Shown: piece after piece, positions 1 to 19,472 of the stretch
Numbering within the stretch: position 1 is the first letter of the stretch
Layout: each line of letters opens with the position of its first letter
Source: a virus
Reading direction: 5' to 3' (one strand)
Length of the DNA stretch: 19,472 nt
Virus genome (UHGV): UHGV-0294315
Notes under the pieces: model-generated
What the model saw: the letters and a program-made list of their open reading frames with translations, nothing else
What the model was told of the DNA's origin: nothing
Databases searched by the model: none
Program-made: the position numbers and the translations under genes

Positions 1-147
1 AATGTCTAACTTGAGTTGGCGGATGATTTGCTGAACGTCTTTTCGGTATTTCTGGCCTTTATCGCTGATGTAGTATTGGCTTCCCCGTCTTCGCCAGTAG
101 GTGTTCACCGACGGCGGGTATGGAAGCACAAACTGATATTCATTCAT
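1..147 (-). CDS. rusA: Holliday junction resolvase RusA family, N-terminal part only (gene runs off the left edge)
   Basis: Reverse-strand translation from ATG at 147 gives MNEYQFVLPYPPSVNTYWRRRGSQYYISDKGQKYRKDVQQIIRQLKLDI, matching the RusA N-terminal LPxPPSxNxYW motif. Start overlaps the ybcO-like stop (ATGA). Not in the ORF track because it is truncated. Confidence 0.6.
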   Translation of the reverse strand, partial: MNEYQFVLPYPPSVNTYWRRRGSQYYISDKGQKYRKDVQQIIRQLKLDI

Positions 148-434
148 GGCTTAATCTTCCCCTCCTTCAGCAGTATCGCCTGCGTCCTGATCACGCCTTC
201 GAGGTGGTAAAGTCTGGCGTCTTTGTTGTCGAGATTATGGGTGCGTCGGTCGATTTCATCGTGACACGCGCTACAAGCCCATGCGCCGATCAGGTCGTCA
301 GGCTTCATTCCCGTTCCGCAAATTCCAGCCATCCGGTAATGTGCCAGAACTGTAGTTTCAGGATTACCATTGCATACGCCGTAAATACGTACCTGACATT
401 CTCTGCCGCGCGCTTCTTTGCGTAGGTTAGCCAT
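144..434 (-). CDS. ybcO: YbcO-like nin-region protein (DUF1364 family, Cys-rich putative nuclease)
   Basis: 96-aa ORF MANLRKEARGRECQVRIYGVCNGNPETTVLAH...ACSACHDEIDRR, close to the DLP12 YbcO sequence as remembered. Position upstream of rusA matches the DLP12 gene order. Confidence 0.7.
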   Translation of the reverse strand: MANLRKEARGRECQVRIYGVCNGNPETTVLAHYRMAGICGTGMKPDDLIGAWACSACHDEIDRRTHNLDNKDARLYHLEGVIRTQAILLKEGKIKP

Positions 435-703
435 TATGGTTCACTCCAGTAATTCTCAATTGCAGCAGCCATTCTCTGCATCCACTCAGCCAGCTTTAAC
501 GCGGCTTCTCTTTCAGAACCACATTTAGGGAAATCCTTCATTTCCATGCTGGCCTTATATGTTCTGAATGCCAGGTCTCCGGTAATAACCAGCTCCTGAT
601 CAAGCACAGAGCGTTTATTCCGGTGTTGAACGTAATAGACAGATTCAGTCCGCATTTCTTCTCTGTCTTTTTTGAAGGAAATAAGCTCAGAGAAATCACT
701 CAT
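434..703 (-). CDS. nin-region hypothetical protein (89 aa)
   Basis: Intact ORF translationally coupled on both sides (start overlaps ninF stop, stop overlaps ybcO-like start). No family recognised. Confidence 0.55.
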   Translation of the reverse strand: MSDFSELISFKKDREEMRTESVYYVQHRNKRSVLDQELVITGDLAFRTYKASMEMKDFPKCGSEREAALKLAEWMQRMAAAIENYWSEP

Positions 704-866
704 CGTCTTCTTCCTCGAACATTGAGCTATTCGGATCGCTCATCAGTTCTGCGCAGCAATCGGAGCACACGTGAACTTCAAGCACATGCAGCTTCTGACC
801 GCAGTTAGCGCACGTTAAAGCTCGCTCGACGCTTTCTTGTTCGTAACTTCGATTTTGGTCAATCAC
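696..866 (-). CDS. ninF: NinF
   Basis: Manual reverse translation gives [56 protein letters not shown], near-identical to lambda NinF as remembered. GTG start overlaps the ninE stop (GTGA). Below the 60-aa cutoff, so absent from the ORF track. Confidence 0.75.
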
Positions 867-1045
867 CTTGTTTTCCTCGCACGTTCTCTAAGCCACCGGA
901 TATCCCACAGGTGAGCTGTGTAATTGAAGGTTTTTACGTCAGATTCTTTTGGGATTGGCTTGCGTTTATTTCTGGAGCGTTTCGTTGGAAGGTAATTGCA
1001 GTTTTCGCAGATTATGTCGGTGAAACTTCGTCGCTGTCGTCTCAT
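863..1045 (-). CDS. ninE: NinE
   Basis: [60 protein letters not shown] matches lambda/DLP12 NinE. Start taken at the internal ATG (1045), which overlaps the upstream stop as ATGA. Confidence 0.8.
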
Positions 1046-1644
1046 GCCGCCCTGTCTCCCCATCGCGCTTTCATTGTTTCATTTGCAAATCGCCAGAATC
1101 TTCCTTTGTGATATGAGCTTTCGCCATTACAGCAACGACTAATTGACGAACTATCAAATCCTTCTCTGACAGCATCCATAGCTGCTTCATAATAAACCTC
1201 CTCCCCAGTTTTCATGTCAGTAGAAATAACAGCTTTACTGGCAGGATGATCACCACTAAATTTACCTAGCGATATAGGTATTCTTCCATTTTGTTTATAT
1301 CCGTGCTTTGAGTTTTCAGAATGTGATACCCATTCAAGGTTTTCAGCCCTATTGTCATCTCTTTGCCCATTTTTGTGATTAACTACCAAGCCATCACAGA
1401 ACCCTGTACAGAATGCTTTCGCAACTATCCTGTGGGCGCTGTATTTCTTACCGTATACCTTTATTTGAAGATATCCTGTCGACTTGCACTTGAATGGTTT
1501 TACGCTAGTGCCATTAATTATTTTCTTATATGGCCTCTGTCTGGTTGATGTTACTGTAATTTCCCTCGTAATAGACCTGAAATTCCCTTTATTGCTAACC
1601 TGATAAAATGGAATTCCTTCGATATCTACCCAAACCTCAATCAT
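1042..1644 (-). CDS. HNH homing-endonuclease-like protein (NUMOD4-like N-terminus plus HNH_3-type motif), C-terminal tail derived from a ninB 3' end
   Basis: N-terminus [17 protein letters not shown] (NUMOD4-like); [21 protein letters not shown]...[28 protein letters not shown] (HNH_3-like). Last residues [12 protein letters not shown] match the lambda NinB C-terminus. Strong RBS GGAGGA upstream; start overlaps ninB stop. Confidence 0.7.
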
Positions 1645-2053
1645 AATTCCTCCATTCGCTAAGATGAATTGAGTTCATGGCACAATATGCTTCTATGTAG
1701 TCCATTATTTCGGATATTTTTTTTACAGATAGAGTCGCCGTACTCTCTCTGATGTTTATTATCTCACCTTCTAACCCTGATATAATCTCAGGGTGCTGGT
1801 TGGTTGCAATCTGCCAACCAGAAACGAATAACCCCTTCCAAAACTCAATATTTCTTGCTTTTCCATGATATGTAGCCTTCTTACTTATTTCAGATAGCAT
1901 CGCGTGAAGGCGTGCATTTTGCCGAATGCTGCGGTTGCGCTCCTGAATGATCACTACGATTGGTTTGGTTGGGTCTGGAAGGATTTGCTGTACTGCGTGA
2001 ATAGCGTTTTGCTGATGTGCTGGAGATCGAATTTCAAAGGTCAGTTTTTTCAT
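1637..2053 (-). CDS. ninB: NinB (Orf-family recombination mediator)
   Basis: MKKLTFEIRSPAHQQNAIHAVQQILPDPTKPIVVIIQERNRS matches the lambda NinB N-terminus almost exactly; C-terminal half is divergent. Start placed at ATG 2053 after RBS GGGAGAGGG, not at the track's upstream extension (2071). Confidence 0.8.
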   Translation of the reverse strand: MKKLTFEIRSPAHQQNAIHAVQQILPDPTKPIVVIIQERNRSIRQNARLHAMLSEISKKATYHGKARNIEFWKGLFVSGWQIATNQHPEIISGLEGEIINIRESTATLSVKKISEIMDYIEAYCAMNSIHLSEWRNYD

Positions 2054-2069
2054 GACTTCCCTCTCCCCC

Positions 2070-2101
2070 AAATAAAAAGGCCTGCGATTACCAGCAGGCC
2101 T
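2070..2101 (-). terminator. Intrinsic terminator between the helicase gene and ninB (tR2-equivalent position)
   Basis: On the minus strand: AGGCCTGC-TGGTAATC-GCAGGCCT hairpin (8-bp GC-rich stem) followed by TTTTTATTT, immediately upstream of the ninB RBS. Confidence 0.6.
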
Positions 2102-2126
2102 GTTATTAGCTCAGTGATGTAGATGG

Positions 2127-3503
2127 TCATACGTCAGCCCCTTGTGCATATCGTCTGCCACGCGCAGCAGGTGCATTTGATGATGTGCAAATCTGTCTGG
2201 CTTCATCCTGGTCACAGGCAACAAAGTGTCCGTTGCAGAACCGCTGGTAAACCGTACCAAGCGAGCCAAAACGGTTTTTCGTTACGATGATTTCAGCAAA
2301 TGGCGCGGCGCTACTGTTCTCGTCATATACCGCTTCCCGATAGAGCATGATGATTGAGTCTGCGTCCTGTTCAATGCTTCCTGAATCACGCAAATCTGCG
2401 TTTGTCGGGCGTTTGTTTGGTCGCTTCTCAACATCGCGCGAAAGCTGACTCAGGGAGATAACCGGTGTTTTCAGGTCTTTCGCCATCGCCTTCAGGCTTC
2501 CGGAGATGTGAGCAATTGCGAGGTCGTTGCGGTCTGCTTTCGGCTTCTCAATCAGGCCAAGATAATCCACCATGATTAGTGACAGGTTTGGATTTTCCTG
2601 TTTGTGCCGCTCTGCAATTGAGCGAATTTCTTCGACCGATAACCGCGAGGCATCGACTACCCATACATCCAAATCTGCAAGCTGACTCATGCCGTTAGCA
2701 ACACGCGCCCAGCCTTCGTCATCCATCGATGCAGGATTTCGCAGCACGCTAACCGACATCCTCCCGGCGTTGGCAATACTTCGCTCTGCAATCTGCAATG
2801 CGCTCATTTCCATTGAGAAAATCAATACCCCGCGCCGGACGTCAGAACCAGGAATAACGCGGCTTGCAACGCCTTCGGCAATCTTAAGCGCCAGTTCGGT
2901 TTTCCCCATACCAGGACGAGCAGCGATTATCACAAAGTCTTCTGCGTTCATCCCTCCGGTGATGGCATCAAGTTCTTCGATTCCGGTCTTCAGGGTATCT
3001 GACTCTTCTCCGTTCCTCAGACGCCTGTCAAGCGTGTCAGTGTAGTCAGTGATGATTTCCCCTAACCGCACCGGTTTAACCTCGTCACGGGGCTTTCTGA
3101 TGGCTGAGAGACGCTTTACAAGCTCATCCATCGCCTGACTCGATGCGTCGATGGTTCCGCTCCGAATTGGTTCACGCATTTCATCCATGATTTCCAGCAC
3201 CAGACGGCGGTGATAGTTATCCGCGACCATTCCGGCATATCCCTTCAGGTTTGCGGCACTCGGGCAGTTTTTGCTGGTCATCAGGATTGACGTGAAATGC
3301 TCCTCTCCGCACGCCTCGGCAACCATCAGCGCGTCGATTAGGTTTCTGTTTCTCGCCTGCTTGCGGATAACCTCGAAGGCTTTCCGGTAGAGCGGAATTG
3401 AAAACGCTTCCGGCTCAAGCGTTGCCAGAACGTCACTGGCAGTCGGTGTTAATCCACCAATCAGCAGGCCACCGATAACGCTCGCTTCGATATCCTGTCT
3501 CAT
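2127..3503 (-). CDS. Replicative DNA helicase, DnaB family (phage-encoded, P22 gene 12-like)
   Basis: 458 aa with DnaB N-terminal domain, Walker A ARPGMGKT, and the SLSQLSR motif. Start overlaps the O-like stop (ATGA). Confidence 0.85.
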
Positions 3504-4447
3504 GCAATCCCCCTGTCTGCAAACTTCCCTTCCCGAACTCCCGTTAACGAATCTTCCCTCAGCAGGTAATCAAAATCTGCCGTCCAGCCCGTGTCGTTGT
3601 CTCCGAAGTAAAACGGCTTGGCCTGATGCACAAACGCCCTGACATACGCTCTGAAACCGTCCACGTTTGGCGTTTTCAGTTGCGGGATGATTTTCTTCAG
3701 GCGGCGTTTGCGTTTCTCGTTGACCGCAACAGCGTGTGGCAGTCTGTCACCGACTTCGGTGTTGTAGGCGTTCAGGAAGGATTCGTAGTCGATTCGTTCT
3801 GCCTTGCGACGTTCAGGTTTAACCTGCCCATCGCCGCCCCCATTGGGGGGTAGGGGGGTATTATTTATATTCTTGTTAATACCTTCTTGTTCATGATGTG
3901 CGGTTGTTTGTGCGGCTTCATGTGCGCTTTCATGTGCGGCATGTACGCTGAAAGCCGCGCCATTACTGGCTTCATCATGTGCGGCATCATGTGCGGTTGT
4001 TTGTGCGGCTTCATGTGCGGGTGAATTGTCCATTTTTTGAGCGTATTCATGATAATTTGTGATGGTGATCACACGACCTTTTTGCTTCTCTCCATCAATG
4101 GAGATCATCCCCTCTTTCACAAAAACCTGAAGCATCCGCTCAACCTGATCACGGCTTGCTGGCTTGCCATGTCTGTCGCATAACTGAAGACCTAAATCAG
4201 CTGCTGTCACAACCAGTTGACCGGGTTGCAGATGCCATTCATGACCTTTGAAATTCGCTTTGTATGGCTTTCTGGCGGCATTCAGGAGAAGGTTTTCCCA
4301 CAGGGTGCGAAGATAAACATCTTTCGCCCATGACTGTTTCAGAATGCTCCGGTACAACGGAATGTAACCAGTTTTCTGGTTCTCCATCCTGTTGCTCCTG
4401 CGCTCGTGTGCGGCGCTGAAATCGTAGATTTTTGCTGTATTGCTCAT
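3500..4447 (-). CDS. Replication initiator, lambda O / P22 gene 18-like, with internal origin
   Basis: N-terminus [13 protein letters not shown] resembles lambda O (MTNTAKILNF...). Internal His/Ala-rich peptide repeats are encoded by the DNA iterons. Sits directly upstream of the helicase gene. Confidence 0.75.
3859..4021. repeat. Putative origin of replication: iteron array plus AT-rich segment inside the O-like gene
   Basis: About nine copies of (C/T)ATGTGCGG(C) at 9-12 bp spacing between 3893 and 4021, including a near-identical ~35-bp direct repeat (3892-3926 vs 3986-4021). Adjacent AT-rich stretch 3859-3885 and a G-run at 3845-3858. Confidence 0.6.
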
Positions 4448-4449
4448 AA

Positions 4450-4722
4450 CTACCTGCCTTGACGAAAGACCTTAAGAACATCGTTAAACTGACTTACGGA
4501 TATGTCTTCTTTGAGAAGCTTTTCCAGAAATGCGTTTGGAATGAACGTATATCCCTCCTCTTTTGGTAGAGACGGGAGCAACGCCCTCGCCTCAGCCTTC
4601 AGAAGCTCAGTTCTGGCAACTTTCACAAAAGAGATTTGAGTTCTTTCATCAATGGAACGAAGGAAGCGCAAACGCTTAGCTTCTTTGTGTGTATCAGGTG
4701 GATTAAAGCCTTTGTTTCGCAT
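4450..4722 (-). CDS. Hypothetical 90-aa protein between cII and the O-like gene
   Basis: Start chosen at the internal ATG 4722 (RBS GAGGT, 6-nt spacing); the longer track ORF would overlap cII. Charged, helical-looking sequence MRNKGFNPPDTHKEAKRLRFLRSIDERTQ.... No family recognised. Confidence 0.45.
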   Translation of the reverse strand: MRNKGFNPPDTHKEAKRLRFLRSIDERTQISFVKVARTELLKAEARALLPSLPKEEGYTFIPNAFLEKLLKEDISVSQFNDVLKVFRQGR

Positions 4723-4727
4723 ATAAT

Positions 4728-4797
4728 TACCTCGTTGGATGTTGTTAAAATTCCATTTGTATTTGATCAGAACGCTCGGTTGCCGCCGGGCGTTTTT
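4728..4797 (+). ncRNA. oop: oop-like antisense RNA with intrinsic terminator, overlapping the cII 3' end
   Basis: Plus-strand CGCTCGG-TTGCCG-CCGGGCG hairpin plus TTTTTTATT at 4769-4797 matches the lambda oop terminator as remembered. Possible -10 TATAAT at 4722-4727. The 5' end is approximate. Confidence 0.5.
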
Positions 4798-5038
4798 TAT
4801 TGGTGAGAATCGAAGCAACTTGTCGTGCCAATCGAGCCATATCGTCGTCAACGACGCCCCATTCAAGAACAGCAAGCAGCATTGAGAACTTTGGAATCCA
4901 GTCCCTCTTCCACCTGCTGATCTGCGACTTATCAACGCCCACAGCTTCCGCTGTCTTCTCAGTTCCAAGCATTGCGATTTTGTTAAGCAACGCACTCTCG
5001 ATTCTTAGAGCCTCGTTGCGTTTGTTTGCACGAACCAT
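4745..5038 (-). CDS. cII: Transcriptional activator CII
   Basis: From the internal ATG: MVRANKRNEALRIESALLNKIAMLGTEKTAEAVGVDKSQISRWKRDWIPKFSMLLAVLEWGVVDDDMARLARQVASILTNKKRPAATERSDQIQMEF, essentially lambda CII (97 aa). The track's 5' extension to 5125 is not used. Confidence 0.9.
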   Translation of the reverse strand: MVRANKRNEALRIESALLNKIAMLGTEKTAEAVGVDKSQISRWKRDWIPKFSMLLAVLEWGVVDDDMARLARQVASILTNKKRPAATERSDQIQMEF

Positions 5039-5096
5039 ATGTAAGTATTTCCTTAACAAATAAGAAGTTATGCGCACCAACTGATGCGCGTTGTAT

Positions 5097-5140
5097 TCCC
5101 GCATTTCGGCGGGAATGAGGACCATGACTGTTAAAGAGCG
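5097..5140 (-). promoter_or_regulatory. nutR-like site (boxA plus boxB hairpin) between cro and cII
   Basis: On the minus strand: CGCTCTTTAACA (boxA, rrn-like), then 14 nt, then TCCCGC-CGAAAT-GCGGGA hairpin. The same boxA/boxB pair recurs at nutL. Confidence 0.55.
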
Positions 5141-5146
5141 GTGTTA

Positions 5147-5341
5147 CTATTTGTTTTTCTTGTTGCTTGGGAAAGGACGAACTTCCTCTCCAATCACACT
5201 GCCATCAGGCTTTACCGTAACCATAATGTTACGGCCTGCCAGAATGGCCTTGCTGATAGCGCACTGGATTACACCAAAGTCACTGGCTGCTTTAGCCTGT
5301 CCATGGATTTTGGCGTAATCGGCAAGTGTCATTCGAATCAT
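5147..5341 (-). CDS. cro: Cro repressor
   Basis: [64 protein letters not shown] aligns with lambda Cro along its length. Start chosen at ATG 5341, which sits 6 nt after GGAGA; the track's GTG at 5347 abuts the RBS. Confidence 0.8.
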
Positions 5342-5371
5342 ATGCACTCTCCGTTATTAACCATGAACAAA

Positions 5372-5437
5372 GAATACTACAGGTATTCAAAGCAATCAAT
5401 ACTCAGGGTATTTTTAGTTTAAGTACCTTAGCTATTA
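5372..5437. promoter_or_regulatory. OR operator cluster (three sites) with divergent PR/PRM
   Basis: GAATAC-TACAG-GTATTC (5372-5388, perfect), CAATAC-TCAGG-GTATTT (5397-5413), and a weaker AAGTAC-CTTAG-CTATTA (5421-5437). Centre spacing 25 and 24 bp, between divergent cro and cI. Confidence 0.6.
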
Positions 5438-5447
5438 GAATTAAGCT

Positions 5448-6164
5448 ATGGAAAATAAAAAATCACTGACGACAGAACAGCTCGAAGACGCTAAGCGGCT
5501 TAAGGCTTTGTATGAGTCAAAAAAGAAAGAATTGGGAATAACCCAATACTCAATCGCTGATGAACTGGGTATCACCCAAGGAGCGGTAGGGCATTATCTT
5601 AATGGCAGAAACGCGCTAAACGTTGAGGTCGCATCTGGTTTTGCACGTTTGTTGCAAGTCTCAATTGCTGATTTTAGCCAGTCAATTGCTGCCAAGGTTG
5701 CAGAACAGGCAGAAAGCCTTAAGAGCGATGCCAACGTAAGGTATGCAGGGGAATACAGAGCAGGAAAGAGGTATCCGGTGTTAAGCAGTATCCAGGCTGG
5801 CTCGTGGTGTGAAGCATGCGAACCATACACCATTAAAGACATAGATGTTTGGCTTGAGTCTGACGCGCATATTCAAGGCAATGCGTTCTGGCTTAAAGTG
5901 GAAGGTGATTCAATGACGGCACCGGTTGGGTTAAGCATTCCAGAGGGAACATTCGTTCTTTTCGATACCGGAAGGGAGGCGATCAACGGCAGCCTGGTCA
6001 TAGCAAAACTTTCTGACTCTAACGAAGCAACATTCAAGAAGCTGATAATCGACGGCGGAAATAAATACCTCAAGGGACTTAACCCTGCATGGCCTCTCGT
6101 GCCAATCAATGGAAACTGCAAGATTATAGGCGTTGCAATTGAGACAAAACTAAGGCTGGTTTGA
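5448..6164 (+). CDS. cI: CI-type prophage repressor (HTH N-terminal domain plus S24 LexA-like autocleavage domain)
   Basis: N-terminus LTTEQLEDAKRLKALYESKKKELGITQ resembles lambda CI; C-terminus FWLKVEGDSMTAPVGLSIPEG...ATFKKL...NGNCKIIGV resembles lambda CI / P22 C2. No Shine-Dalgarno upstream, consistent with a leaderless PRM transcript. Confidence 0.9.
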   Translation: MENKKSLTTEQLEDAKRLKALYESKKKELGITQYSIADELGITQGAVGHYLNGRNALNVEVASGFARLLQVSIADFSQSIAAKVAEQAESLKSDANVRYAGEYRAGKRYPVLSSIQAGSWCEACEPYTIKDIDVWLESDAHIQGNAFWLKVEGDSMTAPVGLSIPEGTFVLFDTGREAINGSLVIAKLSDSNEATFKKLIIDGGNKYLKGLNPAWPLVPINGNCKIIGVAIETKLRLV

Positions 6165-6183
6165 TCACGCAAGGGGGACGCTT

Positions 6184-6552
6184 ATGGTTGGAACCGCTAT
6201 AGCAAGCTTTTTTGGGATGTTGGCAATCTCAACAATTTACGGCTTAGCGCATGCTTTTATTGCGAAATCTCTATCAGAAAAAATAAGCCAGGCTTGGGCG
6301 CATAGATCAGCTCGTTTCATGATTCTAGTGGTCATAGCAATACAAGGGATATCTGCATTTATCCTCTATGGATCAAGCTTATACCTGTTGTATCAAGGCG
6401 CGACATTTACGCCTTACACCAGTGATTACGGAACTCTATACGATGGTAGTGAAGACATCTCTATGGCTTGGATCGTCTTTGGTTTATCTATGGCCGTGTC
6501 TGTTGTAGCAGACATCATTAAGGTAATTCTCGTCTTAACCTTCGCTGACTAA
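6184..6552 (+). CDS. Small integral membrane protein (122 aa, 3-4 predicted TM helices) co-transcribed with cI, in the rex position
   Basis: RBS AAGGGGGA 6 nt before ATG, 19 nt after the cI stop. Hydrophobic segments (e.g. VGTAIASFFGMLAISTIYGLAHAFIA, FMILVVIAIQGISAFILYGSSLYLLY). No family recognised. Confidence 0.6.
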   Translation: MVGTAIASFFGMLAISTIYGLAHAFIAKSLSEKISQAWAHRSARFMILVVIAIQGISAFILYGSSLYLLYQGATFTPYTSDYGTLYDGSEDISMAWIVFGLSMAVSVVADIIKVILVLTFAD

Positions 6553-6637
6553 CCCATAATCCCGGCAGCAATAGCTATCGGGATCCACTTCACATATCCC
6601 GCATAAAAAGCACTGAACAAGCAGATACCGAAAAAAT

Positions 6638-6724
6638 AAATATCCTTTGTATTCATTTGTTTATCATTATTTCATCAAAAATAAATACCTTGGGTATTTA
6701 CACAATAAAATACCTACAGTATTC
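6638..6724. promoter_or_regulatory. OL operator cluster / pL region
   Basis: AAATAT-CCTTT-GTATTC (6638-6654), AAATAC-CTTGG-GTATTT (6683-6699, perfect), AAATAC-CTACA-GTATTC (6708-6724), the same consensus as OR. Candidate -35 TTTACA at 6697-6702. Confidence 0.55.
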
Positions 6725-6770
6725 TTTAGCCATCAGCAGGACGCTGGTAGCCAAACGGAACAGATTGGCA

Positions 6771-6812
6771 GGCTCTTTAACATTGATGGGATTGTCCCGC
6801 CGAAATGCGGGA
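6771..6812 (+). promoter_or_regulatory. nutL-like site (boxA plus boxB hairpin)
   Basis: GGCTCTTTAACA (boxA) at 6771-6782 followed by the TCCCGC-CGAAAT-GCGGGA hairpin at 6795-6812, the same boxB as nutR. Confidence 0.55.
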
Positions 6813-6983
6813 ACCAAAGAGTAGTTGGCTTTGGGGTGTGGTGAAGGGTTCATGGACGGGAATATGTCGCACGTAAAGCGGCGAGGCCTGCGGGACTATT
6901 GCCGAATTGAAGTCGGACGAAGCGGGTCGAAATGGGTCTCCCACCGACCACACCACCAAAGCTAATCATCTGAGGAACAGAAA

Positions 6984-7103
6984 ATGTTAGACATCATTAC
7001 CAACCCAATTCTCGGTGGTTTAGTTACCACATTCGCCATCGGCTTCGGTTTCACCATCTGGTCTGAAGTAGATGACTGGATGTGGGAACGCAAAAACAAA
7101 TAA
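6984..7103 (+). CDS. Possible 39-aa single-pass membrane peptide in the pL leader
   Basis: RBS GAGGAA 7 nt upstream; MLDIITNPILGGLVTTFAIGFGFTIWSEVDDWMWERKNK has a hydrophobic core and a charged tail. Short, so coding status is uncertain. Confidence 0.35.
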   Translation: MLDIITNPILGGLVTTFAIGFGFTIWSEVDDWMWERKNK

Positions 7104-7143
7104 TCATCGACACACAAGGATGTGTACCTTCCCGGAGGTCAAC

Positions 7144-7449
7144 ATGACAGTAGTCATTACATATCTGGCTGACGATAACGCCAGAAATCGCCGCAGAGCA
7201 CGCAGACAGGCTCAACGTGAACAGGCAATGCAAGAGCAGCGACTGGCGCGAAAAATTGCGCTAAAGCTCTCTGGTTGCGTCAGGGCAGATAAAGCAGCAT
7301 CACTCGGAAGCCTTCGCTGCAAGAAGGCAGAAGAAGTCGATCGTAAACAGAATCGTATTTACTACCGCAAGCCACGCAGTGAAATGGGTGTGACATGCTC
7401 AGGCCGCCAGAAGCAACGCGGAAAATCAATTCCAGCTTATTACGATTGA
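7144..7449 (+). CDS. N: N-like transcription antiterminator (arginine-rich motif; P22 gene 24-like)
   Basis: RBS GGAGGT then ATG; MTVVITYLADDNARNRRRARRQAQREQ carries an arginine-rich motif near the N-terminus and resembles the P22 gp24 start (MTVITY...). First gene after OL/nutL. Confidence 0.7.
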   Translation: MTVVITYLADDNARNRRRARRQAQREQAMQEQRLARKIALKLSGCVRADKAASLGSLRCKKAEEVDRKQNRIYYRKPRSEMGVTCSGRQKQRGKSIPAYYD

Positions 7450-7457
7450 GGTGAGAT

Positions 7458-7709
7458 ATGGAATTTCATGAAAGTGCGATTTATGATTTTCGCGCTAACG
7501 CAAATTCAGTAAAACCACAGCCAATTGCAGTTCTTTTTAAAACAATGGGTGCGTGGGCTGTTTTATGCTTCGCCGCTGATGACACTGACGCAAGAATGGC
7601 AATAGGCCAAGAGATGGAGATGGACCCGACAAACGATGAATTCATAATTTATGGCGCTCCATCTAATTACTTACTTGATACCTGCAACATTTACAAAAAG
7701 GCTGCCTGA
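7458..7709 (+). CDS. Hypothetical protein (83 aa)
   Basis: RBS GAGGTGA upstream of ATG, 8 nt after the N stop. No family recognised. Confidence 0.55.
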   Translation: MEFHESAIYDFRANANSVKPQPIAVLFKTMGAWAVLCFAADDTDARMAIGQEMEMDPTNDEFIIYGAPSNYLLDTCNIYKKAA

Positions 7710-7729
7710 TGGTGGCCTTTATTTTTAGC
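7700..7729 (+). terminator. Terminator-like hairpin with T-tract after the 83-aa gene
   Basis: AGGCTGCC-TGAT-GGTGGCCT stem-loop (with G-U pairs) followed by TTATTTTT. Same loop and architecture as the stronger terminator at 14552. Confidence 0.45.
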
Positions 7730-7748
7730 ATAAACAACAGAGGTGAAT

Positions 7749-7883
7749 ATGAACGCAGTTGAATTTACAAAATGGATGGCAGAGCAAGATATCACAGGAG
7801 CCGACGAAAAGGCTGTGTACTACATGGCTCTGCTATGGATTCACAAAGCAAAAGAGGCTGCAAATGCTCTTGGAGGTGAGTAA
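7749..7883 (+). CDS. Hypothetical small protein (44 aa)
   Basis: RBS AGAGGTGA upstream; MNAVEFTKWMAEQDITGADEKAVYYMALLWIHKAKEAANALGGE; stop overlaps the next start (TAATG). Below the ORF-track cutoff. Confidence 0.35.
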   Translation: MNAVEFTKWMAEQDITGADEKAVYYMALLWIHKAKEAANALGGE

Positions 7884-8071
7884 TGAAAGTAAAAATAACT
7901 GCTTCTAATACCAGTTTTGTTAGTGTTGGTGATATTACAGAAGTAATAACAAACCATGATGGAACACAAGTTATGTGGTCTGATTTTTGTAAAAGATATG
8001 AGCGAGTTAGTTGGTGTAAAAACACATGGGGAGTCGAATACGAAGAAATACCTGAAATGCATGACGAATAA
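7883..8071 (+). CDS. Hypothetical protein (62 aa), AT-rich accessory gene
   Basis: ORF MKVKITASNTSFVSVGDITEVITNHDGTQVMWSDFCKRYERVSWCKNTWGVEYEEIPEMHDE. Visibly AT-rich compared with its neighbours, followed by two hairpins. Confidence 0.45.
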   Translation: MKVKITASNTSFVSVGDITEVITNHDGTQVMWSDFCKRYERVSWCKNTWGVEYEEIPEMHDE

Positions 8072-8166
8072 GCACTGTGTATTCATTCCAACGAGTGAAT
8101 ACACGGAGCAATGTCGCTCGTAACTAAACAGGAGCAGACTTGTTCTGATTATTGGAAATCTTCTTT

Positions 8167-8194
8167 GCCCTCCAGTGTGAGGGCAGTTTTTTTT
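8167..8194 (+). terminator. Intrinsic terminator upstream of the coiled-coil gene
   Basis: GCCCTC-CAGTGT-GAGGGC hairpin followed by AGTTTTTTTT. Confidence 0.55.
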
Positions 8195-8206
8195 GACGGA
8201 GGATAT

Positions 8207-9175
8207 ATGAGTGAAGTAACAGATTTAGTTGTTATTGAAAAAGCAAATGCAATGACTGTATTTCAGTCTGCCGACCAGATTGAAGAAATTCTCCAAAAGG
8301 TTGAACGTGAAGTTATGTCCTTTGTGCCTGATATCACAACGGCAAAGGGCAGAAAGGAGATCGCTTCTCTGGCGTATAAAGTTGCGCAGACGAAAACATA
8401 TCTCGATGGTCTTGGCAAAGACCTTGTTGCTGAACTGAAGGAAATTCCAAAGCTAATTGATGCCAACCGCAAGACAGTGCGTGATCGCCTTGATGAGCTG
8501 AAAGCCAAGGCACGCCAGCCTCTTACTGATTATGAGGAAGAACAGGCGCGGATTAAAGCCGAAGAAGAAGCTAAGGCAGCAGCTGAAGCTCTCGCAAAGC
8601 AAATTGAGTCTGACCATGAAATAGCGATTTTGATGGATCGCGAATTTGACCGCCAAAGAGAAGAGGCAAGACTCAAAGCGGAGCAGGAAAAGCGAGAGCA
8701 TGAAGAACGCTTAAAAAGAGAAGCTGAAGAGAAAGCCAGAGCTGAAGCCGAAGCAAAGGCAAAAGCCGAAATTGAAGCAGCAGCAAGACGAGAAGCAGAG
8801 GCTAAGGCCGCAGCGGAACGTGCAGAGCGTGAACGCATTGAAGCCGAGCAACGAGCACAGCGCGAAGCAAAAGAGGCAGCAGAACGAGCTGAAAGAGAAA
8901 AGCAGGCAGCAATTGAAGCAGAACGCAGAAAAGCACAGGAGGAGGCTGAACGAATCCGGCGCGAGGCTGAAGCAAAAGAGCAAGCCAGAATAGCAGAAGA
9001 AAAAAGAATCAAGGAAGAAGAAGAGCGTAGAGCAAAGGATAAAGCTCACCGGAAAGAAGTAAATAACAAAATACTTGCTGACCTTATCAAGGTTGGCGCA
9101 TCAGAAGATGTTGCTAAAAATATCATAACAGCCATCGTAAAAGGCGAAGTATTCGCAACAAAAATAACCTACTAA
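8207..9175 (+). CDS. Coiled-coil protein with a TolA-like Glu/Ala/Lys/Arg-rich central repeat region (322 aa)
   Basis: Start at the internal ATG 8207 (RBS GGAGGA); the track's 5' extension would include the terminator. Middle section is a long EAKAKAE / ERAERE-type low-complexity helix flanked by unique N- and C-terminal segments. Confidence 0.6.
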   Translation: MSEVTDLVVIEKANAMTVFQSADQIEEILQKVEREVMSFVPDITTAKGRKEIASLAYKVAQTKTYLDGLGKDLVAELKEIPKLIDANRKTVRDRLDELKAKARQPLTDYEEEQARIKAEEEAKAAAEALAKQIESDHEIAILMDREFDRQREEARLKAEQEKREHEERLKREAEEKARAEAEAKAKAEIEAAARREAEAKAAAERAERERIEAEQRAQREAKEAAERAEREKQAAIEAERRKAQEEAERIRREAEAKEQARIAEEKRIKEEEERRAKDKAHRKEVNNKILADLIKVGASEDVAKNIITAIVKGEVFATKITY

Positions 9176-9199
9176 TAAAACCAACATAAGGAACCACCC

Positions 9200-9331
9200 A
9201 TGATTTACGCAATCGCGGGAGGCGCTCGCATGGGTGCCTTCCAACTAAATGAATCTTTACTTGAACGAATCACCCGTAAATTACGTGACGGATGGAAAAG
9301 AGTTGAGGTCTTATTATGCGCAATGAAATAG
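9200..9331 (+). CDS. cIII: CIII (FtsH inhibitor, stabiliser of CII)
   Basis: Manual translation MIYAIAGGARMGAFQLNESLLERITRKLRDGWKRVEVLLCAMK; the core ESLLERITRKLRDGWKR is identical to lambda CIII as remembered. Confidence 0.8.
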   Translation: MIYAIAGGARMGAFQLNESLLERITRKLRDGWKRVEVLLCAMK

Positions 9332-9468
9332 CCATTAATCACCAGATGCTTCGTGCGGCACAAAACAAAGCAGTAATAGCCAGATTTATTGGTGATTCAA
9401 AAATGTGGCTTGAAGCAAATAAAGCGATGAAATCAGCGATCAACATTCCGTGGTATCGCAGGAAATGA
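9316..9468 (+). CDS. kil: Kil-like protein (host cell-division inhibitor), overlapping the cIII 3' end
   Basis: MRNEIAINHQMLRAAQNKAVIARFIGDSKMWLEANKAMKSAINIPWYRRK; overlap with cIII and position match the lambda cIII-kil arrangement. Sequence similarity to lambda Kil is from uncertain memory. Confidence 0.5.
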   Translation: MRNEIAINHQMLRAAQNKAVIARFIGDSKMWLEANKAMKSAINIPWYRRK

Positions 9469-9542
9469 GTTTTACAGATAACTGGTCAGACGAAGAATTC
9501 ATTCGTCAGATGAAAGAATTAATCGGCAACGAAGGAGATATT

Positions 9543-9713
9543 CATGTCACTTGCAACCACAGTGAAGGAGAGCAAGTTACAGAGACGCATGTACACGCAG
9601 CAGGCGTTAATGTATCGCCAGAAGGGAGATCGTGAAGGTGTTCGCGTATTTTTAAATGCGGCAAAGACTGAAGTATTAAATCAGCGTTATTTCCTTTGGC
9701 CGTGTCCATTCTG
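9543..9713 (+). CDS. Hypothetical small protein (56 aa); alternative overlapping frame 9465..9635
   Basis: ATG preceded by GGAGAT; MSLATTVKESKLQRRMYTQQALMYRQKGDREGVRVFLNAAKTEVLNQRYFLWPCPF. The other frame has a weaker RBS. Only one of the two is likely real. Confidence 0.35.
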
Positions 9714-9722
9714 AGGTGAATT

Positions 9723-10430
9723 ATGGATTTGAATAAATTCGATGAGCCATTCAGCCCTGAAGATATCGAATGGCGAATACAGCAAAGCGGTAAAACACGC
9801 GATGGCAAAGTGTGGGCTATGGTGCTGGCTTATGTCACGAACCGGGCAATCATGAAACGCCTGGACGATGTTTGCGGCAAAGCAGGATGGCGCAATGAAT
9901 ACCGCGATATTCCCAACAACGGCGGCGTTGAATGCGGCATATCAATCAAGATTGATTCCGAATGGGTAACCAAATGGGATGCTGCTGAAAACACGCAGGT
10001 AGAAGCCGTCAAAGGCGGTCGTTCCGGTGCAATGAAGCGCGCTGCCGTTCAGTGGGGAATCGGTCGGTATCTGTATAACCTTGAGGAAGGTTTTGCACAA
10101 ACATCTCTCGATAAAAAGCAGGGATGGCACAGGGCAAAACTCAAGGATGGAACAGGATTTTACTGGCTCCCTCCATCGCTGCCGGGATGGGCAATCCCAG
10201 CATCAGATAACAAACCATCACCAGAAAATACCAACCAGAAATCTCCATCGGTTGACTGCGAACAAATCCTGAAAGACTTCAGCGATTATGCGTCAACAGA
10301 AACTGACAAGAAAAAACTCATCGAGCGTTATCAGCGTGACTGGCAATTAATGGCTGGCAACGAGGAGGCGCAGGCTAAATGCGTTCAGGTAATGAACATC
10401 AGAGTTAACGAACTAAAACAGGCGGCATAA
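9723..10430 (+). CDS. Single-strand annealing protein, Rad52/Rad22-like family
   Basis: 235-aa ORF in the bet/erf position, directly upstream of ssb. AYVTNRAIMKRLDDVCGKAGWRNEY and GAMKRAAVQWGIGRYLY resemble the Rad52-type annealing fold. Family assignment is from memory. Confidence 0.6.
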   Translation: MDLNKFDEPFSPEDIEWRIQQSGKTRDGKVWAMVLAYVTNRAIMKRLDDVCGKAGWRNEYRDIPNNGGVECGISIKIDSEWVTKWDAAENTQVEAVKGGRSGAMKRAAVQWGIGRYLYNLEEGFAQTSLDKKQGWHRAKLKDGTGFYWLPPSLPGWAIPASDNKPSPENTNQKSPSVDCEQILKDFSDYASTETDKKKLIERYQRDWQLMAGNEEAQAKCVQVMNIRVNELKQAA

Positions 10431-10946
10431 ATGGCAAGCAGAGGCGTAAATAAGGTGATCATTATTGGTCGCCTTGGGCATGATCCAGAAATCAGATATT
10501 CACCATCAGGAACGGCATTTGCAAACCTTACCGTTGCTACGTCAGAACAATGGCGTGATAAGAAAACTGGAGAGCAAAAGGAGCAGACGGAGTGGCACCG
10601 CGTGGTAATGAGCGGGAAACTGGCAGAAATTGCCAGCGAATATCTGCGAAAAGGCTCTGAGGTTTATCTTGAAGGCAAATTGCGGACAAGAAAATGGCAG
10701 GATCAAAGCGGACAGGATCGGTTCACTACCGAAGTCATCGTGGGCGTTGGTGGAACCATGCAAATGCTTGGTGGCAAGCAAGGAGGCAATGAACAGTCTT
10801 CACCTCAGCGAAATAACGGTCAGCAACAAAGACAGCAATCTCAGCAGCAGGGGAATCACAGCGAACCACCTATGGATTTTGACGACGATATACCCTTTGC
10901 ACCAGTAACTCTCCCCTTCCCTCGTCACGCTATTCACGCAATTTAA
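10431..10946 (+). CDS. ssb: Single-stranded DNA-binding protein SSB with a 15-residue C-terminal extension
   Basis: [23 protein letters not shown]...[50 protein letters not shown]...MDFDDDIPF is near-identical to E. coli SSB, but the ORF continues [15 protein letters not shown] before the stop. Confidence 0.9.
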
Positions 10947-10959
10947 TCAGGAGAAAATC

Positions 10960-11256
10960 ATGCCAGCGCCTCTGTATGGTGCGGACGACGCGCGCCGCTG
11001 TTCCGGCAATTCCGTATCGGAGGTGCTGGATAAATTCAGACAAAACTACGACCTGATAATGTCGCTACCGCAGGAAACGAAAGAGGAAAAGGAATTTCGC
11101 CACTGTATATGGCTTGCAGAGAAAGAAGAACGAGAGCGAATTTACCAGACATCAATCCGACCATTCCGAAAAGCCACATATACCCACTTCCCTGAATATA
11201 TCGACCCGCGCCTGCGTAATTACCGCTCACGCTATGGCGCTATCAGTAATGACTGA
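10960..11256 (+). CDS. Hypothetical protein (98 aa)
   Basis: RBS AGGAGA upstream of ATG; intact ORF in the early-left operon. Confidence 0.5.
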   Translation: MPAPLYGADDARRCSGNSVSEVLDKFRQNYDLIMSLPQETKEEKEFRHCIWLAEKEERERIYQTSIRPFRKATYTHFPEYIDPRLRNYRSRYGAISND

Positions 11257-11266
11257 GGAATTAACA

Positions 11267-11557
11267 ATGAAAACAATGAAGCTAAACATCGACCTCGGAA
11301 AATACGTTATTACCGGAACCAAACACGATCTGATTCTTAGCGAAAGAGGAATTATCAAAGAAGGCGAGAATGCAGGGAAAGAAACACTAAGCCGTATCGG
11401 TTATTACAGCAAGTTTGAGCATCTGGTTAAAGAATTATGCAACCGTGAAATCCTGTTATCTCAGGCGCAGACGCTACAGGATATTCAGCAACATATCGAG
11501 ACTTTAGGTGTGTCACTTAGCATGGCTATTGACCAGGTCGTGGAGAGTAAATCATGA
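11267..11557 (+). CDS. Hypothetical protein (96 aa)
   Basis: Start at the internal ATG 11267 (RBS GAGGAA); the track's extension to 11114 would overlap the previous gene. Confidence 0.5.
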
Positions 11558-11718
11558 GAGGACTTGCATACAATCCCGGCATTCTTCCGGCAGAAATGAT
11601 TATTCGCCAACGCGTAAAGCCAATGCCATCGAGAGAGGAATTGCTTAAGAGAAATAGTTTCGGTTCTGTTAATGACAACAAATATCTGAATGCGATGTGG
11701 CGGAGTGGGAAGAAATGA
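11554..11718 (+). CDS. Hypothetical small protein (54 aa)
   Basis: Translationally coupled (ATGA overlaps at both ends); [54 protein letters not shown]. Confidence 0.35.
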
Positions 11719-12110
11719 AACAAATGTCACTAATTGAGATGGATGGATTTCTGAAAGGTAAATGCATCCCACGAGATTTAAAGGTTAACGAAACAAACGC
11801 TGAATATCTGGTGCGTAAATTTGCTGAAGCGGAGGCCAAGTGCGCGGCGCTGGCAGCGGAGAATGCAAAGCTGAAGAAGTTCTGCAAAGACGCTGCATTC
11901 GATGCCGATTACGAAGCAGAGCTAGGTATGGAGAGAGGTGGATTCAGTGATGCGCTTAACGAAATCAAAACCCCAGCCACCGATGCTTTCCTAGCTGAAG
12001 TACGGGCGCAGGGGGTAGAGATGTTTGCTGACAATCTGTTGTGTCCAGACCTTGATGGCACTATCCGTGACTTTGCTGCCCAGCTTCGCAAAGGAGGAGG
12101 GCAAAAATGA
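11715..12110 (+). CDS. Hypothetical protein (131 aa)
   Basis: Start at ATG 11715 overlapping the upstream stop; contains a predicted coiled-coil segment [20 protein letters not shown]. Confidence 0.5.
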
Positions 12111-12424
12111 CAATCACAAAACAACGAGTAGAAGAAATCATATCGCGCATTGAAATGTATGGGCATGGTGCAGGATATACCGCCGAAGAGGTTTATGACC
12201 TTGCTGTACTGGCGCTGAATTTATCAAATATCGCAAACCTGAAGCGATACGAGCTTGATATGGGAGGTTGCGACTCGTGCGGTCAGGATTGTGGCGCTGA
12301 CATGACTGAAGATTCTGATGGCGATTATGTCCTGTTTGATGACGTGGTTAAGTTGTTTGAGTTTGATACAACCACTCAGAAGTTAGAAGGCCAAGCAAAG
12401 GAGGCAACCAGTGAGCAAGATTGA
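12107..12424 (+). CDS. Hypothetical acidic protein (105 aa)
   Basis: ATGA-coupled to the upstream gene; CDSCGQDCG Cys cluster; acidic tail. Confidence 0.5.
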   Translation: MTITKQRVEEIISRIEMYGHGAGYTAEEVYDLAVLALNLSNIANLKRYELDMGGCDSCGQDCGADMTEDSDGDYVLFDDVVKLFEFDTTTQKLEGQAKEATSEQD

Positions 12425-13070
12425 CTATCAGACGCTGCGTGAGATAGCAAAACAGGCAACACAGGGTGAATGGGTCGCATTTATTTCGTCTGGTACTGGT
12501 ACATATGCGGTGCATACACCTGGTGATAAACGATGTGAAGACGTTATCAAATGGACCGGCTTTGATGGACAGAACAACGCAGAGAACAACGCTCGTTATA
12601 TCGCAGCTTTCAACCCTGAAGTAGTGCAGGCACTGCTGGATGAACGGGAAAGAAACCAGCAATACATCAAACGCCGCGACCAGGAGAACGAGGATATTGC
12701 GCTAACGGTAGGGAAACTGCGTGTTGAGCTGGAAGCCGCAGAGAAGCGCAACGCAAAATTACAAAGCGAGAATGCATACATCCGCAACCGGTTCAAAGAA
12801 CTGGACCTGTTAATCGGGAAAAACATTCTGGTCATGCAGGCTGCCATTATCGAATGGCAGGCAACTGGCGACGCTAAGAGCGGACTGGCATGGATTTATA
12901 ACACACTGTTTGGCCCTGGCGAATTACCGGACAAATCTGAGAAAGATGCTCAGGCCTACTTTAATCGCAAATATGCACCGATTGACGAAAAGCTTATGGC
13001 GCTTCACAAGTGGTTTTGGGAACAAAGTGAAGCCGAGCGCTCCGCTGGCATTCGCATCAAAGGAGAGTGA
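12411..13070 (+). CDS. Ead/Ea22-like phage protein (219 aa)
   Basis: GTG start 7 nt after AAGGAGG; N-terminus MSKIDYQTLREIAKQATQGEWV resembles the conserved start of enterobacterial ead/Ea22-like proteins (from memory). Confidence 0.5.
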   Translation: MSKIDYQTLREIAKQATQGEWVAFISSGTGTYAVHTPGDKRCEDVIKWTGFDGQNNAENNARYIAAFNPEVVQALLDERERNQQYIKRRDQENEDIALTVGKLRVELEAAEKRNAKLQSENAYIRNRFKELDLLIGKNILVMQAAIIEWQATGDAKSGLAWIYNTLFGPGELPDKSEKDAQAYFNRKYAPIDEKLMALHKWFWEQSEAERSAGIRIKGE

Positions 13071-13071
13071 A

Positions 13072-13437
13072 ATGGCACTGACGAAAAAACAACGTGCAGA
13101 ATTGCGCATGAAGTTTGGCGGTCGCTGTGCTTATTGCGGCTGTGAACTTGGCGAAAAGTGGCATGCAGACCATGTAAAACCGGTCATTCGTTTTGATGGA
13201 AATATGCTTCACCAGGAACGTGACGATATATCCAACATGGTTCCGGCATGCCACCCATGCAATCTGCACAAGCATTGCAGTAGCCTGGAAGATTATCGGC
13301 GAATTATCAGTGATGGTCGTCGTGAATTCCTTGCATCCGGGAAAGGCAAAGCGCTGGTTCGTATGGGATTGGTTGAAATGAAATCTGACCCGGTTGTGTT
13401 CTGGTTTGAAAAATATCAAGAAGGGGCTACGGTATGA
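13072..13437 (+). CDS. HNH endonuclease (121 aa)
   Basis: Start at the internal ATG (RBS AGGAGA); HNH signature CAYCGCEL...WHADHVKP...NMVPACHPCNLHK. Confidence 0.7.
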   Translation: MALTKKQRAELRMKFGGRCAYCGCELGEKWHADHVKPVIRFDGNMLHQERDDISNMVPACHPCNLHKHCSSLEDYRRIISDGRREFLASGKGKALVRMGLVEMKSDPVVFWFEKYQEGATV

Positions 13438-14210
13438 CCACTATTACCAAAGAGCGACTACTTACAATCAAGCAGTGGCGCGAAACATACGGACCTGGTA
13501 GCAACGTTGTACTGCCAGCAGAAGAAGCGGAAGAACTGGCACGAATTGCACTGGCATCGCTGGAAGCAGATCCAGTTGCTTATATTTTCAAACATCCGGC
13601 CGGGAAATTATTCTGGGCTTTGACGGATGAAAGTAATAAAGATCAATCGGACGTTATTCCTGTTTATGCCACCCCTCCAGTGCCAGTAGTACCTGAAGAA
13701 AAACCAATGCCTAACCCTCTTAAAATGTACGCGGTCGATGCTGTTGCCGCTATTGCAGAGGTGAGAGGCTGGAACGCCTGCCGCGCCGCCATGCTTCAGG
13801 CCGAACCTGTAAGTAATAGTGATGAGTTACCGCTGGACTATCTGCAAGGACACAAAGACGGCCTGGAGTGGGCTGCACAATTGGCAGAAGCCAATCATCC
13901 GCAAACAGGTGACTGGTTGTACGACGACCCAATCGATCTTGCCAGGGCGATTCGCAAAGGTCCTGATATGCCTACTGTTCAGGCTGGCAACTCTCCGGTA
14001 ACTCCGGATGGTTGGATAAGCTGTAGTGATCGAATGCCGGATACCAAAACAGCCGTTCTTGTTGCCGTGGAGTTTGACAGGAAAGGTGACTGGCGAATGA
14101 AATGGGCGACTTACATCCCGGGTCATCCTGACGCTAATGATGGGTGGATAATTCCTGGTGCGTCGTGGAAACCGTCACACTGGATGCGGCTACCAGAGCC
14201 TCCACTTTGA
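13434..14210 (+). CDS. DUF551-type phage protein (258 aa)
   Basis: ATGA-coupled to the HNH gene; C-terminal WISCSDRMPD...W...LPEPP resembles the DUF551 pattern common in enterobacterial prophages (from memory). Confidence 0.55.
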   Translation: MTTITKERLLTIKQWRETYGPGSNVVLPAEEAEELARIALASLEADPVAYIFKHPAGKLFWALTDESNKDQSDVIPVYATPPVPVVPEEKPMPNPLKMYAVDAVAAIAEVRGWNACRAAMLQAEPVSNSDELPLDYLQGHKDGLEWAAQLAEANHPQTGDWLYDDPIDLARAIRKGPDMPTVQAGNSPVTPDGWISCSDRMPDTKTAVLVAVEFDRKGDWRMKWATYIPGHPDANDGWIIPGASWKPSHWMRLPEPPL

Positions 14211-14306
14211 AAGCGAAGCTTATACATATCTTTTACATCAGCAATCTATTGTTAATCTCCAATCAATGTTACGTTGTCATCTCACTCATGCTTTGGAGGT
14301 AGTGAT

Positions 14307-14486
14307 ATGTCTTGTCCAAAATGCGGTTCTGGAAATATTGCAAAAGAAAAAACAATGCGTGGATGGTCTGGAGATTATGTGTGCTGCGATTGCGGATACA
14401 ACGACTCTAAAGACGCATTTGGAGAGCGTGGTAAAAACGAGTTTGTTAAAATTAATAAAGAAAGCGAAGGCAACGAAAAAAGCTAA
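14307..14486 (+). CDS. Small zinc-ribbon protein (59 aa)
   Basis: RBS GGAGGT; MSCPKCGSGNIAKEKTMRGWSGDYVCCDCGYNDSK has two CxxCG pairs. Confidence 0.5.
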   Translation: MSCPKCGSGNIAKEKTMRGWSGDYVCCDCGYNDSKDAFGERGKNEFVKINKESEGNEKS

Positions 14487-14551
14487 TTTATTTATTCATA
14501 TATGAAAACAATGTAACCAATATTCGAATTGAAGAACTGAAAGAACACCAA

Positions 14552-14575
14552 GCCGCCTGATGGCGGTTTTTTATT
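14552..14575 (+). terminator. Intrinsic terminator at the end of the accessory gene block, upstream of xis
   Basis: GCCGCC-TGAT-GGCGG hairpin followed by TTTTTTATT. Confidence 0.7.
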
Positions 14576-14617
14576 GCCTGATTTGCAGGTTCGATTCCCT
14601 ATTCGGAGATAGCACTC

Positions 14618-14818
14618 ATGCAACACGAACTACAACCTGATTCACTGGTTGATTTGAAATTCATCATGGCTGATACTGGCTTCGGTAAGACCTTCATCTA
14701 TGACCGGATTAAGTCCGGCGACCTGCCAAAAGCCAAAGTTATCCACGGGCGAGCAAGATGGTTATATCGTGACCATTGTGAATTCAAAAATAAGCTCTTA
14801 AGCCGCGCCAATGGGTAA
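14618..14818 (+). CDS. xis: Excisionase / AlpA-family small DNA-binding protein
   Basis: 66 aa, LVDLKFIMADTGFGKTFIYDRIKSGDLPKAKVIHGRARWLYRDHCEFKNKL fits the AlpA/Xis winged-HTH pattern; located immediately upstream of the integrase. Confidence 0.65.
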   Translation: MQHELQPDSLVDLKFIMADTGFGKTFIYDRIKSGDLPKAKVIHGRARWLYRDHCEFKNKLLSRANG

Positions 14819-15090
14819 AATAGCGGGTAAAATATTTTTCACATCTAAAAAACACCATTCCAATCAATCCCCTGCCGCGCCAAGTAGATGTCTGCAGGGG
14901 ACACTTTAAAGACCTTTCTCTACATTTCACTTCATTACATAACCACTTAAAAAAACAGTAAGTTATCACCGAATCGGCCTGATTTTCATTTCAGTTAATT
15001 TCATGACATTACAACCTCGTGATGGTATAAGTGATGGTATTCCCCAGTTCGATATGCAGATACCATCAATCTACCAAAATGAGTACAGAT

Positions 15091-16365
15091 ATGGCCATTA
15101 ATGTGCTTTCCCCCAAACAGATAGAAAACGCCAAGCCGAAGACCAATGATTACAAACTTACCGATGGAGGGAGTTTGTATCTACTGGTACGAAAGACTGG
15201 TGGAAAATACTGGCGTATGAATTATCGTTTTGATGGAAAACAAGTGACATTGGCATTAGGGGTCTACCCAGATGTCTCACTTGCAACAGCGCGGAAACGG
15301 CGTGATGAAGCCAGGCAACTACTAGCCGATGGTCGTGATCCTCGCGAAGCAAAGAAACCCAAAAAGGAAGACCCAATTTCCCCCACGTTCGAGAGTGTTG
15401 CCAGAGAGTGGCATAGTAGAACGATAGGGCATCCTGAGTGGAAAGAGATCACCCGTAAAAAAATTCTCCGAGAAATGGAAAACCACCTCTTTCCTGCCAT
15501 CGGTTCAAAGCCTATCGATACGCTCAAAACCCGTGACTTGATGCCGATGCTGGTTGAGATGACTGAGAAAGGAATTGGTGCCACAACGAGCCGGGTAAAA
15601 ACCACTATGACGAGCATCTTCCGTTATGCCGTGCAACGTGGAATTGTCGATTACAACCCTGCCCACGATCTAAAAGGTGCAATTACGACCCCCAAAGTAC
15701 GACATCGCCCCGCACTACCTCTCGAACGTTTACCTGAACTGTTAGCGAAAACGAGAAGTTACACGGGAAGACCATTGACTCGCCTAGCAGTTCTATTTTC
15801 CCTGCACACTTTTGTGCGATCCAGCGAACTACGACATGCCAGATGGGAGGAGATCGACATTGAAAATGGGCTATGGACGATACCAGGACAACGTGAAGAG
15901 ATCGCAGGGGTTAAATTCTCAGAGCGGGGTGCAAAGATGGGGGCTGCTCATTATGTCCCGCTATCTAGTCAGGCTATCGGGGTACTGGAGGATATAAGGA
16001 AAATCAGTGGTGAATATCTGCTGGTTTTCCCCGGTGACAGCAACCCATATAAACCGATGAGCGAAAACACAGTTAATAAAGCACTGCGAACGATGGGTTA
16101 CGACACTCAAAGTGATGTTTGCTTGCATGGGTTCAGGGCGATGGCCTGCTCTGCACTGACCGAATCAGGACTCTGGTCACGCGATGCAGTTGAACGGCAG
16201 ATGAGTCACCAAGAAAGAAACGAAGTGCGGGCAGCATATGTGCATCTTGCGCAGCACATGCAGGAACGCCGCAGAATGATGCAATGGTGGTCTAATTATC
16301 TGGAACTAAATAAGGACGAATTTCATGCTCCTTATGACTTATCAGGTATTAACATTATCAATTAA
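15091..16365 (+). CDS. int: Tyrosine integrase, P4-type (DUF4102 arm-binding N-terminus plus phage integrase catalytic domain)
   Basis: MAINVLSPKQIENAKPKTNDYKLTDGGSLYLLVRKTGGKYWRMNYRFDGKQVTLALGVYPDVSLATARKRRDEARQLLADGRDP is a typical P4-family integrase N-terminus. Start could also be ATG 15079 or the track's GTG 15031. Confidence 0.85.
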   Translation: MAINVLSPKQIENAKPKTNDYKLTDGGSLYLLVRKTGGKYWRMNYRFDGKQVTLALGVYPDVSLATARKRRDEARQLLADGRDPREAKKPKKEDPISPTFESVAREWHSRTIGHPEWKEITRKKILREMENHLFPAIGSKPIDTLKTRDLMPMLVEMTEKGIGATTSRVKTTMTSIFRYAVQRGIVDYNPAHDLKGAITTPKVRHRPALPLERLPELLAKTRSYTGRPLTRLAVLFSLHTFVRSSELRHARWEEIDIENGLWTIPGQREEIAGVKFSERGAKMGAAHYVPLSSQAIGVLEDIRKISGEYLLVFPGDSNPYKPMSENTVNKALRTMGYDTQSDVCLHGFRAMACSALTESGLWSRDAVERQMSHQERNEVRAAYVHLAQHMQERRRMMQWWSNYLELNKDEFHAPYDLSGINIIN

Positions 16366-16395
16366 ATTTTCTTATAATTTAAAACAGAGGTCATA

Positions 16396-17277
16396 ATGCA
16401 GCATTCAAAAGAGAATGAAACTATATTCTTAGGAAATCTATGGATTGACAAAAAAATACCACCATTAGAATATTGTTCATTTGAACGCGCTTCAAGACTA
16501 TTAGAATGCGAGATTGATGATTTATTACACCTATACGAAATAGGCGCTTTTAATATCGCATTCAAGGCGGATGGACTTGCAGTTAGATTTAATGTTAATT
16601 TCCTCTATAAAAATCAGAAAATGGAAATTGACTTAATTCATCCCGTATTAACTAATCAATCACTAGAGATGGAATTTTCAACAATATGGTATGACCTTAA
16701 AGATGACTCCTTTGAACATTTTGAAAATGGGCTTCAAATTATAGGATTTGCCTGTGGTATTTGGTACGCCGATGATATGATAAGTGACATAAAAAATGGA
16801 TTAGCTATAGATCCAGATTATGAATTCAGGCTTAAACCGGTAAAAATACGAGATAATGTTTTGATGGCAACGGCCTCATATGAAGGAAATAAGGTCATTG
16901 ATATTCCATTTGAAGATCTTCTTATCATGCGAAGAGATTTAGAGTTAATATGGAAATCAGTAAAAACTGGAATTCCTATGCCAAGTTTACTTACGAAAAG
17001 AATTTCATCTGAACCTAAAATCCCCAAGCGATTAAATAACACTGCTGAGCATCATGCAAAAAATAGGGGGGGGTTATTAAATGCAGCCATATATATATTA
17101 GCAAAATACCCAAGCGAATGTCGTGGTGAAAGAAAAGAGATAAGTCCTGAAAAGTGGACTAACGCCATAATTAAACATTTAGGAGAGCTACCTCCAATAT
17201 TTATCACTAATGAACAAGAAATCTTAAGAAAATTACGATTAGCGGTTAATCATGCGGGATTAAAACAAAAGGGGTAG
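16396..17277 (+). CDS. Hypothetical 293-aa protein, AT-rich standalone gene between int and alpA
   Basis: Own consensus -10 TATAAT (16373-16378) and RBS AGAGG; long intact ORF in strongly AT-rich DNA. No domain recognised. Confidence 0.6.
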   Translation: MQHSKENETIFLGNLWIDKKIPPLEYCSFERASRLLECEIDDLLHLYEIGAFNIAFKADGLAVRFNVNFLYKNQKMEIDLIHPVLTNQSLEMEFSTIWYDLKDDSFEHFENGLQIIGFACGIWYADDMISDIKNGLAIDPDYEFRLKPVKIRDNVLMATASYEGNKVIDIPFEDLLIMRRDLELIWKSVKTGIPMPSLLTKRISSEPKIPKRLNNTAEHHAKNRGGLLNAAIYILAKYPSECRGERKEISPEKWTNAIIKHLGELPPIFITNEQEILRKLRLAVNHAGLKQKG

Positions 17278-17379
17278 ACTGAAACAATCTACAGGTAGAG
17301 TTGATTACACTACCTTCACAGCATTTTGATATCCCCATAGTATCTGCCGTGTTCATTACATAACACGGCAGGTAATTTC

Positions 17380-17595
17380 ATGACATTAAAAACTTATCCT
17401 ATCACTGGACATGCCCGCCCACGAGCTACTGCTGACTTTTTGCAAATAAGTACGGTTACTCTCTGGCGCTGGGAAAAGAACAATCCTGAATTTCCCAAAT
17501 CTATACGCATTTCAAAACGGGTATCTGTTTACGATGCACAAGAAATTAGGCAGTGGGTTAAAGCTCAATCAGCAGGATTGGAGGAAGTAGTGTAA
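17380..17595 (+). CDS. alpA: AlpA / HTH_17-family transcriptional regulator (P4 Vis-like)
   Basis: 71 aa, ATADFLQISTVTLWRWEKNNPEFPKSIRISKRVSVYDAQEIRQWVK matches the AlpA/excisionase HTH pattern. Confidence 0.65.
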   Translation: MTLKTYPITGHARPRATADFLQISTVTLWRWEKNNPEFPKSIRISKRVSVYDAQEIRQWVKAQSAGLEEVV

Positions 17596-17644
17596 TGACA
17601 ATATTAACAAAGCTGGGGAGAAAAAAGCCTCCCCAACGTATTAA

Positions 17645-17839
17645 TCAATTCTTTGGTTCTAAACCTCGGCTTTGTAACTCTTTGCGTAGAATGCGCTTGA
17701 TCCAAGCCGCTAGCGATTCATCGCCATCCTGCTGTTGTGCTTGTTCCATCAGTTCACGCAGTTCAGGGTCAAGTCGGAACTGGAATGGCGGATTCCCACG
17801 TCTTTCATTTTTGTGTGTTGACACGTCAATTACACCCAT
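17645..17839 (-). CDS. Ribbon-helix-helix (Arc/CopG/MetJ-like) DNA-binding protein
   Basis: 64 aa; NPPFQFRLDPELRELMEQ resembles an RHH beta-strand/helix-A signature. Its promoter region carries repeated TGTAATG half-sites. Confidence 0.5.
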   Translation of the reverse strand: MGVIDVSTHKNERRGNPPFQFRLDPELRELMEQAQQQDGDESLAAWIKRILRKELQSRGLEPKN

Positions 17840-17873
17840 TGTAATGTATTTATGTGTAATGACACATTACACA
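17826..17873. promoter_or_regulatory. Operator-like array of TGTAATG / CATTACA half-sites at the RHH gene start
   Basis: Perfect palindrome GTGTAATG-ACA-CATTACAC (17854-17872) plus further copies TTGTAATG (17839-17846) and AATTACAC (17829-17836). Confidence 0.45.
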
Positions 17874-17955
17874 CAGAAAAACAAAATAGCAACGCCCCGG
17901 AGTGTTTGCAGCACCACCGAGGCGTCTGACCAGCACGTTATATGAGGTAACGAAG

Positions 17956-18132
17956 ATGGCTAAACAGAAGTGTACCTGGTTATTTGCGGCGATCAACCGC
18001 AGTCAACGTAATGCCCGTCCGGTAATGTTAAGGATCACCGCAGATAACGAGCGATCAGCGCGGCGCAGACTTGCCCCGGACTATGTACTGAGCTTTGCCG
18101 GGCGCATTCCCTGCGGAGGTGAACATGCGTAA
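17956..18132 (+). CDS. Icd-like host cell-division inhibitor (P4-family), 58 aa
   Basis: RBS TGAGGT; MAKQKCTWLFAAINRSQRNARPVMLRITADNERSARRRLAPDYVLSFAGRIPCGGEHA resembles Icd-like proteins of P4-type elements (W-FAA...ER-ARR-LA-DY-L-FAGRIP pattern, from memory). Confidence 0.5.
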   Translation: MAKQKCTWLFAAINRSQRNARPVMLRITADNERSARRRLAPDYVLSFAGRIPCGGEHA

Positions 18133-18484
18133 TTATCCGCATCCCGGCGAACGCTGGCAGCATGAACGTGGCTGGACGGTCACGATTATCCGATTAATAG
18201 AAGCCTCGCCCTCTGTGGCGCTGGTTAATCCTGAATTCAGCTGTGAAGTGCTGATACGTCATGACAGCGACAACCAGCTTTCTTCCTGCCCTCTGGCATG
18301 GTTTGAACAGCGATATACGCGCCTGTTTGATGTACCGCTCTTTAAGCCTGCACCAGCTCCTGCAGGCGGTAGTGGTTCCGGCCCGCTGACACTGCATCCG
18401 TCTGTGCTATTTATCCGCTGGCGGGAGCGTAGCATATGGTGTTCTGCTGAGCCTGATGACGGTCACTATTCAAAGTTTCTCTGA
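18125..18484 (+). CDS. Hypothetical protein (119 aa)
   Basis: Start at internal ATG 18125, overlapping the Icd-like stop. Confidence 0.45.
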   Translation: MRNYPHPGERWQHERGWTVTIIRLIEASPSVALVNPEFSCEVLIRHDSDNQLSSCPLAWFEQRYTRLFDVPLFKPAPAPAGGSGSGPLTLHPSVLFIRWRERSIWCSAEPDDGHYSKFL

Positions 18485-18515
18485 CAAAACACCGCTGAAA
18501 ACGGAGTAATCCACA

Positions 18516-18800
18516 ATGAATATTTCAAACGGGCACAACGGTGCTCAGGGCCAGACTTTGCCTGAAAAACACAATACCGGTGCTTTTGCCTATGGGTTGT
18601 CAGAGGACGGTTTCGGAAAGCTGACCCGCGCAAGAAATGCCTGCGACATGCTCCAGCTTCTCTTTTCTGAATACCCGTCTCAGGCCGGAGCACTGGACGC
18701 AGGCTTTGCGCCTGGTGTCGCCGCGCTGATGGAGTACCTGCGGGCAGATTTGACGGATATTGCACACAGCTGCGCACTGATTGAAGGAGGTGCCAGATGA
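18516..18800 (+). CDS. Hypothetical protein (94 aa)
   Basis: RBS GGAG upstream of ATG; intact ORF. Confidence 0.5.
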   Translation: MNISNGHNGAQGQTLPEKHNTGAFAYGLSEDGFGKLTRARNACDMLQLLFSEYPSQAGALDAGFAPGVAALMEYLRADLTDIAHSCALIEGGAR

Positions 18801-19180
18801 ACCAGCCGCAGGTTTCCATTTTCCCGGCAGAAATGACCACCGCGCTTTACCGGTGGGCTATTGCTTCAGCATGGCGGCAGAAAATGCTGAACGAAACTGG
18901 CAATGATCAGTATGGTCCGCACAGCCTGACGGTGGAGCGTATTGAAATGGCCATTGCGCTGCATATCGAGTGCGCACTGATTAACGAGTACGGCGAAGCA
19001 CAGGGCGCCGCTGCCGCGCTGGCACTGCTGACTGACATGCTGGAGCCGTCACTGCTGACCGCGCCGCCGGTACTGACCGCGCGCGGTTGTGAAGTAATGG
19101 CGGAGATGTACCGCACGCTTCCGGCGGCCTTTGATGTCTGCTGCAGTACCGGTGTGACGTTGTATCAGGGGGAAGTATGA
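18797..19180 (+). CDS. Hypothetical protein (127 aa)
   Basis: ATGA-coupled to the genes on both sides. Confidence 0.5.
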   Translation: MNQPQVSIFPAEMTTALYRWAIASAWRQKMLNETGNDQYGPHSLTVERIEMAIALHIECALINEYGEAQGAAAALALLTDMLEPSLLTAPPVLTARGCEVMAEMYRTLPAAFDVCCSTGVTLYQGEV

Positions 19181-19472
19181 CAATACAGACGGTTACGCAG
19201 ATTTCAGCCGCCGCGCGGGGGAAATGGCCCGTTATTCTGCAGATGCTGCGTATTGATGTACCTGAAAACGGCAGGCACGGTCCCTGCCCGAAATGTGGGG
19301 GCAAGGATCGTTTTCGCCTTGATGACCTTGACGGGCGCGGGACGTGGATCTGCAGCCAGTGTGGCAATGGTGACGGTCTGGATCTGGTTAAGCTCGTAAC
19401 CGGTTACAGCGTCAGAAAGGCTGCGCAGGAGGTGGCGCAGATGCTTAATGTGCCGGATGTGCAGGAACTGCC
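19177..19472 (+). CDS. P4 alpha-type primase, N-terminal zinc-binding domain (gene runs off the right edge)
   Basis: Open to the window end; GPCPKCGGKDRFRLDDLDGRGTWICSQCGNGDGLDLV is the primase zinc-ribbon pattern CPxCGG...CxxCG. Confidence 0.6.
   Translation, partial: MTIQTVTQISAAARGKWPVILQMLRIDVPENGRHGPCPKCGGKDRFRLDDLDGRGTWICSQCGNGDGLDLVKLVTGYSVRKAAQEVAQMLNVPDVQEL

Follow-up and report, generated by a model that had tools for sequence, protein, structure and literature searches.

Homing endonucleases have been well studied in the lytic T4-like phages and, to our knowledge, hardly at all in temperate lambdoid phages, in which mosaic joints are usually ascribed to random illegitimate recombination. 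The mitochondrial mobile ORFs of Allomyces (atp6/ORF360) and Glomus combine a foreign 3' part of a host gene with an endonuclease ORF of the GIY-YIG or LAGLIDADG type; the upstream gene becomes chimeric and is fused to the ORF, with its original 3' end surviving as a downstream remnant. The locus described here lies in the 19,472-nucleotide virus genome UHGV-0294315, the whole of which is referred to as the window. It differs from these elements in belonging to a phage, in encoding an HNH enzyme and in having the ORF fused to the downstream remnant. Likenesses were also found to the free-standing Seg and Mob genes of T4-like phages (MobE, SegG), which stand between conserved genes, are present or absent among relatives and are inherited together with their flanking DNA. 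In intronless homing, for which the T4 work provides the framework, the neighbouring gene is a diverged, presumably uncuttable allele (PMC2988022, PMC2790892). In contrast to the Seg and Mob cases, the present locus occurs in temperate lambdoid phages and prophages, two-thirds of a gene have been replaced to give a hybrid ninB, and the reading frame of the putative endonuclease runs on into what remains of the old gene end.

Fusions of Orf/NinB and HNH (DUF968) in phages of Gram-positive bacteria connect an Orf-family recombination mediator to an HNH nuclease (PMC2034487, PMC4118853) in one polypeptide that begins with an Orf-like domain and ends with a zinc-finger HNH domain, whereas the window and its relatives have two overlapping genes, an HNH_3 nuclease with NUMOD modules and only 2-25 NinB C-terminal residues on that nuclease. 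An Orf-HNH fusion of this type was ruled out, as ninB and the HNH gene are separate ORFs in different frames and neither protein has a DUF968 Pfam match. In the P22-like lambdoid Salmonella phage epsilon34, gene 31 is an in-frame fusion of the eaE N-terminus to a putative HNH homing endonuclease (PMC2629481); in contrast to the window, it lies in the early left operon, involves an N-terminal fragment and another HNH lineage, and is an isolated instance, not a recurring one. We found neither this cassette nor the remnant tails described in the literature on ninB or the lambdoid nin region together with HNH, NUMOD4 or homing endonucleases. The literature on ninB and HNH does contain the Orf-HNH domain fusions and, in a figure of ninR maps, an unlabelled HNH box.

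Every feature named in the original prediction was present, at the coordinates given there, on the minus strand. Homology to phage HK542 starts at approximately position 2131, ahead of ninB, and the shared left flank includes a terminator-like (tR2-like) hairpin at 2078-2101 on the minus strand, detected by a terminator scan just 5' of ninB. The ninB gene (1637-2053, minus strand, 138 aa) begins with an ATG at 2053 and ends with the stop codon at 1637-1639, after the C-terminus SEWRNYD. It overlaps the following HNH gene (1042-1644, minus strand, 200 aa) by 8 nt (ATGATTGA). The HNH start codon lies at 1642-1644, and a GGAGG sequence (1649-1653) is located 4 nt ahead of it. The HNH stop codon in turn overlaps the ATG (1045-1043) of ninE (863-1045, minus strand) by 4 nt in an ATGA junction; the ninE product matches Pfam NinE with an E-value of 1.5e-41, and the gene is near-identical to that of HK542.

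The HNH protein had been predicted from its motifs to carry NUMOD4-like and HNH_3-like modules, and Pfam supported both (E 1.5e-13 and E 8.2e-12, the latter above the curated cut-off), along with a weak match, below the cut-off, to the NUMOD-like module of I-HmuI (E 8.5e-4). The residues expected of an HNH motif of the beta-beta-alpha-metal type (H71, H90, N92, N98, N102 and N111) were invariant in 24 homologues. I-HmuI of Bacillus phage SPO1 (PDB 1U3E) was the sole match in a PDB sequence search (E 4.7e-14, query residues 55-186) and also the only Foldseek match (E 1.1e-10, probability 1.00, 190 columns) of an AlphaFold2 model with a pLDDT of 83.9. As modelled, the protein combines a modular DNA-binding architecture with the overall fold of I-HmuI, which has the same layout of an N-terminal DNA-binding module, the HNH motif and a C-terminal helix-turn-helix-like NUMOD module. 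In both proteins this last module ends in HKGxxW/FRF/Y, although their identity is only approximately 29%. I-HmuI ends four residues past the HKG motif, whereas the window protein has 14 more, nine of them from ninB; I-HmuI is encoded in a group I intron, whereas the window gene stands alone in the nin operon. No Rfam family matched positions 700-2400 of the window at E-values up to 1, and this result, together with the overlaps of the ORF with ninB and ninE, ruled out an intron-encoded endonuclease. Judged from sequence divergence, the HNH gene has been under long-term purifying selection: dN against the close relative L006 was 0.146 with dS saturated, and for distant copies dN alone is given, since saturated dS leaves dN/dS not computable. 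Decayed copies with frameshifts or an insertion also exist, as expected in the life cycle of a homing endonuclease.

The ninB gene was recognised in the original prediction as having a lambda-like N-terminus and a divergent C-terminus, and alignment to lambda-type (type I) and type II NinB bears this out. Codons 1-42 are of the lambda/HK542 type, and codons 43-138 belong to a divergent type II NinB. The first 126 nt (1928-2053, minus strand) are approximately 96-97% identical to HK542 and lambda, their polymorphisms mirroring those of lambda-type ninB genes without the HNH gene; from nt 127 on, the core abruptly lacks nucleotide similarity to the lambda-type gene. The HK542 match to the window ends at this point and resumes from AAAGCG at position 1071. 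The intervening foreign block of approximately 856 nt (1072-1927, minus strand) has a GC content of 34-41% against 47-55% in the flanks, consists of type II ninB codons 43-138 and HNH codons 1-191, and stands in place of codons 43-137 of a lambda-type ninB. The proposed footprint of a mosaic joint was borne out. Of the proposed insertion of an endonuclease gene, the foreign origin of the HNH DNA stands, but that gene did not come alone, as the block includes the divergent C-terminus of ninB. Entry at the ninB 3' junction has to be given up, the left joint lying inside ninB at codon 42/43 (approximately 1927/1928). The SEWRNYD end is to be read not as a truncation scar but as the end of a divergent but complete type II ninB, because same-core NinB proteins of similar length occur without any HNH gene (L031-L037). 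The hybrid protein aligns with NinB homologues over its entire length and matches Pfam NinB (PF05772) at positions 2-129 of 131 (E 5.2e-40), a full-length match. A W-R-x-Y-D end also precedes a different HNH gene in one locus (L029).

The old ninB end survives at 1042-1071 (minus strand), where codons 138-146 and the stop codon of a lambda-type ninB now supply, in frame, the nine C-terminal codons and the stop of the HNH gene. That these residues, KARWGDRAA, are the C-terminus of lambda NinB had been stated in the original prediction, and translation of the lambda gene (NC_001416, 40644-41084) gave the same nine residues. The DNA of the tail (AAAGCGCGATGGGGAGACAGGGCGGCATGA) is identical to lambda at 28 of 30 nt, in accordance with the proposed in-frame fusion, and to HK542 at all 30, and the identity with HK542 carries on into an identical or near-identical ninE. 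A match of this kind to a lambda-type ninB end cannot be put down to chance. The remnant holds a purine-rich, Shine-Dalgarno-like run (GGGGAGACAGGG, 1050-1061) as well as the ATGA overlap for ninE. The same joint was found in every E. coli and Salmonella copy, and the tail variants GDSAA and GDKAA co-vary with the phage backbone, as they do in ninB genes without the HNH gene; the fusion was therefore not made in this phage. The remnant is not required, since nothing recognisable of it past the final AA codons is present in the closely related 193-aa proteins L006 and L015.

The empty site proposed for related phages, a lambda-type ninB joined directly to ninE, was found, with the same flanking sequence, in HK542, phage 21, 2B8 and many prophages. 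Presence or absence at one locus, with an empty allele, is what a free-standing homing endonuclease would be expected to display. In 20 viral contigs, the block is 98.4-99.8% identical in spite of different flanks: identity in the adjoining 126-nt ninB 5' segment is only 80-100%, and the DNA farther out is unrelated. The gene 3' of the block is ninE, ninC or a dam methylase, several different downstream genes abutting the same ATGA junction. Among 5426 E. coli genomes, the block was present in 77, where it was never split, against ninB-flank matches in 2230; the HNH gene is missing from about 98% of ninB loci. In the viral-contig sample, type II ninB genes at least 61% identical to that of the window are always followed by the HNH gene, with the exception of L029, which has another HNH gene next, and none of approximately 55 lambda-type ninB genes has this HNH gene. 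The ninB and HNH genes have diverged in parallel (dN 0.086/0.146, 0.237/0.268 and 0.328/0.387, respectively). This linkage to a diverged neighbouring allele, along with the co-inherited flank, agrees with the pattern predicted for intronless homing. A synthetic query without the HNH gene (type II ninB, KARWGDRAA and ninE) gave no contiguous match in 50,697 phage records and the 5426 E. coli genomes, so the exact HNH-less form of the type II allele is not on record; all full-coverage matches to the query contain the HNH gene.

NinB fragments were not confined to the window's own HNH protein. At least 13 of its relatives end in NinB C-terminal fragments of 10 distinct types, which match NinB positions 116-147 (z 3.3-12.5), and such fragments also occur in six proteins from a second family (HNH_3+AP2) that occupies the same slot (z 3.2-9.6). 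In both families the fragments start at different points, between NinB positions of approximately 116 and 138. In L098, L099 and L089, the upstream NinB has its own C-terminus, and the HNH protein bears a second, diverged copy. The window's HNH family lies directly 3' of NinB in L005-L008, L089 and the E. coli and Salmonella loci. Elsewhere the gene ahead of it gave a weak NinB match (L095), encoded DUF1367 (L093) or had no NinB match (L097); a Klebsiella protein in this position had a sub-threshold Pfam NinB match, and in L091 a 154-aa protein without Pfam matches aligned collinearly with NinB in a profile comparison, at only 2.6% probability. Degenerate DNA patterns for the L008 remnant EIEWATRWG had no matches to an extant ninB in the viral contigs, and the six matches there to the shorter EWATRWG pattern were chance matches in unrelated ORFs.

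We consider it probable that the HNH gene encodes a free-standing, I-HmuI-like homing endonuclease whose linked ninB allele presumably resists cleavage, and that the block came to replace codons 43-137 of a lambda-type ninB by intronless homing. From the comparisons above we infer nuclease activity, its target and the homing itself. The endonuclease would nick or cut the lambda-type ninB of a co-resident or co-infecting phage, probably within its last approximately 100 nt, and repair would copy the cassette from the donor, with homology provided on the left by the ninB 5' end and on the right by the remnant together with the downstream gene. The outcome would be co-conversion of the resistant allele, the first 126 nt of the old ninB surviving as the start of the hybrid gene and its last 30 nt as the HNH tail. 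The linked type II ninB would escape cutting because its nucleotide sequence is unlike that of the DNA it replaced, and it would still supply NinB function, although its immunity is assumed from sequence divergence only. The remnant would persist as the source of the ribosome-binding region and ATGA overlap of the next nin gene and of right-hand homology. Against homing, the block is rare in E. coli and not sweeping through the population, and ordinary homologous exchange via the conserved ninB ends could move it without a nuclease.

The wider pattern of remnants makes it conceivable, and we offer this tentatively, that the ninB 3' end is a recurrent landing site of at least two HNH families in lambdoid-type phages of Proteobacteria, reached by one repeatable route of invasion. 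A foreign, uncuttable copy would take the place of the 3' portion of ninB in the resident phage, and the old end would be pushed downstream and fused in frame. This reading spans Escherichia, Salmonella, Yersinia, Pantoea and metagenomic contigs of approximately 65% GC. If it is true, the remnant starts would record the breakpoint of each resident gene, so that the cleavage region and the independent invasions could be mapped from sequence alone.

Among the other explanations, passive mosaicism survives best, although we regard it as unlikely. The block would have formed once by illegitimate recombination and been shuffled since by general or Red/Orf-promoted recombination via the conserved ends of ninB, with the HNH gene as a passenger. 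Lambdoid nin regions are highly mosaic, varied genes occur at the same ATGA junction, the block is rare, and the 126-nt arm and the tail are conserved enough for homologous exchange; phage sequences that have diverged are known to undergo relaxed homologous recombination (PMC2327257, PMC3945230). However, in backgrounds whose DNA beside the block is 80-100% identical, the loss of identity is abrupt and falls at one and the same nucleotide, and a passenger is difficult to reconcile with purifying selection on the HNH gene. Two HNH families in the same slot, each with NinB remnants of many start points, require that DNA was broken and joined repeatedly at the end of ninB, as a nuclease acting there would bring about.

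Still less probable, in our judgement, is that the HNH protein is domesticated and works with NinB/Orf, either in recombining phage DNA or in attacking the DNA of hosts or competitors, being kept beside ninB for co-expression and with a functional tail, for example a borrowed C-terminal helix contacting DNA, SSB or NinB. The position directly 3' of NinB in the loci listed above would fit such a role, as would the weak NinB match in L095 and the collinear, unconfirmed Orf-like protein in L091; in phages of Gram-positive bacteria, a functional collaboration has been proposed for the fusions of Orf-like and HNH domains (PMC2034487, PMC4118853). Every tail continues the HNH reading frame, and the model has a helix at residues 189-196. 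However, protein comparison detects in-frame remnants only, which makes this regularity partly an ascertainment effect, and model confidence for the tail (residues 191-200) is low, with a pLDDT of 54. Moreover, the tails range from 2 to approximately 25 residues with varied NinB starts, are absent in the close 193-aa homologues and track the backbone rather than the HNH gene, which is itself missing from most ninB loci and decayed in some copies.

The least credible alternative, an insertion of the HNH gene alone into one ninB after a Trp codon, with RNYD-stop as the 5' end of the insert and KARWGDRAA as the gene's own displaced end, draws on the resemblance of lambda ...LEW/KARWGDRAA to the window's ...SEW/RNYD, on the overlap of the RNYD codons with the HNH ribosome-binding site and ATG, and on a type II core NinB with a contiguous ...KKWSARWGA end (P0021), but it was tested and rejected: the core is unlike the lambda-type gene from nt 127 on at the nucleotide level and thus stems from another allele than the tail, no type II ninB ran into KARWGDRAA in the 50,697 phage records and 5426 E. 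coli genomes searched, the Pfam model is covered to position 129 of 131, HNH-free type II NinB proteins have a similar length (L031-L037), the W-R-x-Y-D end recurs before a different HNH gene in L029, and the upstream NinB of L098 and L099 has a full C-terminus besides the remnant.

The joint can be read base by base, with its two borders mapped and the empty and donor-type alleles both available, and it would be a clean textbook example of a mosaic footprint even if the nuclease were inactive. An active nuclease is predicted to have its target in the last approximately 100 nt of lambda-type ninB, and the cassette would then be a concrete instance in which a selfish gene drives the replacement of one allele of a phage recombination gene by another, Shiga-toxin phages included. 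Such activity would also explain why NinB proteins of two very different types coexist in the same gene pool of phages.

The nin region was found to be encoded on the minus strand of the window, with a DnaB-type helicase (2127-3503, -), ninB (1637-2053, -; 138 aa; Pfam NinB, E = 5.2e-40), a 200-aa HNH ORF (1042-1644, -), ninE (863-1045, -), ninF (696-866, -), an 89-aa ORF without a Pfam match between ninF and ybcO (434-703, -), and ybcO (144-434, -). A replication-initiator-like ORF of 315 aa with a His/Ala-rich internal repeat is also encoded on this strand (3500-4447, -). A terminator scan revealed a GC-rich hairpin with a T run behind it (2078-2101, -) just upstream of ninB, where lambda has tR2; this tR2-like terminator falls inside the flank common to the window and HK542. 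The HNH ORF matched Pfam NUMOD4 (E = 1.5e-13), HNH_3 (E = 8.2e-12) and, weakly, an I-HmuI NUMOD-like model. It starts within the 3' end of ninB (ATGATTGA), 4 nt after a GGAGG, and its stop codon overlaps the ninE start as ATGA. The ninB gene, the HNH gene, its motifs and its tail were all present where the original prediction had placed them.

The joints were mapped by aligning the window to HK542, in which a lambda-type ninB directly adjoins ninE. The sequences were ~96-97% identical from window position ~2131 through nt 126 of ninB (codon 42, window 1928), showed no similarity at 1072-1927, and became exactly identical again at 1071 (AAA of Lys138), which delimits a foreign block of ~856 nt. 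The block consists of codons 43-138 of a different ninB, the core of which we label type II, and HNH codons 1-191; it replaces codons 43-137 of the lambda-type gene and has a GC content of 34-41% versus 47-55% in the flanks. In a 14-sequence comparison, the left joint was located at nt 126/127 in all block-carrying phages compared. The empty allele, a lambda-type ninB without the HNH gene, was found in HK542, phage 21 and 2B8. The proposal that the endonuclease gene had entered at the 3' junction of ninB held as regards its in-frame fusion to a ninB remnant at a mosaic joint, but the alignment showed that the HNH gene forms one insert with the divergent C-terminal part of ninB.

At its 3' end, the HNH ORF matched the end of lambda ninB at 28 of 30 nt, and translation of lambda NinB from NC_001416 confirmed the predicted C-terminal origin of the tail. 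The HK542 ninB end was identical over these 30 nt, with identity running on through ninE and ninF. Judged by sequence, the tail is a genuine ninB remnant, and chance is excluded. Its variants KARWGDSAA and KARWGDKAA, together with the opening bases of the gene that follows, recur in HNH-less lambda-type ninB loci (L081, L087), so the tail belongs to the backbone and not to the block. The closest non-E. coli homologues of the HNH protein have 193 aa and end in ...WRFADERMAA; the window protein is therefore 7 residues longer, within its 9-residue ninB-derived tail, which was modelled with low confidence (AlphaFold2 pLDDT 54). Within the remnant, a purine-rich run (GGGGAGACAGGG) lies 5-16 nt upstream of the ninE ATG; this run and the ATGA overlap could plausibly explain why the remnant has been kept and why there is an in-frame stop. 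The remnant holds no stop codon in the ninE frame, which has a further ATG at 1063 (1045-1063, -); since the Pfam NinE match begins at ATG 1045, the mechanical ORF call of 863-1063 is too long. With one more nucleotide at the joint, HNH and NinE would have been fused.

The RefSeq annotation of the gene is NUMOD4 HNH endonuclease. Among solved structures, a sequence search matched I-HmuI (1u3e) alone (E = 4.7e-14, query residues 55-186), and the AlphaFold2 model (pLDDT 83.9) gave a Foldseek match only to 1u3e (E = 1.1e-10, 190 columns). The HNH-motif residues were invariant across 24 homologues, among which conservation ended exactly at F186 of the HKGxxWRF motif; I-HmuI has its own C-terminus 4 residues past such a motif. 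By family and predicted fold, the protein is an I-HmuI-like HNH endonuclease. No intron was found at the locus, and the gene is therefore free-standing. Comparison with the HNH gene of locus L006 (dN 0.146, dS saturated) indicates purifying selection. E. coli homologues P0124-P0126 (190-191 aa, with a frameshift that changes the sequence from residue ~146 on) and P0128 (N-terminally truncated, 144 aa) are decaying copies. In the case of L022 (IMGVR_UViG_2713896798_000010, about 2910-4700), the cassette measures 2059 nt versus 859, and a ~1.2-kb insert, perhaps an insertion sequence, breaks the HNH ORF after codon ~46.

The block was 98.4-99.8% identical to that of the window in 20 viral contigs, in which the adjoining 126 nt of ninB were only 80-100% identical and sequences farther out were unrelated. 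The tail was followed by ninE, by ninC (phage APC_JM3.2) or by a dam-type methylase (TL-2011a and many Stx2a phages), and polymorphisms ≤12-25 nt from the left joint varied among block carriers, mirroring lambda-type genes. The block was present in 77 of 5426 complete E. coli genomes and split in none; ninB-flank matches occurred in 2230. HNH-less type II ninB was not found in the E. coli genomes or phage records searched, and the ninB part and HNH diverged in parallel across lineages. These are signs, from comparative data, of a unit that moves. Beyond the observed anatomy, joints, empty allele, identity discontinuity, linkage, enzyme family and purifying selection, we infer the most likely mechanism from the intronless homing described for T4-like phages (PMC2988022, PMC2790892): here, too, the endonuclease would nick or cut the lambda-type ninB of a co-resident phage, the allele would be converted by repair from the cassette-bearing genome, and the linked type II ninB, lacking any sequence in common with the segment it replaces, would escape cutting and still supply NinB. 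Passive modular exchange is unlikely, although it retains some probability because the block is rare and its flanks are able to support homologous exchange.

Residues past the conserved HKGxxWRF end were surveyed in 120 homologues, with z scores calculated against shuffled tails. At least 13 homologues, representing 10 distinct tail types, ended in NinB C-terminus fragments, which mapped only to NinB positions 116-147 (z 3.3-12.5); compared with the lambda NinB C-terminus were, for example, the tails of P0213 (IAAYGDKHGVRW...), P0191 (AFGTQRGVEWS...), P0221 (GTEHGVKWADEAKAA) and P0134 (SDASRLEIEWATRWGKS). The scatter of remnant start points suggests that ninB is broken within its final ~100 nt. 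The HNH gene lay directly downstream of ninB in loci L005-L008 and L089; the preceding gene was a weak NinB match in L095, and the upstream protein had no NinB match in L097. In two phages with an ERF/YqaJ recombination module, HNH followed an unannotated 154-aa, possibly Orf-like protein whose C-terminus resembles the HNH tail (L091, 2540-3618), or DUF1367 (L093, 1866-2917), where the tail is NinB-like despite an upstream gene other than ninB. In L029 (IMGVR_UViG_3300031084_000259, 2910-3461), the slot after type II ninB was occupied by an endonuclease of another family, HNH_3 + AP2, which also had a NinB-like tail (...AKNQAIEWASRFGDKQRAAA), as did relatives among P0242-P0256 (z 3.2-9.6), including P0247 (IRFSDESARAAEWAGRFGSTS), P0255 (GSERGVVWADDGRMAA), P0254 and P0249; more distant members had a native end and no tail. 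By these tail matches, NinB remnants are a general pattern across HNH families. In L098, L099 and L089, the upstream NinB retains its own C-terminus and the endonuclease bears a second, diverged copy, the layout that an insertion bringing its own 3' part and displacing the old one would leave. It is improbable that HNH is a domesticated partner of NinB whose tail is functional, given that tails range from 2 to ~25 residues, are missing from close homologues and track the backbone.

Additional HNH_3-type genes were located elsewhere in the nin regions of L007 (6417-6986), L097 (5139-5594) and L099 (3768-4436), so these regions can hold several HNH genes. In L089 (Logan SRR32315875), a DnaB-type helicase 2 kb downstream of the ninB-HNH pair (5541-6567) has a Hom_end_hint match, which suggests an intein and, if true, would give this phage another selfish element.

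The type II core (...QNARLHAML...EFWKGLFVSGWQIAT...PGLEGEFINIREST...) is common in Yersinia, Pantoea, Acinetobacter and metagenomes. The window NinB covers the Pfam model up to position 129 of 131, and less closely related type II genes of about this length (L031-L037) lack HNH and have ninG or another ordinary nin gene as their downstream neighbour. Insertion of HNH after a Trp codon of a single ninB was abandoned on both grounds. By domain coverage, the window ninB is complete and not truncated; simple in-gene insertion is disfavoured as very improbable.

HNH boxes were marked in ninR maps by Curtis et al. 2014, and Orf-HNH domain fusions (DUF968) were described in phages of Gram-positive bacteria (Curtis et al. 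2014; Balaji and Aravind 2007), with an architecture that differs from the ninB/HNH pair. In the limited body of literature searched, neither the hybrid ninB and its joints nor the recurring remnant tails were found to have been described. Free-standing homing endonucleases linked to a resistant allele are already a known kind of system; the remnant tails across more than one endonuclease family are the part that could be new.

Follow-up and report, generated by a model that had tools for sequence, protein, structure and literature searches.

Early region and the O-like initiator gene

The window, by which we mean the whole 19,472-nucleotide stretch of UHGV virus genome UHGV-0294315 that was analyzed, represents the early region of a P22/CUS-3-type lambdoid prophage. 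Among the listed minus-strand genes, a Cro-like repressor gene (5147-5347) is the first in transcription order, followed by cII (4745-5125), an ORF of 90 aa (4450-4722), the O-like initiator gene (3500-4447), a gene for a DnaB-family replicative helicase of the P22 gene 12 type (2127-3503), which was assigned by Pfam and overlaps the end of the O-like gene, and ninB (1637-2071). Located on the plus strand are an integrase gene (15031-16365), cI (5448-6164), and genes for an N-like antiterminator, Erf, SSB and Abc2. The helicase gene product matches the Pfam models DnaB_C (2.4e-78) and DnaB N-terminal domain (4.2e-13), as well as the NCBIfam DnaB and phage_DnaB models, for which the matches lie below the equivalog cut-offs. 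The order of initiator followed by helicase is the same in P22 (18 then 12) and HK97 (O then P), and the DnaB-family helicase is the presumed partner of the O-like C-terminal domain.

The O-like ORF encodes a protein of 315 aa composed of three parts: a putative origin-binding domain at the N-terminus, a linker encoded by the repeats described below, and a C-terminal domain of the P22 gp18/HK97 type. Residues 20-132 match Pfam PF04492 (Phage_rep_O) with 56.8 bits against a cut-off of 28.7. Since lambda O, P22 gp18 and HK97 O score higher, at 114-130 bits, we regard the initiator of the window as a divergent member of this family. Its C-terminal 126 aa are 58% identical to P22 gp18. The gene as a whole is 98-99% identical to annotated replication protein O genes of CUS-3, JEP4, Gally, HF4s and TL-2011a, and some 50 Stx2a-converting phages likewise carry it at 98-99% identity; the N-terminal half with the repeats is present in 286 of 5,426 complete E. 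coli genomes. The inspected records label the gene simply replication protein (O) and give no origin feature.

The Pfam-matched N-terminal DNA-binding domain (aa 20-132) is encoded at 4052-4390 on the minus strand and is predicted to be a winged helix-turn-helix. An AlphaFold2 model based on a 24-sequence alignment was of moderate confidence, with a mean pLDDT of 74.7 and 80-92 over the core, and placed a helix at residues 44-58, three strands within 63-80, helices at 82-88 and 99-111, and a beta hairpin at 115-129, which is the winged-helix order. The helix at aa 99-111 (4115-4153, minus strand) is the predicted recognition helix. This model superseded one made from the single sequence, whose pLDDT of 46 was too poor. 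The top Foldseek matches in the PDB were all winged-helix regulators (CRP, MarR, CodY, ArsR, Fur). Because these matches were weak (E >= 6e-3) and PDB sequence and profile searches with the domain returned no relative (best E 0.16; Fur winged helix E 0.57), the assignment is suggestive rather than firm, although the model makes a winged-helix fold likely.

Repeat array and adjoining elements

Seven exact copies of the core CCGCACA lie on the minus strand within 124 bp of the initiator gene (3897-4020). Counted on both strands of the entire 19.5-kb window, the core occurs nine times against 2.5 expected, a number reached in none of 200 shuffles, and the matches outside the array are isolated single copies. 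When GCGCACA at 3921-3927 is included, the array (3894-4021, minus, i.e., coding strand) consists of eight units of the form CCGCACA(T/A), which keep a strict 12-bp register and fall into two blocks of four; in gene coordinates, the cores start at 428, 440, 452, 464 and 509, 521, 533, 545. Tandem Repeats Finder returned a period of 12 for both blocks, and the units are without internal dyad symmetry. The original prediction of about nine copies is therefore borne out as eight in register plus a ninth, GCGTACA (3942-3948), that is degenerate, out of register and situated in the spacer. The two near-identical blocks of ~35 bp that it described are also present, with 3892-3926 and 3985-4019 differing at a single base. 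The spacing, taken there to be roughly helical, proved to be exactly 12 bp and not the ~10.5 bp of the helical repeat, with a step of 45 bp between the blocks.

The promoter-proximal block (block 1; 3975-4021, minus strand) has the cores CCGCACAT, CCGCACAA, CCGCACAT and CCGCACAT at 4014-4020, 4002-4008, 3990-3996 and 3978-3984, that is, at offsets -125, -113, -101 and -89 from the start of the AT-rich stretch, a register that is the same in all relatives with a 4+4 array. Block 2 (3894-3940, minus strand) adjoins the AT-rich stretch, and its cores CCGCACAT, GCGCACAT, CCGCACAA and CCGCACAT are located at 3933-3939, 3921-3927, 3909-3915 and 3897-3903, with offsets of -44, -32, -20 and -8 that are kept in relatives. 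The spacer between the blocks (3941-3974, minus strand) contains a conserved GAAGCCAGTAATGGCGCGGCT, and its sequence is partly conserved in relatives. The step between the blocks, counted from the final core of block 1 to the initial core of block 2, measures 45 bp in all of the 42 relatives analyzed. Within the spacer, GGCGCGG resembles the reverse complement of a G-type core (see below) and was considered as an inverted iteron; it does not vary with iteron class, as an iteron would be expected to.

In the protein, the repeats account for aa 142-185. The Pfam domain (aa 20-132) lies before them, and the gp18-like C-terminus follows from aa ~185. Translation in frame gives (A/P)AH(E/D) repeats, confirming the His/Ala-rich peptide that had been noted.

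Directly after the last repeat unit in the direction of transcription, here as in the 42 relatives, comes an AT-rich stretch of 35 bp (3859-3893, minus strand), the presumed DNA-unwinding element. Such a stretch had been noted at this position, and its G+C content of 20% is the joint lowest of the early-right operon, against a window average of 46%. Relatives show hardly any variation in its first ~30 bp (CATGAACAAGAAGGTATTAACAAGAATATAAA). Beyond it lies a G+C-rich element (3837-3858, strand not assigned), consisting of the run GGGGGGTAGGGGGG (3845-3858) with a CCCCCA/TGGGGG hairpin (3837-3842, 3844-3849). A CCCCC-loop-GGGGG after the AT-rich stretch is also found in P22, where it lies inside the annotated rep_origin, in HK97 and in one of the collected loci (L044); the G-run and hairpin are part of the C-terminal module common to P22 and HK97 and not of the specificity module. 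The G-run had been noted before together with an inverted repeat, GGTATTA (3857-3863)/TAATACC (3877-3883). Both are present; the inverted repeat, however, is not conserved in relatives and straddles the mosaic junction described below, so that it is probably incidental, and we rejected it as a functional element.

Layout and codon-level conservation in relatives

Relatives were collected from one Klebsiella phage, one Yersinia phage and 53 prophage loci, with N-terminal domains 61-87% identical to that of the window. Forty-two loci could be analyzed in full, and these are the basis of the layout, codon and covariation counts. The layout is the same in all 42: 12-bp units grouped 3+3 or 4+4, a step of 45 bp between the groups, and cores at -8, -20, -32 (-44), then (-77), -89, -101 (-113, -125) relative to the point where the AT-rich stretch begins.

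The core falls into two classes, CCGCACA in 16 loci including the window, and CCGCGCA, sometimes CCGAGCA, in 26 loci. The classes are never mixed within one genome, with at most one unit of the other class per array. The A/G difference between them is the fourfold-degenerate third base of an alanine codon, and both variants encode the same Ala. This silent base is A in 103/104 units of the CCGCACA class and G in 187/190 units of the CCGCGCA class, while GCA makes up 28% and GCG 17% of the Ala codons elsewhere in the same genes. In the codon that precedes this Ala codon, the third base is C in 293/294 units, and the amino acid encoded there varies among P, A, G, T and S. In the core and preceding codons, conservation is lower at the first position than at the third, which is the opposite of protein-level selection. 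Third positions have an average conservation of 0.63 in the N-terminal domain, compared with 0.87 over the ten codons with which the AT-rich stretch opens. In CAT GAA CAA GAA, no third position varies in 42/42 loci, and only one first position does. Maintenance of a peptide alone cannot give such a pattern at silent positions, and both the repeats and the AT-rich stretch are thus selected as DNA; for the repeats the constraint is at the DNA level and not at the protein level.

Covariation with the DNA-binding domain and mosaic modules

We compared the N-terminal domains of the 42 loci with their iteron class, and only two columns split exactly by class: A82 vs S/T, and D100 vs H. In the AlphaFold2 model, predicted helix 2 begins with A82, and D100 occupies the second position of the predicted recognition helix.

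The Yersinia phage vB_YenM_210.17 and a Y. vastinensis prophage (L016) differ in iteron class. Over the first 180 nt analyzed they are 97-100% identical, and from the start of the AT-rich stretch onward they are again mostly 87-100% identical, in contrast to 63-93% over the segment with the helix-turn-helix and the iterons. The sequences thus point to one clear cassette swap, in which helix-turn-helix and iterons would have been replaced together. No further swap was found among the 42 loci beyond this one clean pair, and for that reason the residue-base covariation rests on few independent events, namely one swap and one overall split.

A mosaic junction between a specificity module and a helicase-recruitment module maps to 3864-3874 (no strand). 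HK97, HK544, ST104, Stx2 phage 1717 and others match only 3500-3874 of the window, at 95-97%, and Klebsiella and Yersinia phages match only from 3864 to 4400 or 4439, at 75-80%. As the matches of both groups end there, the junctions meet inside the AT-rich stretch. The specificity module takes in the N-terminal domain and the iterons as well as most of the AT-rich stretch, whereas hairpin and C-terminal domain make up the helicase-recruitment module; such a two-module design is classical for lambdoid initiators. In about 45 relatives, the same N-terminal domain and iterons are joined to a C-terminus of the lambda O type, and a gene for a lambda P-like loader follows. The combination of this N-terminal domain with a P22 gp18/HK97-type C-terminus and a DnaB-family helicase was seen only in the group of the window and in one further locus (L012). 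Array and N-terminal domain occur together in Escherichia, Xenorhabdus, Yersinia, Pantoea and Morganella hosts, with differing C-terminal and partner modules. Judged from these alignments, the repeats and the DNA-binding domain are inherited as one specificity unit across recombination junctions.

Comparison with known origins

The original prediction had proposed a comparison with lambda O and P22 gene 18, and with both the position of the array and the AT-rich stretch downstream of it agree. In the lambda record four iterons are annotated inside O, and they lie, as in the window, in the linker-coding part after the Phage_rep_O domain. Both have repeats, an AT-rich stretch and an inverted repeat in this order in the direction of transcription, and in both the N-terminal domain and iterons form the specificity module and the C-terminal domain the helicase-recruitment module. 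The repeats themselves are different. Lambda, P22 and HK97 have four dyad-symmetric iterons of 16-22 bp, those of lambda being ~18-20 bp, with start-to-start distances of 20/24/23 bp, whereas the window has eight direct repeats of 12 bp; because these have neither the dyads nor the 20/24/23 spacing, the lambda O-some model is not simply transferable. The earlier statement that the iteron sequence differs from that of lambda was correct, and it differs from those of P22 and HK97 as well. Lambda O and the initiator of the window can hardly be aligned (32% identity over 69 aa, E 0.004), and the helicase routes are distinct, with a DnaB-like helicase of the phage's own in the window and P with host DnaB in lambda. 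In lambda and lambda-type relatives, the element after the AT-rich stretch is TTCGTCAGAGAATTCTGGCGAA, which by eye is roughly symmetric around an EcoRI site.

P22 (NC_002371) has an annotated rep_origin inside gene 18 that, as in the window, is located in the linker after the N-terminal domain. P22 and HK97 share with the window the type of C-terminal domain (58% to gp18; 95-97% at the DNA level to HK97, HK544 and ST104), the CCCCC-loop-GGGGG after the AT-rich stretch and the downstream DnaB-like helicase, but their N-terminal domains and iterons show no sequence relationship to those of the window.

The geometry of the window fits that of HK022, HK620 and VT2-Sakai (Sp5). There the O gene contains short direct repeats in two blocks and, directly after them, an AT-rich stretch, and a DnaB-like helicase gene comes next. 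The HK620 record lists these two blocks as a two-piece rep_origin, and immediately beyond them comes the AT-rich stretch. The units of Sp5 and HK620 are 11 bp long (TTACCAGCA) with start-to-start distances of 11, 11, 44 and 11, compared with the period of 12 and step of 45 in the window, and the repeat sequence differs. With its period of 11 bp, the HK620/Sp5 repeat is not a peptide repeat. The Sp5 initiator is homologous to that of the window over the full length (26% identity, E 3e-10); Sp5 O falls below the Pfam Phage_rep_O threshold and the initiator of the window above it. We also considered the 'Eru3' module of Shiga-toxin phages (PMC8044961) and rejected it as a match, since identity to the Sakai Sp5 initiator is no more than 26% and the repeats differ. 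For gene 18 of phage L, six imprecise 11-bp repeats were proposed as the origin by comparison alone (bioRxiv 10.1101/2020.10.05.325894). Phage L, which we compared by its published description, resembles the window in having short direct repeats in the O-like gene of a P22-like phage, and its repeat differs (TGTCCAACGGA).

Given the direct repeats and the predicted winged helix, iteron plasmids offer a further comparison. The origins of pSC101, R6K, RK2, P1 and F combine direct repeats, a winged-helix initiator and an adjacent AT-rich unwinding element. Plasmid iterons are ~17-22 bp long, i.e., roughly two helical turns, and lie outside the rep gene, usually with DnaA boxes. The units of the window are 12 bp and lie inside the initiator gene, a geometry that differs from that of the plasmids.

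In the searchable literature we found no description of the CCGCACA repeat, of the 12-bp 4+4 arrangement or of the G-type sister class, and no binding, footprint, mini-replicon or initiation-mapping study of this allele.

A probable replication origin and its alternatives

Based on the anatomy of the locus, the selection acting on its DNA, the joint inheritance and covariation of repeats and DNA-binding domain, and the domain homologies, we consider it highly probable that 3837-4021 is the functional replication origin of this P22/CUS-3-like lambdoid prophage and is bound by the N-terminal domain of the initiator. An origin embedded in the O-like gene had been predicted, and all of the comparative tests that were run are consistent with it. 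This is a textbook type of element whose layout has been annotated before, in the homologous phage HK620; the locus is very probably the expected arrangement of the lambda/P22 type, here with a repeat sequence and layout of its own. For the binding, the unwinding, the recruitment of the helicase and a replication start at 3837-4021, we infer the following course from sequence comparison. The winged-helix N-terminal domain would bind the eight 12-bp direct repeats (CCGCACA core, 4+4), and the resulting nucleoprotein complex would destabilize and open the adjoining 35-bp AT-rich stretch. The P22 gp18/HK97-type C-terminal domain would then recruit the DnaB-like helicase that the phage itself encodes in the gene directly downstream, and a lambda P-type loader acting on host DnaB would not be used. 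Transcription from the early-right promoter would cross the origin, as in lambda.

It is also conceivable, although unlikely, that the initiator binds the array mainly for purposes of control (autoregulation, titration or pairing of the initiator, or exclusion of related phages) and that replication starts elsewhere. Plasmid iteron arrays also act in copy control, and cloned lambda iterons inhibit lambda replication in trans (PMC3349717). One extra core-like copy near the 5' end of the gene (4404-4413) could be read in the same way; it is, however, absent in the Klebsiella and Yersinia relatives and within chance expectation, and we rejected it as a further site. Outside the array, the CCGCACA matches in the window are isolated single copies. 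The array abuts a strongly conserved AT-rich stretch that travels with the iterons, and the G+C-rich hairpin beyond it completes the full origin anatomy of lambda, P22 and HK620.

We judge it very unlikely that the repeats are sites for another protein, either a host factor or a further phage protein, instead of the O-like N-terminal domain. The conserved spacer between the blocks does hint at an additional factor, but the repeat variant tracks residues in the helix-turn-helix of the initiator itself and was exchanged together with them, and the array accompanies the N-terminal domain from Escherichia to Xenorhabdus, Yersinia, Pantoea and Morganella despite the differing C-terminal and partner modules. 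By-eye inspection of 3830-4030 revealed no DnaA-box-like sequence. A role of the repeats at the protein level alone, as a flexible His/Ala-rich linker that arose by slippage of a 12-bp (four-codon) unit, would agree with a period that is a multiple of three, with the in-frame peptide and with the low-complexity repeats that linkers often tolerate, yet this explanation is scarcely credible and is largely refuted by the codon data, as the silent positions are the most conserved, the third base before the core is held while its amino acid varies, first positions at the core codons are less conserved than third ones, and core variants that encode the same Ala remain unmixed within genomes and follow the helix-turn-helix residues.

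Returning to the probable origin and its putative binding by the O-like N-terminal domain, a tentative proposal that we hold with less than even confidence is that the initiation complex differs from that of lambda. One monomer might occupy each 12-bp repeat, head to tail, in equal arrays (3+3 or 4+4) flanking a conserved 33-bp spacer that perhaps binds a further factor, and specificity might follow from a simple code that pairs Asp100 or His100, near the start of the recognition helix, with A or G at position 5 of the core. If true, this would provide a compact natural system for how the specificities of initiator and origin change together.

The main gain at present is one of annotation, as the module is common, being found in E. 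coli, CUS-3, other coliphages and Stx2a-converting phages, and is without an origin feature in the inspected records. Knowing the origin and its specificity class helps to predict the replication compatibility of co-resident prophages, and it assists the design of mini-replicons and the reading of work in which Shiga-toxin phages are grouped by replication module. The locus is also a small, clean case of co-change between initiator and origin: a silent A/G in the core tracks Asp/His in the predicted recognition helix, and the core base and the residue are exchanged as one cassette.

Iteron block sizes and the inter-block spacer

The two iteron blocks inside the O-like initiator gene are of the same size in nearly all of the related arrays, which comprise either three or four units in each block (3+3 or 4+4; comparison loci L005-L049 and L053, approximately positions 2900-3060 in each); unequal blocks (3+4 or 4+3) were not clearly seen in any of these loci. 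Both layouts occur in both iteron classes: 12 loci of the A class, to which the window belongs, are 3+3 and 4 are 4+4, while the corresponding numbers for the G class are 9 and 17. This pattern suggests that gain and loss of iteron units is coordinated across the two blocks. The blocks are separated in the window by a 33-bp spacer (3941-3974), whose length is constant in all 42 relatives and whose sequence is conserved in part (GAAGCCAGTAATGGCGCGGCT) and shows no difference by iteron class. The spacer could represent a geometric requirement or the site of another factor.

A single extra core-like copy, CCGCACACGA, lies on the minus strand at 4404-4413, 35 nt inside the O-like gene. It is kept in near-identical coliphages and missing from the Klebsiella and Yersinia relatives; one such copy is within chance expectation.

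Comparison with other origins and initiators

The origins of lambda (L058, 535-621), P22 (L060, 537-625) and HK97 (L004, 1901-1983) each contain four dyad-symmetric sites with identical start-to-start spacing of 20, 24 and 23 bp, despite iteron sequences that are mutually unrelated. The replication protein designated Eru3A was described as unrelated to O in a 2021 paper on the replication modules of Shiga-toxin phages (PMC8044961). Contrary to that description, this protein, encoded in the E. coli Sakai prophage Sp5 (L061, 1597-2496), is a full-length homologue of the Phage_rep_O member in the window (26% identity, E 3e-10); it falls below the Pfam Phage_rep_O threshold, and its gene has an iteron array of its own. 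The label "lacking O" may therefore exaggerate the difference. In the homologous-protein search, database matches to the N-terminal domain were mostly labelled partial (100-240 aa); the iteron array may be a frequent break point in assemblies.

Neighboring genes and the prophage end

Upstream of the O-like gene, a 90-aa ORF (4450-4722, minus strand) matches PHROG 2519, of unknown function (E 1.4e-56), and its end overlaps the start of the O-like gene via ATGA. It is positioned like P22 orf48 and HK97 gp53, and the equivalent region carries no annotation in the CUS-3 record.

The integrase gene (15031-16365) is followed, within about 16347-16621, by the stretch with the lowest G+C content in the window (8.6% over 35 bp, 16347-16381), which is probably the prophage end with its attachment site. 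Two ORFs tested just past this stretch, 16396-17277 and 17595-17945, gave no PHROG match. Two HNH endonuclease genes of the prophage, one with NUMOD4 and HNH_3 domains adjoining ninB (1042-1644, minus strand) and one in the early-left region (12910-13437, plus strand), may both be mobile homing-type insertions.

Follow-up and report, generated by a model that had tools for sequence, protein, structure and literature searches.

A probable pO-oop-tO unit beside a phrog_2519 gene

The region downstream of cII in a phage genome of 19,472 nt (UHGV virus genome UHGV-0294315; the whole of this stretch is called the window below) is very probably a pO-oop-tO unit of a CUS-3-type phage that lies beside a real gene of the phrog_2519 family, with the promoter pO on the start codon of that gene. 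This reading is carried by homology to lambda oop, by the conservation and covariation of the terminator, by the invariance of a block that holds the -10 hexamer, and by coding selection on the small gene. As judged from these comparisons, the oop unit is an ordinary one, and what lies next to it is a real small gene in a variable slot.

By its similarities, the window is a CUS-3-like phage (lambdoid, and a relative of the P22-like Lederbergvirus phages). Over bases 4300–5100 it is 99.3% identical to CUS-3 (a P22-like phage of E. coli K1) and 98–99% identical to phages Gally, JEP4 and HF4s. About 50 Stx2a-converting phages share the segment 4300 to ~4807, and 279 of 5426 complete E. coli genomes (~5%) contain 4440–4810 at almost full length; in the prophages of E. 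coli RS218 and ATCC 11775, this stretch is 100% identical. The gene block consists of cI on the plus strand (5448–6164) and, all on the minus strand, cro (5147–5347), cII (4745–5038, 97 aa; Pfam Phage_CII, 5e-48), the 90-aa ORF (4450–4722), an O-like replication initiator (3500–4447; Pfam Phage_rep_O, 3.4e-15; phrog_345, 2.2e-100) and a DnaB-like helicase (2127–3503). Alignment of the O-like initiator with lambda O shows that its N-terminus is homologous to MTNTAKILNF of lambda O.

Homology to lambda OOP

According to the alignment of the plus strand of the window with the lambda cII-O region (J02459), positions 4751–4802 are identical to the 3′ part of lambda oop at 48 of 52 positions, with the entire terminator included. 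Upstream of this segment, lambda GTCATAAT-GACTCCT-GTTGATAGATCCAG is aligned with GCATATAAT-TACCTC-GTTGGATG of the window, and the -10 hexamer, the start G of GTTG and the terminator are found at homologous positions in both. An 11-nt segment (ATAGATCCAGT), which is the 5′ arm of the first stem-loop of lambda oop, is absent from the window. A first-pass annotation of this DNA had suggested a lambda-oop-like antisense unit over the 3′ end of cII, with alignment to lambda as one way to check it; apart from the lost 11-nt arm, the alignment and the conserved terminator tO support the suggestion.

We infer the 5′ end of the RNA (G4734) from the position of the -10 hexamer and from the GTTG start in lambda, and the 3′ end is placed in the T-run at 4793–4801, which gives a predicted oop-like antisense RNA of ~65–68 nt on the plus strand (4734–4800). 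The predicted fold (calculated for ~67 nt) has -21 kcal/mol, with z = -3.1 against shuffles, and the family consensus of the oop-like RNA contains no conserved 5′ helix. Because the 5′ arm of lambda is absent, no structure is predicted for the 5′ ~35 nt, and the two-hairpin architecture of lambda (a 5′ stem-loop plus the terminator) is not found in the window; with the 5′ stem-loop missing, the stability or processing of the RNA may differ from that of lambda OOP.

Related RNAs have been reported from other phages: P22 oop is a 63-nt RNA, antisense to the 3′ end of c1/cII, that was detected by RNA-seq (PMC13397905), OOP-BTP1 RNA was detected by RNA-seq in the P22-like prophage BTP1 (PMC7067206), and a review from 2025 includes OOP under both lambda and Stx phages (PMC12197685). 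P22 oop (GAUUGAUCCAG..., PMC13397905) differs from the window in its terminator stem and keeps a lambda-like 5′ segment that is absent from the window; P22 is not among the 57 phage records that contain the 90-aa ORF (see below). Since P22 and L104 (one of the relatives of the window) both retain the 5′ segment, the 5′ stem-loop looks variable rather than defining for OOP units.

Like the unit in the window, lambda OOP is convergent with pR and overlaps the last ~17 codons of cII, in the same position and orientation; in both units the -10 lies at or beside the start codon of the gene that follows cII, and the predicted start of the RNA is the G of GTTG 6–7 nt downstream (PMC3985674). The two units differ in length (~65 nt predicted in the window versus 77 nt in lambda), in the -10 hexamer (a perfect TATAAT versus CATAAT), in the -35 (weaker in the window) and in the gene that carries pO, which is the 90-aa ORF in the window and O in lambda, where there is no 90-aa gene between cII and O. 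The putative pO of the window is 275 bp further from O and its iterons than pO is in lambda. At the sequence level, we found the position in the cII tail, the lambda homology, a terminator under selection and the -10 placement that belong to a lambda-type pO-oop-tO unit, and we classify the unit as an orthologue of lambda OOP, with a predicted transcript of ~65 nt that lacks the 5′ stem-loop of lambda. Searches against Rfam gave no family at gathering score in the entire window, and a permissive scan of 4600–5150 gave only chance-level, terminator-driven matches (MicC and His_leader, E near 1); as Rfam seems to contain no oop family, this null result is uninformative either way.

The terminator tO and the cII tail

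The terminator scan identified a plus-strand hairpin at 4769–4798 (stem 4769–4780/4785–4796, loop TGCC at 4781–4784, T-run 4793–4798), with a stem of 12 bp followed by T-rich sequence, which sits in the last ~17 codons of cII. A plus-strand terminator inside the 3′ end of cII had been noted in the first-pass annotation, and the 12-bp stem found by the scan at 4769–4796 is in line with it. For comparison we used 13 non-redundant relatives with ORFs 51–80% identical to that of the window. In an alignment of the closer relatives, a Stx2a phage and lambda, 95.5% of the cells of the tO stem are paired, a value that none of 500 shuffles reached, and pairing falls to 38–55% when the partner is slid. 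Compensatory changes are seen at two pairs in the closer-relative alignment, and the stems of L004, L101, L103 and L104 differ in sequence yet are fully compensated. The divergent stems (GAGAGUCCGUAUCUGU/GCAGGUACGGACUUUU in L101, ACGUCCGGU/GCCGGACGU in L103 and GAGUCGUCGG/CCGGCGACUU in L104) are all GC-rich, paired and followed by a U-run.

Conservation in tO extends to three U·G or G·U pairs, which are C·A mismatches on the cII-sense strand; the T-run after the hairpin is found on the plus strand only. Together these two features argue that selection has acted on the hairpin as an RNA element of the plus strand. The synonymous sites of the cII tail codons CGC CCG GCG GCA ACC GAG CGn are almost frozen, despite the fact that the upstream parts of cII are of several unrelated types.

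The encoded tail (KKRPAATERSDQIQMEF) is itself conserved as protein across the cII types, which would be expected if the hairpin at 4769–4796 were kept for the C-terminal tail of CII, or as a structure that stabilises the cII mRNA at its 3′ end, and were not an oop terminator at all. We consider this very unlikely, given that the synonymous sites of RPAATER are frozen too, that changes in the stem are matched by the partner base, sometimes at the cost of a residue (A to V in L004), and that the conserved U·G pairs are mismatches in the cII mRNA. The plus-strand T-run, and the preservation of both hairpin and U-run in L101 and L104, where the stems differ, point the same way, i.e. to an oop terminator.

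The putative promoter pO on the ORF start codon

The putative -10 hexamer of pO, TATAAT at 4722–4727 on the plus strand, aligns with the lambda pO -10 CATAAT, and its first T lies opposite the A in the ATG of the 90-aa ORF, so that the hexamer does lie at the start codon of the ORF, as the first-pass annotation had it. The candidate -35 (TGGATT, 4699–4704, plus strand, 17-bp spacer) is weak, with 3/6 matches to the consensus, and aligns with the lambda pO -35 TTGAGT; an alternative is GTGGAT (4698–4703, plus strand) with an 18-bp spacer. There is no extended -10 at pO. With five occurrences of TATAAT in the window against 8.5 expected, the hexamer by itself is no more frequent than chance would give, and the pO site went unreported in the consensus promoter scan, because the best -35 matches at just three of six positions. 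The case for the promoter therefore rests on homology and conservation.

As for conservation, 11 ungapped family sequences share only 4 of 86 invariant third codon positions, and the sole invariant run of at least 6 nt in these sequences is AATTATATGCGAAA, which on the plus strand is the 14-nt block TTTCGCATATAATT (4715–4728) that holds the -10 and the complement of the ORF start codon. The block is unchanged in L101–L104, where the ORF is 51–62% identical. Two of the four invariant third positions are in the putative promoter: that of codon 2 (CGA) lies in the spacer upstream of the -10, and that of codon 8 (CCA) lies at the -35, the TGG of which is the complement of this codon. The pattern is what would be expected of a promoter embedded in a gene start. 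Translation-initiation constraints could contribute, as the block spans the spacer between the Shine-Dalgarno (SD) sequence and the ATG, the ATG itself and codons 2–3, and its invariance is confounded with translation initiation.

Taken to the extreme, the TATAAT block would be kept for initiation of ORF translation only, and the oop RNA would either not exist or come from another promoter. The extent of the block, the weak -35, the silent scan and the chance-level frequency of TATAAT are all compatible with such an explanation, which we nevertheless find quite unlikely. A covarying, strand-specific terminator on the plus strand, 35–40 nt downstream of the predicted start, needs transcription from nearby, and between 4450 and 4769 there is no other conserved -10-like element from which it could come. 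The block also aligns with the experimentally defined lambda pO -10 and GTTG start (PMC3985674), and A/U-rich spacers are not normally conserved base for base at saturated synonymous sites.

Another possible source of antisense RNA would be a second lambda-like pO at the start of O (~4421–4450), giving a longer RNA of ~350 nt that spans the 90-aa ORF and ends at the same terminator. The O start region of the window (TTTTTGCTGTATTGCTCATAAC) does resemble TTTTTGCTGTATTTGTCATAAT at the lambda O start/pO; against this, its -10-like hexamer, CATAAC, lacks the critical final T, the position is unconserved (it reads CATCG in other family members) and the promoter scan is silent there, making a second promoter extremely unlikely and leaving the pO at 4722–4727 as the preferred source.

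In lambda, a pO- mutation in the -10 is 2 bp away from O's first codon (PMC3985674), and the lambda -10 CATAAT includes CAT, the complement of the O start codon. The Klebsiella phage 2b LV-2017 has CATAAT on the start codon of the gene after C1, followed by GTGAATTGATCCAG and a hairpin; this phage has the same O type as the window, but the gene after C1 is an unrelated gene of 265 aa. With the same layout of -10 and start codon in lambda and in the Klebsiella phage, the coincidence of promoter and start codon appears to be ancestral and general, and not peculiar to this DNA.

The SD sequence of the 90-aa ORF (GAGG, 4730–4733, minus strand), which is kept as GAGG or GGAG across the ORF family, lies between the -10 and the predicted +1. 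The latter, G4734, is 12 nt upstream of the ORF ATG on the opposite strand. With this arrangement, the predicted RNA would find its complement in the cII tail and the cII-ORF intergenic region, not in the SD sequence or the coding part of the ORF. The earlier picture of an RNA that overlaps the start of the ORF thus needs to be revised: what overlaps the ORF is promoter DNA alone, with the -35 in codons 7–9 and the -10 placed on the ATG and its preceding spacer.

Proposed mode of action

By analogy with lambda OOP, we propose the following. A sigma-70 promoter (-10 at 4722–4727, weak -35 near 4699–4704) would start a plus-strand RNA of ~65 nt near G4734, and this oop-like RNA would end at the intrinsic terminator at 4769–4798. 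The RNA would pair with the pR transcript from the last ~17 codons of cII into the cII-ORF intergenic region, where RNase III, as with lambda OOP, may cut the duplex, so that CII synthesis would fall and the decision would be biased towards lysis. As in lambda, RNA polymerase at pO would also meet transcription from pR head-on, which may reduce the transcription that reaches the replication genes. The 90-aa ORF would be a gene of the pR operon with its own SD sequence, translationally coupled to the O-like initiator, and would fill a variable cassette slot between cII and O. Its start would carry pO because pO always lies on the start codon of the gene after cII (O in lambda).

The 90-aa ORF is a gene

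Codon-level comparisons indicate that the 90-aa ORF (4450–4722, minus strand) is a real gene under strong purifying selection. For its frame, pairwise dN/dS (Nei-Gojobori, with unsaturated synonymous sites) is 0.03–0.14; of the other five frames, four have mostly dN/dS >1 and one antisense frame has 0.15–0.35. Differences from the window are distributed ~15:15:50 over codon positions 1:2:3. The length of the ORF is 90–93 aa in relatives down to 51% identity (the exceptions are two 86-aa variants with a small N-terminal deletion), and residues 1–90 match phrog_2519 at E = 1.9e-57 over profile positions 1–90 of 90. In 18 loci of divergent homologues, the same order is found, i.e. cII, a gap of 20–28 nt, the ORF and an O-like gene, followed, where the contig extends, by a DnaB-type helicase or a lambda-P-type loader. 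Low dN/dS, the kept length and full-length PHROG membership together make the 90-aa ORF a real gene.

The first-pass annotation had left open whether the ORF is an accessory insertion or not a real gene, and had named synonymous-site analysis and conservation in related phages as checks. The former is in favour of coding (dN/dS 0.03–0.14), and the latter finds length and synteny kept down to 51% identity. Of the two options, that of an accessory insertion is the one that fits, as the ORF is a real gene by selection, length and phrog_2519 membership and behaves as a cassette (see below), and the option that it is no gene falls away. So the extra gene between cII and O that lambda was said to lack is indeed there, in the form of this phrog_2519 member.

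We also considered that the ORF might be nonfunctional, either a decaying 5′ remnant of an O-like gene left after module exchange or a chance ORF. Three weak matches place residues ~55–88 at the start of the O winged helix, both junctions of the ORF resemble the lambda O start region, and the CUS-3 GenBank record leaves the ORF unannotated. A decaying or chance ORF is nonetheless exceedingly improbable, in view of dN/dS of 0.03–0.14 with changes concentrated at third positions, of a length held at 90–93 aa down to 51% identity, of a conserved SD sequence and coupled stop/start, and of full-length membership in a PHROG; moreover, no full-length parent protein was found among 1.84 billion representatives, and the similarity to O is not significant. 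An ancient origin of the ORF from a fragment of O, which has since become a gene, is conceivable.

At the junction of the ORF stop and the O start (AGG TAG TT ATG, 4445–4455, minus strand), the putative ribosome-binding site of O lies in the last codons of the ORF. In eight family members, synonymous sites of CGT CAA GGn AGG TAG, which is followed by 2 nt and ATG, are nearly invariant. In L101–L103 the ORF stop and the O start share 4 nt; in the window they are 2 nt apart. The conserved junction and the 4-nt overlaps suggest that translation of the ORF is coupled to that of O.

Two other arrangements of the frame were rejected. A -1 frameshift that would fuse the ORF to O was dismissed: O is in the -1 frame, but upstream of the O ATG this frame stays open for just 8 codons, and an X XXY YYZ slippery site is missing there. 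An N-terminal extension of the ORF (181-aa ORF at 4450–4995; database proteins P0001, P0002 and P0035, of 120–164 aa) was dismissed because other members have in-frame stops in the intergenic region, e.g. TAG in L003. Among species-representative genomes, the ORF is found at only two loci.

Possible functions of the phrog_2519 protein

Sequence and fold searches gave no significant relative of known function for the 90-aa protein. NCBIfam gave no match, and the only PADLOC defence-profile match (JetB/MukE-like, E = 0.021, 13 bits) was taken as chance, as was the single match of the PDB sequence search, to a major head protein (E = 0.74). An exhaustive HMMER profile search of 1.84 billion representatives returned 15 proteins, none of which is a full-length initiator with an N-terminus of the ORF type; all are small ORFs of the family or fragments, except two long repeat proteins. 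The AF2 model built from 18 sequences has pLDDT 83.8 (an earlier model from 12 sequences had 57.6) and predicts, with confidence, an all-alpha-plus-hairpin structure, for which the fold searches detected no known fold relative.

The resemblance of the ORF to the N-terminus of O appears in three weak matches: to Pfam Phage_rep_O (PF04492) positions 6–39 (E 0.048, 14.6 bits versus a curated cut-off of 28.7), to phrog_678 (E 0.0089), and by hhalign to O residues 26–58 (probability 0.4%, E 0.13–0.17). In these three independent matches, residues ~55–88 (GYTFIPNAFLEKLLKEDISVSQFNDVLKVF) fall on the O winged-helix domain at its first strand and helices, where the motif G-[YF]-x-x-I-P-N-x-F-[LIM]-x-x-L...[LF]S...F at ORF residues 57–86 lines up with the O/Phage_rep_O PF04492 winged helix. 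At these scores, the resemblance is not significant.

Our best guess, a tentative one that falls short of an even chance, is an accessory factor, small and helical, that belongs to the replication module and modulates either the O-like initiator itself or the expression of that initiator, a guess drawn only from the fixed synteny, the coupling to O and the weak motif resemblance. A more specific reading, which we regard as unlikely, takes the phrog_2519 protein as a regulator of the lysis-lysogeny/replication node. It would be small and helical, would perhaps derive from an O-type winged helix, of which the first ~35 residues are joined to a long coiled helix, and would modulate either the O-like initiator or the firing of the origin, with its synthesis set by competition at pO. 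If so, RNA polymerase at pO would cover the ribosome-binding site and start codon of the ORF, and oop output and ORF/O expression would be reciprocally coupled. To what is recorded for phrog_2519, we add purifying selection, a fixed synteny (cII, ORF, O-like gene), putative coupling to O and an AF2 model.

Cassette slot and module exchange

The O N-terminal type of the window is found in 69 phage records, 57 of which carry the 90-aa ORF; a tblastn search that started from a divergent homologue recovered the same 57. The ORF is missing from the phages of Klebsiella, Yersinia and Enterobacter that have this O type. In the two of these phages in which we examined the cII-O slot, it is filled in one case, the Klebsiella phage, by a regulator and in the other, the Yersinia phage, by a KilAC antirepressor together with a hypothetical protein. 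With other genes in the slot next to the same O type, the 90-aa ORF behaves as an exchangeable cassette.

We also surveyed 80 IMG/VR loci with a near-identical ORF for the point at which similarity to the window upstream of the ORF breaks off. The break lies at 4769–4797, inside or just past the terminator, in 32 loci and just upstream of cII (5048) in 14; another 32 have no break within 400 nt, and two, in which the first 25 nt of the ORF were not matched exactly, were left unscored. The pattern suggests that the ORF, pO and the 5′ part of oop travel with the replication module, and that recombination uses the conserved terminator/cII tail as a joint. The cII left by this joint in the Stx2a phages is of the 933W type and ends in the same C-terminal tail. 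The oop terminator/cII tail and the pO/start-codon block both act as conserved joints for swaps of lambdoid immunity and replication modules, and any gene landing after cII inherits pO on its start codon.

These results also bear on existing annotation. The 90-aa ORF is labelled hypothetical protein by PGAP in the E. coli genomes that contain it and is unannotated in the CUS-3 GenBank record. The oop unit is absent from the annotation of CUS-3 and of many Stx2a phage records, and some of these CUS-3/Stx2a records also omit the 90-aa gene or the cII gene.

Variable gene content between cII and the O-like gene

Among the relatives compared, two phages that share the O N-terminal type of the window carry other genes in the gap that separates cII/C1 from O. 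Klebsiella phage 2b LV-2017 (L016, 1117-2001) has a 265-aa putative regulator there, and Yersinia phage vB_YenM_210.17 (L017, 1066-2001) has a hypothetical protein together with a KilAC antirepressor. The junction, which in the window holds the 90-aa ORF (4450-4722, minus strand), therefore behaves as a variable cassette slot. The Klebsiella phage retains a lambda-like pO, which coincides with the start codon of the gene that comes next.

In the Stx2a phage (L002) the oop terminator has the same stem as that of the window and a different, 7-nt loop, and in relative L015 a hairpin differing from the usual oop terminator is found upstream of the 90-aa ORF. One divergent family member (L104, 905-981, minus strand) keeps the lambda/P22-like oop 5' segment GTGAATTGATCCAG alongside the 90-aa ORF; since both are present in this locus, the 11-nt deletion in the oop of the window (5' arm of the first stem-loop of lambda oop) does not depend on whether the ORF is carried.

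Annotation of the 90-aa ORF and cII

The 90-aa ORF is unannotated in the GenBank record of CUS-3 (CP000711.1; L001, locus 3149-3826), and cII is given there as a 381-nt gene (126 aa) that begins at an ATG upstream of the lambda-like start, the one that yields 97 aa. The Stx2a phage (LC487996.1) contains an unannotated 99-aa cII of the 933W type at 3446-3745 (minus strand, C-terminal end TNKKRPVCKTERSDQIQMEF), and in L015 cII is broken into two ORFs of 74 and 84 aa (2446-2924).

In the window, the frame of the 90-aa ORF has no stop for some distance upstream: it runs through the gap before cII and into cII itself, so that the ORF can be read as 181 aa (4450-4995, minus strand), which is why database versions exist that are N-terminally extended (120-123 aa) or fused to cII (164 aa) (P0001, P0002 and P0035). 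We rejected these longer versions as mis-calls or frameshifted assemblies, because other members of the family have in-frame stops in the upstream region.

On the pR transcript, the interval from cro to cII contains an inverted repeat (GCGCA-N8-TGCGC, window 5065-5095), at the place expected for a nutR boxB or tR1 element.

The O-like gene and its partner

In the O-like protein, the C-terminal domain changes together with the partner gene, as seen by comparing L008 (3276-5008) and L009 (559-2231) with the window (2127-4447): where a lambda-P-type gene is next, the C-terminus is lambda-O-like, and where a DnaB-type helicase is next, it is different. Whichever partner is present, the N-terminal half of the protein stays the same, as does the 90-aa ORF upstream of it.

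There are two candidate starts for the O-like gene (window 4385-4447, minus strand). The first, at 4447, gives an N-terminus homologous to lambda O (MTNTAKILNF); the second (MENQK...) lies within the gene, 60 nt downstream, at an ATG with a strong AGGAG in front of it. In related contigs, gene callers are divided between the two (3276 vs 3336 in the loci examined).

Within the gene, iteron-like direct repeats with a period of 12 nt (CATGTGCGG...) form two clusters (window 3890-4032), and this stretch encodes a His/Ala-rich linker of the O-like protein. The clusters are presumably the replication origin.

Follow-up and report, generated by a model that had tools for sequence, protein, structure and literature searches.

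An HK620-type immunity switch in a lambdoid prophage: AATAC-N5-GTATT operators at OR and OL and a candidate third leftward operator

In phage lambda, cro and cI diverge from a spacer with three 17-bp operators, of which OR3 is weak; OL1 and OL2 lie over PL, with nutL and N downstream, and the PRM message is leaderless. To our knowledge, the operators of phages P22, 434, 21, HK022 and 933W differ from the AATAC-N5-GTATT type described here. An operator set that does correspond is found in phage HK620, whose record (AF335538; Clark, Inwood, Cloutier, Dhillon, J Mol Biol 2001) annotates OR1-3, pR, OL1-3, pL, nutL, nutR, pRE, and tIMM. Phage mEpX2 belongs to an immunity group distinct from those of lambda, HK022, phi80, mEp043, mEp213, mEp235, and mEpX1 (Refardt, Bacteriophage 2012, PMC3442831). 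A literature search found no binding or footprinting study of the repressor and operators of HK620, HK140, HK630, or mEpX2.

We analyzed the immunity region of UHGV virus genome UHGV-0294315, present in a stretch of 19,472 nucleotides (hereafter the window, meaning the whole of this stretch). The 1.1 kb around the cro-cI spacer was 100% identical to Escherichia phage vB_EcoP-611R6 and shared 98.9–99.3% identity with HK620, mEpX2, HK140, HK630, HF4s, HZ41, and two Stx2c-converting phages. The spacer itself was 100% identical in HK620, mEpX2, and vB_EcoP-611R6, and the OL region was identical to that of HK620, including OL1, OL2, and the sequence at 6638–6654 considered below. At the protein level, Cro equals HK620 Cro exactly, and cI differs from HK620 cI by A66T alone, a change that falls outside helices 2 and 3. 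The HK620 annotations of OR1, OR2, and OR3 mapped to 5372–5388, 5397–5413, and 5421–5437 in the window, and those of OL2 and OL1 to 6683–6699 and 6708–6724, each coinciding exactly with a site of the original prediction. With operators and a repressor DNA-binding domain identical to those of HK620, the region is, by sequence, a member of the HK620 group; outside the immunity region, the neighboring genes of HK620 and of the window are not the same, as expected of mosaic phages.

Very likely, the region serves as the immunity switch of a prophage of the lambdoid group (P22-like, Lederbergvirus-type) that carries the HK620 module, with the AATAC-N5-GTATT sites as operators shared by cI and Cro. 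The original prediction had read the operators as defining a separate immunity specificity, and separateness is supported, both by the difference from the lambda operator and by phage mEpX2, which has the same spacer and cI N-terminal domain as the window and was reported as heteroimmune (PMC3442831). The specificity is not a new one: the operators are 100% identical to those annotated in HK620 since 2001, an outcome that the prediction itself had named as counting against it. The operator finding is, in short, correct but already known as the HK620 immunity module. Of 5426 complete E. coli genomes, 146 carry the segment comprising OR and the cI N-terminal region, in every case in the chromosome, and the module is also carried by some Stx2c-converting phages; for a known module, the significance beyond annotation is slight.

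The genes and signals surrounding the switch are as follows.

4745–5038, minus strand: cII (Pfam Phage_CII, E=1.8e-45)
5016–5029, plus strand: CII-binding repeat of PRE, TTGC-N6-TTGC, inside the cII start; HK620 pRE and its cII binding site are annotated here
5098–5113, minus strand: boxB of nutR, identical to the nutL boxB, between cro and cII
5147–5341, minus strand: cro, 64 a.a., a lambda-type Cro (Pfam Cro PF09048, E=3.6e-26)
5349–5352, minus strand: Shine-Dalgarno GGAG of cro, 7 nt before the cro ATG (anti-SD −7.0 kcal/mol)
5448–6164, plus strand: cI repressor, 238 a.a., with a lambda-type HTH N-terminal domain and a self-cleaving S24 C-terminal domain
6184–6552, plus strand: hkaS-like gene, transcribed together with cI and located where lambda has rexAB (HK620 annotation hkaS)
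6772–6811, plus strand: nutL, with a boxA-like GCTCTTTAACA at 6772–6782 and a boxB hairpin CCCGCCGAAATGCGGG at 6796–6811; HK620 nutL is annotated here
7144–7449, plus strand: N antiterminator, 101 a.a., with an arginine-rich N-terminus, downstream of PL and nutL

The cI protein has the features of a lambda-type repressor, with Pfam matches to HTH_3 (PF01381, E=8e-10) and Peptidase_S24 (PF00717, E=5e-24), an Ala-Gly cleavage site, and a Ser/Lys dyad. Its N-terminal 90 residues gave a gap-free alignment with the DNA-binding domain of lambda cI in structures 1LMB and 1RIO (E about 4e-24), and its QAG, GDSMTAP, and FKKL motifs aligned with VQAG, GNSMTAP, and FKKL of lambda. Cro matched PF09048 over the full length of the profile (positions 1–59 of 59). 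The match of N to the Pfam N_peptide family was weak (E=0.0017, below the curated cut-off), and the hkaS-like gene product showed no Pfam match above the curated cut-off.

Three operators over PR and PRM separate the divergent cro and cI genes, and a second set lies over PL, so that the region displays the tripartite switch anatomy of lambda. The cI N-terminal domain is 53% identical to that of lambda without gaps, Cro belongs to the same fold family, and the divergent genes, the three 17-bp operators, the weak OR3, the OL1-OL2 pair over PL, and the downstream nutL and N are common to both. The two differ in that a single hkaS-like gene takes the place of lambda rexAB and in the distance between OL and OR, which is about 1.3 kb in the window and 2.4 kb in lambda. 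The operators and the promoters that they overlap are as follows.

5371–5399, minus strand: PR, −35 TTGATT (5399–5394), 17-nt spacer, −10 TATTCT (5376–5371)
5372–5388: OR1, GAATACTACAGGTATTC, exact core, PWM score 19.9; OR1 in the HK620 annotation
5397–5413: OR2, CAATACTCAGGGTATTT, exact core, found in the PWM scan; OR2 in the HK620 annotation
5413–5441, plus strand: putative PRM, weak −35 TTTAGT (5413–5418), 17-nt spacer, −10 TAGAAT (5436–5441)
5421–5437: OR3, AAGTACCTTAGCTATTA, weak, two core mismatches, PWM score 9.9; OR3 in the HK620 annotation
6638–6654: candidate OL3, AAATATCCTTTGTATTC, one core mismatch, PWM score 12.9, 45 bp from OL2
6683–6699: OL2, AAATACCTTGGGTATTT, exact core, found in the PWM scan; OL2 in the HK620 annotation
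6697–6725, plus strand: PL, −35 TTTACA, 17-nt spacer, −10 TATTCT, 9/12 consensus matches in the promoter scan; HK620 pL
6708–6724: OL1, AAATACCTACAGTATTC, exact core, found in the PWM scan; OL1 in the HK620 annotation

Exact AATAC-N5-GTATT sites occur at four places in the 19.5-kb window (5373–5387, 5398–5412, 6684–6698, and 6709–6723), compared to 0.01 expected, and none of 200 dinucleotide-preserving shuffles reached this count. All of them are confined to the OR and OL regulatory intergenic regions, where they overlap the PR, PRM, and PL hexamers. OR1 is a 17-bp palindrome, perfect except for its central base. The operator position weight matrix (PWM) was built from these four exact sites and gave a mean maximum of 11.0 in shuffled windows. 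A further motif-like site within the window, at 4748–4764 (AAATTCCATTTGTATTT), scored 11.8, which is level with that shuffled maximum, and was set aside as a chance match. The core of OR3 (AGTACCTTAGCTATT, 5422–5436) has two mismatches, and since sites with up to two mismatches barely exceed chance (17 in the window compared to 8.2 expected, a count attained in 2 of 200 shuffles), it is the position of OR3 rather than the count that supports it: the site lies 24 bp from OR2, with its center at −19 from the cI ATG, the same as lambda OR3.

The original prediction placed three operators with lambda-like spacing between cro and cI, and this was borne out by distances of 25 and 24 bp (24 and 23 bp in lambda) within the span that it had singled out, 5348–5447, which corresponds to the stretch between cro (ATG at 5341) and cI. 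The lambda-like OR/OL architecture was likewise found: OR is tripartite and lies between the two divergent genes, and the OL set precedes PL, nutL, and N. Of the three additional operators predicted to the left of N, OL1 and OL2 have exact cores at a spacing of 25 bp; the third has one mismatch and lies 45 bp off, a placement that is not lambda-like.

The PR promoter matches HK620 pR (L001 2765–2800, corresponding to window 5364–5399) and, with 8/12 consensus matches, falls under the promoter-scan threshold, so it was read from the sequence. OR1 covers the −10 and spacer of PR, and OR2 overlaps its −35 and abuts the −35 of PRM; on the other side of cI, OL1 covers the −10 and spacer of PL and OL2 overlaps its −35. 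OR3 overlaps the spacer and −10 of PRM. The operator centers lie at −19, −43, and −68 relative to the cI ATG (−19, −42, and −66 in the annotated lambda record).

The start of cI at ATG 5448, predicted to lack a Shine-Dalgarno sequence, was confirmed by two observations. An in-frame TAA (5442–5444) two codons upstream rules out an upstream start, and the 21 nt preceding the gene gave an anti-SD duplex energy of −0.6 kcal/mol, compared to −5.8 to −10.5 kcal/mol for ten other window genes with an ATG start (the integrase, with a GTG start and −3.2 kcal/mol, was left out of this comparison). The −10 hexamer TAGAAT lies 6 nt ahead of the ATG, as does TAGATT in lambda PRM. Given that this geometry is conserved, the PRM transcript probably starts at or beside the A of ATG 5448, yielding a leaderless cI message as in lambda. 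The predicted leaderless reading is supported by the lambda start geometry and the missing Shine-Dalgarno sequence, with the message itself deduced from the geometry.

The same arrangement is found in phages of other hosts. In a protein-similarity search, the cI N-terminal domains of the Hafnia phage Pocitis76, the Serratia phage OS31, and the Erwinia phage vB_EhrS_49 were 68–84% identical to that of the window, and all three have the same recognition helix (QGAVGHYLNGRN). Although the spacer sequences of these phages have diverged, three AATAC-type sites remain in each at unchanged distances, and TAGAAT or TACAAT lies 6–7 nt before the cI ATG. Among the matches listed, cI N-terminal domains above 54% identity came only from HK620-group phages, Pocitis76, OS31, vB_EhrS_49, and the Escherichia phage Fostie, and P22, 434, 21, HK022, and 933W were not among the matches listed.

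A DNA-pattern scan of viral contigs, requiring two exact sites next to each other, yielded at least 120 contigs, and the scanned contigs together with the phage loci provided 48 distinct cro-cI spacers adjoining a cI homologue. As ungapped columns anchored at the ATG were blurred by 1-nt shifts, the position of each site was analyzed instead. Across the 48 spacers, the centers of OR1, OR2, and OR3 lie at −66 to −69, −42 to −44, and −19 or −20, respectively. The core was perfect in 47/48 spacers for OR1 and 35/48 for OR2, a perfection partly built into a set picked for two exact sites, and in none for OR3, which carries 1–3 mismatches in all 48. OR3, the −10 hexamer, and the register of the ATG are observations independent of this selection. 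A TAnnAT precedes the cI ATG in every spacer (by 6 nt in 37 and 7 nt in 11), positions −6 to −1 show just 0.0–0.7 bits of conservation, and GGAG, GAGG, or AGGA occurs near the cI start in only 3/47 spacers.

A motif-unbiased set was assembled from genomes found by cI peptide patterns, that is, by protein similarity alone. Prophages of Tatumella, Providencia, Morganella, and Xenorhabdus in this set each have 2–3 AATAC-type sites upstream of cI, and their recognition helices are of the QGAVGHY, QGGVGHY, QGAISHY, or QSAISHY type. In two Yersinia loci, an exact site is accompanied by one with two mismatches, in a variant arrangement. Among the prophages with lambda-type helices (QSGVGAL, QSAIASL), the sites are of the TATCAC type and none is of the AATAC type, the sole match within two mismatches being lambda OR2 (AACACGCACGGTGTT). 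Operator type thus tracks recognition-helix type, as expected if the sites belong to the repressor. Fostie (QSAVGHY) and two Yersinia prophages (QGAVGHY) were left out of the consensus, given their variant OR1/OR2 (AATACTA..AGTACT). Taken together, the sets from other Enterobacterales (Hafnia, Serratia, and Erwinia; Tatumella, Providencia, Morganella, and Xenorhabdus) share with the window the core, the tripartite layout, the −10-to-ATG geometry, and a QG(A/G)VGHY(L/M)NGR helix, with a close variant in Tatumella and Xenorhabdus. They differ from it in their cI N-terminal domains (60–84% identical), their diverged spacers, and the class of OL3, at 21, 29–30, or 45 bp.

Compared to the lambda half-site TATCAC(CG), the window half-site nAATAC has A2, A5, and C6 in common and differs at positions 3, 4, 7, and 8, differences that argue for heteroimmunity. 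The cI helix reads QGAVGHYLNG (QSGVGALFNG in lambda), with the changes S45G, G46A, A49H, L50Y, and F51L, and the lambda residues Gln33, Gln44, and Asn55 are kept. In lambda co-crystals, A2 is read by Gln44, the position-4 base pair by Ser45, and position 6 by Asn55, which fits the half-site positions that have stayed and those that have changed. The Cro helix differs from YQSAINKAIH of lambda by S28C and N31S and keeps Gln, Ala, and Lys at H1, H3, and H6, which fits the published Cro code, where these residues pair with A+2, A+5, and G-6 (Hall et al. 2005, as described in PMC6649833). The operators had been called unlike those of lambda, and this holds for positions 3 and 4; A2, A5, and C6 of TATCAC are retained, as are the cI and Cro residues just named. 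With operators of the form nAATAC-N5-GTATTn, rather than the TATCACCGC type, and a helix that is not that of lambda, the window is not, by sequence, of the lambda immunity type. Judged on sequence, the operator is a recognizable derivative of the lambda recognition scheme, yet distinct in immunity terms.

A further departure from lambda concerns OL3. The candidate (core AATATCCTTTGTATT, 6639–6653, one mismatch) lies 45 bp from OL2, compared to 20 bp in lambda, a placement without lambda precedent. The OL3 annotated in HK620 corresponds to 6661–6677 in the window (TTATCATTATTTCATCA), 22 bp from OL2; this sequence scored −20.8 with the operator PWM and does not fit the motif. We compared 58 distinct related OL regions, in which OL1 and OL2 are 25 bp apart in all except one (24 bp). 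A third site with up to two mismatches was present on the cI-proximal side of 51/58 regions, in discrete distance classes from OL2 of 21 bp (n=14), 29–30 bp (n=10), and 44–45 bp (n=27). In the 44–45 bp class, one core is perfect (L016), and the flanks of some members have diverged. On the N-proximal side, which served as an internal control, a comparable third site was found in 0/58 regions, the best match having at least three mismatches. Based on the PWM scores and the 58-region comparison, we took 6638–6654 as the likely OL3, and the OL3 of the HK620 record is probably misplaced. The broader proposal, in which the HK620-type OL3 sits 45 bp from OL2 (6638–6654) and the family varies this distance between classes of 21, 29–30, and 44–45 bp around an OL1-OL2 spacing fixed at 25 bp, is a tentative one, to which we would give somewhat less than an even chance.

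Each of these readings can be set against another. The palindromes could have arisen by chance in intergenic DNA that is AT-rich, as the modest excess of two-mismatch sites might suggest, or could be bound by some protein other than cI and Cro. The four exact sites are restricted to OR and OL, keep their positions across diverged phages, and occur together with a particular type of recognition helix in the neighboring repressor; these counts, this conservation, and this co-occurrence are direct observations that effectively refute such an origin, to which we assign a negligible probability. Another conceivable reading accepts the operators but has the cI maintenance transcript start further upstream, with an A/U-rich leader and translation lacking a Shine-Dalgarno sequence. 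The PRM −35 is weak (3/6 matches), and a PRE-derived message must carry a leader and would still lack a Shine-Dalgarno sequence. A leader on the maintenance transcript is nevertheless improbable given that TAnnAT precedes the ATG by 6–7 nt in all 48 diverged relatives, that the bases in between vary freely, and that lambda, with its known leaderless PRM message, shares the geometry. Further, the promoter scan found no second promoter-like site facing cI within the cro-cI spacer.

For OL, the alternative is that there are just two functional operators, or a third at 6661–6677, and that 6639–6653 is a chance match in the AT-rich terminator region following hkaS. A single site with one mismatch is not significant in the window (12.9 compared to the mean shuffle maximum of 11.0), the HK620 annotators chose 6661–6677 with its lambda-like spacing of 22 bp, and phage 933W is not known to have more than two OL sites. 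This alternative is unlikely, though less so than an upstream start of the cI transcript, given the strongly negative score of 6661–6677, the discrete classes of cI-proximal third sites set against their absence on the N-proximal side, and the perfect core and diverged flanks within the 45-bp class.

With 6638–6654 as the candidate OL3 and a probably leaderless cI message, the switch can be outlined as follows, with binding, cooperativity, activation, looping, and the transcription start carried over from lambda. Dimers of cI would bind cooperatively at the strong pairs OR1-OR2 and OL1-OL2, each 25 bp apart, blocking PR from OR1/OR2 and PL from OL1/OL2. At OR2, centered 43 nt before the PRM start, cI would abut the weak PRM −35 (TTTAGT), and PRM is probably activated. 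This is not guaranteed, as OR2 at −43 is 1 bp farther from the cI start than in lambda; within the lambda activation patch of cI, Asp38 is kept and Glu34 is replaced by Tyr. At high repressor levels, the weak OR3 over the PRM −10 would be filled and PRM shut off, and the weak OL3 may aid this shut-off via an OL-OR loop of ~1.3 kb. During establishment, PRE, with its CII site at 5016–5029, would supply cI. Upon induction, RecA-stimulated self-cleavage at Ala-Gly (QAG) through the Ser/Lys dyad (GDSMTAP, FKKL) would inactivate cI, and Cro would take over.

The sole additions to what is known of this module are that the HK620 record likely has OL3 in the wrong place and that OL3 distances fall into family-wide classes, and neither this misplacement nor the retargeting of specificity opens a long-standing question. 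The family offers a clear case from nature in which a repressor of the lambda fold and its Cro partner have been redirected from TATCAC to AATAC with the contacts to positions 2, 5, and 6 kept. Should OL3 act in the loop-dependent autorepression of PRM, as its lambda counterpart does, the placement of OL3 would be a module of the switch that can be tuned, and the HK620 region would offer a natural variant in which to test the influence of OL3 position on long-range repression.

The left operator of the window probably departs from the HK620 record (GenBank AF335538) in the position of its third site. The annotated HK620 OL3 (AF335538 7888-7904, equivalent to 6661-6677 in the window) contains no match to the operator motif AATAC-N5-GTATT and scores -20.8 with the position weight matrix (PWM) built from the four exact sites of the window, whereas the conserved third OL site lies at 6638-6654, 22 bp farther from OL2 than the annotated one. 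The same matrix picked out a motif-like sequence in a coding region:

4748-4764, AAATTCCATTTGTATTT, at the 3′ end of cII, with one core mismatch

Given that its PWM score of 11.8 is on a par with that of the top match in shuffled windows, we regard this sequence as probably a chance occurrence.

A further annotation difference was noted in the Serratia phage vB_SspS_OS31 (MT843276), whose repressor, as annotated, is 16 residues, MVGIFNFNSDGIRMTV, longer at its N-terminus. These residues (nt. 2453-2500 of locus L006) correspond to translation from within OR2 and OR3, while the start conserved in the family is the ATG at nt. 2501 (MESKK), 7 nt past a TAGAAT hexamer.

The boxB hairpins of nutR (5098-5113, minus strand) and nutL (6796-6811, plus strand) are identical, CCCGCCGAAATGCGGG, and the Erwinia phage vB_EhrS_49 carries the same boxB and boxA as the window downstream of its OL. 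Beyond nutL lies a small reading frame, for which a Pfam search returned no match:

6984-7103, hydrophobic ORF of 39 codons between nutL and N, with a good Shine-Dalgarno sequence

At the right end of the window, similarity to sequenced phages ends near 14904, between two genes:

14618-14818, TorI-like excisionase gene, the last of the prophage early-left operon
15031-16365, tyrosine integrase gene (domains Arm-DNA-bind_3, Phage_int_M, and Phage_integrase)

Past the integrase, up to 19472, matching E. coli genomes label an HTH regulator, an Icd-like protein, DUF5375, a TOPRIM-DUF927 primase, and Psu; together with the integrase gene, this segment looks like a P4-like satellite directly adjoining the prophage. 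A search for tRNA genes across the window found none.

Among the comparison loci, the assemblies of Shewanella canadensis (L142), a Chromatiales MAG (L143), and Desulfovibrio piger (L147) match phage lambda base for base over the 118 nt up to the cI ATG, a stretch that takes in the entire cro-cI spacer. The cI N-terminus is likewise lambda-identical in two of the three and frameshifted in the other, and contamination of these assemblies with lambda DNA is the most likely source. Separately, an assembly labelled Chryseobacterium sp. (L136) holds a prophage resembling the coliphage Fostie.

Repressor recognition helices closely related to that of the window cI (QGAVGHY) occur in:

Escherichia phage Fostie, L008 2266-2503, QSAVGHY
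Yersinia prophages, L132 and L133, QGAVGHY

The sites upstream of these repressors nevertheless differ in pattern, with OR1 and OR2 in Fostie and the Yersinia prophages following the variant AATACTA..AGTACT (AATGCTACTACAAGTAGGAG), and may represent a neighbouring specificity inside the same family.

Follow-up and report, generated by a model that had tools for sequence, protein, structure and literature searches.

The open reading frame (ORF) that follows the repressor gene cI in the stretch of DNA analyzed here (the window, 19,472 nucleotides of the virus genome UHGV-0294315) is identified by its sequence as hkaS of coliphage HK620 and is, therefore, not new as a sequence. The comparative data strongly support its being a genuine gene under purifying selection. 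Hydropathy and structure prediction strongly support a product, HkaS, that is a predicted integral inner-membrane protein consisting almost entirely of three transmembrane (TM) helices, and sequence searches lend equally strong support to the view that the hkaS family is an orphan, found only beside the HK620-type repressor. Judging by the arrangement of the genes, hkaS would be cotranscribed with cI from the promoter PRM in the lysogen, and it would also be transcribed from PRE during the establishment of lysogeny. As to its function, we lean tentatively, with somewhat less than even confidence, toward a protein that would protect the lysogen, and hence the prophage, from superinfecting phages.

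Few phage genes are expressed in all cells of a lysogen, and the gene that lies behind the prophage repressor is one of them; the characterized genes of this slot (rexAB, hex, and bstA) gave exclusion or abortive-infection phenotypes, with rexAB and hex being involved in switch control as well. hkaS is a catalogued ORF that is non-homologous to the known genes of the slot, in a well-known class of repressor-operon accessory genes, and it may be either a membrane factor of a new kind that acts in exclusion as a single gene or a modulator of the lysis-lysogeny switch that is bound to the membrane. Its carriers include HK620, mEpX2, HK140-type phages, and some Stx2c-converting phages, with homologues present in Salmonella and Hafnia. 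An orphan of 122 residues, it is an easy candidate, since its structure is predicted with confidence and its phages are tractable.

Identity of the gene and layout of the immunity region

The early region of the window is lambdoid, in the orientation opposite to that of the standard lambda map, with a DnaB-type helicase gene, an O-like replication gene, cII, and cro on the minus strand, and with cI and an N-like gene on the plus strand. The window is an integrated prophage, in which the integrase gene is followed by genes matching a P4-like satellite. Its immunity region is that of HK620, with cI, Cro, and hkaS being 99.6%, 97%, and 96.7% identical, respectively, to their counterparts in that phage, and the cassette, located at about 5000–6850, is composed of cro-OR-cI-hkaS-terminator-OL/PL-nutL. 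The features of the window are listed in Table 1.

Table 1. Coordinates of the features discussed in the text, numbered from the first nucleotide of the window
Feature	Position	Strand	Basis
cro, HK620-type, 64 aa from ATG (the listed ORF begins at an upstream GTG)	5147–5341	−	97% identity to HK620 Cro
Operators OR1–OR3 with PR and PRM	5372–5437		Transferred from the HK620 record by alignment
Candidate PRM −10 element, TAGAAT	5436–5441		Sequence reading; PRM assignment inferred
cI repressor, HK620 immunity type, 238 aa	5448–6164	+	Pfam HTH_3 and Peptidase_S24; 99.6% identity to HK620 cI
cI–hkaS spacer, 19 nt, Shine-Dalgarno AAGGGGGA	6165–6183	+	Sequence reading, lineage alignment
hkaS ORF, ATG start, 122 codons, 122 aa	6184–6552	+	ORF reading, phrog_6534, HK620 alignment
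Stem-loop just 3' of the hkaS stop, likely terminator or 3' stabilizer of the cI-hkaS transcript	6559–6584	+	Folding
Position matching HK620 'tIMM, termination of cI transcript'	6634–6664	+	AF335538 annotation via alignment
Operator-like site AAATATCCTTTGTATTC, candidate true OL3	6638–6654		13/17 matches to OL2
OL2	6683–6699	+	HK620 annotation, alignment
PL, TTTACA-17-TATTCT	6697–6725	+	HK620 annotation, alignment, promoter scan
OL1	6708–6724	+	HK620 annotation, alignment
Integrase, followed by genes matching a P4-like satellite	15031–16365

An earlier reading of the window, made from the sequence alone, had placed here a 122-aa ORF that starts 19 nt past the cI stop behind a strong ribosome-binding site (RBS), lies between cI and the OL operators, and, as the second cistron after cI, occupies the slot that holds rexAB in lambda. 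This description agrees in all its parts with the ORF coordinates, with the presence of AAGGGGGA 6 nt before the ATG, with the alignment to HK620 combined with a promoter scan, and with the position of the gene. The hkaS gene of HK620 (AF335538, AAK28867) is the same gene in the same cassette, located likewise between cI and OL, and its product differs from that of the window ORF in four amino acids; the spacer separating it from cI is 2 nt longer than in the window. The HK620 record names the ORF hkaS and gives its product as 'unknown', and its function is listed as 'unknown' in every record examined. The match of HkaS to phrog_6534 (annotated as 'unknown function') has an E value of 5.9e-79, with residues 1–122 aligned to profile positions 1–122.

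At 96.7–100% identity, hkaS is present in 16 phage records, including those of HK620, HK630, HK140, mEpX2, HZ41, HF4s, vB_EcoP-611R6, phi296, and phi367, as well as of two Stx2c-converting phages. The sequence record of mEpX2 lists E. coli K-12 MG1655 as the host. Of 5,426 complete E. coli genomes, 146 (~2.7%), from varied hosts, carry the gene, always on the chromosome; it is labelled 'hypothetical protein' in all E. coli rows listed and is present as a CDS in each of the 25 genomes sampled. Homologues with identities of 82%, 60%, 59%, 56%, and 52% come from Hafnia, Salmonella, and metagenomes.

On the repressor side of the cassette, the candidate −10 element TAGAAT would start the PRM transcript at or beside the cI ATG, making this mRNA leaderless or nearly so, as in lambda. 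On the other side, the operator-like site AAATATCCTTTGTATTC, which may be the true OL3, has the same sequence in the window, HK620, HF4s, and L003, differs by two substitutions in L007, and has a close variant in L099. The position equivalent to tIMM of HK620 contains in the window only a weak AT-rich hairpin. An Rfam search of the window returned no RNA family, and the compositional signature of a 'moron' was looked for and is absent, with the GC content of hkaS being about 43–44% and that of cI about 41–50%. A hydrophobic ORF of 35 residues on the minus strand (6549–6656) was considered as a partner or a type I toxin and was rejected because it is truncated or deleted in divergent lineages and has neither a promoter nor a Shine-Dalgarno sequence.

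The cI-hkaS operon and its linkage to one repressor type

The organization of the two genes is that expected of an operon, with hkaS located on the cI strand behind a short spacer and provided with an RBS of its own, with no intervening signals, and with a hairpin after the last cistron. The spacer, which begins directly after the TGA stop codon of cI, measures 17–20 nt in every copy examined, and every lineage retains its AAGG(A/G) core. A consensus scan of the plus strand from PRM to the end of hkaS found no promoter-like or terminator-like site, and the spacer of the window contains no hairpin or promoter-like site. The stem-loop that follows the hkaS stop folds at −15.3 kcal/mol (z −2.6); in the window it has no clear T-run and was not picked up by a simple scan for terminators. 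All five lineages have a stem-loop within 30 nt of the hkaS stop, although the sequences at this place are unrelated. In the Hafnia-type copy the stem is that of the window with base changes and is followed by TTT, and in L099 hkaS is followed by a canonical GC stem with a T-run, GGCCCGC-TATTA-GCGGGCTTTCTTGT. The post-hkaS hairpins of the five lineages provide good comparative evidence that the repressor transcript comprises cI and hkaS and ends just after the latter. The authors of the HK620 record placed tIMM between hkaS and OL3 (AF335538), that is, also downstream of hkaS.

The gene accompanies a single type of repressor. Among complete E. coli genomes, the HK620-type cI is present in 146 genomes, in 147 places, and the same numbers (146 genomes, 147 places) apply to hkaS, with the two genes being adjacent wherever one genome occurs in both match lists. 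In the IMG/VR loci for which upstream sequence is available, this cI directly precedes hkaS in 79 cases out of 79, and cro accompanies the pair in 79 of 79 as well. The order cro-cI-hkaS-N was found in every divergent lineage that was looked up (Salmonella, Hafnia, and metagenomes). The flanks are mosaic, as lineages differ in their replication genes, on one side, and in N with its neighbors, on the other, and hkaS has therefore no conserved partner beyond OL. Similarity to the window breaks at about 5000–5050 (72 of 80 loci) and at about 6800–6850 (76 of 80), so that the mobile unit is cro-OR-cI-hkaS-OL/PL-nutL. As a control, the full-length lambda-type cI was located in 618 E. coli genomes, of which only 99 were matched by rexAB. 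In view of this uncoupling of lambda cI and rexAB, the co-occurrence of hkaS with its repressor means that it behaves as a fixed part of the immunity cassette, and the never-broken tie to one repressor type sets it apart from ordinary slot cargo. Such a linkage is no less compatible with a function in the immunity switch itself than with a plug-in defense gene; a spacer of 17–20 nt, with little room for a recombination joint, could, however, account for it alone. Among the phage records, the closest relative of this cI outside the family, at 65% identity, is that of the Cronobacter phage ENT39118, which has no hkaS.

Conservation, predicted topology, and family relationships

In each of the 80 IMG/VR loci hkaS is intact, with exactly 122 codons. 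The segregating sites in these loci comprise 18 synonymous and 21 non-synonymous ones in hkaS (pN/pS 0.36) and 33 synonymous and six non-synonymous ones in cI (pN/pS 0.05), and the difference between the two genes in site classes is significant (Fisher p = 7e-4). In codon comparisons between E. coli, Salmonella, and L007, for which dS is saturated, dN amounts to 0.34–0.42 for hkaS and to about 0.08 for cI. The rate at which the HkaS protein evolves thus exceeds that of the cI repressor by a factor of four to seven. Two Salmonella copies of hkaS differ by ten synonymous substitutions and by no non-synonymous ones, and homologues down to 52% identity keep the length of 122 residues, 35 invariant residues, and the charge pattern of the loops. 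The substitutions observed within E. coli are mostly conservative exchanges (I/V/L/M or S/T/A) in the helices, a pattern that looks more like tolerance of lipid-facing positions or relaxed constraint than like an arms race. Frameshifted alleles are encountered occasionally (HF4s, P0005, and P0007), and rare ones persist in prophages; the frameshift in phage HF4s results from the loss of one base in the A-run at 6277–6282. Since HF4s was isolated and sequenced and its host is named, lytic growth presumably does not require hkaS, as would be expected under all the functional hypotheses considered below.

These data also bear on the proposal that the ORF has no function and is either a chance ORF or a decaying remnant beside cI. 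The absence of any annotated function in this orphan family, a pN/pS value about seven times that of cI, and the occasional frameshifts could all be cited in its favor, but it is largely refuted by conservation and is highly improbable: the ORF is intact in all 80 loci and is a CDS in all 25 sampled genomes, its length and the 35 invariant residues persist past synonymous saturation, the differences within the Salmonella pair are exclusively synonymous, and the Shine-Dalgarno sequence is conserved.

The sequence-only reading had counted three to four hydrophobic helices; three of them are present in both the Kyte-Doolittle profile and the AlphaFold2 model, and the fourth is not. The hydrophobic segments span residues of about 3–27, 43–71, and 92–121. 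The AlphaFold2 model, calculated with the alignment of the hkaS family (mean pLDDT 92.4), consists of helices 2–29, 31–38 (short and amphipathic), 41–74, and 89–121, and of a β-hairpin comprising residues 78–86. Loop 1 is basic (K28, K33, R41, and R44, compared to the single acidic residue E32), with a net charge of +3 to +5 across all lineages, whereas loop 2 is acidic (D81, D87, E90, and D91), with a net charge of −1 to −4. According to the positive-inside rule, the N terminus and loop 2 would be periplasmic, while loop 1 and the C terminus would be cytoplasmic, and the topology of HkaS is thus probably N-out/C-in. A class I holin, which also has three TM helices in the N-out/C-in arrangement, was considered and rejected, as HkaS ends in ...LTFAD with no charged tail, its gene is located in the immunity region rather than the lysis region, and no holin family is found among its Pfam or PHROG matches.

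Conservation is distributed unevenly along the chain, as seen in five divergent intact sequences. The predicted periplasmic loop is the least conserved, with four of its 19 positions invariant (21%), compared to seven of 15 (47%) in the cytoplasmic loop that includes the amphipathic helix, and to all of the last eight residues, ILVLTFAD (100%). In TM3, the conserved residues W96, F99, S106, D110, K113, and V117 lie on one face of the helix, within about 50 degrees, and Q54 is also conserved inside a membrane helix. With such a pattern, the working surface of HkaS appears to be located within the membrane and on its cytoplasmic side, which suggests helix-helix contact with a partner, or self-association, and not periplasmic recognition.

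A search for remote homologues revealed no relative outside the hkaS family. An exhaustive profile search of 1.84 billion representative proteins gave two matches, both within the family, and all 12 clusters returned by a word-indexed search of 5.8 billion proteins consist of its members. Pfam, searched with E values up to 1, contains only sub-threshold matches, namely Cation_ATPase_C (19 bits, compared to the cutoff of 27) and TssN, and these were rejected as artefacts of hydrophobic composition. HkaS has no match in NCBIfam, and no defense-protein model in PADLOC-DB v2 (E up to 1) matches it. No sequence relative is present in the PDB, and Foldseek comparisons of the model with the PDB and BFVD yielded no significant match. 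The PHROG matches are limited to phrog_6534 and one that is negligible, neither of them annotated as superinfection exclusion. A scan of GTDB genomes with two peptide patterns led to no confirmed hkaS locus; this result probably reflects the limits of the patterns and of representative genomes and not absence of the gene, since E. coli and Salmonella genomes carry it. A full-text search of the literature found nothing on the function of hkaS, and the paper on EHEC phages in which phi296 and phi367 are described does not discuss it.

Possible roles of HkaS and comparison with known systems

As the earlier reading had noted for the slot behind cI, exclusion genes expressed in the lysogen are known from the region extending from cI to N; rexAB, bstA, and hex are found there, and exclusion phenotypes or action on lysogeny were established for them experimentally (PMC8585504, PMC3564112, PMC2629481). 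The uncharacterized genes 44/45 of epsilon34 occupy the same slot (PMC2629481). According to a preprint, lambda RexA/RexB also help the lysogen to switch into lytic growth (bioRxiv 10.1101/2021.04.19.439022). Phage 434 translates its hex gene from the PRM mRNA, and Hex keeps the repressor from RecA-mediated cleavage, which shows that a gene of this slot can act on the repressor itself (PMC3564112). In BTP1, bstA is located downstream of the repressor, with which it is presumed to share a promoter, is highly expressed in the lysogen, and is responsible for abortive infection; BstA localizes to sites of phage DNA replication and is accompanied by a self-immunity DNA element, aba (PMC8585504).

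HkaS would insert in the inner membrane of the lysogen, where it would be made together with cI, and exclusion is the role that we tentatively favor for it. Since the protein has no soluble domain with which to sense or to catalyze, the favored mechanism would be a direct intramembrane block of the entry of the phage genome, acting through the polar stripe of TM3 (S106, D110, and K113) and the conserved cytoplasmic face. Such a block would be comparable to that proposed for P22 SieA and for T4 Imm, the latter being a small inner-membrane superinfection-exclusion protein. The amino acid change that is faster than in cI (p = 7e-4), common for genes involved in conflict, was counted in favor of exclusion. 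On the other hand, defense cargo of this slot normally turns over, and hkaS was never lost or replaced in the sets examined; the periplasmic loop, which would be the first meeting point for incoming phage proteins, is the least conserved part of the molecule; there is no match to PADLOC models or to a superinfection-exclusion PHROG; and most of the substitutions are conservative. A variant of exclusion would make HkaS an abortive-infection channel similar to RexB, an oligomeric gated pore that depolarizes the cell upon superinfection. This variant is quite improbable, although hkaS occupies the rexB slot and the conserved residues Q54, S106, D110, and K113 within the helices could line a pore. 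RexB has four TM helices, HkaS has three, and the two proteins are unrelated, as the sequence-only reading had supposed (hhalign probability 0.6%, no match to the Pfam RexB family). No gene for a RexA-like sensor is found between cI and hkaS, where only 19 nt are available, and the flanks beyond OL are mosaic. A block of entry is favored over a triggered leak of the RexB type because there is neither a sensor partner nor a sensing domain.

Another explanation, on balance unlikely but with real weight because the linkage is unbroken and the cytoplasmic face conserved, is that hkaS belongs to the immunity switch as an integral accessory, encoding a membrane-anchored modulator of the stability of lysogeny, of its establishment, or of induction. 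The partners of such a modulator would be the CI or Cro of its own cassette, RecA, or the membrane protease system FtsH/HflKC, which controls CII, and it would reach them through the cytoplasmic loop and the C terminus, the side on which the most conserved surface of HkaS lies. The 1:1 linkage with one type of repressor extends to lineages with saturated dS, whereas lambda cI and rexAB are uncoupled, and the boundaries of the mobile module enclose cro, cI, and hkaS together. Analogies are provided by 434 Hex, which blocks RecA-stimulated cleavage of the repressor, and by lambda RexA/RexB, which bias the switch; the two best-studied genes of the slot are thus described, in one case in a preprint, as acting on the switch (PMC3564112; bioRxiv 10.1101/2021.04.19.439022). 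However, HkaS is homologous to neither Hex nor RexB and has barely 20 cytoplasmic residues, the linkage could merely reflect the 17–20 nt spacer with no recombination joint, the 65%-identical cI of ENT39118 works without hkaS, and rare frameshift alleles persist in prophages. A stricter form of this proposal, rather unlikely in our estimate, is that hkaS is a fixed third component of the switch, co-evolved with its own CI and Cro and not interchangeable defense cargo, which would tune stability, establishment, or induction from the membrane, for example if it held or shielded the repressor or acted on FtsH/HflKC. If true, it would explain why hkaS was neither lost nor swapped past synonymous saturation, while rexAB is absent from most lambda-type regions. 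It is also conceivable, but unlikely to a still greater degree, that hkaS is a gene of lysogenic conversion unrelated to phages, serving in immunity to a membrane-targeting bacteriocin or modulating a host membrane transporter or stress response. Immunity proteins for pore-forming colicins and microcins have three to four helices and roughly 70–180 residues, and the size and topology of HkaS, as well as its lack of soluble domains, agree with this description. A conserved intramembrane polar face would suit helix-helix recognition, an immunity protein would be well served by an operon that, like that of the repressor, is expressed constitutively, and 2.7% of the complete genomes of E. coli, with a variety of hosts, carry the gene. 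Nevertheless, there is no match in Pfam or NCBIfam to colicin or microcin immunity or to any other family, no toxin gene is linked to hkaS, and the family is confined to one phage immunity cassette.

Returning to exclusion as the tentatively preferred role, HkaS can be compared with the four best-matching systems by position or by type of protein. Lambda rexB, like hkaS, lies between cI and OL on the same strand as cI, and its product is a small polytopic protein of the inner membrane, as predicted for HkaS; like rexB, hkaS would be made from PRM in the lysogen. RexB is composed of 144 residues with four helices, compared to 122 residues and three helices in HkaS. The 434 repressor, at 52% identity, is among the characterized repressors more similar to cI of the window, and hex, like hkaS, directly follows the repressor gene and is part of the PRM transcript. 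The two products are not homologous (hhalign probability 0.05%), and Hex, as annotated, consists of 134 residues with an N terminus resembling a signal peptide and with no further hydrophobic helices, unlike HkaS. The genes for BstA and HkaS are both located downstream of a prophage repressor, but HkaS is a predicted membrane protein and has no PADLOC match.

Where a role is known, small prophage-encoded inner-membrane proteins that have no soluble domains typically block the entry of the genome, SieA being an example (PMC10461980). In P22, sieA is located elsewhere in the genome, outside the repressor operon, unlike hkaS, and neither SieA nor Imm has a sequence relationship to HkaS. P22 SieA, which is proposed to interfere with the DNA-delivery (ejection) proteins of the phage, at their conduit in the inner membrane (PMC10461980), resembles the predicted HkaS in being a prophage-encoded small integral protein of that membrane with no enzymatic domains.

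Between hkaS and the left operators

The stop codon of hkaS (the 122-aa ORF with three predicted membrane helices that directly follows cI) and the terminator hairpin just after it are both overlapped by a very hydrophobic minus-strand ORF, convergent with hkaS, which carries a CDS annotation in the record of the related phage HF4s. Since only 10 codons of this ORF are left in the Salmonella lineage and the whole of it is deleted in L007, another divergent locus with an hkaS homologue, and since neither a Shine-Dalgarno sequence nor a promoter-like site was found for it, it is probably not a gene.

The same interval includes an operator-like 17-mer that the window shares without any change with HK620, HF4s, and the Salmonella lineage; in L007 it is changed at two positions. 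The site annotated as OL3 in HK620 shows no conservation, and OL3 may be misplaced in AF335538.

Coordinates of the features in the window
Feature	Position	Strand	Description
35-aa ORF	6549-6656	minus	MNTKDIYFFGICLFSAFYAGYVKWIPIAIAAGIMG
Operator-like 17-mer	6638-6654		AAATATCCTTTGTATTC; 13/17 matches to OL2
HK620-annotated OL3	6661-6677		
T6 run in hkaS	6208-6213		
A6 run in hkaS	6277-6282		
39-aa single-helix ORF	6984-7103	+	phrog_7482 (unknown function); ribosome-binding site GAGGAA
N gene	7144-7449		
354-aa protein	8111-9175	+	phrog_1376 (unknown function)
444-aa tyrosine integrase, then island genes	15031-19472		

The PL operon and the region of the integrase

The PL operon would have as its first gene the 39-aa ORF, which is located between nutL and N. 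With HK620 and most related phages the match is broken between OL and N, which suggests that they lack the stretch carrying this ORF. The 354-aa protein, also encoded in the PL operon, includes a long coiled-coil region rich in Glu, Ala, Lys, and Arg; the labels "TolA" or "Gam antitoxin/Agt", given in related records to similarly placed proteins, look like composition-based annotation.

The genes after the integrase match, at 100% identity, a chromosomal island of E. coli that comprises an HTH regulator, an Icd-like protein, DUF5375, and a TOPRIM/DUF927 primase; in NZ_CP031134, the same island carries, farther along, Psu and an Ogr/Delta-like protein. This island is a P4-like satellite in tandem with the lambdoid prophage, and the integrase may therefore be a gene of the satellite and not of the prophage.

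Variation in hkaS and the occurrence of rex

Frameshifts are present in rare variants of hkaS (HF4s and the database proteins P0005, P0007, and P0009), some of them at the T6 and A6 runs. In P0007, +1 and +2 changes at these runs compensate, leaving the second half of TM1 rewritten. Such alleles may reflect sequencing error, slippage, or occasional inactivation.

Among complete E. coli genomes, full-length lambda-type cI is found in 618, whereas rexAB is found in only 99; rex is thus missing from most lambda-immunity prophages of E. coli.

What the first reader, a model, noticed from the sequence alone, without database searches (positions are those of the whole stretch)
6813..7143. Long untranslated pL leader containing a possible 39-aa membrane peptide
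Seen in sequence: about 330 bp separate nutL from the N start. The first ~170 bp (6813-6983) are GC-rich with no ORF; then a 39-aa ORF with a good RBS encodes a hydrophobic helix plus charged tail and ends 40 nt before N. An upstream in-frame stretch of the N reading frame (7072-7143) encodes GNAKTNNHRHTR, reminiscent of a degenerate arginine-rich motif. Inference: the leader may hold a structured regulatory RNA and/or a small toxic or regulatory membrane peptide; lambda has nothing comparable here.
Basis: partly seen in the sequence, partly recalled or inferred. Interest (0 to 1): 0.4.

Follow-up and report, generated by a model that had tools for sequence, protein, structure and literature searches.

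The report
Small membrane-protein gene inside N leader
The long stretch in front of the phage's N gene holds two things: the same folded RNA helix that phage lambda has there, which is already well known, and a real but never-annotated 39-amino-acid membrane-protein gene that sits directly upstream of N in a minority of related prophages.

Summary
nutL ends at 6812 and N starts at 7144. The stretch 6813-6983 is GC-rich, and a 39-codon ORF (6984-7103) has a GAGGA Shine-Dalgarno 8 nt upstream and ends 40 nt before N.

1. The GC-rich part is the lambdoid N-leader long-range helix (6824-6843 paired with 6947-6966). Its arms are nearly identical to lambda's. Across 10 leader classes, 13 of 21 pairs carry compensatory changes. 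Lambda therefore does have the comparable element, where it is linked to RNase III and N autoregulation.

2. The 39-aa ORF is a real gene. It matches PHROG 7482 (E=8e-24) and has dN/dS of 0.06-0.25. It has the same 39-aa length in every intact lambdoid copy. It lay directly upstream of N in all 31 lambdoid IMG/VR loci, in front of at least six N types. It occurs in 31 of 5,426 complete E. coli genomes and is annotated in none of them. Distant relatives occur in lytic Mooglevirus and Avunavirus phages.

3. The "ARM-like" upstream N frame is a by-product of overlap with the peptide's conserved C-terminus.

The peptide's function is unknown. My best inference is an immediate-early inner-membrane peptide whose ribosome-binding site has taken N's place beside nutL.

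A side finding: in some relatives a tRNA-like element sits inside the same helix.

The parts
6697..6732 (+). pL promoter (-35 TTTACA 6697-6702, -10 TATTCT 6720-6725). The transcript probably starts at A6732 of AUCAGCAGG.
   Evidence: Promoter scan. The sequence is identical to the annotated pL/OL1-3 of HK620. The same AUCAGCAGG start motif occurs at the position I recall as lambda's pL start, coordinate 35582 (from memory). The phage 21 record annotates a pL transcription start.
6771..6812 (+). nutL: boxA GCUCUUUAACA (6772-6782) and the boxB hairpin 6795-6812 (UCCCGC-CGAAAU-GCGGGA).
   Evidence: 100% identical to the nutL annotated in HK620. Read.
6824..6843 (+). 5' arm of the conserved N-leader long-range helix. 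It holds the invariant UUUGGG core and the GU-rich, boxC-like GGUGUGG.
   Evidence: MFE fold (z = -3.4). Covariation across 10 leader classes. Lambda arms verified.
6844..6946 (+). Interior of the helix, of the 933W/phi80 type: a structured insert of about 103 nt. It is non-coding; its 37-codon ORF at 6852-6965 is not conserved.
   Evidence: 94.7% identical to 933W and about 89% to phi80. At least 89% identical in 499 of 5,426 E. coli genomes. An internal helix GGCCUGC/GCGGGUC shows compensatory changes in phi80 and LD39. ORF check.
6947..6966 (+). 3' arm of the helix (CCACACC-A-CCAAAGCUAAU). A6955 is the conserved single-base bulge.
   Evidence: In all 10 classes the bulged base is A or G and is followed by the invariant CCAAAG.
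6972..6976 (+). Shine-Dalgarno GAGGA of the 39-aa ORF. G6974 and G6975 are predicted to pair with C6815 and C6814, which lie 2-3 nt after boxB.
   Evidence: An SD with an 8-nt spacer is conserved in three diverged leader types. Pair probability is about 0.89.
6984..7103 (+). Gene for a 39-aa single-pass membrane peptide (PHROG 7482).
   Evidence: phrog_7482 E=8.3e-24. Homologues at 72-100% identity; every intact lambdoid copy is 39 aa. dN/dS 0.06-0.25. AlphaFold2 gives a helix over residues 8-38 with pLDDT 83. Hydropathy peaks over residues 8-26.
7112..7125 (+). Small hairpin just after the ORF stop (ACACA-AGGA-UGUGU). It travels with the ORF cassette.
   Evidence: The stem is kept with changes in other copies: GCACA/UGUGC in L007, L126 and L129; GACACACA/UGUGUGUC in L098 and L121; UGCAC/GUGCA in L133. 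It was also picked up as a weak minus-strand terminator-like site.
7127..7138 (+). N translation-initiation region. The SD GGAGG (7134-7138) is predicted to pair with CCUU (7127-7130).
   Evidence: Pair probabilities 0.67-0.81. L007 has CCUC/GGAG at the same place. This is a thermodynamic prediction only.
7144..7449 (+). Antiterminator N gene (101 aa), HK620/phage-21 type, with its own arginine-rich motif NARNRRRARRQAQ.
   Evidence: phrog_271 E=7.5e-36. 97-99% identical at the DNA level over the matched pieces, which include N, in HK620, HF4s and others.

Best explanation
The 330-nt leader is a mosaic of two modules.

Module 1 (6824-6966) is the standard lambdoid N-leader helix. It is a roughly 20-bp long-range duplex whose 5' strand follows nutL boxB and whose 3' strand normally abuts the N ribosome-binding site. 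Here it encloses a 933W/phi80-type interior. By homology with lambda it should be the RNase III-processed structure that brings N bound at nutL next to the downstream Shine-Dalgarno, allowing translational autoregulation.

Module 2 (about 6970-7133) is an inserted gene cassette: Shine-Dalgarno, 39 codons and a 3' hairpin. It encodes a single-pass inner-membrane peptide of PHROG 7482.

The cassette sits between the helix and N's ribosome-binding site, so the peptide, not N, is now the first cistron of the pL transcript, and its Shine-Dalgarno occupies the position beside boxB.

Shown: homology and covariation of the helix; coding status, conservation and fixed position of the ORF.

Inferred: the peptide is made immediately and independently of N after infection or induction. 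Its translation is probably the one damped by N/nutL and released by RNase III, which would give a short early pulse. It probably acts at the inner membrane, for example in exclusion of superinfecting phage or in host takeover.
For: Helix:
- Each of 10 leader classes folds on its own to the same closing helix.
- 91.9% of cells are paired, against 31-44% when the partner strand is slid. 13 of 21 pairs change on both sides. 0 of 500 shuffles reach the observed values.
- The lambda arms were verified in the lambda record. Phage 21, 933W, phi80, HK620 and 611R6 all carry the helix.
- Literature: in lambda, N and Nus factors bound at nutL repress N translation across a highly structured leader of about 200 nt (PMC5725501, citing Wilson 1997 and 2002). 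RNase III activates N synthesis (PMC9032294, citing Kameyama 1991). Leader processing is cited from Steege 1987 in PMC5371410.

ORF:
- The PHROG match.
- dN/dS 0.06 against L007, with 17 synonymous and 12 non-synonymous differences.
- An invariant C-terminus, DWMW[ED]RKNK in nearly all copies, and an invariant N-terminal NPIL motif that is also present in the 45-46-aa proteins of lytic Mooglevirus and Avunavirus phages.
- All 31 lambdoid IMG/VR loci have it directly upstream of N, with at least 6 N types.
- It is present in 6 of 80 loci that share this N type and in 31 of 5,426 E. coli genomes.
- Comparison with HK620 places the insertion exactly between AAUCAUC and GGAGGUCAACAUG.

Geometry:
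- The ORF's Shine-Dalgarno pairs with C6814/C6815 next to boxB with p about 0.89.
- In L132 the ORF lies upstream of the helix instead, again starting close (about 35 nt) after a boxB-like hairpin.
Against: There is no expression, processing or phenotype data for this element. RNase III cleavage and N-mediated repression are extrapolated from lambda, and I could not read the primary papers. The peptide's biochemical role is a guess: there were no hits in Pfam, NCBIfam or PADLOC. In L128 and L129 the ORF is not next to a recognisable helix, so the 'takes N's place' geometry is not universal. The family is small: 8 clusters at E <= 0.001 among 1.84 billion representatives. Many copies are near-identical, so the number of independent events behind the conserved position is lower than 31.
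Confidence: 0.75

Rival explanations
1. The 39-codon ORF is mainly a regulatory upstream ORF. What matters is the act of translating it, for example to keep a 410-nt leader covered by ribosomes against Rho, or to open N's partly sequestered Shine-Dalgarno through the downstream hairpin. The peptide itself would be unimportant.
For: The ORF is always directly upstream of N. The ORF-to-N spacing is 40 nt in the four main sequence types, and a conserved hairpin lies 8 nt after the stop. N's Shine-Dalgarno is predicted to pair with CCUU at 7127-7130.
Against: There is strong purifying selection on the amino-acid sequence (dN/dS 0.06-0.25). Homologues with the same N-terminal motif exist in lytic phages that have no N gene. 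A terminating ribosome would not reach the anti-SD, which lies 24 nt after the stop. The local folds are weak, at -7 to -11 kcal/mol.
Confidence: 0.15
2. The ORF is the toxin of a type I toxin-antitoxin or Hok-like module kept in check by an antisense RNA.
For: It is small and hydrophobic with a charged tail. There is a terminator-like hairpin with a T-rich tail on the minus strand at 7128-7109.
Against: No minus-strand promoter was found in 6500-7800. There was no Rfam match. The gene lies in sense orientation inside a strongly repressed early operon. Relatives are ordinary early-region genes of lytic phages.
Confidence: 0.05
3. The GC-rich segment is a free-standing phage small RNA, or a tRNA-like RNA, that is excised from the leader and acts in trans. 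The helix would be just its processing signal.
For: The interior is at least 89% conserved in 499 E. coli genomes, across phages with different N genes and immunity regions. Interiors are swapped as cassettes inside a constant helix. In L098, strain EC20 and Salmonella phage P6 the interior is a tRNA-like element scoring 38.2 bits against Rfam tRNA. From memory only: phi80 induces a small 'M3 RNA' that RNase P cleaves (cited in PMC11143913 and PMC5499578). Its map position was not verified.
Against: The window's interior has no tRNA or other Rfam match, even at E <= 10. No target or trans function is known. The high conservation may reflect recent spread. Lambda's interior is unrelated in sequence.
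Confidence: 0.2

Closest known systems
Phage lambda N-gene leader: nutL followed by the RNase III-processed stem that mediates N translational autoregulation (Steege 1987; Kameyama 1991; Wilson 1997, 2002)
   Same: It has the same position on the pL transcript. The helix arms are near-identical, including the bulged purine and the CCAAAG / UUUGG core. In most relatives the 3' arm ends a few nucleotides before a Shine-Dalgarno.
   Different: The interior is of the 933W/phi80 type, unrelated to lambda's. The cistron that follows the helix is a 39-aa membrane peptide rather than N, and N lies 160 nt further on with its own small hairpins. Cleavage and repression have not been shown for this phage.
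rrn operon leader: boxB-boxA-boxC, with boxC in the 5' strand of the RNase III-cleaved leader-trailer helix (PMC10250234)
   Same: A GU-rich boxC-like sequence (GGUGUGG here, UCUGUGUGGG in rrn) lies downstream of boxA and forms the 5' strand of a long helix. That helix encloses a variable 'cargo' and is conserved through covariation.
   Different: The cargo here is 100 nt rather than 16S rRNA. The element order is boxA-boxB-helix. The function concerns mRNA translation, not ribosome assembly. The boxC identity of the phage arm is my inference.
PHROG 7482 (phage protein family of unknown function), e.g. Shigella phage Sf18 gp86 'putative membrane protein'
   Same: A significant profile match, the shared N-terminal motif M[LI][DE]I[IL]xNPILxG, and one hydrophobic helix followed by an acidic then basic tail.
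   Different: The lytic-phage members are 45-46 aa and only 34-41% identical. They sit among early genes of virulent myoviruses, not in an N leader.
Small early phage membrane proteins and morons (T4 Imm, HK97 gp15, Hok-type peptides). Comparison from general knowledge only.
   Same: Size class, a single transmembrane helix, and carriage as an optional cassette in a mosaic genome.
   Different: There is no sequence similarity. Expression would be from pL and so repressed in the lysogen, unlike lysogen-expressed exclusion morons. No phenotype is known.

Membership tests
Lambdoid N-leader helix (lambda RNase III site type) | Lies on the pL transcript between nutL boxB and the next translation start | tested here: met
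   boxB ends at 6812, the helix spans 6824-6966, and the next Shine-Dalgarno is at 6972
Lambdoid N-leader helix (lambda RNase III site type) | Long-range duplex of about two helical turns, supported by covariation | tested here: met
   About 20 bp with one bulge. 13 of 21 pairs change on both sides across 10 classes. 91.9% paired against 31-44% when slid
Lambdoid N-leader helix (lambda RNase III site type) | Sequence homology of the arms to lambda's leader | tested here: met
   Window GGCUUUGGGGUGUGGUG / CCACACCACCAAAGCUAA against lambda GGCUUUGGGGUGUGUG / CACACACCACCAAAGCUAA
Lambdoid N-leader helix (lambda RNase III site type) | Cleaved by RNase III, and mediates N/nutL-dependent translational repression | not testable with these tools
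   Known for lambda only (PMC5725501, PMC9032294). Needs rnc and N genetics on this element.
PHROG 7482 small phage protein | Full-length match to the family profile | tested here: met
   E=8.3e-24, residues 1-39 on profile positions 1-39 of 46. Sf18 gp86 and the Avunavirus protein hit the same profile.
Protein-coding gene (as opposed to a chance ORF) | Frame, length and amino-acid sequence kept under purifying selection in diverged copies | tested here: met
   dN/dS 0.06-0.25. All 31 lambdoid IMG/VR copies are intact and 39 aa.
Type I toxin-antitoxin | Overlapping or adjacent antisense RNA gene with its own promoter | tested here: inconclusive
   No minus-strand sigma-70-like promoter in 6500-7800 and no Rfam hit. 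The scans are crude.
tRNA / tRNA-like element (Rfam RF00005) | Covariance-model or ARAGORN match | tested here: not met
   Nothing in the window at E <= 10 and no ARAGORN gene. It is met only in relatives: L098 (38.2 bits) and phage P6.
N-terminal arginine-rich extension of N | Amino-acid conservation of the upstream in-frame stretch, with a usable start | tested here: not met
   L007 reads GSARTSNPRRTR at that place. The changes are synonymous in the peptide frame. There is no DNA similarity to a real ARM. The stretch is absent from HK620-type loci that share the same N.

The most novel reading that the evidence does not exclude
The constant helix (invariant UUUGG|G ... C-purine bulge-CCAAAG, resembling a G1-C72 / discriminator / CCA acceptor end) is a general excision holder. 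It would release interchangeable small RNAs from the first 250 nt of every lambdoid pL transcript. In some phages the cargo is a tRNA-like molecule. In this window it is the highly conserved 933W/phi80-type RNA of about 103 nt, which would then be a trans-acting phage small RNA (possibly the old phi80 'M3 RNA', an RNase P substrate). On this reading the 39-aa peptide is a pulse-expressed membrane effector whose translation N shuts off through nutL.
Probability: 0.15. Interest if true: 0.7.

Novelty: new variant of a known kind. Interest (0 to 1): 0.42.

Why it matters
The lambda pL leader is a textbook regulatory region. Three results here bear on it.

- Its helix is conserved by covariation across lambda, 21, 933W, phi80 and HK620-type phages, with an invariant core and swappable interiors. 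That gives a comparative framework for the RNase III / N autoregulation model.

- A minority of prophages place a conserved, unannotated membrane-peptide gene ahead of N, in the position that N's ribosome-binding site normally holds. This predicts a rewired early circuit: the peptide comes first, and N translation is uncoupled from the helix.

- The gene is missed by standard annotation in all 31 E. coli genomes that carry it. It is also a tractable case of a small phage protein shared between temperate and lytic phages.

Tried and rejected
- Rfam search of the whole window at gathering thresholds, and of 6650-7250 at E <= 10: only noise.
- Pfam, NCBIfam and PADLOC on the peptide: no hit.
- The word-indexed protein search needed at least 40 aa, so one upstream in-frame residue was added.
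- The GTDB representative-genome scan gave only a spurious Clostridia fragment.
- Literature searches found nothing on a small ORF upstream of N or on an sRNA in the 933W N leader.
- Primary papers were not held: Wilson 1997 and 2002, and Bothwell 1976. The lambda RNase III cut positions and the phi80 M3 RNA sequence therefore could not be checked.
- The idea that hairpin-loop AAGG acts as an SD mimic competing with the anti-SD was dropped, because the loop is UUCA in L098 and L121.
- The 37-codon ORF inside the helix was rejected as a gene.
- The idea that the P22-like 'GNAKT' stretch is a remnant of an ARM was rejected.
- A general tRNA-like fold for all leader interiors was rejected, because upper-stem lengths vary and there is no T-arm or D-arm in the window.

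Full report
CONTEXT

The window is a lambdoid prophage whose + strand carries the leftward early operon.
- cI is at 5448-6164, followed by an hkaS-like 122-aa gene at 6184-6552.
- Then come OL/pL, nutL, the long leader, and N at 7144-7449.
- From the terminator after hkaS to just past nutL, the sequence is essentially identical to phage HK620, where OL1-3, pL and nutL are annotated.
- The promoter scan finds TTTACA-17-TATTCT at 6697-6725.

OBSERVATION

- 331 nt lie between the end of boxB (6812) and the N start codon (7144).
- GC content is 0.52-0.59 over the first half of that stretch.
- A 39-codon ORF lies at 6984-7103, with GAGGA 8 nt upstream. It ends 40 nt before N.
- The N frame is open back to ATG 7072.
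- The segment called "ORF-free" does contain a 37-codon ATG ORF (6852-6965). It is truncated in phi80 and runs out of frame into N in 933W, so I discard it.

THE LEADER IS A MOSAIC

Alignment with HK620, HF4s and 611R6 shows identity up to about 6838 and again from 7133 (CGGAGGUCAACAUG). Between those points the phages carry unrelated segments of about 66, 66 and 150 nt, against 295 nt in the window.

The first 133 nt of the window's segment are 94.7% identical to the stretch between nutL and N in 933W and many Stx phages, and about 89% identical to phi80. This type occurs in 499 of 5,426 complete E. coli genomes. The remaining roughly 165 nt, which hold the ORF, occur in only 31 genomes and in no deposited phage genome at the DNA level.

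THE GC-RICH PART IS THE LAMBDA-TYPE N-LEADER HELIX

The region folds with a roughly 20-bp closing helix: 6824-6843 pairs with 6947-6966, and A6955 is bulged. The z-score is -3.4.

Lambda's own leader, read from NC_001416, has the same arms (GGCUUUGGGGUGUGUG ... CACACACCACCAAAGCUAAC) ending 13 nt before N's AGGAG. Ten leader classes each fold independently to this helix: window, 933W, phi80, lambda, HK620, L094, phage 21/L058, L027, 611R6/L047 and L007.

On an ungapped alignment of the arms:
- 91.9% of cells pair, against 31-44% when the partner strand is slid by 1-3 columns.
- 13 of 21 pairs show changes on both sides.
- No shuffle out of 500 reaches the observed values.
- The invariant core is UUUGG|G on the 5' side and C, a bulged A or G, then CCAAAG on the 3' side.

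The literature states that lambda nutL lies about 200 nt upstream of N, and that N plus Nus factors bound there repress N translation. It also describes the intervening RNA as highly structured (PMC5725501, citing Wilson 1997 and 2002). RNase III activates N synthesis (PMC9032294, citing Kameyama 1991) and processes the leader (Steege 1987, cited in PMC5371410). So "lambda has nothing comparable" is wrong, and this part is a known kind of element.

The GU-rich 5' arm resembles boxC. In rrn operons boxC lies in the 5' strand of the RNase III-cleaved leader-trailer helix (PMC10250234). That parallel is my inference.

THE 39-AA ORF IS A REAL GENE

- It matches PHROG 7482 over its full length (E=8.3e-24).
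- Database homologues are 74-97% identical. All are 39 aa except one 61-aa record (P0002) that carries an upstream extension. Further representatives keep the same 39-aa core and the DWMW[ED]RKNK end.
- Nucleotide comparison gives dN/dS of 0.06 against L007 (17 synonymous, 12 non-synonymous changes) and 0.17-0.25 for other pairs.
- Proteins of 45-46 aa in lytic Mooglevirus (Sf18 gp86, annotated as a membrane protein) and Avunavirus phages hit the same PHROG and share M[LI][DE]I[IL]xNPILxG.
- Hydropathy peaks over residues 8-26. AlphaFold2 predicts one long helix over residues 8-38 after a kink at N7-P8 (pLDDT 83).
- The three basic residues are all C-terminal. By the positive-inside rule (general knowledge) this suggests an N-out, C-in topology.

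POSITION OF THE ORF

- The ORF-encoding contigs recovered and all 31 lambdoid IMG/VR loci have the ORF directly upstream of an N-type gene.
- At least six different N amino termini follow it: MTVVITYLADDNARNRRR, MTVIVYGKSTFAGNAKTRRHERRR, MTNREHKKLL, MTTIIVKPVKDNAKRRKY, MTNLSAGNSVTRRYLKR and MTRKTAFNGSASGRRRERR.
- These copies sit behind several different leader interiors.
- Among 80 loci with this window's N type, 6 carry the ORF.
- In the four main types the Shine-Dalgarno spacing (8 nt) and the ORF-to-N gap (40 nt) are the same. A small hairpin follows the stop codon, and its stem is maintained through changes (ACACA/UGUGU, GCACA/UGUGC, GACACACA/UGUGUGUC, UGCAC/GUGCA).
- In one locus (L132) the order is nutL-ORF-helix-N instead of nutL-helix-ORF-N.
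- PGAP annotates none of the 31 E. coli copies.

THE ARM-LIKE UPSTREAM N FRAME

The stretch GNAKTNNHRHTR resembles the P22-type ARM GNAKTRRHERRR, which I verified in L098's N. Three points argue against any function.
- It overlaps the peptide's invariant WERKNK-stop. In L007 the peptide frame is kept by synonymous changes while the N frame becomes GSARTSNPRRTR.
- DNA similarity to the real ARM-coding region is at shuffle level (score 16 against 13.9 +/- 2.2).
- HK620-type loci with the same N lack the stretch altogether.
It is a by-product of the overlap.

MECHANISM (INFERRED)

In relatives the helix's 3' arm ends just before N's Shine-Dalgarno. In the window it ends just before the peptide's Shine-Dalgarno. 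G6974 and G6975 of that Shine-Dalgarno are predicted to pair with C6815 and C6814, 2-3 nt after boxB (p about 0.89).

The peptide has therefore taken the place that N's initiation region holds in lambda. I infer three things.
- The peptide is the first product of pL and is made without need of N.
- Its translation is the one exposed to N/nutL repression and to RNase III release, which would give a brief early pulse.
- N itself starts from a separate site whose Shine-Dalgarno is weakly sequestered by CCUU at 7127-7130 (p 0.67-0.81).

None of this is shown experimentally. The biochemical role of the peptide is unknown. Pfam, NCBIfam and PADLOC give nothing, and no antisense promoter suggests a type I toxin system.

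SIDE FINDINGS

1. In E. coli AR_0058 (L098), strain EC20 and Salmonella phage P6, the interior of the same helix is an 82-nt tRNA-like element. PGAP calls it "tRNA-OTHER", ARAGORN calls it tRNA-Pro, and it scores 38.2 bits against Rfam tRNA (gathering score 29). It has a 15-nt anticodon loop and a C1·A72 mismatch. Its acceptor stem is the top of the helix.

2. With that in view, the invariant core reads like G1-C72, a discriminator purine and CCA, with the CCA paired to UGG. The window's interior itself is not tRNA-like.

3. From memory only: phi80 induces an "M3 RNA" that RNase P cleaves (cited in PMC11143913 and PMC5499578). I could not verify whether it maps to this leader.

4. A second insert class of about 205 nt lies between the helix and N's ribosome-binding site in L017, L018, L025, L045, L048 and L062. 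It has a strong Shine-Dalgarno followed by AUG-UGA and a GC hairpin. The junction therefore looks like a hotspot for small cassettes.

VERDICT

The structured RNA is the known lambda-type N-leader helix. The ORF is a genuine, unannotated small membrane-protein gene whose fixed place ahead of N is a new variant of the pL leader architecture. Interest is moderate.

Noticed in passing
L098 1401-1482 (E. coli AR_0058); L103 917-998 (Salmonella phage P6); also E. coli EC20: An 82-nt tRNA-like element sits inside the N-leader helix, between nutL and the next cistron. It scores 38.2 bits against Rfam tRNA, ARAGORN calls it tRNA-Pro, and PGAP calls it tRNA-OTHER. It has a 15-nt anticodon loop and a C1·A72 mismatch. 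Its acceptor stem forms the top of the conserved helix.
   Followed up: partly
window 6831-6836 and 6954-6961 (all leader classes): The invariant helix core is UUUGG|G ... C, a bulged purine, then CCAAAG. It reads like the G1-C72 / discriminator / CCA end of a tRNA, with the CCA paired to UGG. The GU-rich 5' arm resembles boxC of rrn leaders.
   Followed up: partly
L017, L018, L025, L045, L048, L062: about -230 to -20 relative to the N start: A different insert of about 205 nt lies between the helix and N's ribosome-binding site. It has AGGAGGAUUU followed by AUG-UGA (a start-stop mini-ORF) and a GC-rich hairpin. It has no Rfam match.
   Followed up: partly
L132 840-1215: An alternative order, nutL-ORF-helix-N: the 39-aa gene lies upstream of a short version of the helix, which still abuts a 933W-like N.
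   Followed up: no
window 7019-7055 (ORF codons 12-24): Between the window and L008/L009 the differences cluster in the transmembrane-coding codons (12 of 117 nt differ), while the 220-nt leader and the 40-nt spacer are almost identical. This is either a local mosaic patch or diversification of the helix face.
   Followed up: no
window 6852-6965: A 37-codon ATG ORF with a GAAGG upstream lies inside the helix interior. It is cut to 19 codons in phi80 and runs out of frame into N in 933W, so it is probably not a gene.
   Followed up: yes
window 7109-7128, minus strand: The hairpin after the ORF scores as a terminator-like site on the minus strand, followed by a T-rich tail. No minus-strand promoter was found nearby.
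   Followed up: partly
window 6184-6552: A 122-aa hkaS-like gene lies between cI and OL (phrog_6534, E=6e-79). It has weak hits to membrane-protein Pfam models (Cation_ATPase_C, TssN), and its function is unknown. It is presumably co-transcribed with cI in the lysogen.
   Followed up: no
window 7697-7720: An intrinsic-terminator-like hairpin with a T-run lies right after the 83-aa ORF (7458-7709, phrog_2471). It is a candidate tL1, which would bound the N-independent transcript.
   Followed up: no
31 E. coli RefSeq genomes: The 39-aa gene is annotated in none of the 31 complete E. coli genomes that carry it. One E. albertii record calls a 61-aa version with a spurious upstream extension.
   Followed up: yes

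Follow-up and report, generated by a model that had tools for sequence, protein, structure and literature searches.

The block of small genes that follows N is probably a stack of exchangeable cargo genes, occupying the ral slot of the leftward early operon (pL) in a lambdoid E. coli prophage and lying between conserved sequence joints. As part of the same explanation, these joints are likely to double as transcription and RNA signals. The window (the whole 19,472-nucleotide stretch that was analysed, virus genome UHGV-0294315) carries the features listed in Table 1. The locus is largely ordinary, save for a conserved hairpin beside the small RNA gene PreS.

Table 1. Positions of the operon features in the window.
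Feature	Position	Strand	Description
nutR	~5139-5098	-	boxA and boxB identical to the nutL copies
pL-like promoter	6697-6725	+	promoter-like match, upstream of nutL
nutL	6772-6812	+	boxA GCTCTTTAAC (6772-6781), boxB hairpin TCCCGCCGAAATGCGGGA (6795-6812)
N antiterminator gene, 101 aa	7144-7449	+	phrog_271 'anti-termination protein N-like', E 7.5e-36
83-aa cargo gene	7458-7709	+	RBS GAGGTGA; phrog_2471, E 7e-60, full-length
Terminator t1	7697-7729	+	stem 7697-7720, T-tract to 7729; stem overlaps the stop codon of the 83-aa gene
Left joint	7718-7743	+	conserved linker TTTATTTTT(A/G)GCATAAACAACAGAGG, 3' end is the RBS of the first cassette gene
44-aa cargo gene, cassette position A	7749-7883	+	ATG start, RBS GAGGTG; phrog_24660, E 4e-35, full-length
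Middle joint	7860-7885	+	~25 nt, GCAAATGCTCTTGGAGGTGAGTAATG; last codons of gene A (ALGGE), RBS, start of gene B
62-aa AT-rich cargo gene, cassette position B	7883-8071	+	RBS GGAGGTGA; phrog_10407, E 3e-45, full-length
Hairpin	8075-8106	+	14-bp stem, loop CAAC 8089-8092, no U-tract
PreS (LPR1) sRNA gene	8106-8194	+	seed 8141-8158; terminator stem 8167-8186, T8 8187-8194, equivalent of lambda tL2a
Coiled-coil gene, 322 aa, ea10 position	8207-9175	+	RBS GGAGGA; phrog_1376, phrog_21365
cIII	9200-9331	+	PHROG match
kil	9316-9468	+	PHROG match

The ral slot and its exchangeable cassettes

From the promoter onwards the order is pL, nutL, a 39-aa ORF, N, the 83-aa gene, t1, the linker, the 44-aa gene, the 62-aa gene, the hairpin, PreS with tL2a, the coiled-coil gene, cIII and kil. 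The last three genes stand in identical order in mEp234, relative to which the block is an insertion, and Gally carries a different cassette. All three small ORFs (83, 44 and 62 aa) that a first-pass annotation had placed after N are present, each with a ribosome-binding site (RBS) and a PHROG family, and the coordinates given there were exact or off by a few bases. The 62-aa gene had been called AT-rich, and its GC content is indeed 33.3%, against 46.5% for the window; it is the only part of the cassette with atypical GC (44-aa gene 44%, 83-aa gene 42%, N 50%). For the 44-aa gene an alternative program-called ORF start exists at GTG 7743. The Pfam N_peptide match of the N protein is weak and lies under the cut-off, and minus-strand ORFs spanning the block yielded no matches.

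The window holds the components of lambda-type N antitermination, namely an N protein and paired nutL and nutR sites with boxA and boxB. It also holds two segments with the make-up of intrinsic terminators, 7697-7729 and 8167-8194. The first of these, t1, had been described as a terminator-like hairpin after the 83-aa gene (at 7700-7729). This structure is real: its stem has 10 bp at -15.2 kcal/mol (z -3.4, with 0 of 200 shuffles equally stable), and in alignment it is homologous to the hairpin 3' of lambda ral. Homologous sites are annotated as terminators in mEp234 and HK97, the t1 site as rho-independent in mEp234. Given intact N, nutL and nutR and two intrinsic terminators in the operon, the earlier suggestion that expression beyond 7729 depends on N is soundly expected from lambda biology. 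Transcription would come from pL only, upon induction or infection. Polymerase without N would halt at t1, so that N and the 83-aa protein, whose gene is expected to be co-transcribed with N since it lies upstream of t1, would be immediate-early products. N-modified polymerase would carry on past t1 through the 44/62 cassette and PreS to what lies beyond.

To place the block among its relatives we used RBS-aware ORF chaining in 103 related loci (not dereplicated, 7 of them hand-picked). Between N and the conserved hairpin these loci contained 27 gene families, Ral being the commonest (41 loci), and the view of the N-to-cIII interval as a cargo hotspot was thereby borne out. The ORF directly before the hairpin belonged to Ral in 27 loci, to a 156-aa family in 15, to the 62-aa family in 12, to a 149-aa TM family and to Nmad5 in 10 each, and to the 67-aa family in 5, with others besides. 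The 83-aa gene was found in 9 loci, none of which also carried Ral. It has its last codons (N/K-K-A-A-stop), terminator and linker in common with lambda ral, and within the coding sequence the match is confined to those last four codons. Lambda ral occupies the same operon slot and is followed by the same terminator and linker. These shared features, the lack of co-occurrence and the place directly after N mark the 83-aa gene as an alternative to ral at this position. Its homologues in E. coli, Citrobacter, Klebsiella and Enterobacter are 71-98% identical, and the protein is 71-83% conserved over the four genera at constant length.

The 44-aa and 62-aa genes behind it form one of four combinations seen, in which a gene of 44 or 98 aa at position A precedes one of 62 or 67 aa at position B. 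The alternatives at each position are unrelated in sequence. A-type and B-type genes co-occurred in 17/17 surveyed loci, with all four combinations represented, and the gene after the 44-aa gene was in every case of the 62-aa or the 67-aa type. Three joints delimit the cassette: terminator, linker and RBS on the left, ~25 nt in the middle, and GAATAA with the hairpin on the right. The linker of the left joint also precedes the 98-aa alternative gene elsewhere, and it lies 3' of ral in lambda. Among 5426 complete E. coli genomes, 27 carried the 44+62 pair. In other E. coli genomes one member of the pair, the 62-aa or the 44-aa gene, stood beside another partner, and breakpoints lay at the joints; homology broke off at query positions 126/128 and 151, equal to window positions 7860/7862 and 7885. 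Joints for the exchange of ral-slot cargo in lambdoid phages are thereby defined at base resolution.

A sigma-70 consensus scan of 7710-7883, which a weak or non-sigma-70 promoter could escape, found no promoter-like site before the cassette, and the last gene ends directly at the common hairpin. Without a promoter or terminator of its own, the cassette is therefore not a classical moron. Juhala and co-workers in 2000 and Clark and co-workers in 2001 reportedly described mosaic joints at gene boundaries, and morons, in lambdoid phages. The present cassette is like them in that non-homologous genes are exchanged at short conserved boundary sequences and in the atypical GC of the cargo. Unlike classical morons, however, it is a 2x2 combinatorial two-gene unit whose joints double as terminator plus RBS and as a hairpin flanking an sRNA. 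Homologous recombination at these short joints, with co-infecting phages or resident prophages as partners, could let a phage acquire, lose or reassort cassettes.

Relatives, predicted fold and possible roles of the cargo proteins

The reading frames of the cargo genes were followed in related phages, as the first-pass annotation had proposed, and were found to be kept. Between the window and a 76%-identical copy (L008), the 62-aa gene showed dS 1.08 and dN 0.23 (dN/dS 0.21), and its 189-nt length was retained in 9/9 distinct variants. In such comparisons all three reading frames are conserved as proteins. The homology and structure predictions proposed in the same place gave PHROG families and an SH3-like model of the 62-aa protein, but no link to an anti-defence family, and the AF2 model of the 83-aa protein was poor (pLDDT 56), too poor for a fold search.

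The model of the 62-aa protein has five strands and a helix, as in ordinary SH3 domains, with a five-stranded barrel topology and structural matches to SH3-type domains, and we are confident in predicting an SH3-like small beta-barrel. The C-terminal domain of 144-aa early-region proteins of Krischvirus (T4-like; phrog_16117) is 63% identical to the 62-aa protein over 54 residues, and comparison with the Krischvirus BFVD models gave Foldseek TM values of 0.81-0.82. These phages are virulent, and in them the same predicted fold is fused to an unrelated 88-residue N-terminal part. That this part might represent a fused 44- or 98-like domain was considered and dropped, no similarity being found. 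An exhaustive representative search for the 62-aa protein recovered a small family, spanning temperate lambdoid and virulent T4-like phages; a few large repeat proteins that it also matched were judged artefacts of composition or repeats. For the 44-aa protein, a 64%-identical homologue is encoded by the virulent T7-like Salmonella phage KKP 3828, where its gene has other neighbours. Parts of the two-gene module, notably the predicted SH3-like 62-aa protein, are common to temperate lambdoid and virulent T4-like/T7-like phages. Among solved structures, Gp54 of phage Bas11 (PDB 9axb) comes nearest to the 62-aa model; it is a six-stranded barrel as opposed to five strands plus helix, is 14% identical and gives no profile-level sequence match. 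Gp54 is a small non-essential phage protein that triggers CapRelSJ46 and is suspected by its authors of inhibiting another defence (PMC11578894).

The genes had been put forward as candidates for anti-defence or exclusion. A counter-defence role for the cargo proteins is plausible, whereas prophage exclusion or protection of the lysogen is unlikely, and no homology, fold or experiment ties the proteins to either. Pfam, NCBIfam, PADLOC and PDB sequence searches (single and profile) produced no credible match for the 83-, 44- and 62-aa proteins, word-indexed protein searches returned close relatives only, and a literature search by RefSeq accessions found nothing. All three proteins are acidic (pI 4.4-4.9), with negative overall hydropathy (GRAVY -0.08 to -0.55). 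Their most likely role would be to bind host proteins at an early stage of lytic growth, in counter-defence or host take-over; this reading is favoured because they are small, acidic and soluble and because relatives of the 44- and 62-aa proteins occur in virulent phages.

We regard as possible, and less than probable, the narrower reading that all three are specific anti-restriction or counter-defence factors, analogues of Ral that each inhibit host immunity in early lytic growth. It is suggested by the position in the ral slot, by the mutual exclusion of the 83-aa gene and ral, by the small size and acidity of the proteins, by the 62- and 44-aa homologues in early regions of virulent T4-like and T7-like phages, and by the fact that the nearest solved structure to the 62-aa model, Gp54, is sensed by CapRelSJ46. 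On the other hand, no sequence or profile link leads to known anti-defence proteins. Ral is basic and unrelated, opposite in charge to the three acidic proteins, none of which had a Pfam or NCBIfam match at E up to 1 that would place it in the Ral family (PF11058). The 200-gene accessory screen of Silas et al. bears on both sides, as it took genes from the ral region, including orf87 (Ral), orf184 (107 aa), orf60 (83 aa), orf57 (67 aa) and orf47 (149-aa TM type) (bioRxiv 10.1101/2023.04.06.535777). Orf184, from the same accessory region, triggers the gop-beta-cII abortive-infection system (bioRxiv 10.1101/2023.04.06.535777). Orf60 is a 96%-identical homologue of our 83-aa protein; no phenotype is reported for it, and neither of the two screen papers lists it as a hit. 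Neither orf60 nor orf57 nor orf47 is mentioned among the genes with counter-defence or cell-death phenotypes in the 200-gene screen, and the 44- and 62-aa genes were not among the genes screened. These two proteins and their 98- and 67-aa alternatives are candidates for counter-defence screens.

PreS, tL2a and the adjacent hairpin

On sequence evidence, 8106-8194 is the PreS/LPR1 sRNA locus with tL2a. It matches lambda PreS at 85 of 89 bases (95.5%) with no gaps, which lies within the limits that the authors of LPR1 set for conservation (at least 92% identity to lambda and at most 3 gaps; bioRxiv 10.1101/2024.10.31.621285). We took the 5' end from the authors' cloning primers and the 18-nt seed from their deletion primers; the seed in the window, TGTTCTGATTATTGGAAA, agrees base for base with what lies between the arms of primers P970/P971. 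In lambda, PreS lies between ral and ea10 and ends at tL2a (bioRxiv 10.1101/2024.10.31.621285; review PMC12197685). It is Hfq-dependent, confined to the lytic cycle, and activates translation of dnaN; base-pairing with dnaN and alaS runs through its seed, the 18 nt that lpr1-delta-seed lacks (bioRxiv 10.1101/2024.10.31.621285). The window copy and lambda are alike in seed, terminator architecture and position in the pL operon, and differ in an A for C at 8136, in a predicted bulge, and on the 3' side of the terminator (T8 run).

The canonical terminator shape that had been noted at 8167-8194 (stem 8167-8186 plus T8) is present, and as a GC-rich hairpin with poly-U, lying in the pL operon between the genes of the ral and ea10 slots, it corresponds to tL2a; its own z is only -1.6, yet it is conserved. 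The hairpins were earlier said to bracket the 62-aa gene, a plausible misreading that is corrected here: the downstream hairpin and terminator belong to the known PreS locus and tL2a. PreS is absent from Rfam, whose gathering and permissive thresholds both gave nothing meaningful, and automated annotation is therefore expected to go on missing it. Pas sRNAs of EPEC/EHEC prophages, which are located near Q and lysis genes, were rejected as counterparts. An in-frame ORF from ATG 8111 through PreS into the coiled-coil gene was also rejected as a gene, since a T7 (not T8) run breaks the frame in mEp234 and the spacing to GGAG is only 2 nt. Short direct repeats, among them one of 15/18 positions shared by the 62-aa gene and the PreS seed and a 12-mer in the 44-aa gene, were at chance level.

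Directly upstream of PreS, a 12-bp core stem without U-tract had been correctly described at 8077-8104. The full hairpin has 14 bp, including 2 G-U pairs, with a predicted -21.7 kcal/mol and z -6.9. Its core stem stops one base before the 5' end of PreS, and the outermost predicted pair takes in the first PreS base, G8106. The structure is not an intrinsic terminator: AGCAATGTCG follows the stem in place of a U-tract, and the terminator scan did not pick it up. In 252 related loci the hairpin beside PreS was built from at least five unrelated stem sequences, with one compensatory change, and every tested example ended one base before PreS. The recurrence of unrelated stem sequences at one position points to selection for structure. 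A 143-nt query over hairpin and PreS found matches in 393 phage records, covering at least 80% of the query in 315 of them, and these ~130 nt were found 3' of many unrelated genes, or of none. The published lpr1 deletion leaves the hairpin intact (primer P969; bioRxiv 10.1101/2024.10.31.621285), and the PreS preprint discusses neither an adjacent 5' hairpin nor 5'-end formation (bioRxiv 10.1101/2024.10.31.621285). A structurally conserved hairpin next to PreS is apparently unreported.

The hairpin may insulate PreS from the variable upstream gene, or it may help to process PreS, and it offers a testable handle on the production of PreS from the pL transcript. Candidate roles include definition of the 5' end by processing, protection of the 3' end of the upstream mRNA, and shielding of PreS folding. 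A bolder joint reading, which we put forward only tentatively, is that the 11-14-bp hairpin would be an obligatory element of PreS biogenesis or insulation and that [44|98]+[62|67] would be an unrecognised two-position module for counter-defence or host take-over.

Other readings of the block

It seems improbable that the products of the 44- and 62-aa genes work as an obligate pair, be it a complex or something akin to toxin and antidote, as opposed to being independent cargo. The stop codon of the first gene and the ATG of the second overlap (TAATG), an arrangement that suggests translational coupling, and the constant company of position A and B genes in 17/17 loci could mean functional coupling. 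Yet four combinations of unrelated alternatives are hard to square with a specific protein-protein fit. The two families are moreover unlinked beyond lambdoid phages: in Krischvirus the N-terminal part fused to the 62-aa domain resembles neither the 44- nor the 98-aa protein, and the 44-aa homologue of KKP 3828 has other neighbours. The proteins are not assigned to a toxin-antitoxin system, because partners are not cognate but reassort in all four combinations, and because neither Pfam nor PADLOC gave a match to a toxin-antitoxin or defence family.

Superinfection-exclusion or lysogenic-conversion genes, expressed from the prophage in the manner of sieB, rex or Nun, would be a very unlikely identity for the three ORFs. 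Nun-type proteins (112 aa, and 289 aa with a Nun C-terminus) do lie between N and PreS in surveyed loci, and the annotation of some E. coli genomes places a 'superinfection exclusion protein' in the interval. The present genes, by contrast, sit past a terminator within a pL operon repressed by cI, with no sigma-70-like promoter at 7710-7883, and obligately lytic phages encode homologues of the 44- and 62-aa proteins. Judged on overall hydropathy (negative for all three), acidity and the absent promoter-like site, the proteins do not have the hydrophobic composition of membrane exclusion proteins of the SieB, Imm or Sp type.

We give hardly any credence to the reading in which the 62-aa gene would be an autonomous, moron-like unit delimited by the two hairpins 3' of it, these acting as its private transcription stops or insulators. 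The hairpins do stand directly 3' of the gene, which is AT-rich like many morons, but the identical region follows many unrelated genes or none among the 393 records, hairpin and terminator are those of the lambda PreS locus and tL2a, and the cassette has neither promoter nor terminator of its own.

Least credible of all is that one or more of the three ORFs is not a real gene: they are very short, belong to no Pfam or NCBIfam family and include the poorly modelled 83-aa protein, but they have strong RBSs and full-length PHROG families, T4-like and T7-like phages encode protein homologues without detectable DNA similarity, ORF lengths are kept, with a dN/dS of 0.21 at dS ~1 for the 62-aa gene, and the 83-aa protein retains 71-83% conservation and constant length in four genera.

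Operon setting and the PreS sRNA gene

The region is the immunity and early-left part of a lambdoid E. coli prophage; the + strand carries its leftward operon. Downstream of the 83-, 44- and 62-aa genes that follow N, the operon continues with a gene for a 322-aa coiled-coil protein and then with cIII and kil. The boxA and boxB of nutL recur, identical, on the opposite strand as nutR. Hundreds of phage records contain related DNA, as do 2251 of 5426 complete E. coli genomes; the precise 83-44-62 order is rare, the whole block being present as one aligned piece in only 2 of the 5426. The 39-aa ORF in the N leader is conserved and hydrophobic; in the record of a related phage, HF4s, the features listed for the stretch matching the N region include a "TM helix-containing protein".

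Features of the early-left region
Feature	Position	Strand	Details
LexA-family repressor gene	5448-6164		upstream of pL-like promoter
122-aa ORF	6184-6552	+	phrog_6534, full length
pL-like promoter	6697-6725		promoter scan
nutL	6772-6812	+	boxA GCTCTTTAAC, boxB TCCCGCCGAAATGCGGGA
39-aa ORF	6984-7103	+	between nutL and N; phrog_7482, E 8e-24
N	7144-7449	+	phrog_271, E 7.5e-36
83-aa gene	7458-7709	+	
t1	7697-7729		intrinsic terminator
44-aa gene	7749-7883	+	
62-aa gene	7883-8071	+	
Hairpin	8075-8106		14-bp stem; 12-bp core 8077-8104
PreS	8106-8194		5' end GAGCAATGTCG
PreS seed	8141-8158		TGTTCTGATTATTGGAAA
tL2a	8167-8194		PreS terminator

Bases 8064-8110 (47 nt) recur without a mismatch in 283 phage records, 933W, H-19B and HK97 among them, and the 143 bases up to 8206 have matches in 393; the lambda counterpart of this longer stretch (33912-34046) lies between ral and ea10. 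A 2024 preprint (bioRxiv 10.1101/2024.10.31.621285) describes at this place LPR1, renamed PreS, an Hfq-dependent lytic-cycle sRNA of ~88 nt that is processed to ~68 nt, ends at terminator tL2a, activates dnaN translation and represses alaS. The 5' end and seed in the table are those given by its primers and its seed deletion. The window copy is identical to lambda at 85 of 89 positions without gaps, has the same seed, counts as conserved by the preprint authors' criterion, and carries its sole internal substitution (8136) within a predicted bulge. On sequence identity, the DNA between hairpin and terminator is the PreS gene, which the first-pass annotation had missed. The canonical terminator placed there after the 62-aa gene stands as a structure; it is tL2a of PreS and not a feature of that gene, and both hairpins downstream of the gene belong with the sRNA.

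The coiled-coil start codon lies 12 nt beyond the end of the PreS terminator, whose T-run abuts the ribosome-binding site (8167-8206), and expression of the coiled-coil gene, cIII and kil requires polymerase read-through of this terminator. From an ATG at 8111 the reading frame stays open across PreS and the T8 run into the coiled-coil gene (8111-9175, +); in phage mEp234 T7 replaces T8 and breaks the frame, and T-run length varies among loci. An 18-mer in the 62-aa gene (TGGTCTGATTTTTGTAAA, 7976-7993) agrees with the PreS seed region, read in the same sense, at 15 of 18 positions, probably by chance. Phage ST104 (locus L132, ~700-830) and other P22-like Salmonella phages carry a diverged PreS-like sequence whose first 55-60 nt are ~82% identical; its terminator differs, its seed is changed to CGTTCTGGTTAATCGAAA, and it has an unrelated hairpin of its own 5' and gene 17 3'. 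This may mean a wider sRNA family whose seeds are adapted to the host.

The hairpin abutting PreS

Folding confirmed all three hairpins of the first-pass annotation, including the 12-bp core without a U-tract. This middle hairpin has exceptional stability given its composition (-21.7 kcal/mol, z -6.9); its core stops one base short of the PreS 5' end, with the outermost of the predicted pairs taking in the first PreS base, G8106. Homology between the window and mEp043 or P22-like Salmonella phages starts exactly at 8106, yet in these phages a hairpin of different sequence holds the same place. Among 252 loci with the PreS 5' core, the 30 nt preceding it belong to at least 5 unrelated stem types, whose frequencies are not population estimates because the second scan was built to leave out the common type; the hairpin is missing in only one locus. 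Each of the seven examples folded gave a hairpin of 11-12 bp that stops one base short of GAGC (-12.4 to -15.7 kcal/mol, z -3.1 to -6.5); in one variant an A-U pair is replaced by U-A, a compensatory change. The PreS preprint makes no mention of the hairpin or of the origin of the 5' end, and by its primers the full lpr1 deletion kept the hairpin intact (bioRxiv 10.1101/2024.10.31.621285). We infer that hairpin function is tied to PreS; it could act in PreS processing, protect the upstream mRNA 3' end, or insulate PreS from the variable upstream gene.

Three small genes in an exchangeable slot

Judged by coding features, all three ORFs reported after N are real genes. Each has a strong ribosome-binding site and a full-length match to a PHROG family whose function is unknown; the 44- and 62-aa genes overlap as TAATG, and opposite-strand ORFs across the block had no matches. 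The reading frames are conserved: the 62-aa gene, compared with an E. coli copy of 76% identity, has a dN/dS of 0.21 at a dS of 1.08, and in Citrobacter, Klebsiella and Enterobacter the 83-aa protein keeps its length at 71-83% conservation. The 62-aa gene is AT-rich as first noted (33% GC vs. 46.5% for the window). Relatives of its protein, 63% identical, make up the C-terminal domain in a 144-aa protein of T4-like Krischvirus phages, where DNA similarity was undetectable despite the protein match; exhaustive HMMER searching found only a small family of ~60-aa domains, stand-alone or C-terminal. For the 44-aa protein, a T7-like Salmonella phage encodes a relative of 64% identity.

In the surveyed loci that carry them, the 62-aa gene and the unrelated 67-aa gene are invariably last before the hairpin and invariably preceded by a 44-aa or an unrelated 98-aa gene (linkage 17/17), in the combinations 44+62 (5 loci), 98+62 (7), 44+67 (1) and 98+67 (4). 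The joints are conserved: terminator, TTTATTTTTGGCATAAACAACAGAGG and ATG on the left; ~25 nt encoding ALGGE/ALGDK plus a ribosome-binding site in the middle; GAATAA directly abutting the hairpin on the right. Homology breakpoints coincide with them in complete E. coli genomes, 27 of which have the 44+62 pair, and more have one gene with another partner. This pattern fits cassette reassortment, possibly by homologous recombination at the short joints.

In mEp234 the order is N, 83-aa gene, t1, linker and hairpin-PreS, with no gene between linker and hairpin; phage Gally has a different, 149-aa gene there. Lambda ral and the 83-aa gene share their final codons (NKAA-stop), terminator hairpin and linker. 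A survey of 103 loci with hairpin and PreS 5' end, taken from an IMG/VR scan and from previously retrieved loci, gave 27 ORF families between N and the hairpin, most of unknown function, with Ral in 41 loci, the 83-aa gene in 9 and both together in none, so that calling the N-to-cIII interval a cargo region was reasonable. Directly before the hairpin stood Ral (27 loci), a 156-aa HK97 gp45-type protein (15), the 62-aa protein (12), a 149-aa membrane protein (10), an Nmad5-domain protein (10), the 67-aa protein (5) and others. The locus is ordinary but cleanly resolved lambdoid cargo mosaicism beside an already described sRNA; the two-by-two cassette and the structure-conserved hairpin are apparently unreported details.

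Nun-type proteins are among the occupants. A 112-aa ORF between N and PreS (loci L057, L089, L101) ends in the HK022 Nun C-terminal motif VNHAHQRNPNKKWS; a 289-aa ORF (L080, L119; phrog_12139) has the motif in a Nun-like tail only, matching phrog_5632. The common 207-aa family (e.g. L039, L112) contains a full-length Nmad5 domain (PF18757, E 1e-69), which is linked to systems that modify nucleotides or DNA, and is a candidate DNA-modification-based counter-defense gene.

Possible functions

The 62-aa protein was confidently modeled as an SH3-like barrel (pLDDT 91.6). Its nearest solved structure, Bas11 Gp54, scored only slightly better than a generic RecD SH3 domain, profile comparison gave no sequence-level link to the structural match, and strong matches in the viral model library were its own T4-like relatives. 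Each of the three proteins is acidic and, taken as a whole, not hydrophobic. The promoter scan found no promoter-like site before the cassette, so expression should come from pL only, the 83-aa gene being read before t1 and the cassette beyond it. Combined with the 44- and 62-aa homologues in virulent phages, this favors an early lytic role (counter-defense or host take-over) over lysogen protection; of the functions first proposed, anti-defense stays plausible and exclusion becomes unlikely.

Silas et al. (bioRxiv 10.1101/2023.04.06.535777) treated the region as an accessory region containing ral and screened orf87 (Ral), orf184, orf60, orf57 and orf47, a set without the 44- and 62-aa genes. 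Their orf184, a trigger of gop-beta-cII, is the 107-aa slot gene; orf60 is the mEp234 83-aa protein (96% identical to ours), orf57 the 67-aa protein and orf47 of the 149-aa TM type, and for these three neither screen paper reports a phenotype. Directly 3' of the repressor gene and on its strand, in the rex position, the 122-aa ORF encodes an apparent membrane protein and is a better candidate than the three small genes for lysogen-expressed exclusion or defense.

Follow-up and report, generated by a model that had tools for sequence, protein, structure and literature searches.

A lambdoid early-left gene assigned by sequence to the D3 gp53 / Sf6 gp33 family stands conserved at the front of phage recombination modules and encodes a predicted ER/K-like helix

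Introduction

The early-left genes of phage lambda follow the order N-ral-ea10-cIII-kil-gam-bet-exo. In Firmicutes phages, the slot equivalent to that of the gene described here holds Gam(Mu), DUF2483, DUF1351 or Gp157, for which analogous functions have been inferred (PMC8093625). The closest system with an experimental phenotype is phage D3, in which orf53 lies directly 5' of erf (orf52) and exo (orf51) and acts as an independent "licensing factor" for Gabija (Hong et al. 2025 preprint, PMC12407980). Supplied alone in trans, orf53 makes escape phages of D3 and JBD30 targets of Gabija again, and a plasmid carrying it is transduced into Gabija cells 1-2 logs less efficiently (PMC12407980). [quoted passage not shown] The further licensing factors that have been characterised, Mu Gam and Exo-Erf, deny RecBCD access to DNA ends, while GemA and gp66 are licensing factors that are not known end-binders (PMC12407980). 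D3 mutants lacking orf52-66 grow normally, and orf53 is thus dispensable for lytic growth (PMC12407980), as expected for an accessory or counter-host function.

Here we describe a homologue of D3 orf53 encoded by an E. coli lambdoid prophage. It was found in a stretch of DNA of 19,472 nt (UHGV virus genome UHGV-0294315), referred to below as the window.

Results

Gene structure and genomic context

The gene lies in the pL operon of the prophage, with an N-like gene on one side and cIII and kil on the other. The features of the locus are as follows.

8165..8196, + strand: terminator-like hairpin and T-run (tL2A-type) directly 5' of the gene; 8 bp stem with 5 GC pairs, T8 tail
8198..8202, + strand: Shine-Dalgarno sequence GGAGG, 4 nt 5' of ATG 8207, read directly from the sequence
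8207..9175, + strand: coding sequence, 322 aa, 36.8 kDa, pI 5.5; assigned by sequence as an enterobacterial member of the D3 gp53 / Sf6 gp33 family (PHROG 1376)
8207..8536, + strand: N-terminal domain, residues 1-110 (conservation, AlphaFold2 (AF2) model, pI, dN/dS)
8537..9031, + strand: variable charged tract, predicted helical, residues 111-275 (composition, charge pattern, length polymorphism, AF2)
9032..9172, + strand: C-terminal domain, residues 276-322 (conservation, pI, dN/dS)
9200-9331, + strand: cIII (PF02061, 4e-15)
9316-9468, + strand: kil (PF06301, 1.7e-20)
9723-10430, + strand: Rad52/22-type annealing protein (PF04098, 5e-26)
10431-10946, + strand: SSB (PF00436, 3.7e-38)
10960-11256, + strand: Abc2, anti-RecBCD protein (PF11043, 1.5e-61)

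An initial annotation, made from the sequence of the window, had reported this open reading frame and its three-part organisation. Both proved genuine: the 322-aa frame is preceded by GGAGG, and two end segments of ordinary composition surround the charged tract. We place the start at 8207 and reject the upstream ATG 8111 (354 aa) as spurious because the longer reading would run across the hairpin (8165-8186) and its T-run, and because the homologues from five bacterial groups all begin, in the alignment, with MSE..L.V. Copies with 97-99.9% identity occur in 327 phage records as well as numerous complete genomes of E. coli, and the N-terminal domain is under strong purifying selection (dN/dS 0.047, compared to approximately 0.19 for the C-terminal domain). 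Given this recurrence and this selection (N-terminal dN/dS ≈0.05), the gene is not a sequencing or assembly artefact. The Ser/Ala/Cys-rich antisense frames mentioned by the same annotation are also there, at 8530..9012 (- strand, 160 aa) and 8711..9049 (- strand, 112 aa).

The gene was correctly placed in the slot of lambda ea10, as it is located immediately 5' of cIII and kil. In Sf6, the site homologous to the upstream hairpin is annotated as terminator tL2A and as a mosaic 'boundary sequence'. With such a terminator-like structure ahead of it, expression of the gene probably requires that N antiterminates transcription from pL. The Rad52/22-type gene begins 547 nt 3' of the 322-aa gene, with cIII, kil and a small ORF in between; of these, cIII and kil are lambdoid-specific genes.

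Relationship to D3 gp53 and database searches

By sequence comparison, the 322-aa protein is a member of the D3 gp53 / Sf6 gp33 family (PHROG 1376). BLASTP against D3 orf53 gave 52% identity over residues 5-122 (E=1e-37), with approximately 46% identity overall, and the match to phrog_1376 extended over the full length (8e-110); the curators of Sf6 had drawn the same link to D3 orf53. The N-terminal domain alone retrieved 5,019 cluster representatives, and 3,595 clusters at 50% identity matched at E<=1e-10, which places the family among the larger phage protein families without a curated domain model. In the alignment, the tripartite architecture and the C-terminal motif are common to members from E. 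coli through Sinorhizobium phages. Like D3 gp53, the protein combines a homologous N-terminal domain, a three-part build and an ending of the (V/I)PH(V/I)xIxY type, and it stands at the head of recombination genes. The two loci differ in that D3 gp53 has approximately 45 extra residues after its N-terminal domain, and in that the D3 gene abuts erf-exo whereas the gene described here is separated by cIII, kil and a small ORF from a Rad52-like recombinase accompanied by SSB and Abc2. The E. coli lambdoid gene is thereby tied to the sole experimental phenotype of the family, Gabija licensing, which was demonstrated for D3 orf53; by analogy, we infer that this phenotype may extend to the E. coli protein.

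No known function could be assigned to the protein by the initial annotation; its homology to D3 orf53 and its position at the head of recombination modules now provide a lead. When the entire protein and its two ends were scanned against Pfam, NCBIfam and PADLOC, no family was returned, and weak matches to EzrA, TraG, LmuB and Cas8a were rejected as compositional. Pfam searches of 138 diverse members of the family yielded nothing recurrent, single-sequence and profile searches of the PDB nothing significant, Foldseek of the full model against the PDB a best E of 0.98, and a fold search of BFVD only unnamed family members. The Pfam models for Sipho_Gp157 (PF05565) and for lambda and Mu Gam found no match at E<=1 in the whole protein or its N- and C-terminal segments, nor any among the 138 family members. 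A diverged DUF1351 (PF07083) as the origin of the N-terminal domain was rejected, as Pfam found no match in the protein or 137 relatives and hhalign gave a probability of 0.9-2.3% against a template of 31 relatives of a Pfam-verified DUF1351 protein, which is shallow enough (Neff 1.6) for very remote homology to escape. DUF1351 and Sipho_Gp157 proteins do resemble the family in being helical and in occupying a similar slot beside erf, recT or sak4 (PMC8093625), but they are set apart by the missing Pfam match and by the coexistence of a Gp157 gene with a 99.9% identical copy of the 322-aa gene in E. coli strain 222. A literature search on 'TolA-like' prophage proteins and on the function of Gp157 or DUF1351 found nothing further.

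Conserved basic domains at both ends

In the AF2 model, the N-terminal domain is composed of two short helices (residues 12-20 and 22-38) packed against the start of a long helix that begins at residue 46. Its composition is ordinary (33% hydrophobic in residues 1-110) and its pI of 9.26 equals the family median. Residues 40-110 form a conserved basic stretch, and D42, T45, G48, R49, S54, K63, G70, K71, D85, R88, L95, P105 and E110 are near-invariant. The C-terminal domain, likewise of ordinary composition over the last ~47 residues and with a pI of 9.5, follows the pattern H-R-K-x-(I/V)-N, helix, G-turn, helix and extended tail, the tail invariably closing with (I/V)-x-Y/F at the last residues of the protein; its H and terminal Y are conserved in at least 90% of the family alignment. 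A PDB profile search with this domain revealed only weak, non-significant resemblance to the LATS2 UBA domain (E=0.068) and to RuvA domain III (E=0.46). Across 138 representatives both end modules are basic (pI about 9.3 and 9.1) in a protein that is acidic as a whole, each end carrying a small net positive charge.

A charged central tract of variable length

Between the ordinary flanks of ~110 and ~47 residues, the initial annotation had described a centre rich in E, A, K and R, and this description holds: residues 150-270 contain 31% E, 27% A, 18% R, 11% K and 6% Q, i.e. 93% EAKRQ, with 7% hydrophobic residues. The same annotation had called the repeats heptad-like, which is not borne out by the tract: the best-register hydrophobic occupancy of a/d positions is 0.12-0.25, and neither a hydrophobic heptad seam nor a 3.5-residue periodicity was found. 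Instead, opposite charges are spaced at i/i+3 and i/i+4 in 87 pairs, compared to 53.3 +/- 5.6 in 2,000 shuffles of the tract (z=6.0), and like-charge pairs are depleted (z=-5.1). Including its flank, the helix is predicted by AF2 to run from residue 46 to 295, approximately 250 residues or ~37 nm if straight, with a low-confidence break at residues 173-182 in the full-length model; for a natural short variant, AF2 predicts a single unbroken helix spanning residues 46-179 at pLDDT values over 90. Across the family the tract has a median length of 178 aa and contains 0.6% Pro plus Gly.

Variation of the repeat length among relatives, for which the initial annotation had suggested looking, was indeed observed. 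Members of the family range from 197 to 404 aa with both end domains conserved, full-length natural variants of 197-218 aa retain both ends, and in close relatives (245-333 aa) every indel is confined to the tract. The indels measure +11, -1, -13, -16, -18, -20, -22, -26, -32, -47 and -77 residues, only -77 being a multiple of 7, and they are placed asymmetrically within the tract. One +11-aa allele represents a local duplication. Slippage at a DNA tandem repeat was rejected as the source of the length variation, as the tract lacks a clean tandem array and contains merely imperfect repeats of 33-37 nt that are 64-73% alike.

Single alpha-helix (SAH) domains of the ER/K type have been characterised in myosin VI/X and caldesmon; to our knowledge, they have seldom been described in phage or bacterial proteins. 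With its opposite-charge pattern, its near-absent hydrophobic seam and the continuous helix in AF2, the tract resembles a single, putatively monomeric alpha-helix of the ER/K type more than a coiled coil built on heptads. Shared with ER/K domains are a content of ~60% charged residues, the i/i+4 pattern of E to K/R, the lack of a seam and of Pro and Gly, and the tolerance of length changes. It differs from them in being very rich in Ala (27%) and in its length of 120-240 residues, which exceeds most characterised SAHs. The tract could alternatively form a parallel two-stranded dimer or an Ala-rich antiparallel coiled coil, as implied by the NCBI label 'coiled-coil domain-containing protein'. 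Counting the abundant Ala (27%) as hydrophobic raises a/d occupancy to 0.5-0.75, the AF2 break at 173-182 could mark a hairpin, and the helix 46-110, which is amphipathic (heptad occupancy 0.5-0.75), could dimerise. We consider this structure rather unlikely, however, in view of the strict a/d occupancy and missing periodicity given above, of a charge pattern typical of ER/K helices, of the unbroken model of the short variant, and of natural indels that are asymmetric and break the heptad register. An SMC/Rad50-like antiparallel hairpin uniting the N- and C-terminal domains is disfavoured by the asymmetric deletions and, again, by the short-variant model. Of the 'spacer-type coiled coil' in the initial annotation, the spacer thus agrees with tract-confined indels and preserved ends, while the coiled coil appears doubtful. 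A long ER/K helix with natural length variants would represent a rare and tractable SAH spacer from a bacterial virus.

Position at the head of recombination modules

To define the neighbours of the family, all ORFs at each locus were compared directly by BLAST. A recombinase gene on the same strand was found within ~1.3 kb downstream in 252 of 259 non-truncated phage loci, a redundant sample that was seeded from five queries and comprises 26 clusters at 90% N-domain identity. The 252 recombinases belong to the RecT (129), ERF (87), Rad52-like (25) and Sak4 (11) families. In phages of Pseudomonas and Acinetobacter, a median of 7-11 nt separates the gene from the recombinase; in those of alpha-proteobacteria, the two usually overlap (median -19 nt). 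The recombinase is followed by a YqaJ exonuclease gene in 71/72 loci from Pseudomonas phages, 33/33 from Acinetobacter phages and 11/11 from alpha-proteobacterial phages. The order of family gene, annealing protein and exonuclease therefore mirrors lambda gam-bet-exo, with the family gene in the position of gam. These data identify the gene as a conserved first member of phage recombination modules.

N-domains with 90% identity or more occur beside recombinases of two to four different families; the partner should therefore be a feature that all of these share, for example DNA ends, ssDNA or a host factor, rather than one recombinase. In enteric phages, Abc2 or Gam coexists with the gene in 42 of 67 loci; Gam adjoins the family gene in one Klebsiella phage, and Abc2 is present in this window. 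The gene is thus not a simple substitute for Gam, from which its product also differs in the lack of sequence or fold similarity, in its much larger size and in its long charged helix. In some E. coli prophages, a superinfection-exclusion gene is inserted immediately after the 322-aa gene.

Discussion

We tentatively propose that the protein assists the recombination module as an accessory component, acting on linear DNA ends of the phage or against access of RecBCD, with the helix serving as a spacer. It would be a cytoplasmic, very elongated protein, expressed as a delayed-early product of pL at the head of the recombination module, in which a conserved, mildly basic helical N-domain is joined by an ER/K helix of variable length to a C-domain that is small, basic and UBA-like and closes with an invariant aromatic residue. 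We infer that the ER/K-type helix would serve as a semi-rigid spacer and that the protein would operate at these DNA ends, through binding to the ends themselves or through a host factor, so that RecBCD would be kept from loading or acting on phage DNA. End processing, circularisation and recombination directed by the phage would then be favoured, with whichever annealing protein it carries, and as a side effect DNA carrying the protein would become a target of Gabija. This proposal is favoured by the homology to D3 orf53, the licensing phenotype which the D3 homologue has in common with Mu-type Gam (PMC12407980), the near-constant company of recombinases from four families, the basic end modules and the dispensability of the gene in D3. 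The coexistence with Abc2 or Gam in enteric phages, the small net charge of the ends, the separation of the gene from the recombinase by lambdoid cIII and kil, the mosaic boundary just upstream, the overall identity to the D3 protein of only about 46%, the redundancy of the sample of loci, and the licensing factors GemA and gp66, which are not known end-binders, point against it. In a more specific form, which we regard as quite improbable, the family would constitute a novel, very widespread class of DNA-end factors whose basic end modules each hold on to a DNA end or to an end-processing enzyme of the host and whose ER/K helix is a ruler or tether of 15-37 nm that shuts RecBCD out. Such a factor might hold together both ends of the injected genome, or one end and the recombination machinery, and would be the phage equivalent of the factors that tether ends in eukaryotes; compatible with any annealing protein, it would provide Gabija with a signal of invasion. 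A role at DNA ends or against RecBCD, if true, would supply a missing third component of many "Red-like" systems, would bear on recombineering in non-model hosts, Pseudomonas and Acinetobacter included, and would make the family a determinant of Gabija sensitivity in phages generally.

Without any role towards RecBCD, the protein could be a recombination scaffold or mediator that tethers SSB-coated ssDNA, the replisome or the nucleoid to another partner and raises the local concentration for the phage recombinase, with Gabija licensing in D3 as an indirect effect of altered DNA ends. The tight and often overlapping junctions with the recombinase (-67 to +11 nt), the independence from recombinase family, the weak likeness of the C-domain to protein-binding UBA and RuvA-III modules, and two conserved ends on a helix of ~100-240 residues, an arrangement typical of linkers of the ER/K type, which determine the effective concentration, would all fit, as would the analogous functions implied for the Firmicutes slot of Gam(Mu), DUF2483, DUF1351 and Gp157 (PMC8093625). 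Yet a Gp157 protein coexists with the family protein in E. coli strain 222, D3 lacking orf52-66 grows normally, and the only phenotype of the homologue is common to RecBCD-excluding factors (PMC12407980), and we judge a scaffold unlikely. A function in host takeover, anti-defence or exclusion that has nothing to do with recombination, with the gene riding in the early-left operon like ral, sieB, cIII and kil, seems more doubtful still. Its position in the variable ea10 slot of lambdoid phages with a mosaic 'boundary sequence' at the edge, its accessory neighbours cIII, kil and Abc2, the exclusion gene right behind it in some E. coli prophages, and the non-essential nature of the gene in D3 (PMC12407980) speak for such a function. 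However, the adjacency to a recombinase persists in enteric, Pseudomonas, Acinetobacter and alpha-proteobacterial phages that have no other early-operon layout in common, and it survives swaps of the recombinase family; chance hitch-hiking would not preserve such an order.

By contrast, the TolA-type cell-envelope protein that PGAP annotates in hundreds of genomes, and to which the 'TolA-like' wording of the initial annotation alluded, has practically no likelihood for this gene. Composition alone speaks for it, as TolA domain II is likewise rich in Ala, Glu and Lys and helical, and this likeness is the source of the database name. TolA identity was rejected, with 8.6 bits for TIGR02794 at a cut-off of 59.45, and Pfam TolA families were absent from the protein and its 137 relatives. 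No transmembrane segment or signal peptide was detected, the maximal Kyte-Doolittle 19-residue mean being 1.03, at residue 293, with none near the N-terminus; the membrane association that had been considered earlier thus finds nothing in its favour. The TolA reading is refuted by a model score below the cut-off and by the lack of an anchor, and the protein further differs from TolA in lacking the TolA C-terminal domain and in its genomic context, a prophage early operon instead of tol-pal. The name "cell envelope biogenesis protein TolA", carried by hundreds of clusters in Enterobacteriaceae and by many phage records, can now be corrected.

Genomic position and start site of the 322-aa gene

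The window carries the early region of a lambdoid/P22-like prophage, in which the gene lies as follows:

Minus strand: NinB, DnaB-type helicase and replication O protein
Plus strand, in order: CI repressor, weak N-like gene, small ORFs, 322-aa gene, cIII, kil, Rad52/22-type annealing protein, SSB, Abc2, Ead/Ea22, then integrase
8165-8186: intrinsic-terminator-like hairpin with T-run, just 5' of the 322-aa gene
8207-9175, plus strand: 322-aa gene, its ATG preceded by GGAGG

Comparison with the lambda map placed the gene in the ea10 position, directly upstream of cIII, as the initial annotation had proposed. Its description of the protein also held: ordinary N-terminal (residues 1-110) and C-terminal (≈276-322) segments flank a charged tract whose core (150-270) is 93% E/A/R/K/Q, and the antisense Ser/Ala/Cys ORFs are present. 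The sequencing or assembly artefact that it named as a refutation was dispelled: copies 97-99.9% identical occur in 327 records of phages (among them Sf6 gene 33, CUS-3, HK544, IME10, Sf101, mEp phages and Stx1a phages) and in many complete E. coli genomes. The N-terminal domain (N-domain) is under strong purifying selection (dN/dS 0.047).

The Sf6 annotation designates the equivalent hairpin tL2A, adjoining a mosaic "boundary sequence". An in-frame ATG at 8111 would give a 354-aa ORF, which crosses this tL2A-type terminator and is absent from homologues; the extension (8111-8206) is almost certainly not translated. ORF callers sometimes choose the longer start, and several IMG/VR loci begin 'MSLVTKQE...' or 'MEIFFALQCEGN...'.

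Membership in the D3 gp53 / PHROG 1376 family

PGAP names the protein "cell envelope biogenesis protein TolA", and the initial annotation had likewise called it TolA-like. The TolA reading is excluded: the score with the TolA model was 8.6 bits (cut-off 59.45), the protein has no transmembrane segment, and the gene sits in a phage operon. The terminal segments did not lead to a well-characterised family either, as the 322-aa protein had no match in Pfam, NCBIfam or PADLOC; nothing recurrent was found with Pfam on 138 diverse members, and neither sequence nor fold searches gave a relative in the PDB. DUF1351 was rejected (hhalign against a Pfam-verified DUF1351 set, ≈2% probability), and the protein belongs neither to Gp157 nor to either Gam family. 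It was assigned to phrog_1376 (function unknown) and belongs to the D3 gp53 / PHROG 1376 family. The RefSeq D3 record lists orf53 as a 354-aa gene directly upstream of erf, and BLASTP aligned the window protein with it at 52% identity across the N-domain (E=1e-37), a similarity to D3 that the Sf6 curators had already noted.

Searching with the N-domain alone retrieved 5,019 cluster representatives (clustering at 50% identity; 3,595 of them with E<=1e-10), always N-terminal in proteins of ≈190-430 aa, from phages of Escherichia, Klebsiella, Yersinia, Vibrio, Pseudomonas, Acinetobacter, Erwinia, Shewanella and Sinorhizobium. The sequence family and one phenotype are on record, barely characterised; in the literature searched we came across no account of how large the family is, of its almost constant association with recombinases of four families, of the tract as a single helix of polymorphic length, or of the mis-annotation as TolA being systematic.

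A length-variable charged tract joins two conserved ends

Close relatives of the protein measure 245-333 aa, with all indels inside the tract (+11, -1, -13, -16, -18, -20, -22, -26, -32, -47 and -77 residues). Both ends are retained in complete natural variants of 197-218 aa, and proteins reach ≈404 aa in other clades. In 83 diverse representatives whose two ends could both be recognised, median tract length is 178 aa (120-240 aa in 80 of them); A and E each make up 22% of the tract, R 12%, K 9% and Pro+Gly only 0.6%, and its net charge is ≈-9. Between the window protein and an equal-length relative, the tract is 51% identical and the N-domain 86%. A clean tandem array was not found in the tract at the DNA level. 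Residues 40-110, the conserved part of the N-domain (pI ≈9.3), and the C-terminal domain (C-domain; pI ≈9.1) are mildly basic family-wide, and the very C-terminus is always an aromatic residue; the C-domain is weakly similar, below significance, to UBA modules and to RuvA domain III. The tract behaves as a variable spacer joining two conserved ends.

The initial annotation took the tract for a coiled coil, and a real coiled coil is the rival reading of its structure. We detected no heptad seam: hydrophobic a/d occupancy was 0.12-0.25 in the best register, and no 3.5-residue periodicity was found. The tract has 87 opposite-charge pairs at i/i+3 and i/i+4, where shuffled sequences have 53.3 +/- 5.6 (z=6.0), and is depleted in like-charge pairs (z=-5.1), a pattern that is the hallmark of ER/K single alpha-helices. 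From a 31-sequence alignment, AlphaFold2 predicted for the full-length protein (pLDDT 83) short helices at 12-20 and 22-38 followed by a helix at 46-295, broken solely by a low-confidence kink at 173-182; in a natural 206-aa variant helix 46-179 was unbroken (pLDDT > 90). If straight, a 250-residue helix would span ≈37 nm. The tract is therefore probably not a coiled coil, and the protein most resembles ER/K single-helix linker proteins in appearance.

Several copies of the gene (IMG/VR loci L048, L049, L050 and L069; also L020 and L047) are frameshifted or truncated, e.g. 124-aa products ending in the tract, and reflect either cryptic-prophage pseudogenes or misassembly of the low-complexity tract.

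The gene travels with recombination modules

Genomic context provided the main new clue.

Gene order in annotated phage records
D3: gene-erf-exo
JBD44: gene-erf-exo
phiLM21: gene-erf-yqaJ-ninB
Acinetobacter phage TCUAN1: gene-recT
Klebsiella phage ST15-VIM1phi2.1: gene-gam-bet-orf-exo
Vibrio phage phiV039C: erf-ssb-gene

For IMG/VR, 265 loci were collected with five family queries, the gene was placed by HMM, and neighbours were classed from their BLAST matches to Pfam-named clusters; leaving out 9 truncated cases from 268 loci with the gene gave 259. A co-oriented recombinase lay within ≈1.3 kb in 252 of these 259 loci (RecT 129, ERF 87, Rad52-like 25, Sak4/AAA_24 11), a redundant sample of 26 clusters at 90% identity seeded from five queries. 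Pseudomonas and Acinetobacter phages leave a median of 7-11 nt between the gene and the recombinase; alpha-proteobacterial phages mostly have the two overlapping (median -19 nt), and in enteric lambdoids a median gap of ≈520 nt holds cIII and kil. Since a YqaJ exonuclease followed the recombinase in 71/72, 33/33 and 11/11 loci of the Pseudomonas, Acinetobacter and alpha-proteobacterial phage groups, the cassette gene-annealing protein-exonuclease mirrors lambda gam-bet-exo. In analogous slots, Firmicutes phages carry Mu-type Gam, DUF2483, DUF1351 or Gp157 (PMC8093625).

N-domains at least 90% identical adjoin two to four different recombinase families, and in E. coli strain 222 a 99.9% identical copy is followed by RecT and a Gp157 protein, where the window has Rad52-like/SSB/Abc2. 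The gene thus goes with the recombination module in itself and is not tied to any one recombinase.

The window's own module (9723-11256) encodes the Rad52/22-type annealing protein, SSB, whose start codon directly follows the annealing-protein stop, and a P22-type Abc2 (anti-RecBCD), with no recognisable exonuclease gene. Prophages with a near-identical upstream gene have ERF, RecT (+Gp157) or Sak4 (+DUF669-like SSB) modules instead. A few marine Vibrio-type members of ≈250 aa (L008, from Vibrio phage 1.209.O, Zobellviridae; L189, L190 and L192) had no recognised recombinase nearby and neighbours without a Pfam family; they are either exceptions to the synteny or adjacent to unrecognised recombinases.

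A candidate role at linear phage DNA ends

A 2025 preprint provides a phenotype for the D3 homologue (PMC12407980). Phage D3 escapes the Gabija defence system only by deletion of orf51-66, such mutants growing normally, and has three redundant licensing factors (products that make phage DNA vulnerable to Gabija): Exo-Erf (orf51-52), gp53 and gp66. Supplied in trans, orf53 alone restored targeting of D3 and JBD30 escape phages, and transduction of an orf53-bearing plasmid into Gabija cells dropped by 1-2 logs. RecBCD is needed for escape, and the authors propose that licensing factors, like Mu-type Gam and Exo-Erf, exclude RecBCD from linear phage DNA. D3 gp66 (orf66) and JBD30 GemA, a homologue of Mu GemA, are further licensing factors, both uncharacterised (PMC12407980).

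Family assignment, architecture and synteny were shown directly, and the 322-aa gene is the enterobacterial gp53-family member. In the best-supported reading, its product would be an accessory protein of the recombination module, closest in working to the gam-slot occupants of Red-like operons; the conserved ends would work either at the termini of linear phage DNA or on a host factor that processes such termini, most plausibly by restricting access of RecBCD, and the ER/K helix would serve as a length-tolerant spacer. We infer the RecBCD or DNA-end mechanism from the gene's position, from the phenotype of a homologue whose N-domain is 52% identical, and from the preprint's model. Three points count against it: many enteric phages also encode a dedicated inhibitor of RecBCD (Abc2 or Gam alongside the gene in 42/67 loci; Abc2 in the window, Gam in the Klebsiella phage), no DNA-binding fold was found in the 322-aa protein, and two further licensing factors are not known to bind ends. 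The protein might instead be a pure recombination scaffold, or have an accessory function unrelated to recombination, against which stands the co-oriented recombinase at nearly all loci.

Further features of the prophage

Two small ORFs without a Pfam family, 7458-7709 (83 aa) and 7883-8071 (62 aa), lie between the N-like gene and the terminator; this stretch, 7458-8071, is the ral/sieB-type region, which varies among lambdoid phages. The cIII gene (9200-9331) encodes only 43 aa, compared with 54 aa in lambda, and overlaps the kil start by 16 nt. In some E. coli prophages (hits H37 and H52) a 'superinfection exclusion protein' gene (≈350 bp extra) separates the 322-aa gene from cIII, so that the junction 3' of the 322-aa gene is another mosaic insertion point. 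The tyrosine integrase (15031-16365) is followed by co-oriented, tightly packed ORFs up to 19472, among them a DUF5375 protein (18797-19180). As no tRNA gene was found across the whole window, the prophage may end against another mobile element instead of at a tRNA attachment site. Two HNH-type endonuclease genes, at 1042-1644 (minus strand) and 12910-13437 (plus strand), one with NUMOD4 motifs beside ninB, may encode homing endonucleases and have inserted into the prophage.

Follow-up and report, generated by a model that had tools for sequence, protein, structure and literature searches.

The window analysed here, a stretch of 19,472 nucleotides from the virus genome UHGV-0294315, represents the early region of a prophage of the lambdoid/P22-like type. 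Replication genes of the DnaB-type P and the O kinds lie on its minus strand (2127-3503 and 3500-4447, respectively), a cI repressor gene is at 5448-6164 and an integrase gene at 15031-16365, and the phage that best matches it is HZ41. The leftward operon carries erf, ssb, abc2, an Ead/Ea22 gene and a DUF551 gene, with ssb in the early-left recombination module. That module is of the P22 type, erf being upstream and abc2 downstream, and its gene order is that of Sf6 and HK75. The erf-type gene, on the plus strand at 9723..10430, specifies a single-strand annealing protein of the Rad52/22 family (PF04098, E = 5e-26) and has the place in the order held by Sf6 gene 28 and HK75_32. Its stop codon is directly abutted by the ATG of ssb (TAAATG), which occupies 10431..10946 on the same strand. 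Right after the ssb stop the sequence has an AGGAG ribosome-binding site (10949..10953, plus strand) for abc2, the last gene of the module, which encodes P22-type anti-RecBCD protein 2 (10960..11256, plus strand; PF11043, E = 1.5e-61).

The 171 codons of ssb, which are followed by TAA at 10944-10946, specify a bacterial-type SSB with a C-terminal extension, and the same allele is annotated ssb in E. coli genomes and in phages. Both the alignment to the PF00436 profile (residues 6-105, E = 3.7e-38, Pfam) and identity with E. coli SSB place the OB-fold ssDNA-binding domain at 10446..10745, and the TIGR00621 score of 183.5 bits is far above the cutoff of 53.95. With the model of the enterobacterial housekeeping SSB (NF006533 / PRK09010) the score is 246.7 bits, below the curated cutoff of 260, and the window SSB, rather than being the housekeeping protein, is a phage paralogue. 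After a Gln/Gly/Asn-rich linker (residues 116-145) comes an acidic tip of 11 residues (146-156, nucleotides 10866..10898), identical to the last 11 of E. coli SSB. There, the DDDIPF motif is at the very end of the protein; here it is residues 151-156, and 15 more codons (residues 157-171, nucleotides 10899..10943) intervene before the stop, so that the alpha-carboxylate of the Phe is not free. The alignments to all those NCBIfam SSB models that reach the C-terminus end at residue 156, and the tail is thus outside every curated SSB model. An AlphaFold2 monomer model, derived from an alignment of 116 sequences, is of low confidence (mean pLDDT 53.9), with pLDDT below 50 from residue 114 onward and about 27-34 in the tail.

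The first-pass annotation of this DNA had reported that the open reading frame runs 15 residues past DDDIPF, and the sequence and the translation of 10431-10946 agree with it on this. Its description of the protein as near-identical to E. coli SSB up to that point was too strong. Identity in the OB region is 79% over residues 1-119, the linker is a different one, and an exact match is confined to the 12 residues that immediately precede the tail.

How widely is such a tail distributed? Its 45 nucleotides are present, base for base, on the ssb genes of the independently sequenced phages HK75, mEpX2, epsilon34 and CP-1639, and the identical peptide is on the SSBs of mEp235, g341c and ECP1. SSB bodies of the HK75/epsilon34 type have only about 74% DNA identity to that of the window, and the gene downstream of the tail in these phages is either abc2 or one for a 3'-5' exonuclease. 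A 75-nucleotide query across the junction, with at least 80% of it covered, matched 297 of 5426 complete E. coli genomes, where the annotation is simply ssb. Among the IMG/VR matches listed for the exact tail core (at least 120), 88 have it as part of an SSB and 26 as part of an HNH protein; the other 6 are mostly truncated or frameshifted. When protein clusters (90% identity; E. coli, Klebsiella, Citrobacter, Salmonella) were ranked by closeness to the window SSB, the tail proved to be present in 115 of the best 120. More distant IMG/VR SSBs, 66-77% identical, also have tails at that very junction after IPF, diverged in sequence and again exactly 15 residues long; APIGLPYPRHAIYVI is one such form, three further forms occur, and the genes downstream differ. 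An allele in which IPF and a stop are joined straight to the exonuclease leader exists at two loci (L181, L187), and the counterpart joined straight to the abc2 leader, the ‘empty-site’ allele, had no match in IMG/VR. As far as the literature could be searched, the feature is apparently undescribed, though the sequences themselves are common in databases: no description of the tail peptide was found in open-access full text, where the matches to ‘IPFAP’ are unrelated, and the paper on the epsilon34 genome does not comment on the SSB extension. In a PDB search with tip plus tail it is only the DDDIPF part that matches. The entry 7F2N has six residues after IPF, which we take to be a purification tag.

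A second type of allele is instructive. In the window the junction (TTT/GCA, 10896..10901) is endonuclease-free, TTT being followed directly by GCA CCA with no HNH open reading frame between the IPF codon and the tail. At exactly this point Sf6, IME10, N7, CurroJimenez and Huey have an inserted HNH gene of about 0.45 kb. Megablast matches to Sf6-like genomes accordingly break into two pieces spanning 963 bp, the ssb match being interrupted by about 0.45 kb in Sf6, IME10, N7 and CurroJimenez_Bas106, and in Sf6 the match downstream of the break restarts at window position 10901. The gene 27 SSB of Sf6, about 98% identical to the window protein in its body, ends with ...NFDDSDIPF, and the gene 26 product is an HNH endonuclease of 159 amino acids whose last 14 residues are those of the window tail, in the same frame and with the same DNA. 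A note in GenBank on Sf6 gene 26 already points out that 14 contiguous residues coincide with those of an E. coli SSB. In Huey a different HNH protein (48% identical) is at the same site and has the same ending. In both Sf6 and Huey the last ~10 codons of ssb are recoded, the Sf6 version being ATGAACTTCGACGATTCGGATATTCCGTTCTAG where the window has ATGGATTTTGACGACGATATACCCTTTGCA. Among the nearest 80 SSB loci in IMG/VR, 21 have an HNH gene and in 49 the tail is fused to SSB, so the presence/absence polymorphism is at one precise site among near-identical genomes. Alleles with a stop immediately after IPF were what the first-pass annotation considered would count against an extended SSB, and they do exist, in Sf6, IME10, N7, Huey and several Salmonella phages. 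The finding is nevertheless not overturned by them, as the stop in the Sf6/Huey group comes with an HNH gene inserted precisely there, whose 3′ end is formed by the tail codons.

To which of the two proteins does the tail belong? That it is native to the HNH family was ruled out. HNH relatives in other contexts end with ...PIY or with the short unrelated PEDLKAA or PDEPKSA, a Pectobacterium phage homologue stops at ...DPVY, and the PHROG endonuclease profile covers residues 1-143 only of the 159. Given these relatives without a tail and the extent of the profile, it is the inserted gene that reads out into the SSB tail. Because of the recoded SSB end and the presence/absence polymorphism among near-identical phages, the HNH gene is probably a free-standing homing endonuclease. 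Its insertion gives SSB a free -DIPF end, with the last 14 tail codons being taken over by the endonuclease frame. Variants of the tail on HNH proteins mirror those on SSBs, which suggests that exchange between HNH-bearing and tail-fused alleles is ongoing. There are also SSB-HNH fusions (P0011, P0014), HNH-exonuclease fusions (P0024, P0053, P0060, P0063) and, in Klebsiella phage phiKp_30, a gutted and decayed HNH gene.

For selection on the tail, 26 distinct 45-nucleotide tail sequences were collected with the filter L[PQS][FYH][PS] at positions 5-8, which slightly favours conservation at those positions only. Mean pN/pS across them is 0.29. The pairwise differences number 1057, 725 and 2358 at codon positions 1, 2 and 3, respectively, and all 15 of the third positions are variable. 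Eight different DNA sequences encode the very peptide of the window, one of them differing from the commonest by 7 synonymous and 0 nonsynonymous changes, and for some pairs there are 7-9 synonymous versus 0-1 nonsynonymous differences. In the alignment of 116 sequences L161, F163, R165 and H166 are invariant, and P158, V159, T160, P162, P164 and I168 are kept in at least 90%. The consensus of the tail peptide is [AS]P[VI][TG]LP[FY]PRHxI[HY]xI-COOH. Underneath, DDDIPF is perfectly conserved. The third-position bias and the pN/pS value indicate selection at the protein level. Purifying selection acts on the tail as read in the SSB frame, and this is as much a matter of observation as are its sequence, its distribution and the insertion polymorphism.

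Tails of other sequence are also found after an internal tip. When one genome of each species was scanned for DDDIPF with [AS]P next to it, at least 120 loci resulted, some of them chance matches in unrelated open reading frames, and among the matches listed are SSBs of Pseudomonas with the tails APLHHLAGA and APISRLLLNII, of Rhizobiales with APEWR and APEVR, of Psychrobacter with APHFDGQF and of Alteromonas-like bacteria with APIGLQYPALLSVM, besides others. All eight representatives of these internal-tip SSBs that were taken are PF00436-positive. Upstream of such genes are those for Sak4-like AAA_24, YqaJ, RecT, ERF, RdgC, Gp157, a gp5.9-like RecBCD inhibitor and reverse transcriptases, and the neighbourhoods are prophage recombination and replication modules. 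A scan of viral contigs with no preference for AP (FDDDIPF and then any codon that lacks an initial T) yielded 102 post-IPF tails, 60 of which start with AP, and further tail families, namely xDPYRGxxxLLI, MRHGHRGADVCWRAM and a single extra Asn. By lineage, the 15-residue form is that of enterics, APLHHLAGA that of Pseudomonas and APEWR that of Rhizobiales, with xDPYRGxxxLLI elsewhere.

What would a tail beyond so well known a tip do? On balance we consider it probable that a clade of temperate-phage SSBs carries a real C-terminal cap, translated and maintained in evolution, which insulates the tip from host partners. The pockets of chi, DnaG, ExoI, RecQ, RecO, PriA and others require a free carboxylate. 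The terminal Phe and its carboxylate have to enter a closed pocket that is both basic and hydrophobic, so an extension of 15 residues would be expected to prevent canonical docking. In the case of E. coli SSB, the addition of one C-terminal Gly sufficed for there to be no measurable binding of chi, with function impaired in vivo (PMC3045619), and for there to be no binding of DnaG primase (PMC3632105). By analogy, the phage tail most likely blocks the docking of canonical partners. The cap renders DDDIPF internal and removes the free carboxylate of its Phe, and the phage SSB could then coat ssDNA without recruiting, or titrating, the partners of host SSB. At the same time the tail would offer a hydrophobic peptide rich in Pro, aromatic residues and His as a different handle, either for another partner or for self-regulation. 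A selective reason can only be speculated on. Host-like tips on phage SSBs have been linked to ExoI and to the activation of a defence system (bioRxiv 10.64898/2026.04.29.721553), and one possible reason for a cap would be to hide the tip from defence. The perfect conservation of DDDIPF beneath it suggests that the motif still does something, whether by an internal mode of binding, by autoregulation on the OB fold, or by exposure following proteolytic removal of the cap. For phage growth the cap is dispensable, given that the SSB of near-identical phages (Sf6, IME10, N7) has a free -DIPF end.

More tentatively, the reading can be widened, and here we would speak of a possibility rather than of a probability. 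Temperate phages of Proteobacteria may encode a class of ‘capped-tip’ SSBs, in which a perfect DDDIPF lies beneath lineage-specific tails that decouple phage ssDNA from the host SSB interactome or hide the tip from host functions and defence systems responsive to SSB-like tips, and that are perhaps removable, with the tip then exposed on cue. A partner that co-varies with the tail was sought among the genes neighbouring ssb and none emerged there, the upstream genes being heterogeneous. Genomic context gives no hint of a phage partner either, since annealases of three unrelated families are encoded beside this one family of tails. The upstream genes met with in that neighbour analysis were Rad52-like Erf, Sak4-like AAA_24, ERF, RecT, YqaJ, RdgC and reverse transcriptases.

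A removable cap or a degron is a live alternative, because DDDIPF is so perfectly conserved beneath the cap and because ‘AP’ so commonly follows the Phe. In this alternative, to which we give a rather low probability, the hydrophobic C-terminus is a degradation signal or a removable pro-peptide that limits, or times, the activity of a host-like tip, so that stray expression does no harm in lysogens. The C-termini of the tails may resemble C-terminal signals of the ClpX type, and in all lineages most tails end with small or hydrophobic residues (…HAI, …YVI, …LAGA, …LLI). An intact DDDIPF beneath the cap is what later exposure would lead one to expect, and the AP directly after the Phe in 60 of 102 tails could be a processing site. 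The Rhizobial tails (APEWR), however, are not hydrophobic.

Might the tail instead be a docking motif for the phage's own annealase, with Erf being recruited by it to SSB-coated ssDNA? There is a precedent in HK620, where the six C-terminal residues of SSB serve to recruit Sak4 and annealase stimulation is tail-dependent (PMC5928155). In addition, ssb abuts erf in the window, and the tail is conserved and hydrophobic. However, the same tail family is found beside a Rad52-like Erf in the window, beside Sak4-like AAA_24 at two other loci (L173, L193) and beside ERF of PF04404 at a further one (L203), and in Sf6-type phages the same Erf (98-100% identical) works alongside an SSB with a free tip. 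With three annealase families sharing the tail, and one Erf accompanied by SSBs of both kinds, an annealase-specific handle is unlikely. P22 itself, with erf and abc2 and without any ssb, also counts against it.

A quite improbable origin is that the tail is a neutral scar, i.e., the 3′ end of an HNH gene which became fused to SSB when the endonuclease was deleted in frame. Such an origin has some attractions. The Sf6 gp26 protein and the 48%-identical endonuclease of Huey share their 14-residue ending with the tail, some HNH variants read ...PDEAPVTLPF and so match all 15 of its residues (P0021), and deletion fusions do occur at the locus (P0011, P0014; P0024, P0053, P0060, P0063), as does the decayed HNH of phiKp_30. 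However, HNH relatives away from the ssb locus are without the tail, diverged tails occupy the identical junction where there is no HNH gene nearby and the neighbours are others, tails of the AP type occur across Proteobacteria, and, in the SSB frame, the tail evolves under purifying selection. A scar may be the origin in one lineage; neutrality of the tail is excluded.

Alternatively, the 45 nucleotides could be kept for what they are as DNA or RNA (a terminator, a leader of abc2 or an endonuclease recognition site), with translation being incidental. That these nucleotides are 100% identical between phages with about 74% identity in their SSB bodies, and that the junction is a probable target of the endonuclease, are in keeping with this. 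Nevertheless it is a very remote prospect. The RNA fold of 10870-10975 is weaker than that of shuffled controls (z = +1.9), which led to a terminator or other RNA element being rejected, and a leader of abc2 was rejected also, as phages that have abc2 and are without ssb lack the tail, their match beginning only at about window position 10945 or 10957. Moreover, whatever gene comes next, the conserved stretch runs to the stop codon and no further, and variation is concentrated at the third positions of the SSB frame. The weakest proposal of all is an accident, in which a sequencing error or a recent mutation destroyed a stop after IPF with consequent translation into former intergenic DNA, and while canonical SSBs and some close relatives (sal5, ES18, Sf6) do end at IPF, it is hardly credible when the same 45 nucleotides are in hundreds of independent genomes, diverged tails preserve length and frame, pN/pS is 0.29 with a third-position bias, and it would take two or three changes to turn the GCA after TTT into any stop codon. 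The first-pass annotation had left the choice between a point mutation that removed the stop and an extension, perhaps deliberate, that alters or blocks the recruitment of host partners; the distribution of the tail and its pattern of substitution dispose of the former, and the latter is the reading that we infer to be best supported.

If the tail is indeed a cap that insulates the tip, why does it matter? More than a dozen proteins of replication, repair and recombination are held to dock on SSB through its free C-terminal Phe, which is viewed as universal in this role, and the free tip also serves as a drug target and as a rule in the design of portable recombineering systems. A widespread and selected natural variant in which the motif is kept and its end blocked would mean that phages tune the engagement of host partners by SSB. 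It would bear on how phage recombination intermediates escape host nucleases, on why phage SSBs trigger Retron-Eco8, DRT10 and DARNA, and on the choice of SSB for recombineering. About 5% of the complete genomes of E. coli have the tailed allele, under the plain annotation ‘ssb’, and the HNH insertion provides a natural pair, capped and uncapped, of SSBs that are otherwise ~98% identical.

How does the window protein compare with known systems? E. coli SSB (PDB 1EQQ / 4MZ9) is of the same family, with 79% identity in the OB region over residues 1-119, a disordered Gln/Gly/Pro-rich linker and an identical 12-residue segment; however, the host protein ends at the Phe with its carboxylate free, whereas the window protein has a shorter and unrelated linker and 15 further conserved residues. 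The engineered SSB with an added Gly resembles it in that the Phe of DDDIPF is no longer C-terminal, but that construct is artificial, has just one extra residue and complements poorly, and the phage tail is natural with 15 conserved residues. Tip-less SSB paralogues, e.g., the competence SsbB of Gram-positive bacteria, are presumed to be outside the host SSB interactome; they delete the tip, whereas the window SSB keeps a perfect one and caps it. HK620 SSB, also from a temperate coliphage and encoded in a recombination module beside abc2, is a distant homologue with a free NDYPPF end and no extension beyond the tip, and its C-terminal residues have a phage-specific role with the Sak4 annealase as partner (PMC5928155). 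A further parallel is genes 27 and 26 of Sf6, with an SSB body about 98% identical, the same erf-ssb-abc2 module and 14 of the tail residues in place and in frame, but there the SSB end is recoded and free, and the tail is instead the C-terminus of an HNH endonuclease.

What occupies the junction between ssb and its tail in relatives of the prophage? One exact site, with the ssb IPF codon on one side and the tail on the other, holds both gene 26 of phage Sf6 (L001:1984-2463) and its counterpart in phage Huey (L005:1978-2445), HNH endonuclease genes whose mutual identity is only 48%, and the window has the matching empty site at 10898/10899. Fourteen of the tail codons are the read-out end of both HNH ORFs, and on the alleles that carry them the 3′ end of SSB is recoded, to NFDDSDIPF or NFDDEIPF followed by a stop. 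Judged from sequence, the Sf6 and Huey genes look like the free-standing type of homing endonuclease, splitting a gene end.

In two IMG/VR loci, L181 and L187, SSB stops at IPF (at about 1960-1975) and the leader of the exonuclease, TAAGGACTGATATGAACCA, follows directly; the same leader lies 3′ of the tail in phages of the epsilon34 type. Relative to these two alleles the tail is a clean in-frame insertion or deletion of 45 nt. The free-tip alleles of the Sf6, Huey and sal5 group end in PPMNFDD(S)DIPF or PPMNFDDEIPF, whereas most capped alleles, those with the tail fused after IPF, retain the 11-residue acidic tip identical to that of the host. Recombinant alleles also occur, with the tail on NFDDEIPF in CP-1639 and on NFDDSDIPF in protein P0189.

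Products of in-frame deletion at the ssb/HNH locus include proteins P0011, P0014, P0024, P0053, P0060 and P0063, one type having the HNH C-terminus joined to the SSB N-terminus and the other the downstream 3′-5′ exonuclease joined to the HNH N-terminus. In phage phiKp_30 (L006:1950-2150) the HNH gene is gutted and the 14-residue tail is present in variant form. The fusions and this remnant look like stages in the decay of the endonuclease gene.

As to the neighbourhood, abc2, encoding anti-RecBCD protein 2, is labelled ‘putative ABC transporter ATP-binding protein’ in the GenBank records of CP-1639 (L007:1964-2257) and g341c, apparently an annotation error arising from the gene name. Four sizeable ORFs of the window gave no Pfam match: 11697-12110 (+), 4450-4995 (−), one of 354 aa upstream of erf (8111-9175, +) in the position of Sf6 gene 33, which is similar to Orf53 of phage D3, and one of 293 aa just past the integrase gene (16396-17277, +). 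As phage similarity stops at ~14.9 kb, the last is probably at the prophage end or past it.

SSBs with internal DDDIPF and lineage-specific tails are widespread in Proteobacteria, among the matches listed in a scan of genome contigs (L210-L329) and in a viral scan (L330 onward). In other Proteobacteria, two of the AP-tailed SSB genes immediately follow a gene for reverse transcriptase (RVT_1), and another has a bAvd-like accessory gene upstream (all among L229, L253 and L256); these neighbours may have a role in defence or represent diversity-generating-type retroelements. The tails include APLHHLAGA and APISRLLLNII in Pseudomonas, APEWR in Rhizobiales and APHFDGQF in Psychrobacter; further families, which lack the AP start, are xDPYRGxxxLLI, MRHGHRGADVCWRAM and one added Asn residue.

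Follow-up and report, generated by a model that had tools for sequence, protein, structure and literature searches.

A nine-gene accessory segment with Abc2 and a diverged Oad2/EaE-family protein in the probable distal pL operon of a lambdoid prophage

The window analyzed here is a 19,472-nt stretch of DNA, the UHGV virus genome UHGV-0294315, and its positions 10960-14486 carry nine consecutive plus-strand genes (here g1 to g9). We conclude, with a probability of roughly 0.8, that this block is the accessory ea/exo-xis segment of the N-antiterminated pL operon of an HK446/HK620/P22-type lambdoid prophage. The original prediction had placed the block in the distal pL operon as the equivalent of the lambda b2 region, described its genes as being of unknown function, and suggested that some of its genes serve anti-defense. 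The location in the pL operon is supported, and so is the suggestion of anti-defense for g1, which encodes the RecBCD-targeting protein Abc2, and for g4, which belongs to the Oad2/EaE family, while nothing links the other seven genes to anti-defense. By contrast, "unknown function" is wrong for g1, which had been missed as Abc2, and the lambda counterpart is the exo-xis region (PMC10834534) rather than b2. The block consists of the following features.

10960-11256, plus strand: g1, Abc2, anti-RecBCD protein (98 aa)
11267-11557, plus strand: g2, DUF5405 protein (96 aa)
11554-11718, plus strand: g3, DUF2737 protein (54 aa, pI 10.7)
11715-12110, plus strand: g4, Oad2/EaE-family protein, candidate OLD-type nuclease inhibitor (131 aa)
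12107-12424, plus strand: g5, acidic protein (105 aa, pI 4.1)
12411-13070, plus strand: g6, Ead/Ea22-type protein with a non-lambda C-terminal domain (219 aa, GTG start)
13072-13437, plus strand: g7, free-standing HNH endonuclease cassette (121 aa)
13434-14210, plus strand: g8, EaA/hkaE-type modular protein with a C-terminal DUF551 domain (258 aa)
14211-14306, plus strand: conserved non-coding spacer upstream of eaG (96 nt)
14307-14486, plus strand: g9, EaG zinc-ribbon protein (59 aa)

The genes form an uninterrupted series that is ~97% coding, and all nine have a ribosome-binding site, an intact reading frame, and a strong PHROG family match. Seven of the eight junctions are at most 10 nt: ATGA overlaps occur at g2/g3, g3/g4, g4/g5, and g7/g8, g5 and g6 overlap by 14 nt, and gaps of 1 nt and 10 nt separate g6/g7 and g1/g2, respectively, leaving the 96 nt between g8 and g9, in which we found no additional credible ORF. 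These observations partly confirm what had been described for the block. The gene chain stands, as do the Ea22-like, HNH, DUF551, and zinc-ribbon proteins, all of which were recovered by Pfam search; the family list lacked Abc2 (PF11043), DUF5405, and DUF2737, and only g4 and g5 are without a Pfam family. In contrast, ten ORFs had been counted where we find nine, and the statement that most are joined by ATGA or TAATG is overstated because ATGA accounts for four of the eight junctions and TAATG for none inside the block, the sole TAA-ATG junction being that between the Rad52-like gene and ssb further upstream. Based on the overlaps, translational coupling is inferred; at junctions this close or overlapping, ribosomes would be able to move from cistron to cistron.

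The assignment to the pL operon is based on the surroundings of the block.

6697-6725, plus strand: pL-like promoter (upstream context)
6771-6779, plus strand: nutL boxA, GGCTCTTTA (upstream context)
about 6793-6815, plus strand: nutL boxB hairpin (upstream context)
7144-7449, plus strand: N gene (upstream context)
9465-9635, plus strand: homolog of Gp33, the reported OLD toxicity trigger (96% identical to HK446 gp33, 100% to HK75 gp33)
9723-10430, plus strand: Rad52/Erf-like annealing protein (phrog_1097, E 3.5e-130)
10431-10946, plus strand: SSB (phrog_44, E 2e-69)
14550-14575, plus strand: intrinsic terminator closing the block (stem 14550-14569, 8 bp with 5 G-C pairs, 4-nt loop, then a T-run)
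14574-14611, plus strand: pI-type promoter with cII box TTGC-N5-TTGC (14574-14586), from identity to the annotated HK620 site
14618-14818, plus strand: TorI/AlpA-type excisionase, the last gene at this prophage end (100% identical to HK620 hkaC; phrog_66)

The order is cI, pL, nutL, N, kil, the Gp33-like gene, the annealing protein and SSB genes (recombination module, 9723-10946), g1-g9, the terminator, xis, and att. The pL-like promoter, nutL, and N all lie upstream of the block, with terminator-like sites at 7697, 8165, and 9631 in between, which supports the distal pL placement. Judging from this layout, transcription would begin at pL and would have to get past these three sites, so that expression of the block genes would depend on N acting at nutL, in early infection or after induction. 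Promoter-like sites are depleted in the region 9500-15200 (1 found versus 8.3 ± 3.1 expected). At the distal end, a strong terminator had been predicted at 14552-14575 before xis, and we found a G+C-rich hairpin followed by a T-run, as in Rho-independent terminators, at 14550-14575 (free energy -13 kcal/mol, z -2.7 relative to shuffled sequences). Homology to HK620 stops at about 14904, at the attP core.

g1 matched PF11043 over its full length (residues 1-98, E 1.5e-61, 205 bits against a cut-off of 25) as well as PDB entry 8B1T, P22 Abc2 bound to RecBCD (E 8e-56), and shares 92% identity with P22 Abc2 and 98% with HK446 gp30. It adjoins the recombination module, starting 13 nt past ssb, which itself follows the annealing-protein gene. 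RecC binding and a changed response of RecBCD to Chi are known for P22 Abc2 only (PMC9836394). By homology to the solved complex, g1 would bind RecC of the host RecBCD and redirect rather than destroy the enzyme, and the redirected enzyme would benefit the phage's own annealing protein and SSB, whose genes lie immediately before g1. Interference with RecBCD is the trigger of OLD-type abortive-infection nucleases, and a near-identical copy of Gp33 is encoded in the same operon; a single unreviewed 2026 preprint reports Gp33 as an OLD trigger (bioRxiv 10.64898/2026.07.10.737580).

The same preprint reports that HK446 gp27 (Oad2), described as "related to P22 EaE," binds P2 OLD and blocks its toxicity and defense; anti-OLD activity is shown there for gp27 only, and the HK75 homolog, which shares 54% of its residues with Oad2, does not inhibit P2 OLD (bioRxiv 10.64898/2026.07.10.737580). 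We reproduced this 54% identity as a check on the identification of gp27. g4 aligns with gp27 over its full length (46% identity, E 4e-40) but is ~44 residues shorter; its N-terminal 37 residues are about 92% identical to those of Oad2. Identities to other members are 47% (HK75 homolog), 48% (HK620 hkaH), and 34% (P22 EaE). The family alignment has a conserved N-terminus, a motif of ~14-15 residues, and QLRKGG, as well as a variable middle, and g4 keeps these motifs. Position agrees with sequence: g4 directly follows abc2-DUF5405-DUF2737, which is the slot of gp27 in HK446, and a family gene comes directly after abc2 and DUF2737 in HK446, HK75, HK620, and P22 as it does here. The exact g4 allele was found in only four contigs. 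On these grounds, we tentatively suggest that g4, as a diverged Oad2/EaE member, could counteract an OLD-family nuclease, with a specificity of its own. Its activity should not be assumed, because the 54%-identical homolog is inactive against OLD; given this, the 46% identity, and the ~44 missing residues, g4 is possibly inactive against OLD and may have no anti-OLD activity at all.

g4 is followed by g5, which matched phrog_3126 over its full length and carries the motif RY(D/E)L..CDSCGQDCGADM.ED.DGDYVLF.DV. This motif is previously undescribed and portable, as it recurs in fusions with DUF551 and with a dATP/dGTP pyrophosphohydrolase domain. An AlphaFold2 model of g5 (pLDDT 72.6) gave no PDB analog in a fold search. 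In five of the six loci listed for the identical g5 protein, an Oad2/EaE-family gene lies immediately upstream; in the sixth (L019), the upstream relative is more distant. The siphoviruses swi2 and Vi II-E1 also have relatives of g4 and g5 side by side, again overlapping by 4 nt; the non-lambdoid genera with close relatives are Swiduovirus and Macdonaldcampvirus, in which the pair is near terminase or HNH genes, and in other prophages it occupies a nin-like position. g5 may work with g4 or may merely be linked to it: HK446 has no g5 after Oad2, and because Oad2 acts alone there, the linkage may reflect recent co-transfer rather than shared function. We consider it unlikely that g4-g5 is a conserved two-gene counter-defense unit moving between unrelated phage types, in which g4 would be an Oad2 specificity variant for a different OLD-family (ABC ATPase-TOPRIM) nuclease and the CDSCGQDCGADM module of g5 a new portable effector or adaptor domain.

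A different reading is that the genes apart from abc2 modulate the lysis-lysogeny decision and host physiology, as the lambda exo-xis genes do, rather than counter-defense. [quoted passage not shown] In addition, DUF551, present in g8, also occurs in YfdS, which is linked to oxidative-stress tolerance, and early pL transcripts would be suitably timed for the decision. However, the C-terminal half of g6 is not of the lambda type, matching only PHROGs and a PADLOC profile labeled "DpdH," and g6 had no match at E ≤ 1 in the PDB, which we assume to include the lambda Ea22 C-terminal domain; moreover, the lambda C-terminal domain alone is inactive. The closest characterized relative of g4 is an anti-OLD protein, and no repressor or integrase lies nearby in the stretches examined around the siphovirus g4-g5 relatives. 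We therefore regard this reading as somewhat doubtful, and note that it and counter-defense are not mutually exclusive. In the pL-segment reading that we prefer, g6 would be an Ea22-type oligomeric scaffold with an exchangeable C-terminal domain.

The genes g2, g3, g8, and g9 encode conserved phage proteins. g2 matched PF17399 (DUF5405; 25.4 bits against a cut-off of 21.6) and is 99% identical to HK446 gp29, with most homologs beginning at the MKLNI methionine at 11276; its AlphaFold2 model (pLDDT 88.6) has four strands and two helices, a fold that recurs in many uncharacterized phage proteins, and the fold search returned no PDB analog (best E 0.22). g3 matched PF10930 (DUF2737; E 4e-30), with identities of 100% to HK446 gp28, 96% to HK620 hkaI, and 74% to P22 orf56. 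In g8, DUF551 (PF04448) covers residues 193-257 (E 5e-20, 72.5 bits), similarity to P22 EaA and HK620 hkaE is found in both the N- and the C-terminal part, and the N-terminal ~38 residues resemble the N-terminus of g5. g9 is 100% identical to HK620 hkaD and 93% to P22 EaG. The Rac prophage likewise encodes, close to its recombination genes in this operon segment, a small zinc-ribbon protein with a CxxC...CxxC pattern, Lar/RalR (restriction alleviation; DNase toxin), to which g9 is weakly similar (blastp E 5e-4; hhalign probability 18%), but Lar_restr_allev (PF14354) scored 23.1 bits, below its cut-off of 28.6, and no RalA-like antisense RNA was found. The 96-nt spacer before g9 is identical in HK620 and E. 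coli strain E41 and has one mismatch to Salmonella phage P22; it had no stable fold (z -0.25) and no Rfam match.

Comparison with known phages places the block among these relatives. HK446 gp30-gp27 (Abc2, DUF5405, DUF2737, and Oad2) have the same order straight after the recombination module, with 98%, 99%, and 100% identity for g1, g2, and g3, and kil (98%) and Gp33 (96%) are also shared; however, HK446 runs directly from Oad2 to xis, while the window has the five extra genes g5-g9, and HK446 uses Erf plus gp31 in place of the Rad52-like protein plus SSB. The ea region of P22 (abc2, orf56, eaE, orf45, eaF, eaD, eaI, eaA, eaG, and eaC) and hkaJ-hkaD of HK620 occupy the same operon place, with the family order Abc2, DUF2737, EaE/hkaH, EaD/hkaG, EaA/hkaE, and EaG/hkaD as here and the same spacer before eaG, and HK620 also has the same xis and att. 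Neither phage has g2, g5, or the HNH gene; the similarity of g6 to EaD and of g8 to EaA is confined to parts of the proteins, and eaF, eaI, and eaC of P22 are absent from the window. The lambda exo-xis segment (orf61, orf63, orf60a, orf73, ea22, and ea8.5) lies in the same place between recombination genes and xis; it is expressed early under the control of N, is dispensable, and likewise includes Ea22-type proteins of mosaic make-up. Only the Ea22 N-terminal/coiled-coil domain is common to both; homologs of orf61, orf63, orf60a, orf73, and ea8.5 are missing from the window, and lambda has Gam where the window has Abc2.

No public record spans at least 80% of the block. Each module is common in enterobacterial prophages, and only this combination has not been recorded before. 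A 914-bp stretch (11845-12758) is shared at 98-99% identity; its breakpoints fall within g4 and within g6, the latter just past the Ead_Ea22 domain. The gene set has been built by recombination at gene and domain boundaries. g7 itself, an HNH protein (PF01844, E 2e-6, 28.2 bits against a cut-off of 21.4), has the motif C19xxC22...D33-H34...N55...C60xxC63-N64-x-H66, visible in its translation, with the catalytic residues of the His-Me finger and two CxxC pairs of zinc ligands intact. Its gene occupies precisely the interval from the stop of g6 to the start of g8, a junction that is empty in strain LS45; it is present in 708 of 5,426 complete E. coli genomes, absent or precisely replaced at the gene border in others, and a pseudogene in E. 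coli strain LR-60. It thus behaves like a mobile cassette, presumably of an HNH nuclease. These features, the breakpoints inside genes, the lack of an exact g6 or g8 protein on record, and the frequent frameshifts in EaG relatives in databases could also indicate that the block consists largely of selfish or near-neutral mosaic cargo, in which shuffled modules and a homing HNH gene persist through recombination and not because they benefit the phage. This is improbable given that all nine frames are intact and have ribosome-binding sites, that phages of E. coli, Shigella, and Salmonella share g1-g3, g5, and g9 at 93-100% identity, and that recombination at domain borders keeps the proteins in frame.

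Finally, prophage accessory regions often hold defense genes and PADLOC matched g6 to "DpdH" (PDLC02890, residues 108-204, E 1e-37) and g7 to PtuB/HNH profiles (E 3e-8), but it is highly improbable that the block encodes prophage defense or superinfection exclusion protecting the lysogen, because genes this far downstream of pL, beyond terminators and without a promoter-like site inside the block, are expected to be off in a lysogen, the g7 matches are generic HNH similarity with the partner ATPase gene absent, and g6 has no NCBIfam match. DpdH/DpdI are described as BrxC-like and all five genome loci with the C-terminal domain of g6 are prophage ea regions; the identification of g6 as DpdH was rejected, and the profile label is probably misleading.

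The region itself is a routine, heavily shuffled prophage accessory region, and its value is practical. One operon joins the RecBCD hijacker Abc2, a near-identical copy of the reported OLD trigger Gp33, and a rare, shortened allele of the only protein family known to inhibit OLD. Defense-system screens could include the conserved g4-g5 pair and the portable motif of g5 at little cost, and a comparison of g4 with the active Oad2 and the inactive HK75 homolog could reveal the residues that set inhibitor specificity.

The region 10960-14486 holds an unbroken series of nine plus-strand genes, as follows:

10960-11256, plus strand: g1, Abc2
11267-11557, plus strand: g2, DUF5405 protein
11554-11718, plus strand: g3, DUF2737 protein
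11715-12110, plus strand: g4, Oad2/EaE-family protein
12107-12424, plus strand: g5, acidic protein
12411-13070, plus strand: g6, Ead/Ea22-type protein, GTG start
13072-13437, plus strand: g7, HNH endonuclease
13434-14210, plus strand: g8, EaA/hkaE-type protein with DUF551
14307-14486, plus strand: g9, EaG zinc ribbon

All nine genes have strong PHROG family matches (E 3e-31 to 3e-94), and the ORFs on the opposite strand of the block are shadows that match no PHROG. The original prediction counted ten ORFs here, but we found no credible tenth, the 14211-14306 gap included. It also described most junctions as ATGA or TAATG; four are indeed ATGA overlaps, but TAATG is absent within the block, and the other junctions are one 14-nt overlap and gaps of 1, 10, and 96 nt. 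The terminator proposed at the end of the block is real (stem at 14550-14569 followed by a T-run, −13 kcal/mol, z −2.7). Rfam gave no match in the whole window at gathering thresholds and sub-threshold noise only at a permissive threshold in 14150-15050.

Upstream of the block, we identified the following features:

5448-6164: cI-type repressor (cro and cII on the other strand)
6697-6725: pL-like promoter within operator-like repeats
6771: nutL boxA, GGCTCTTTA
~6793-6815: nutL boxB hairpin
7144-7449: N-like antiterminator
9316-9468: kil
9723-10430: Rad52/Erf-like annealing protein
10431-10946: SSB

The order after pL is nutL, the N-like antiterminator, kil, the annealing protein, and SSB, and plus-strand terminator-like hairpins at 7697, 8165, and 9631 are located between pL and the block. 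Sigma-70 promoter-like sites are scarce in 9500-15200 (one, on the minus strand, vs 8.3 ± 3.1 in shuffles), which fits a long promoter-free operon. Based on pL, nutL, N, the intervening terminators, and the few promoters, we infer that the block forms the distal portion of an early-left operon that depends on N. Among known systems, it most closely resembles the HK446 gp30-gp27 segment, the P22 "ea" region, and HK620 hkaJ-hkaD. The lambda b2 region, which had been named as the equivalent, is not equivalent; the lambda exo-xis region is nearer, although its likeness to the block is looser. Directly 3' of the cI-type repressor gene and on the same strand, 6184-6552 encodes a predicted membrane protein of 122 aa (phrog_6534), in the slot that the rex-type lysogen-expressed genes occupy in lambda.

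The first gene of the block had escaped the original prediction: g1 matches the Pfam family Anti-RecBCD_p2 over its full length (E 1.5e-61), is 92% identical to P22 Abc2, and matches PDB 8B1T (E 8e-56). In 8B1T, Abc2 is positioned on RecC at the part that recognizes Chi, and RecBCD is co-opted and not blocked (PMC9836394). Homology to characterized proteins establishes RecBCD as the predicted target of g1. The whole window contains no Chi sites. The following two genes are also close to their HK446 counterparts, with g2 99% identical to gp29 and g3 100% identical to gp28. The model of g2 is confident (pLDDT 88.6) and has a four-stranded sheet and two helices; a search with it against the PDB gave no analogue (best E 0.22), and its fold matches are unnamed, uncharacterized proteins of Salmonella, Morganella, Bacillus, Lactobacillus, and Cellulophaga phages. 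We did not adopt the PHROG/annotation label "replication initiation protein" for g2, the source of which is unverified phage annotations.

Outside the block, a Gp33 homologue of 56 aa (9465-9635) shows 96% identity with the gp33 product of HK446 and 100% with that of HK75, and its gene overlaps kil by ATGA, likewise in HK446. In HK75 and HK446, Gp33, a small protein, is reported to be the trigger of OLD toxicity (bioRxiv 10.64898/2026.07.10.737580). The Gp33 ORF overlaps by 92 nt with a second 56-aa ORF in a different frame (9544-9714). The two ORFs have separate full-length PHROG matches (phrog_2123 and phrog_1723), and both are kept together in HK75, HK446, LR-60, E41, and other loci, while annotators call either one, not consistently the same. 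The ORF at 9544-9714 ends 8 nt 5' of the annealing-protein gene, in the place of arf in P22.

g4 has no Pfam family; it shares 48% identity with HK620 hkaH and 34% with P22 EaE. A 2026 preprint reports that Oad2 (HK446 gp27), a relative of P22 EaE, binds P2 OLD, an abortive-infection tRNase, and inhibits it, whereas the HK75 homologue, 54% identical to Oad2, does not inhibit OLD (bioRxiv 10.64898/2026.07.10.737580). We computed the same 54% identity between these two proteins, confirming that the HK446 and HK75 genes were correctly identified. g4 aligns with Oad2 over the full length at 46% identity (E 4e-40) with deletions that sum to 44 residues, and its identity to the HK75 homologue is 47%. 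Conserved parts of the Oad2/EaE family are the first 37 residues, an "ALAAENA.LK" coiled-coil segment, a 15-residue motif, and "QLRKGG.Q," with variable sequence between them. The HK446 order abc2 (gp30), DUF5405 (gp29), DUF2737 (gp28), and Oad2 (gp27) is that of g1 to g4. The exact 131-aa g4 allele is rare, occurring on four contigs, all with the arrangement abc2-DUF5405-DUF2737-g4-g5-Ea22. The operon would couple RecBCD manipulation, by Abc2 and Gp33, with a family whose known member neutralizes a nuclease sensing such manipulation. Because functions for RecBCD manipulation are found beside a family with a known anti-OLD member, g4 is most likely a counter-measure of the Oad2 type; that it acts on some OLD-family nuclease is more tentative, with a somewhat lower than even chance (roughly 35 to 40%). 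The original suggestion that some genes of the block may serve anti-defence or host takeover is supported in part, and the observation behind it is confirmed in part.

The family of g5 (105 aa, pI 4.1) is narrow, with all listed members >80% identical. By exhaustive search, the portable module of g5 comprises residues ~40-84 ("RY(D/E)L...CDSCGQDCGADM.ED.DGDYVLF.DV") and is elsewhere fused to DUF551 or a dATP/dGTP pyrophosphohydrolase domain. With a pLDDT of 72.6, the g5 model is of mediocre quality, and its fold search gave no structural match. The assembly collection lists a protein identical to g5 in 73 blocks. Ead_Ea22-type sequence begins 14 nt before the g5 stop in all six loci shown, and an Oad2/EaE-family gene lies directly upstream in five of them; the remaining locus, L019, has a more distantly related gene in that place. 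Two of the six loci (L016 and L019, contigs ERZ27242454 k141_77400 and GCA_044022435.1) have the cluster outside the pL operon, after replication genes and before terminase, with the g4-type gene or distant relative upstream and Ea22/DUF551-type sequence downstream. Based on these locations, the cluster is one that moves between early-left and early-right operons. The siphoviruses Vi II-E1 and swi2 carry an EaE-like/g5-like pair with the same 4-nt overlap, and the Vi II-E1 partner gene is 54% identical to g4. An N-terminal module, "MT(T)ITK.R...," is common to g5 (12107-12220) and g8 (13434-13560), with 45% identity over 38 residues. Numerous further proteins of ea regions begin with it too, pointing to a shared module for recombination or interaction.

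Other readings of the block that we considered are lysis-lysogeny modulators, selfish cargo, and prophage defence. Like other Ea22 proteins, g6 may influence lysogeny. Its residues 2-121 are an Ead_Ea22 domain, and its C-terminal half is unrelated to lambda Ea22 in a solved-structure sequence search. Residues 108-204 (12732-13025) match a 127-position PADLOC profile labelled DpdH (E 1e-37). We rejected g6 as a DpdH member since DpdH/DpdI are described as BrxC-like, an NCBIfam search of g6 gave no hit, and the genome loci with this C-terminal domain (Citrobacter, Erwinia, Intestinirhabdus, and Enterobacter) were prophage ea regions in 5/5 cases. The PADLOC profile is probably mislabelled or contaminated; a real domain common to g6 and a protein of a Dpd island is possible.

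g7 is an intact HNH endonuclease gene with readable catalytic and zinc-binding residues, and its slot extends exactly from the g6 stop to the g8 start. This junction is empty in strain LS45 and contains a different gene of ~0.5 kb in other strains; the HNH gene is present in 708 of 5,426 complete E. coli genomes. g7 is probably a mobile nuclease cassette. In g8, N- and C-terminal parts resembling EaA/hkaE occur together with DUF551, and exact-protein look-ups of g6 and g8 returned no record. g9, a zinc ribbon, is 100% identical to HK620 hkaD and 93% identical to P22 EaG; its similarity to Lar/RalR is sub-threshold and too weak to claim a relationship. Several database "EaG" proteins contain stretches equal to an alternative-frame ORF over eaG (14158-14505, +1 frame); these reflect frameshifts in reads or gene calls rather than genuine variation. 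The A+T-rich spacer of 96 nt that precedes eaG (14211-14306) has the same sequence in HK620 and E. coli E41, differs by one base from Salmonella phage P22, and is better preserved than the end of g8 (eaA), the gene before it; we found no stable fold, Rfam match, or consensus promoter in it. Solved-structure sequence searches gave nothing for g2 and g4 to g8 and generic zinc-ribbon noise for g9, NCBIfam gave only sub-threshold generic matches (HNH for g7, zinc ribbon for g9), and peptides of g1-g3, g5, and g9 did not occur in the accessory-gene supplements of Silas et al.

Among phage and complete E. coli genomes, none covers at least 80% of the block (best, 62%). Several prophages have in common with the block a 914-bp segment (11845-12758; 98-99% identity) that ends within g4 and just past the Ead_Ea22 domain of g6, the latter end matching the published domain swapping of Ea22 proteins (PMC10834534). 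HK620 homology ends at the attP core (~14882-14904), just 3' of xis, and the integrase at 15031-16365 together with the genes to 19472 belongs to a separate P4-like element; in E. coli E41, this element includes Icd-like, DUF5375, and DUF927 genes. In that case, the integrase of the prophage itself would lie at its opposite end, as in KplE1. The window contains no tRNA genes.

All modules of the block are common; unusual are only their combination here and the short allele of g4. Interest lies chiefly in the Gp33/Abc2/Oad2-like constellation and in the g4-g5 pair, which is conserved; both are easily tested.
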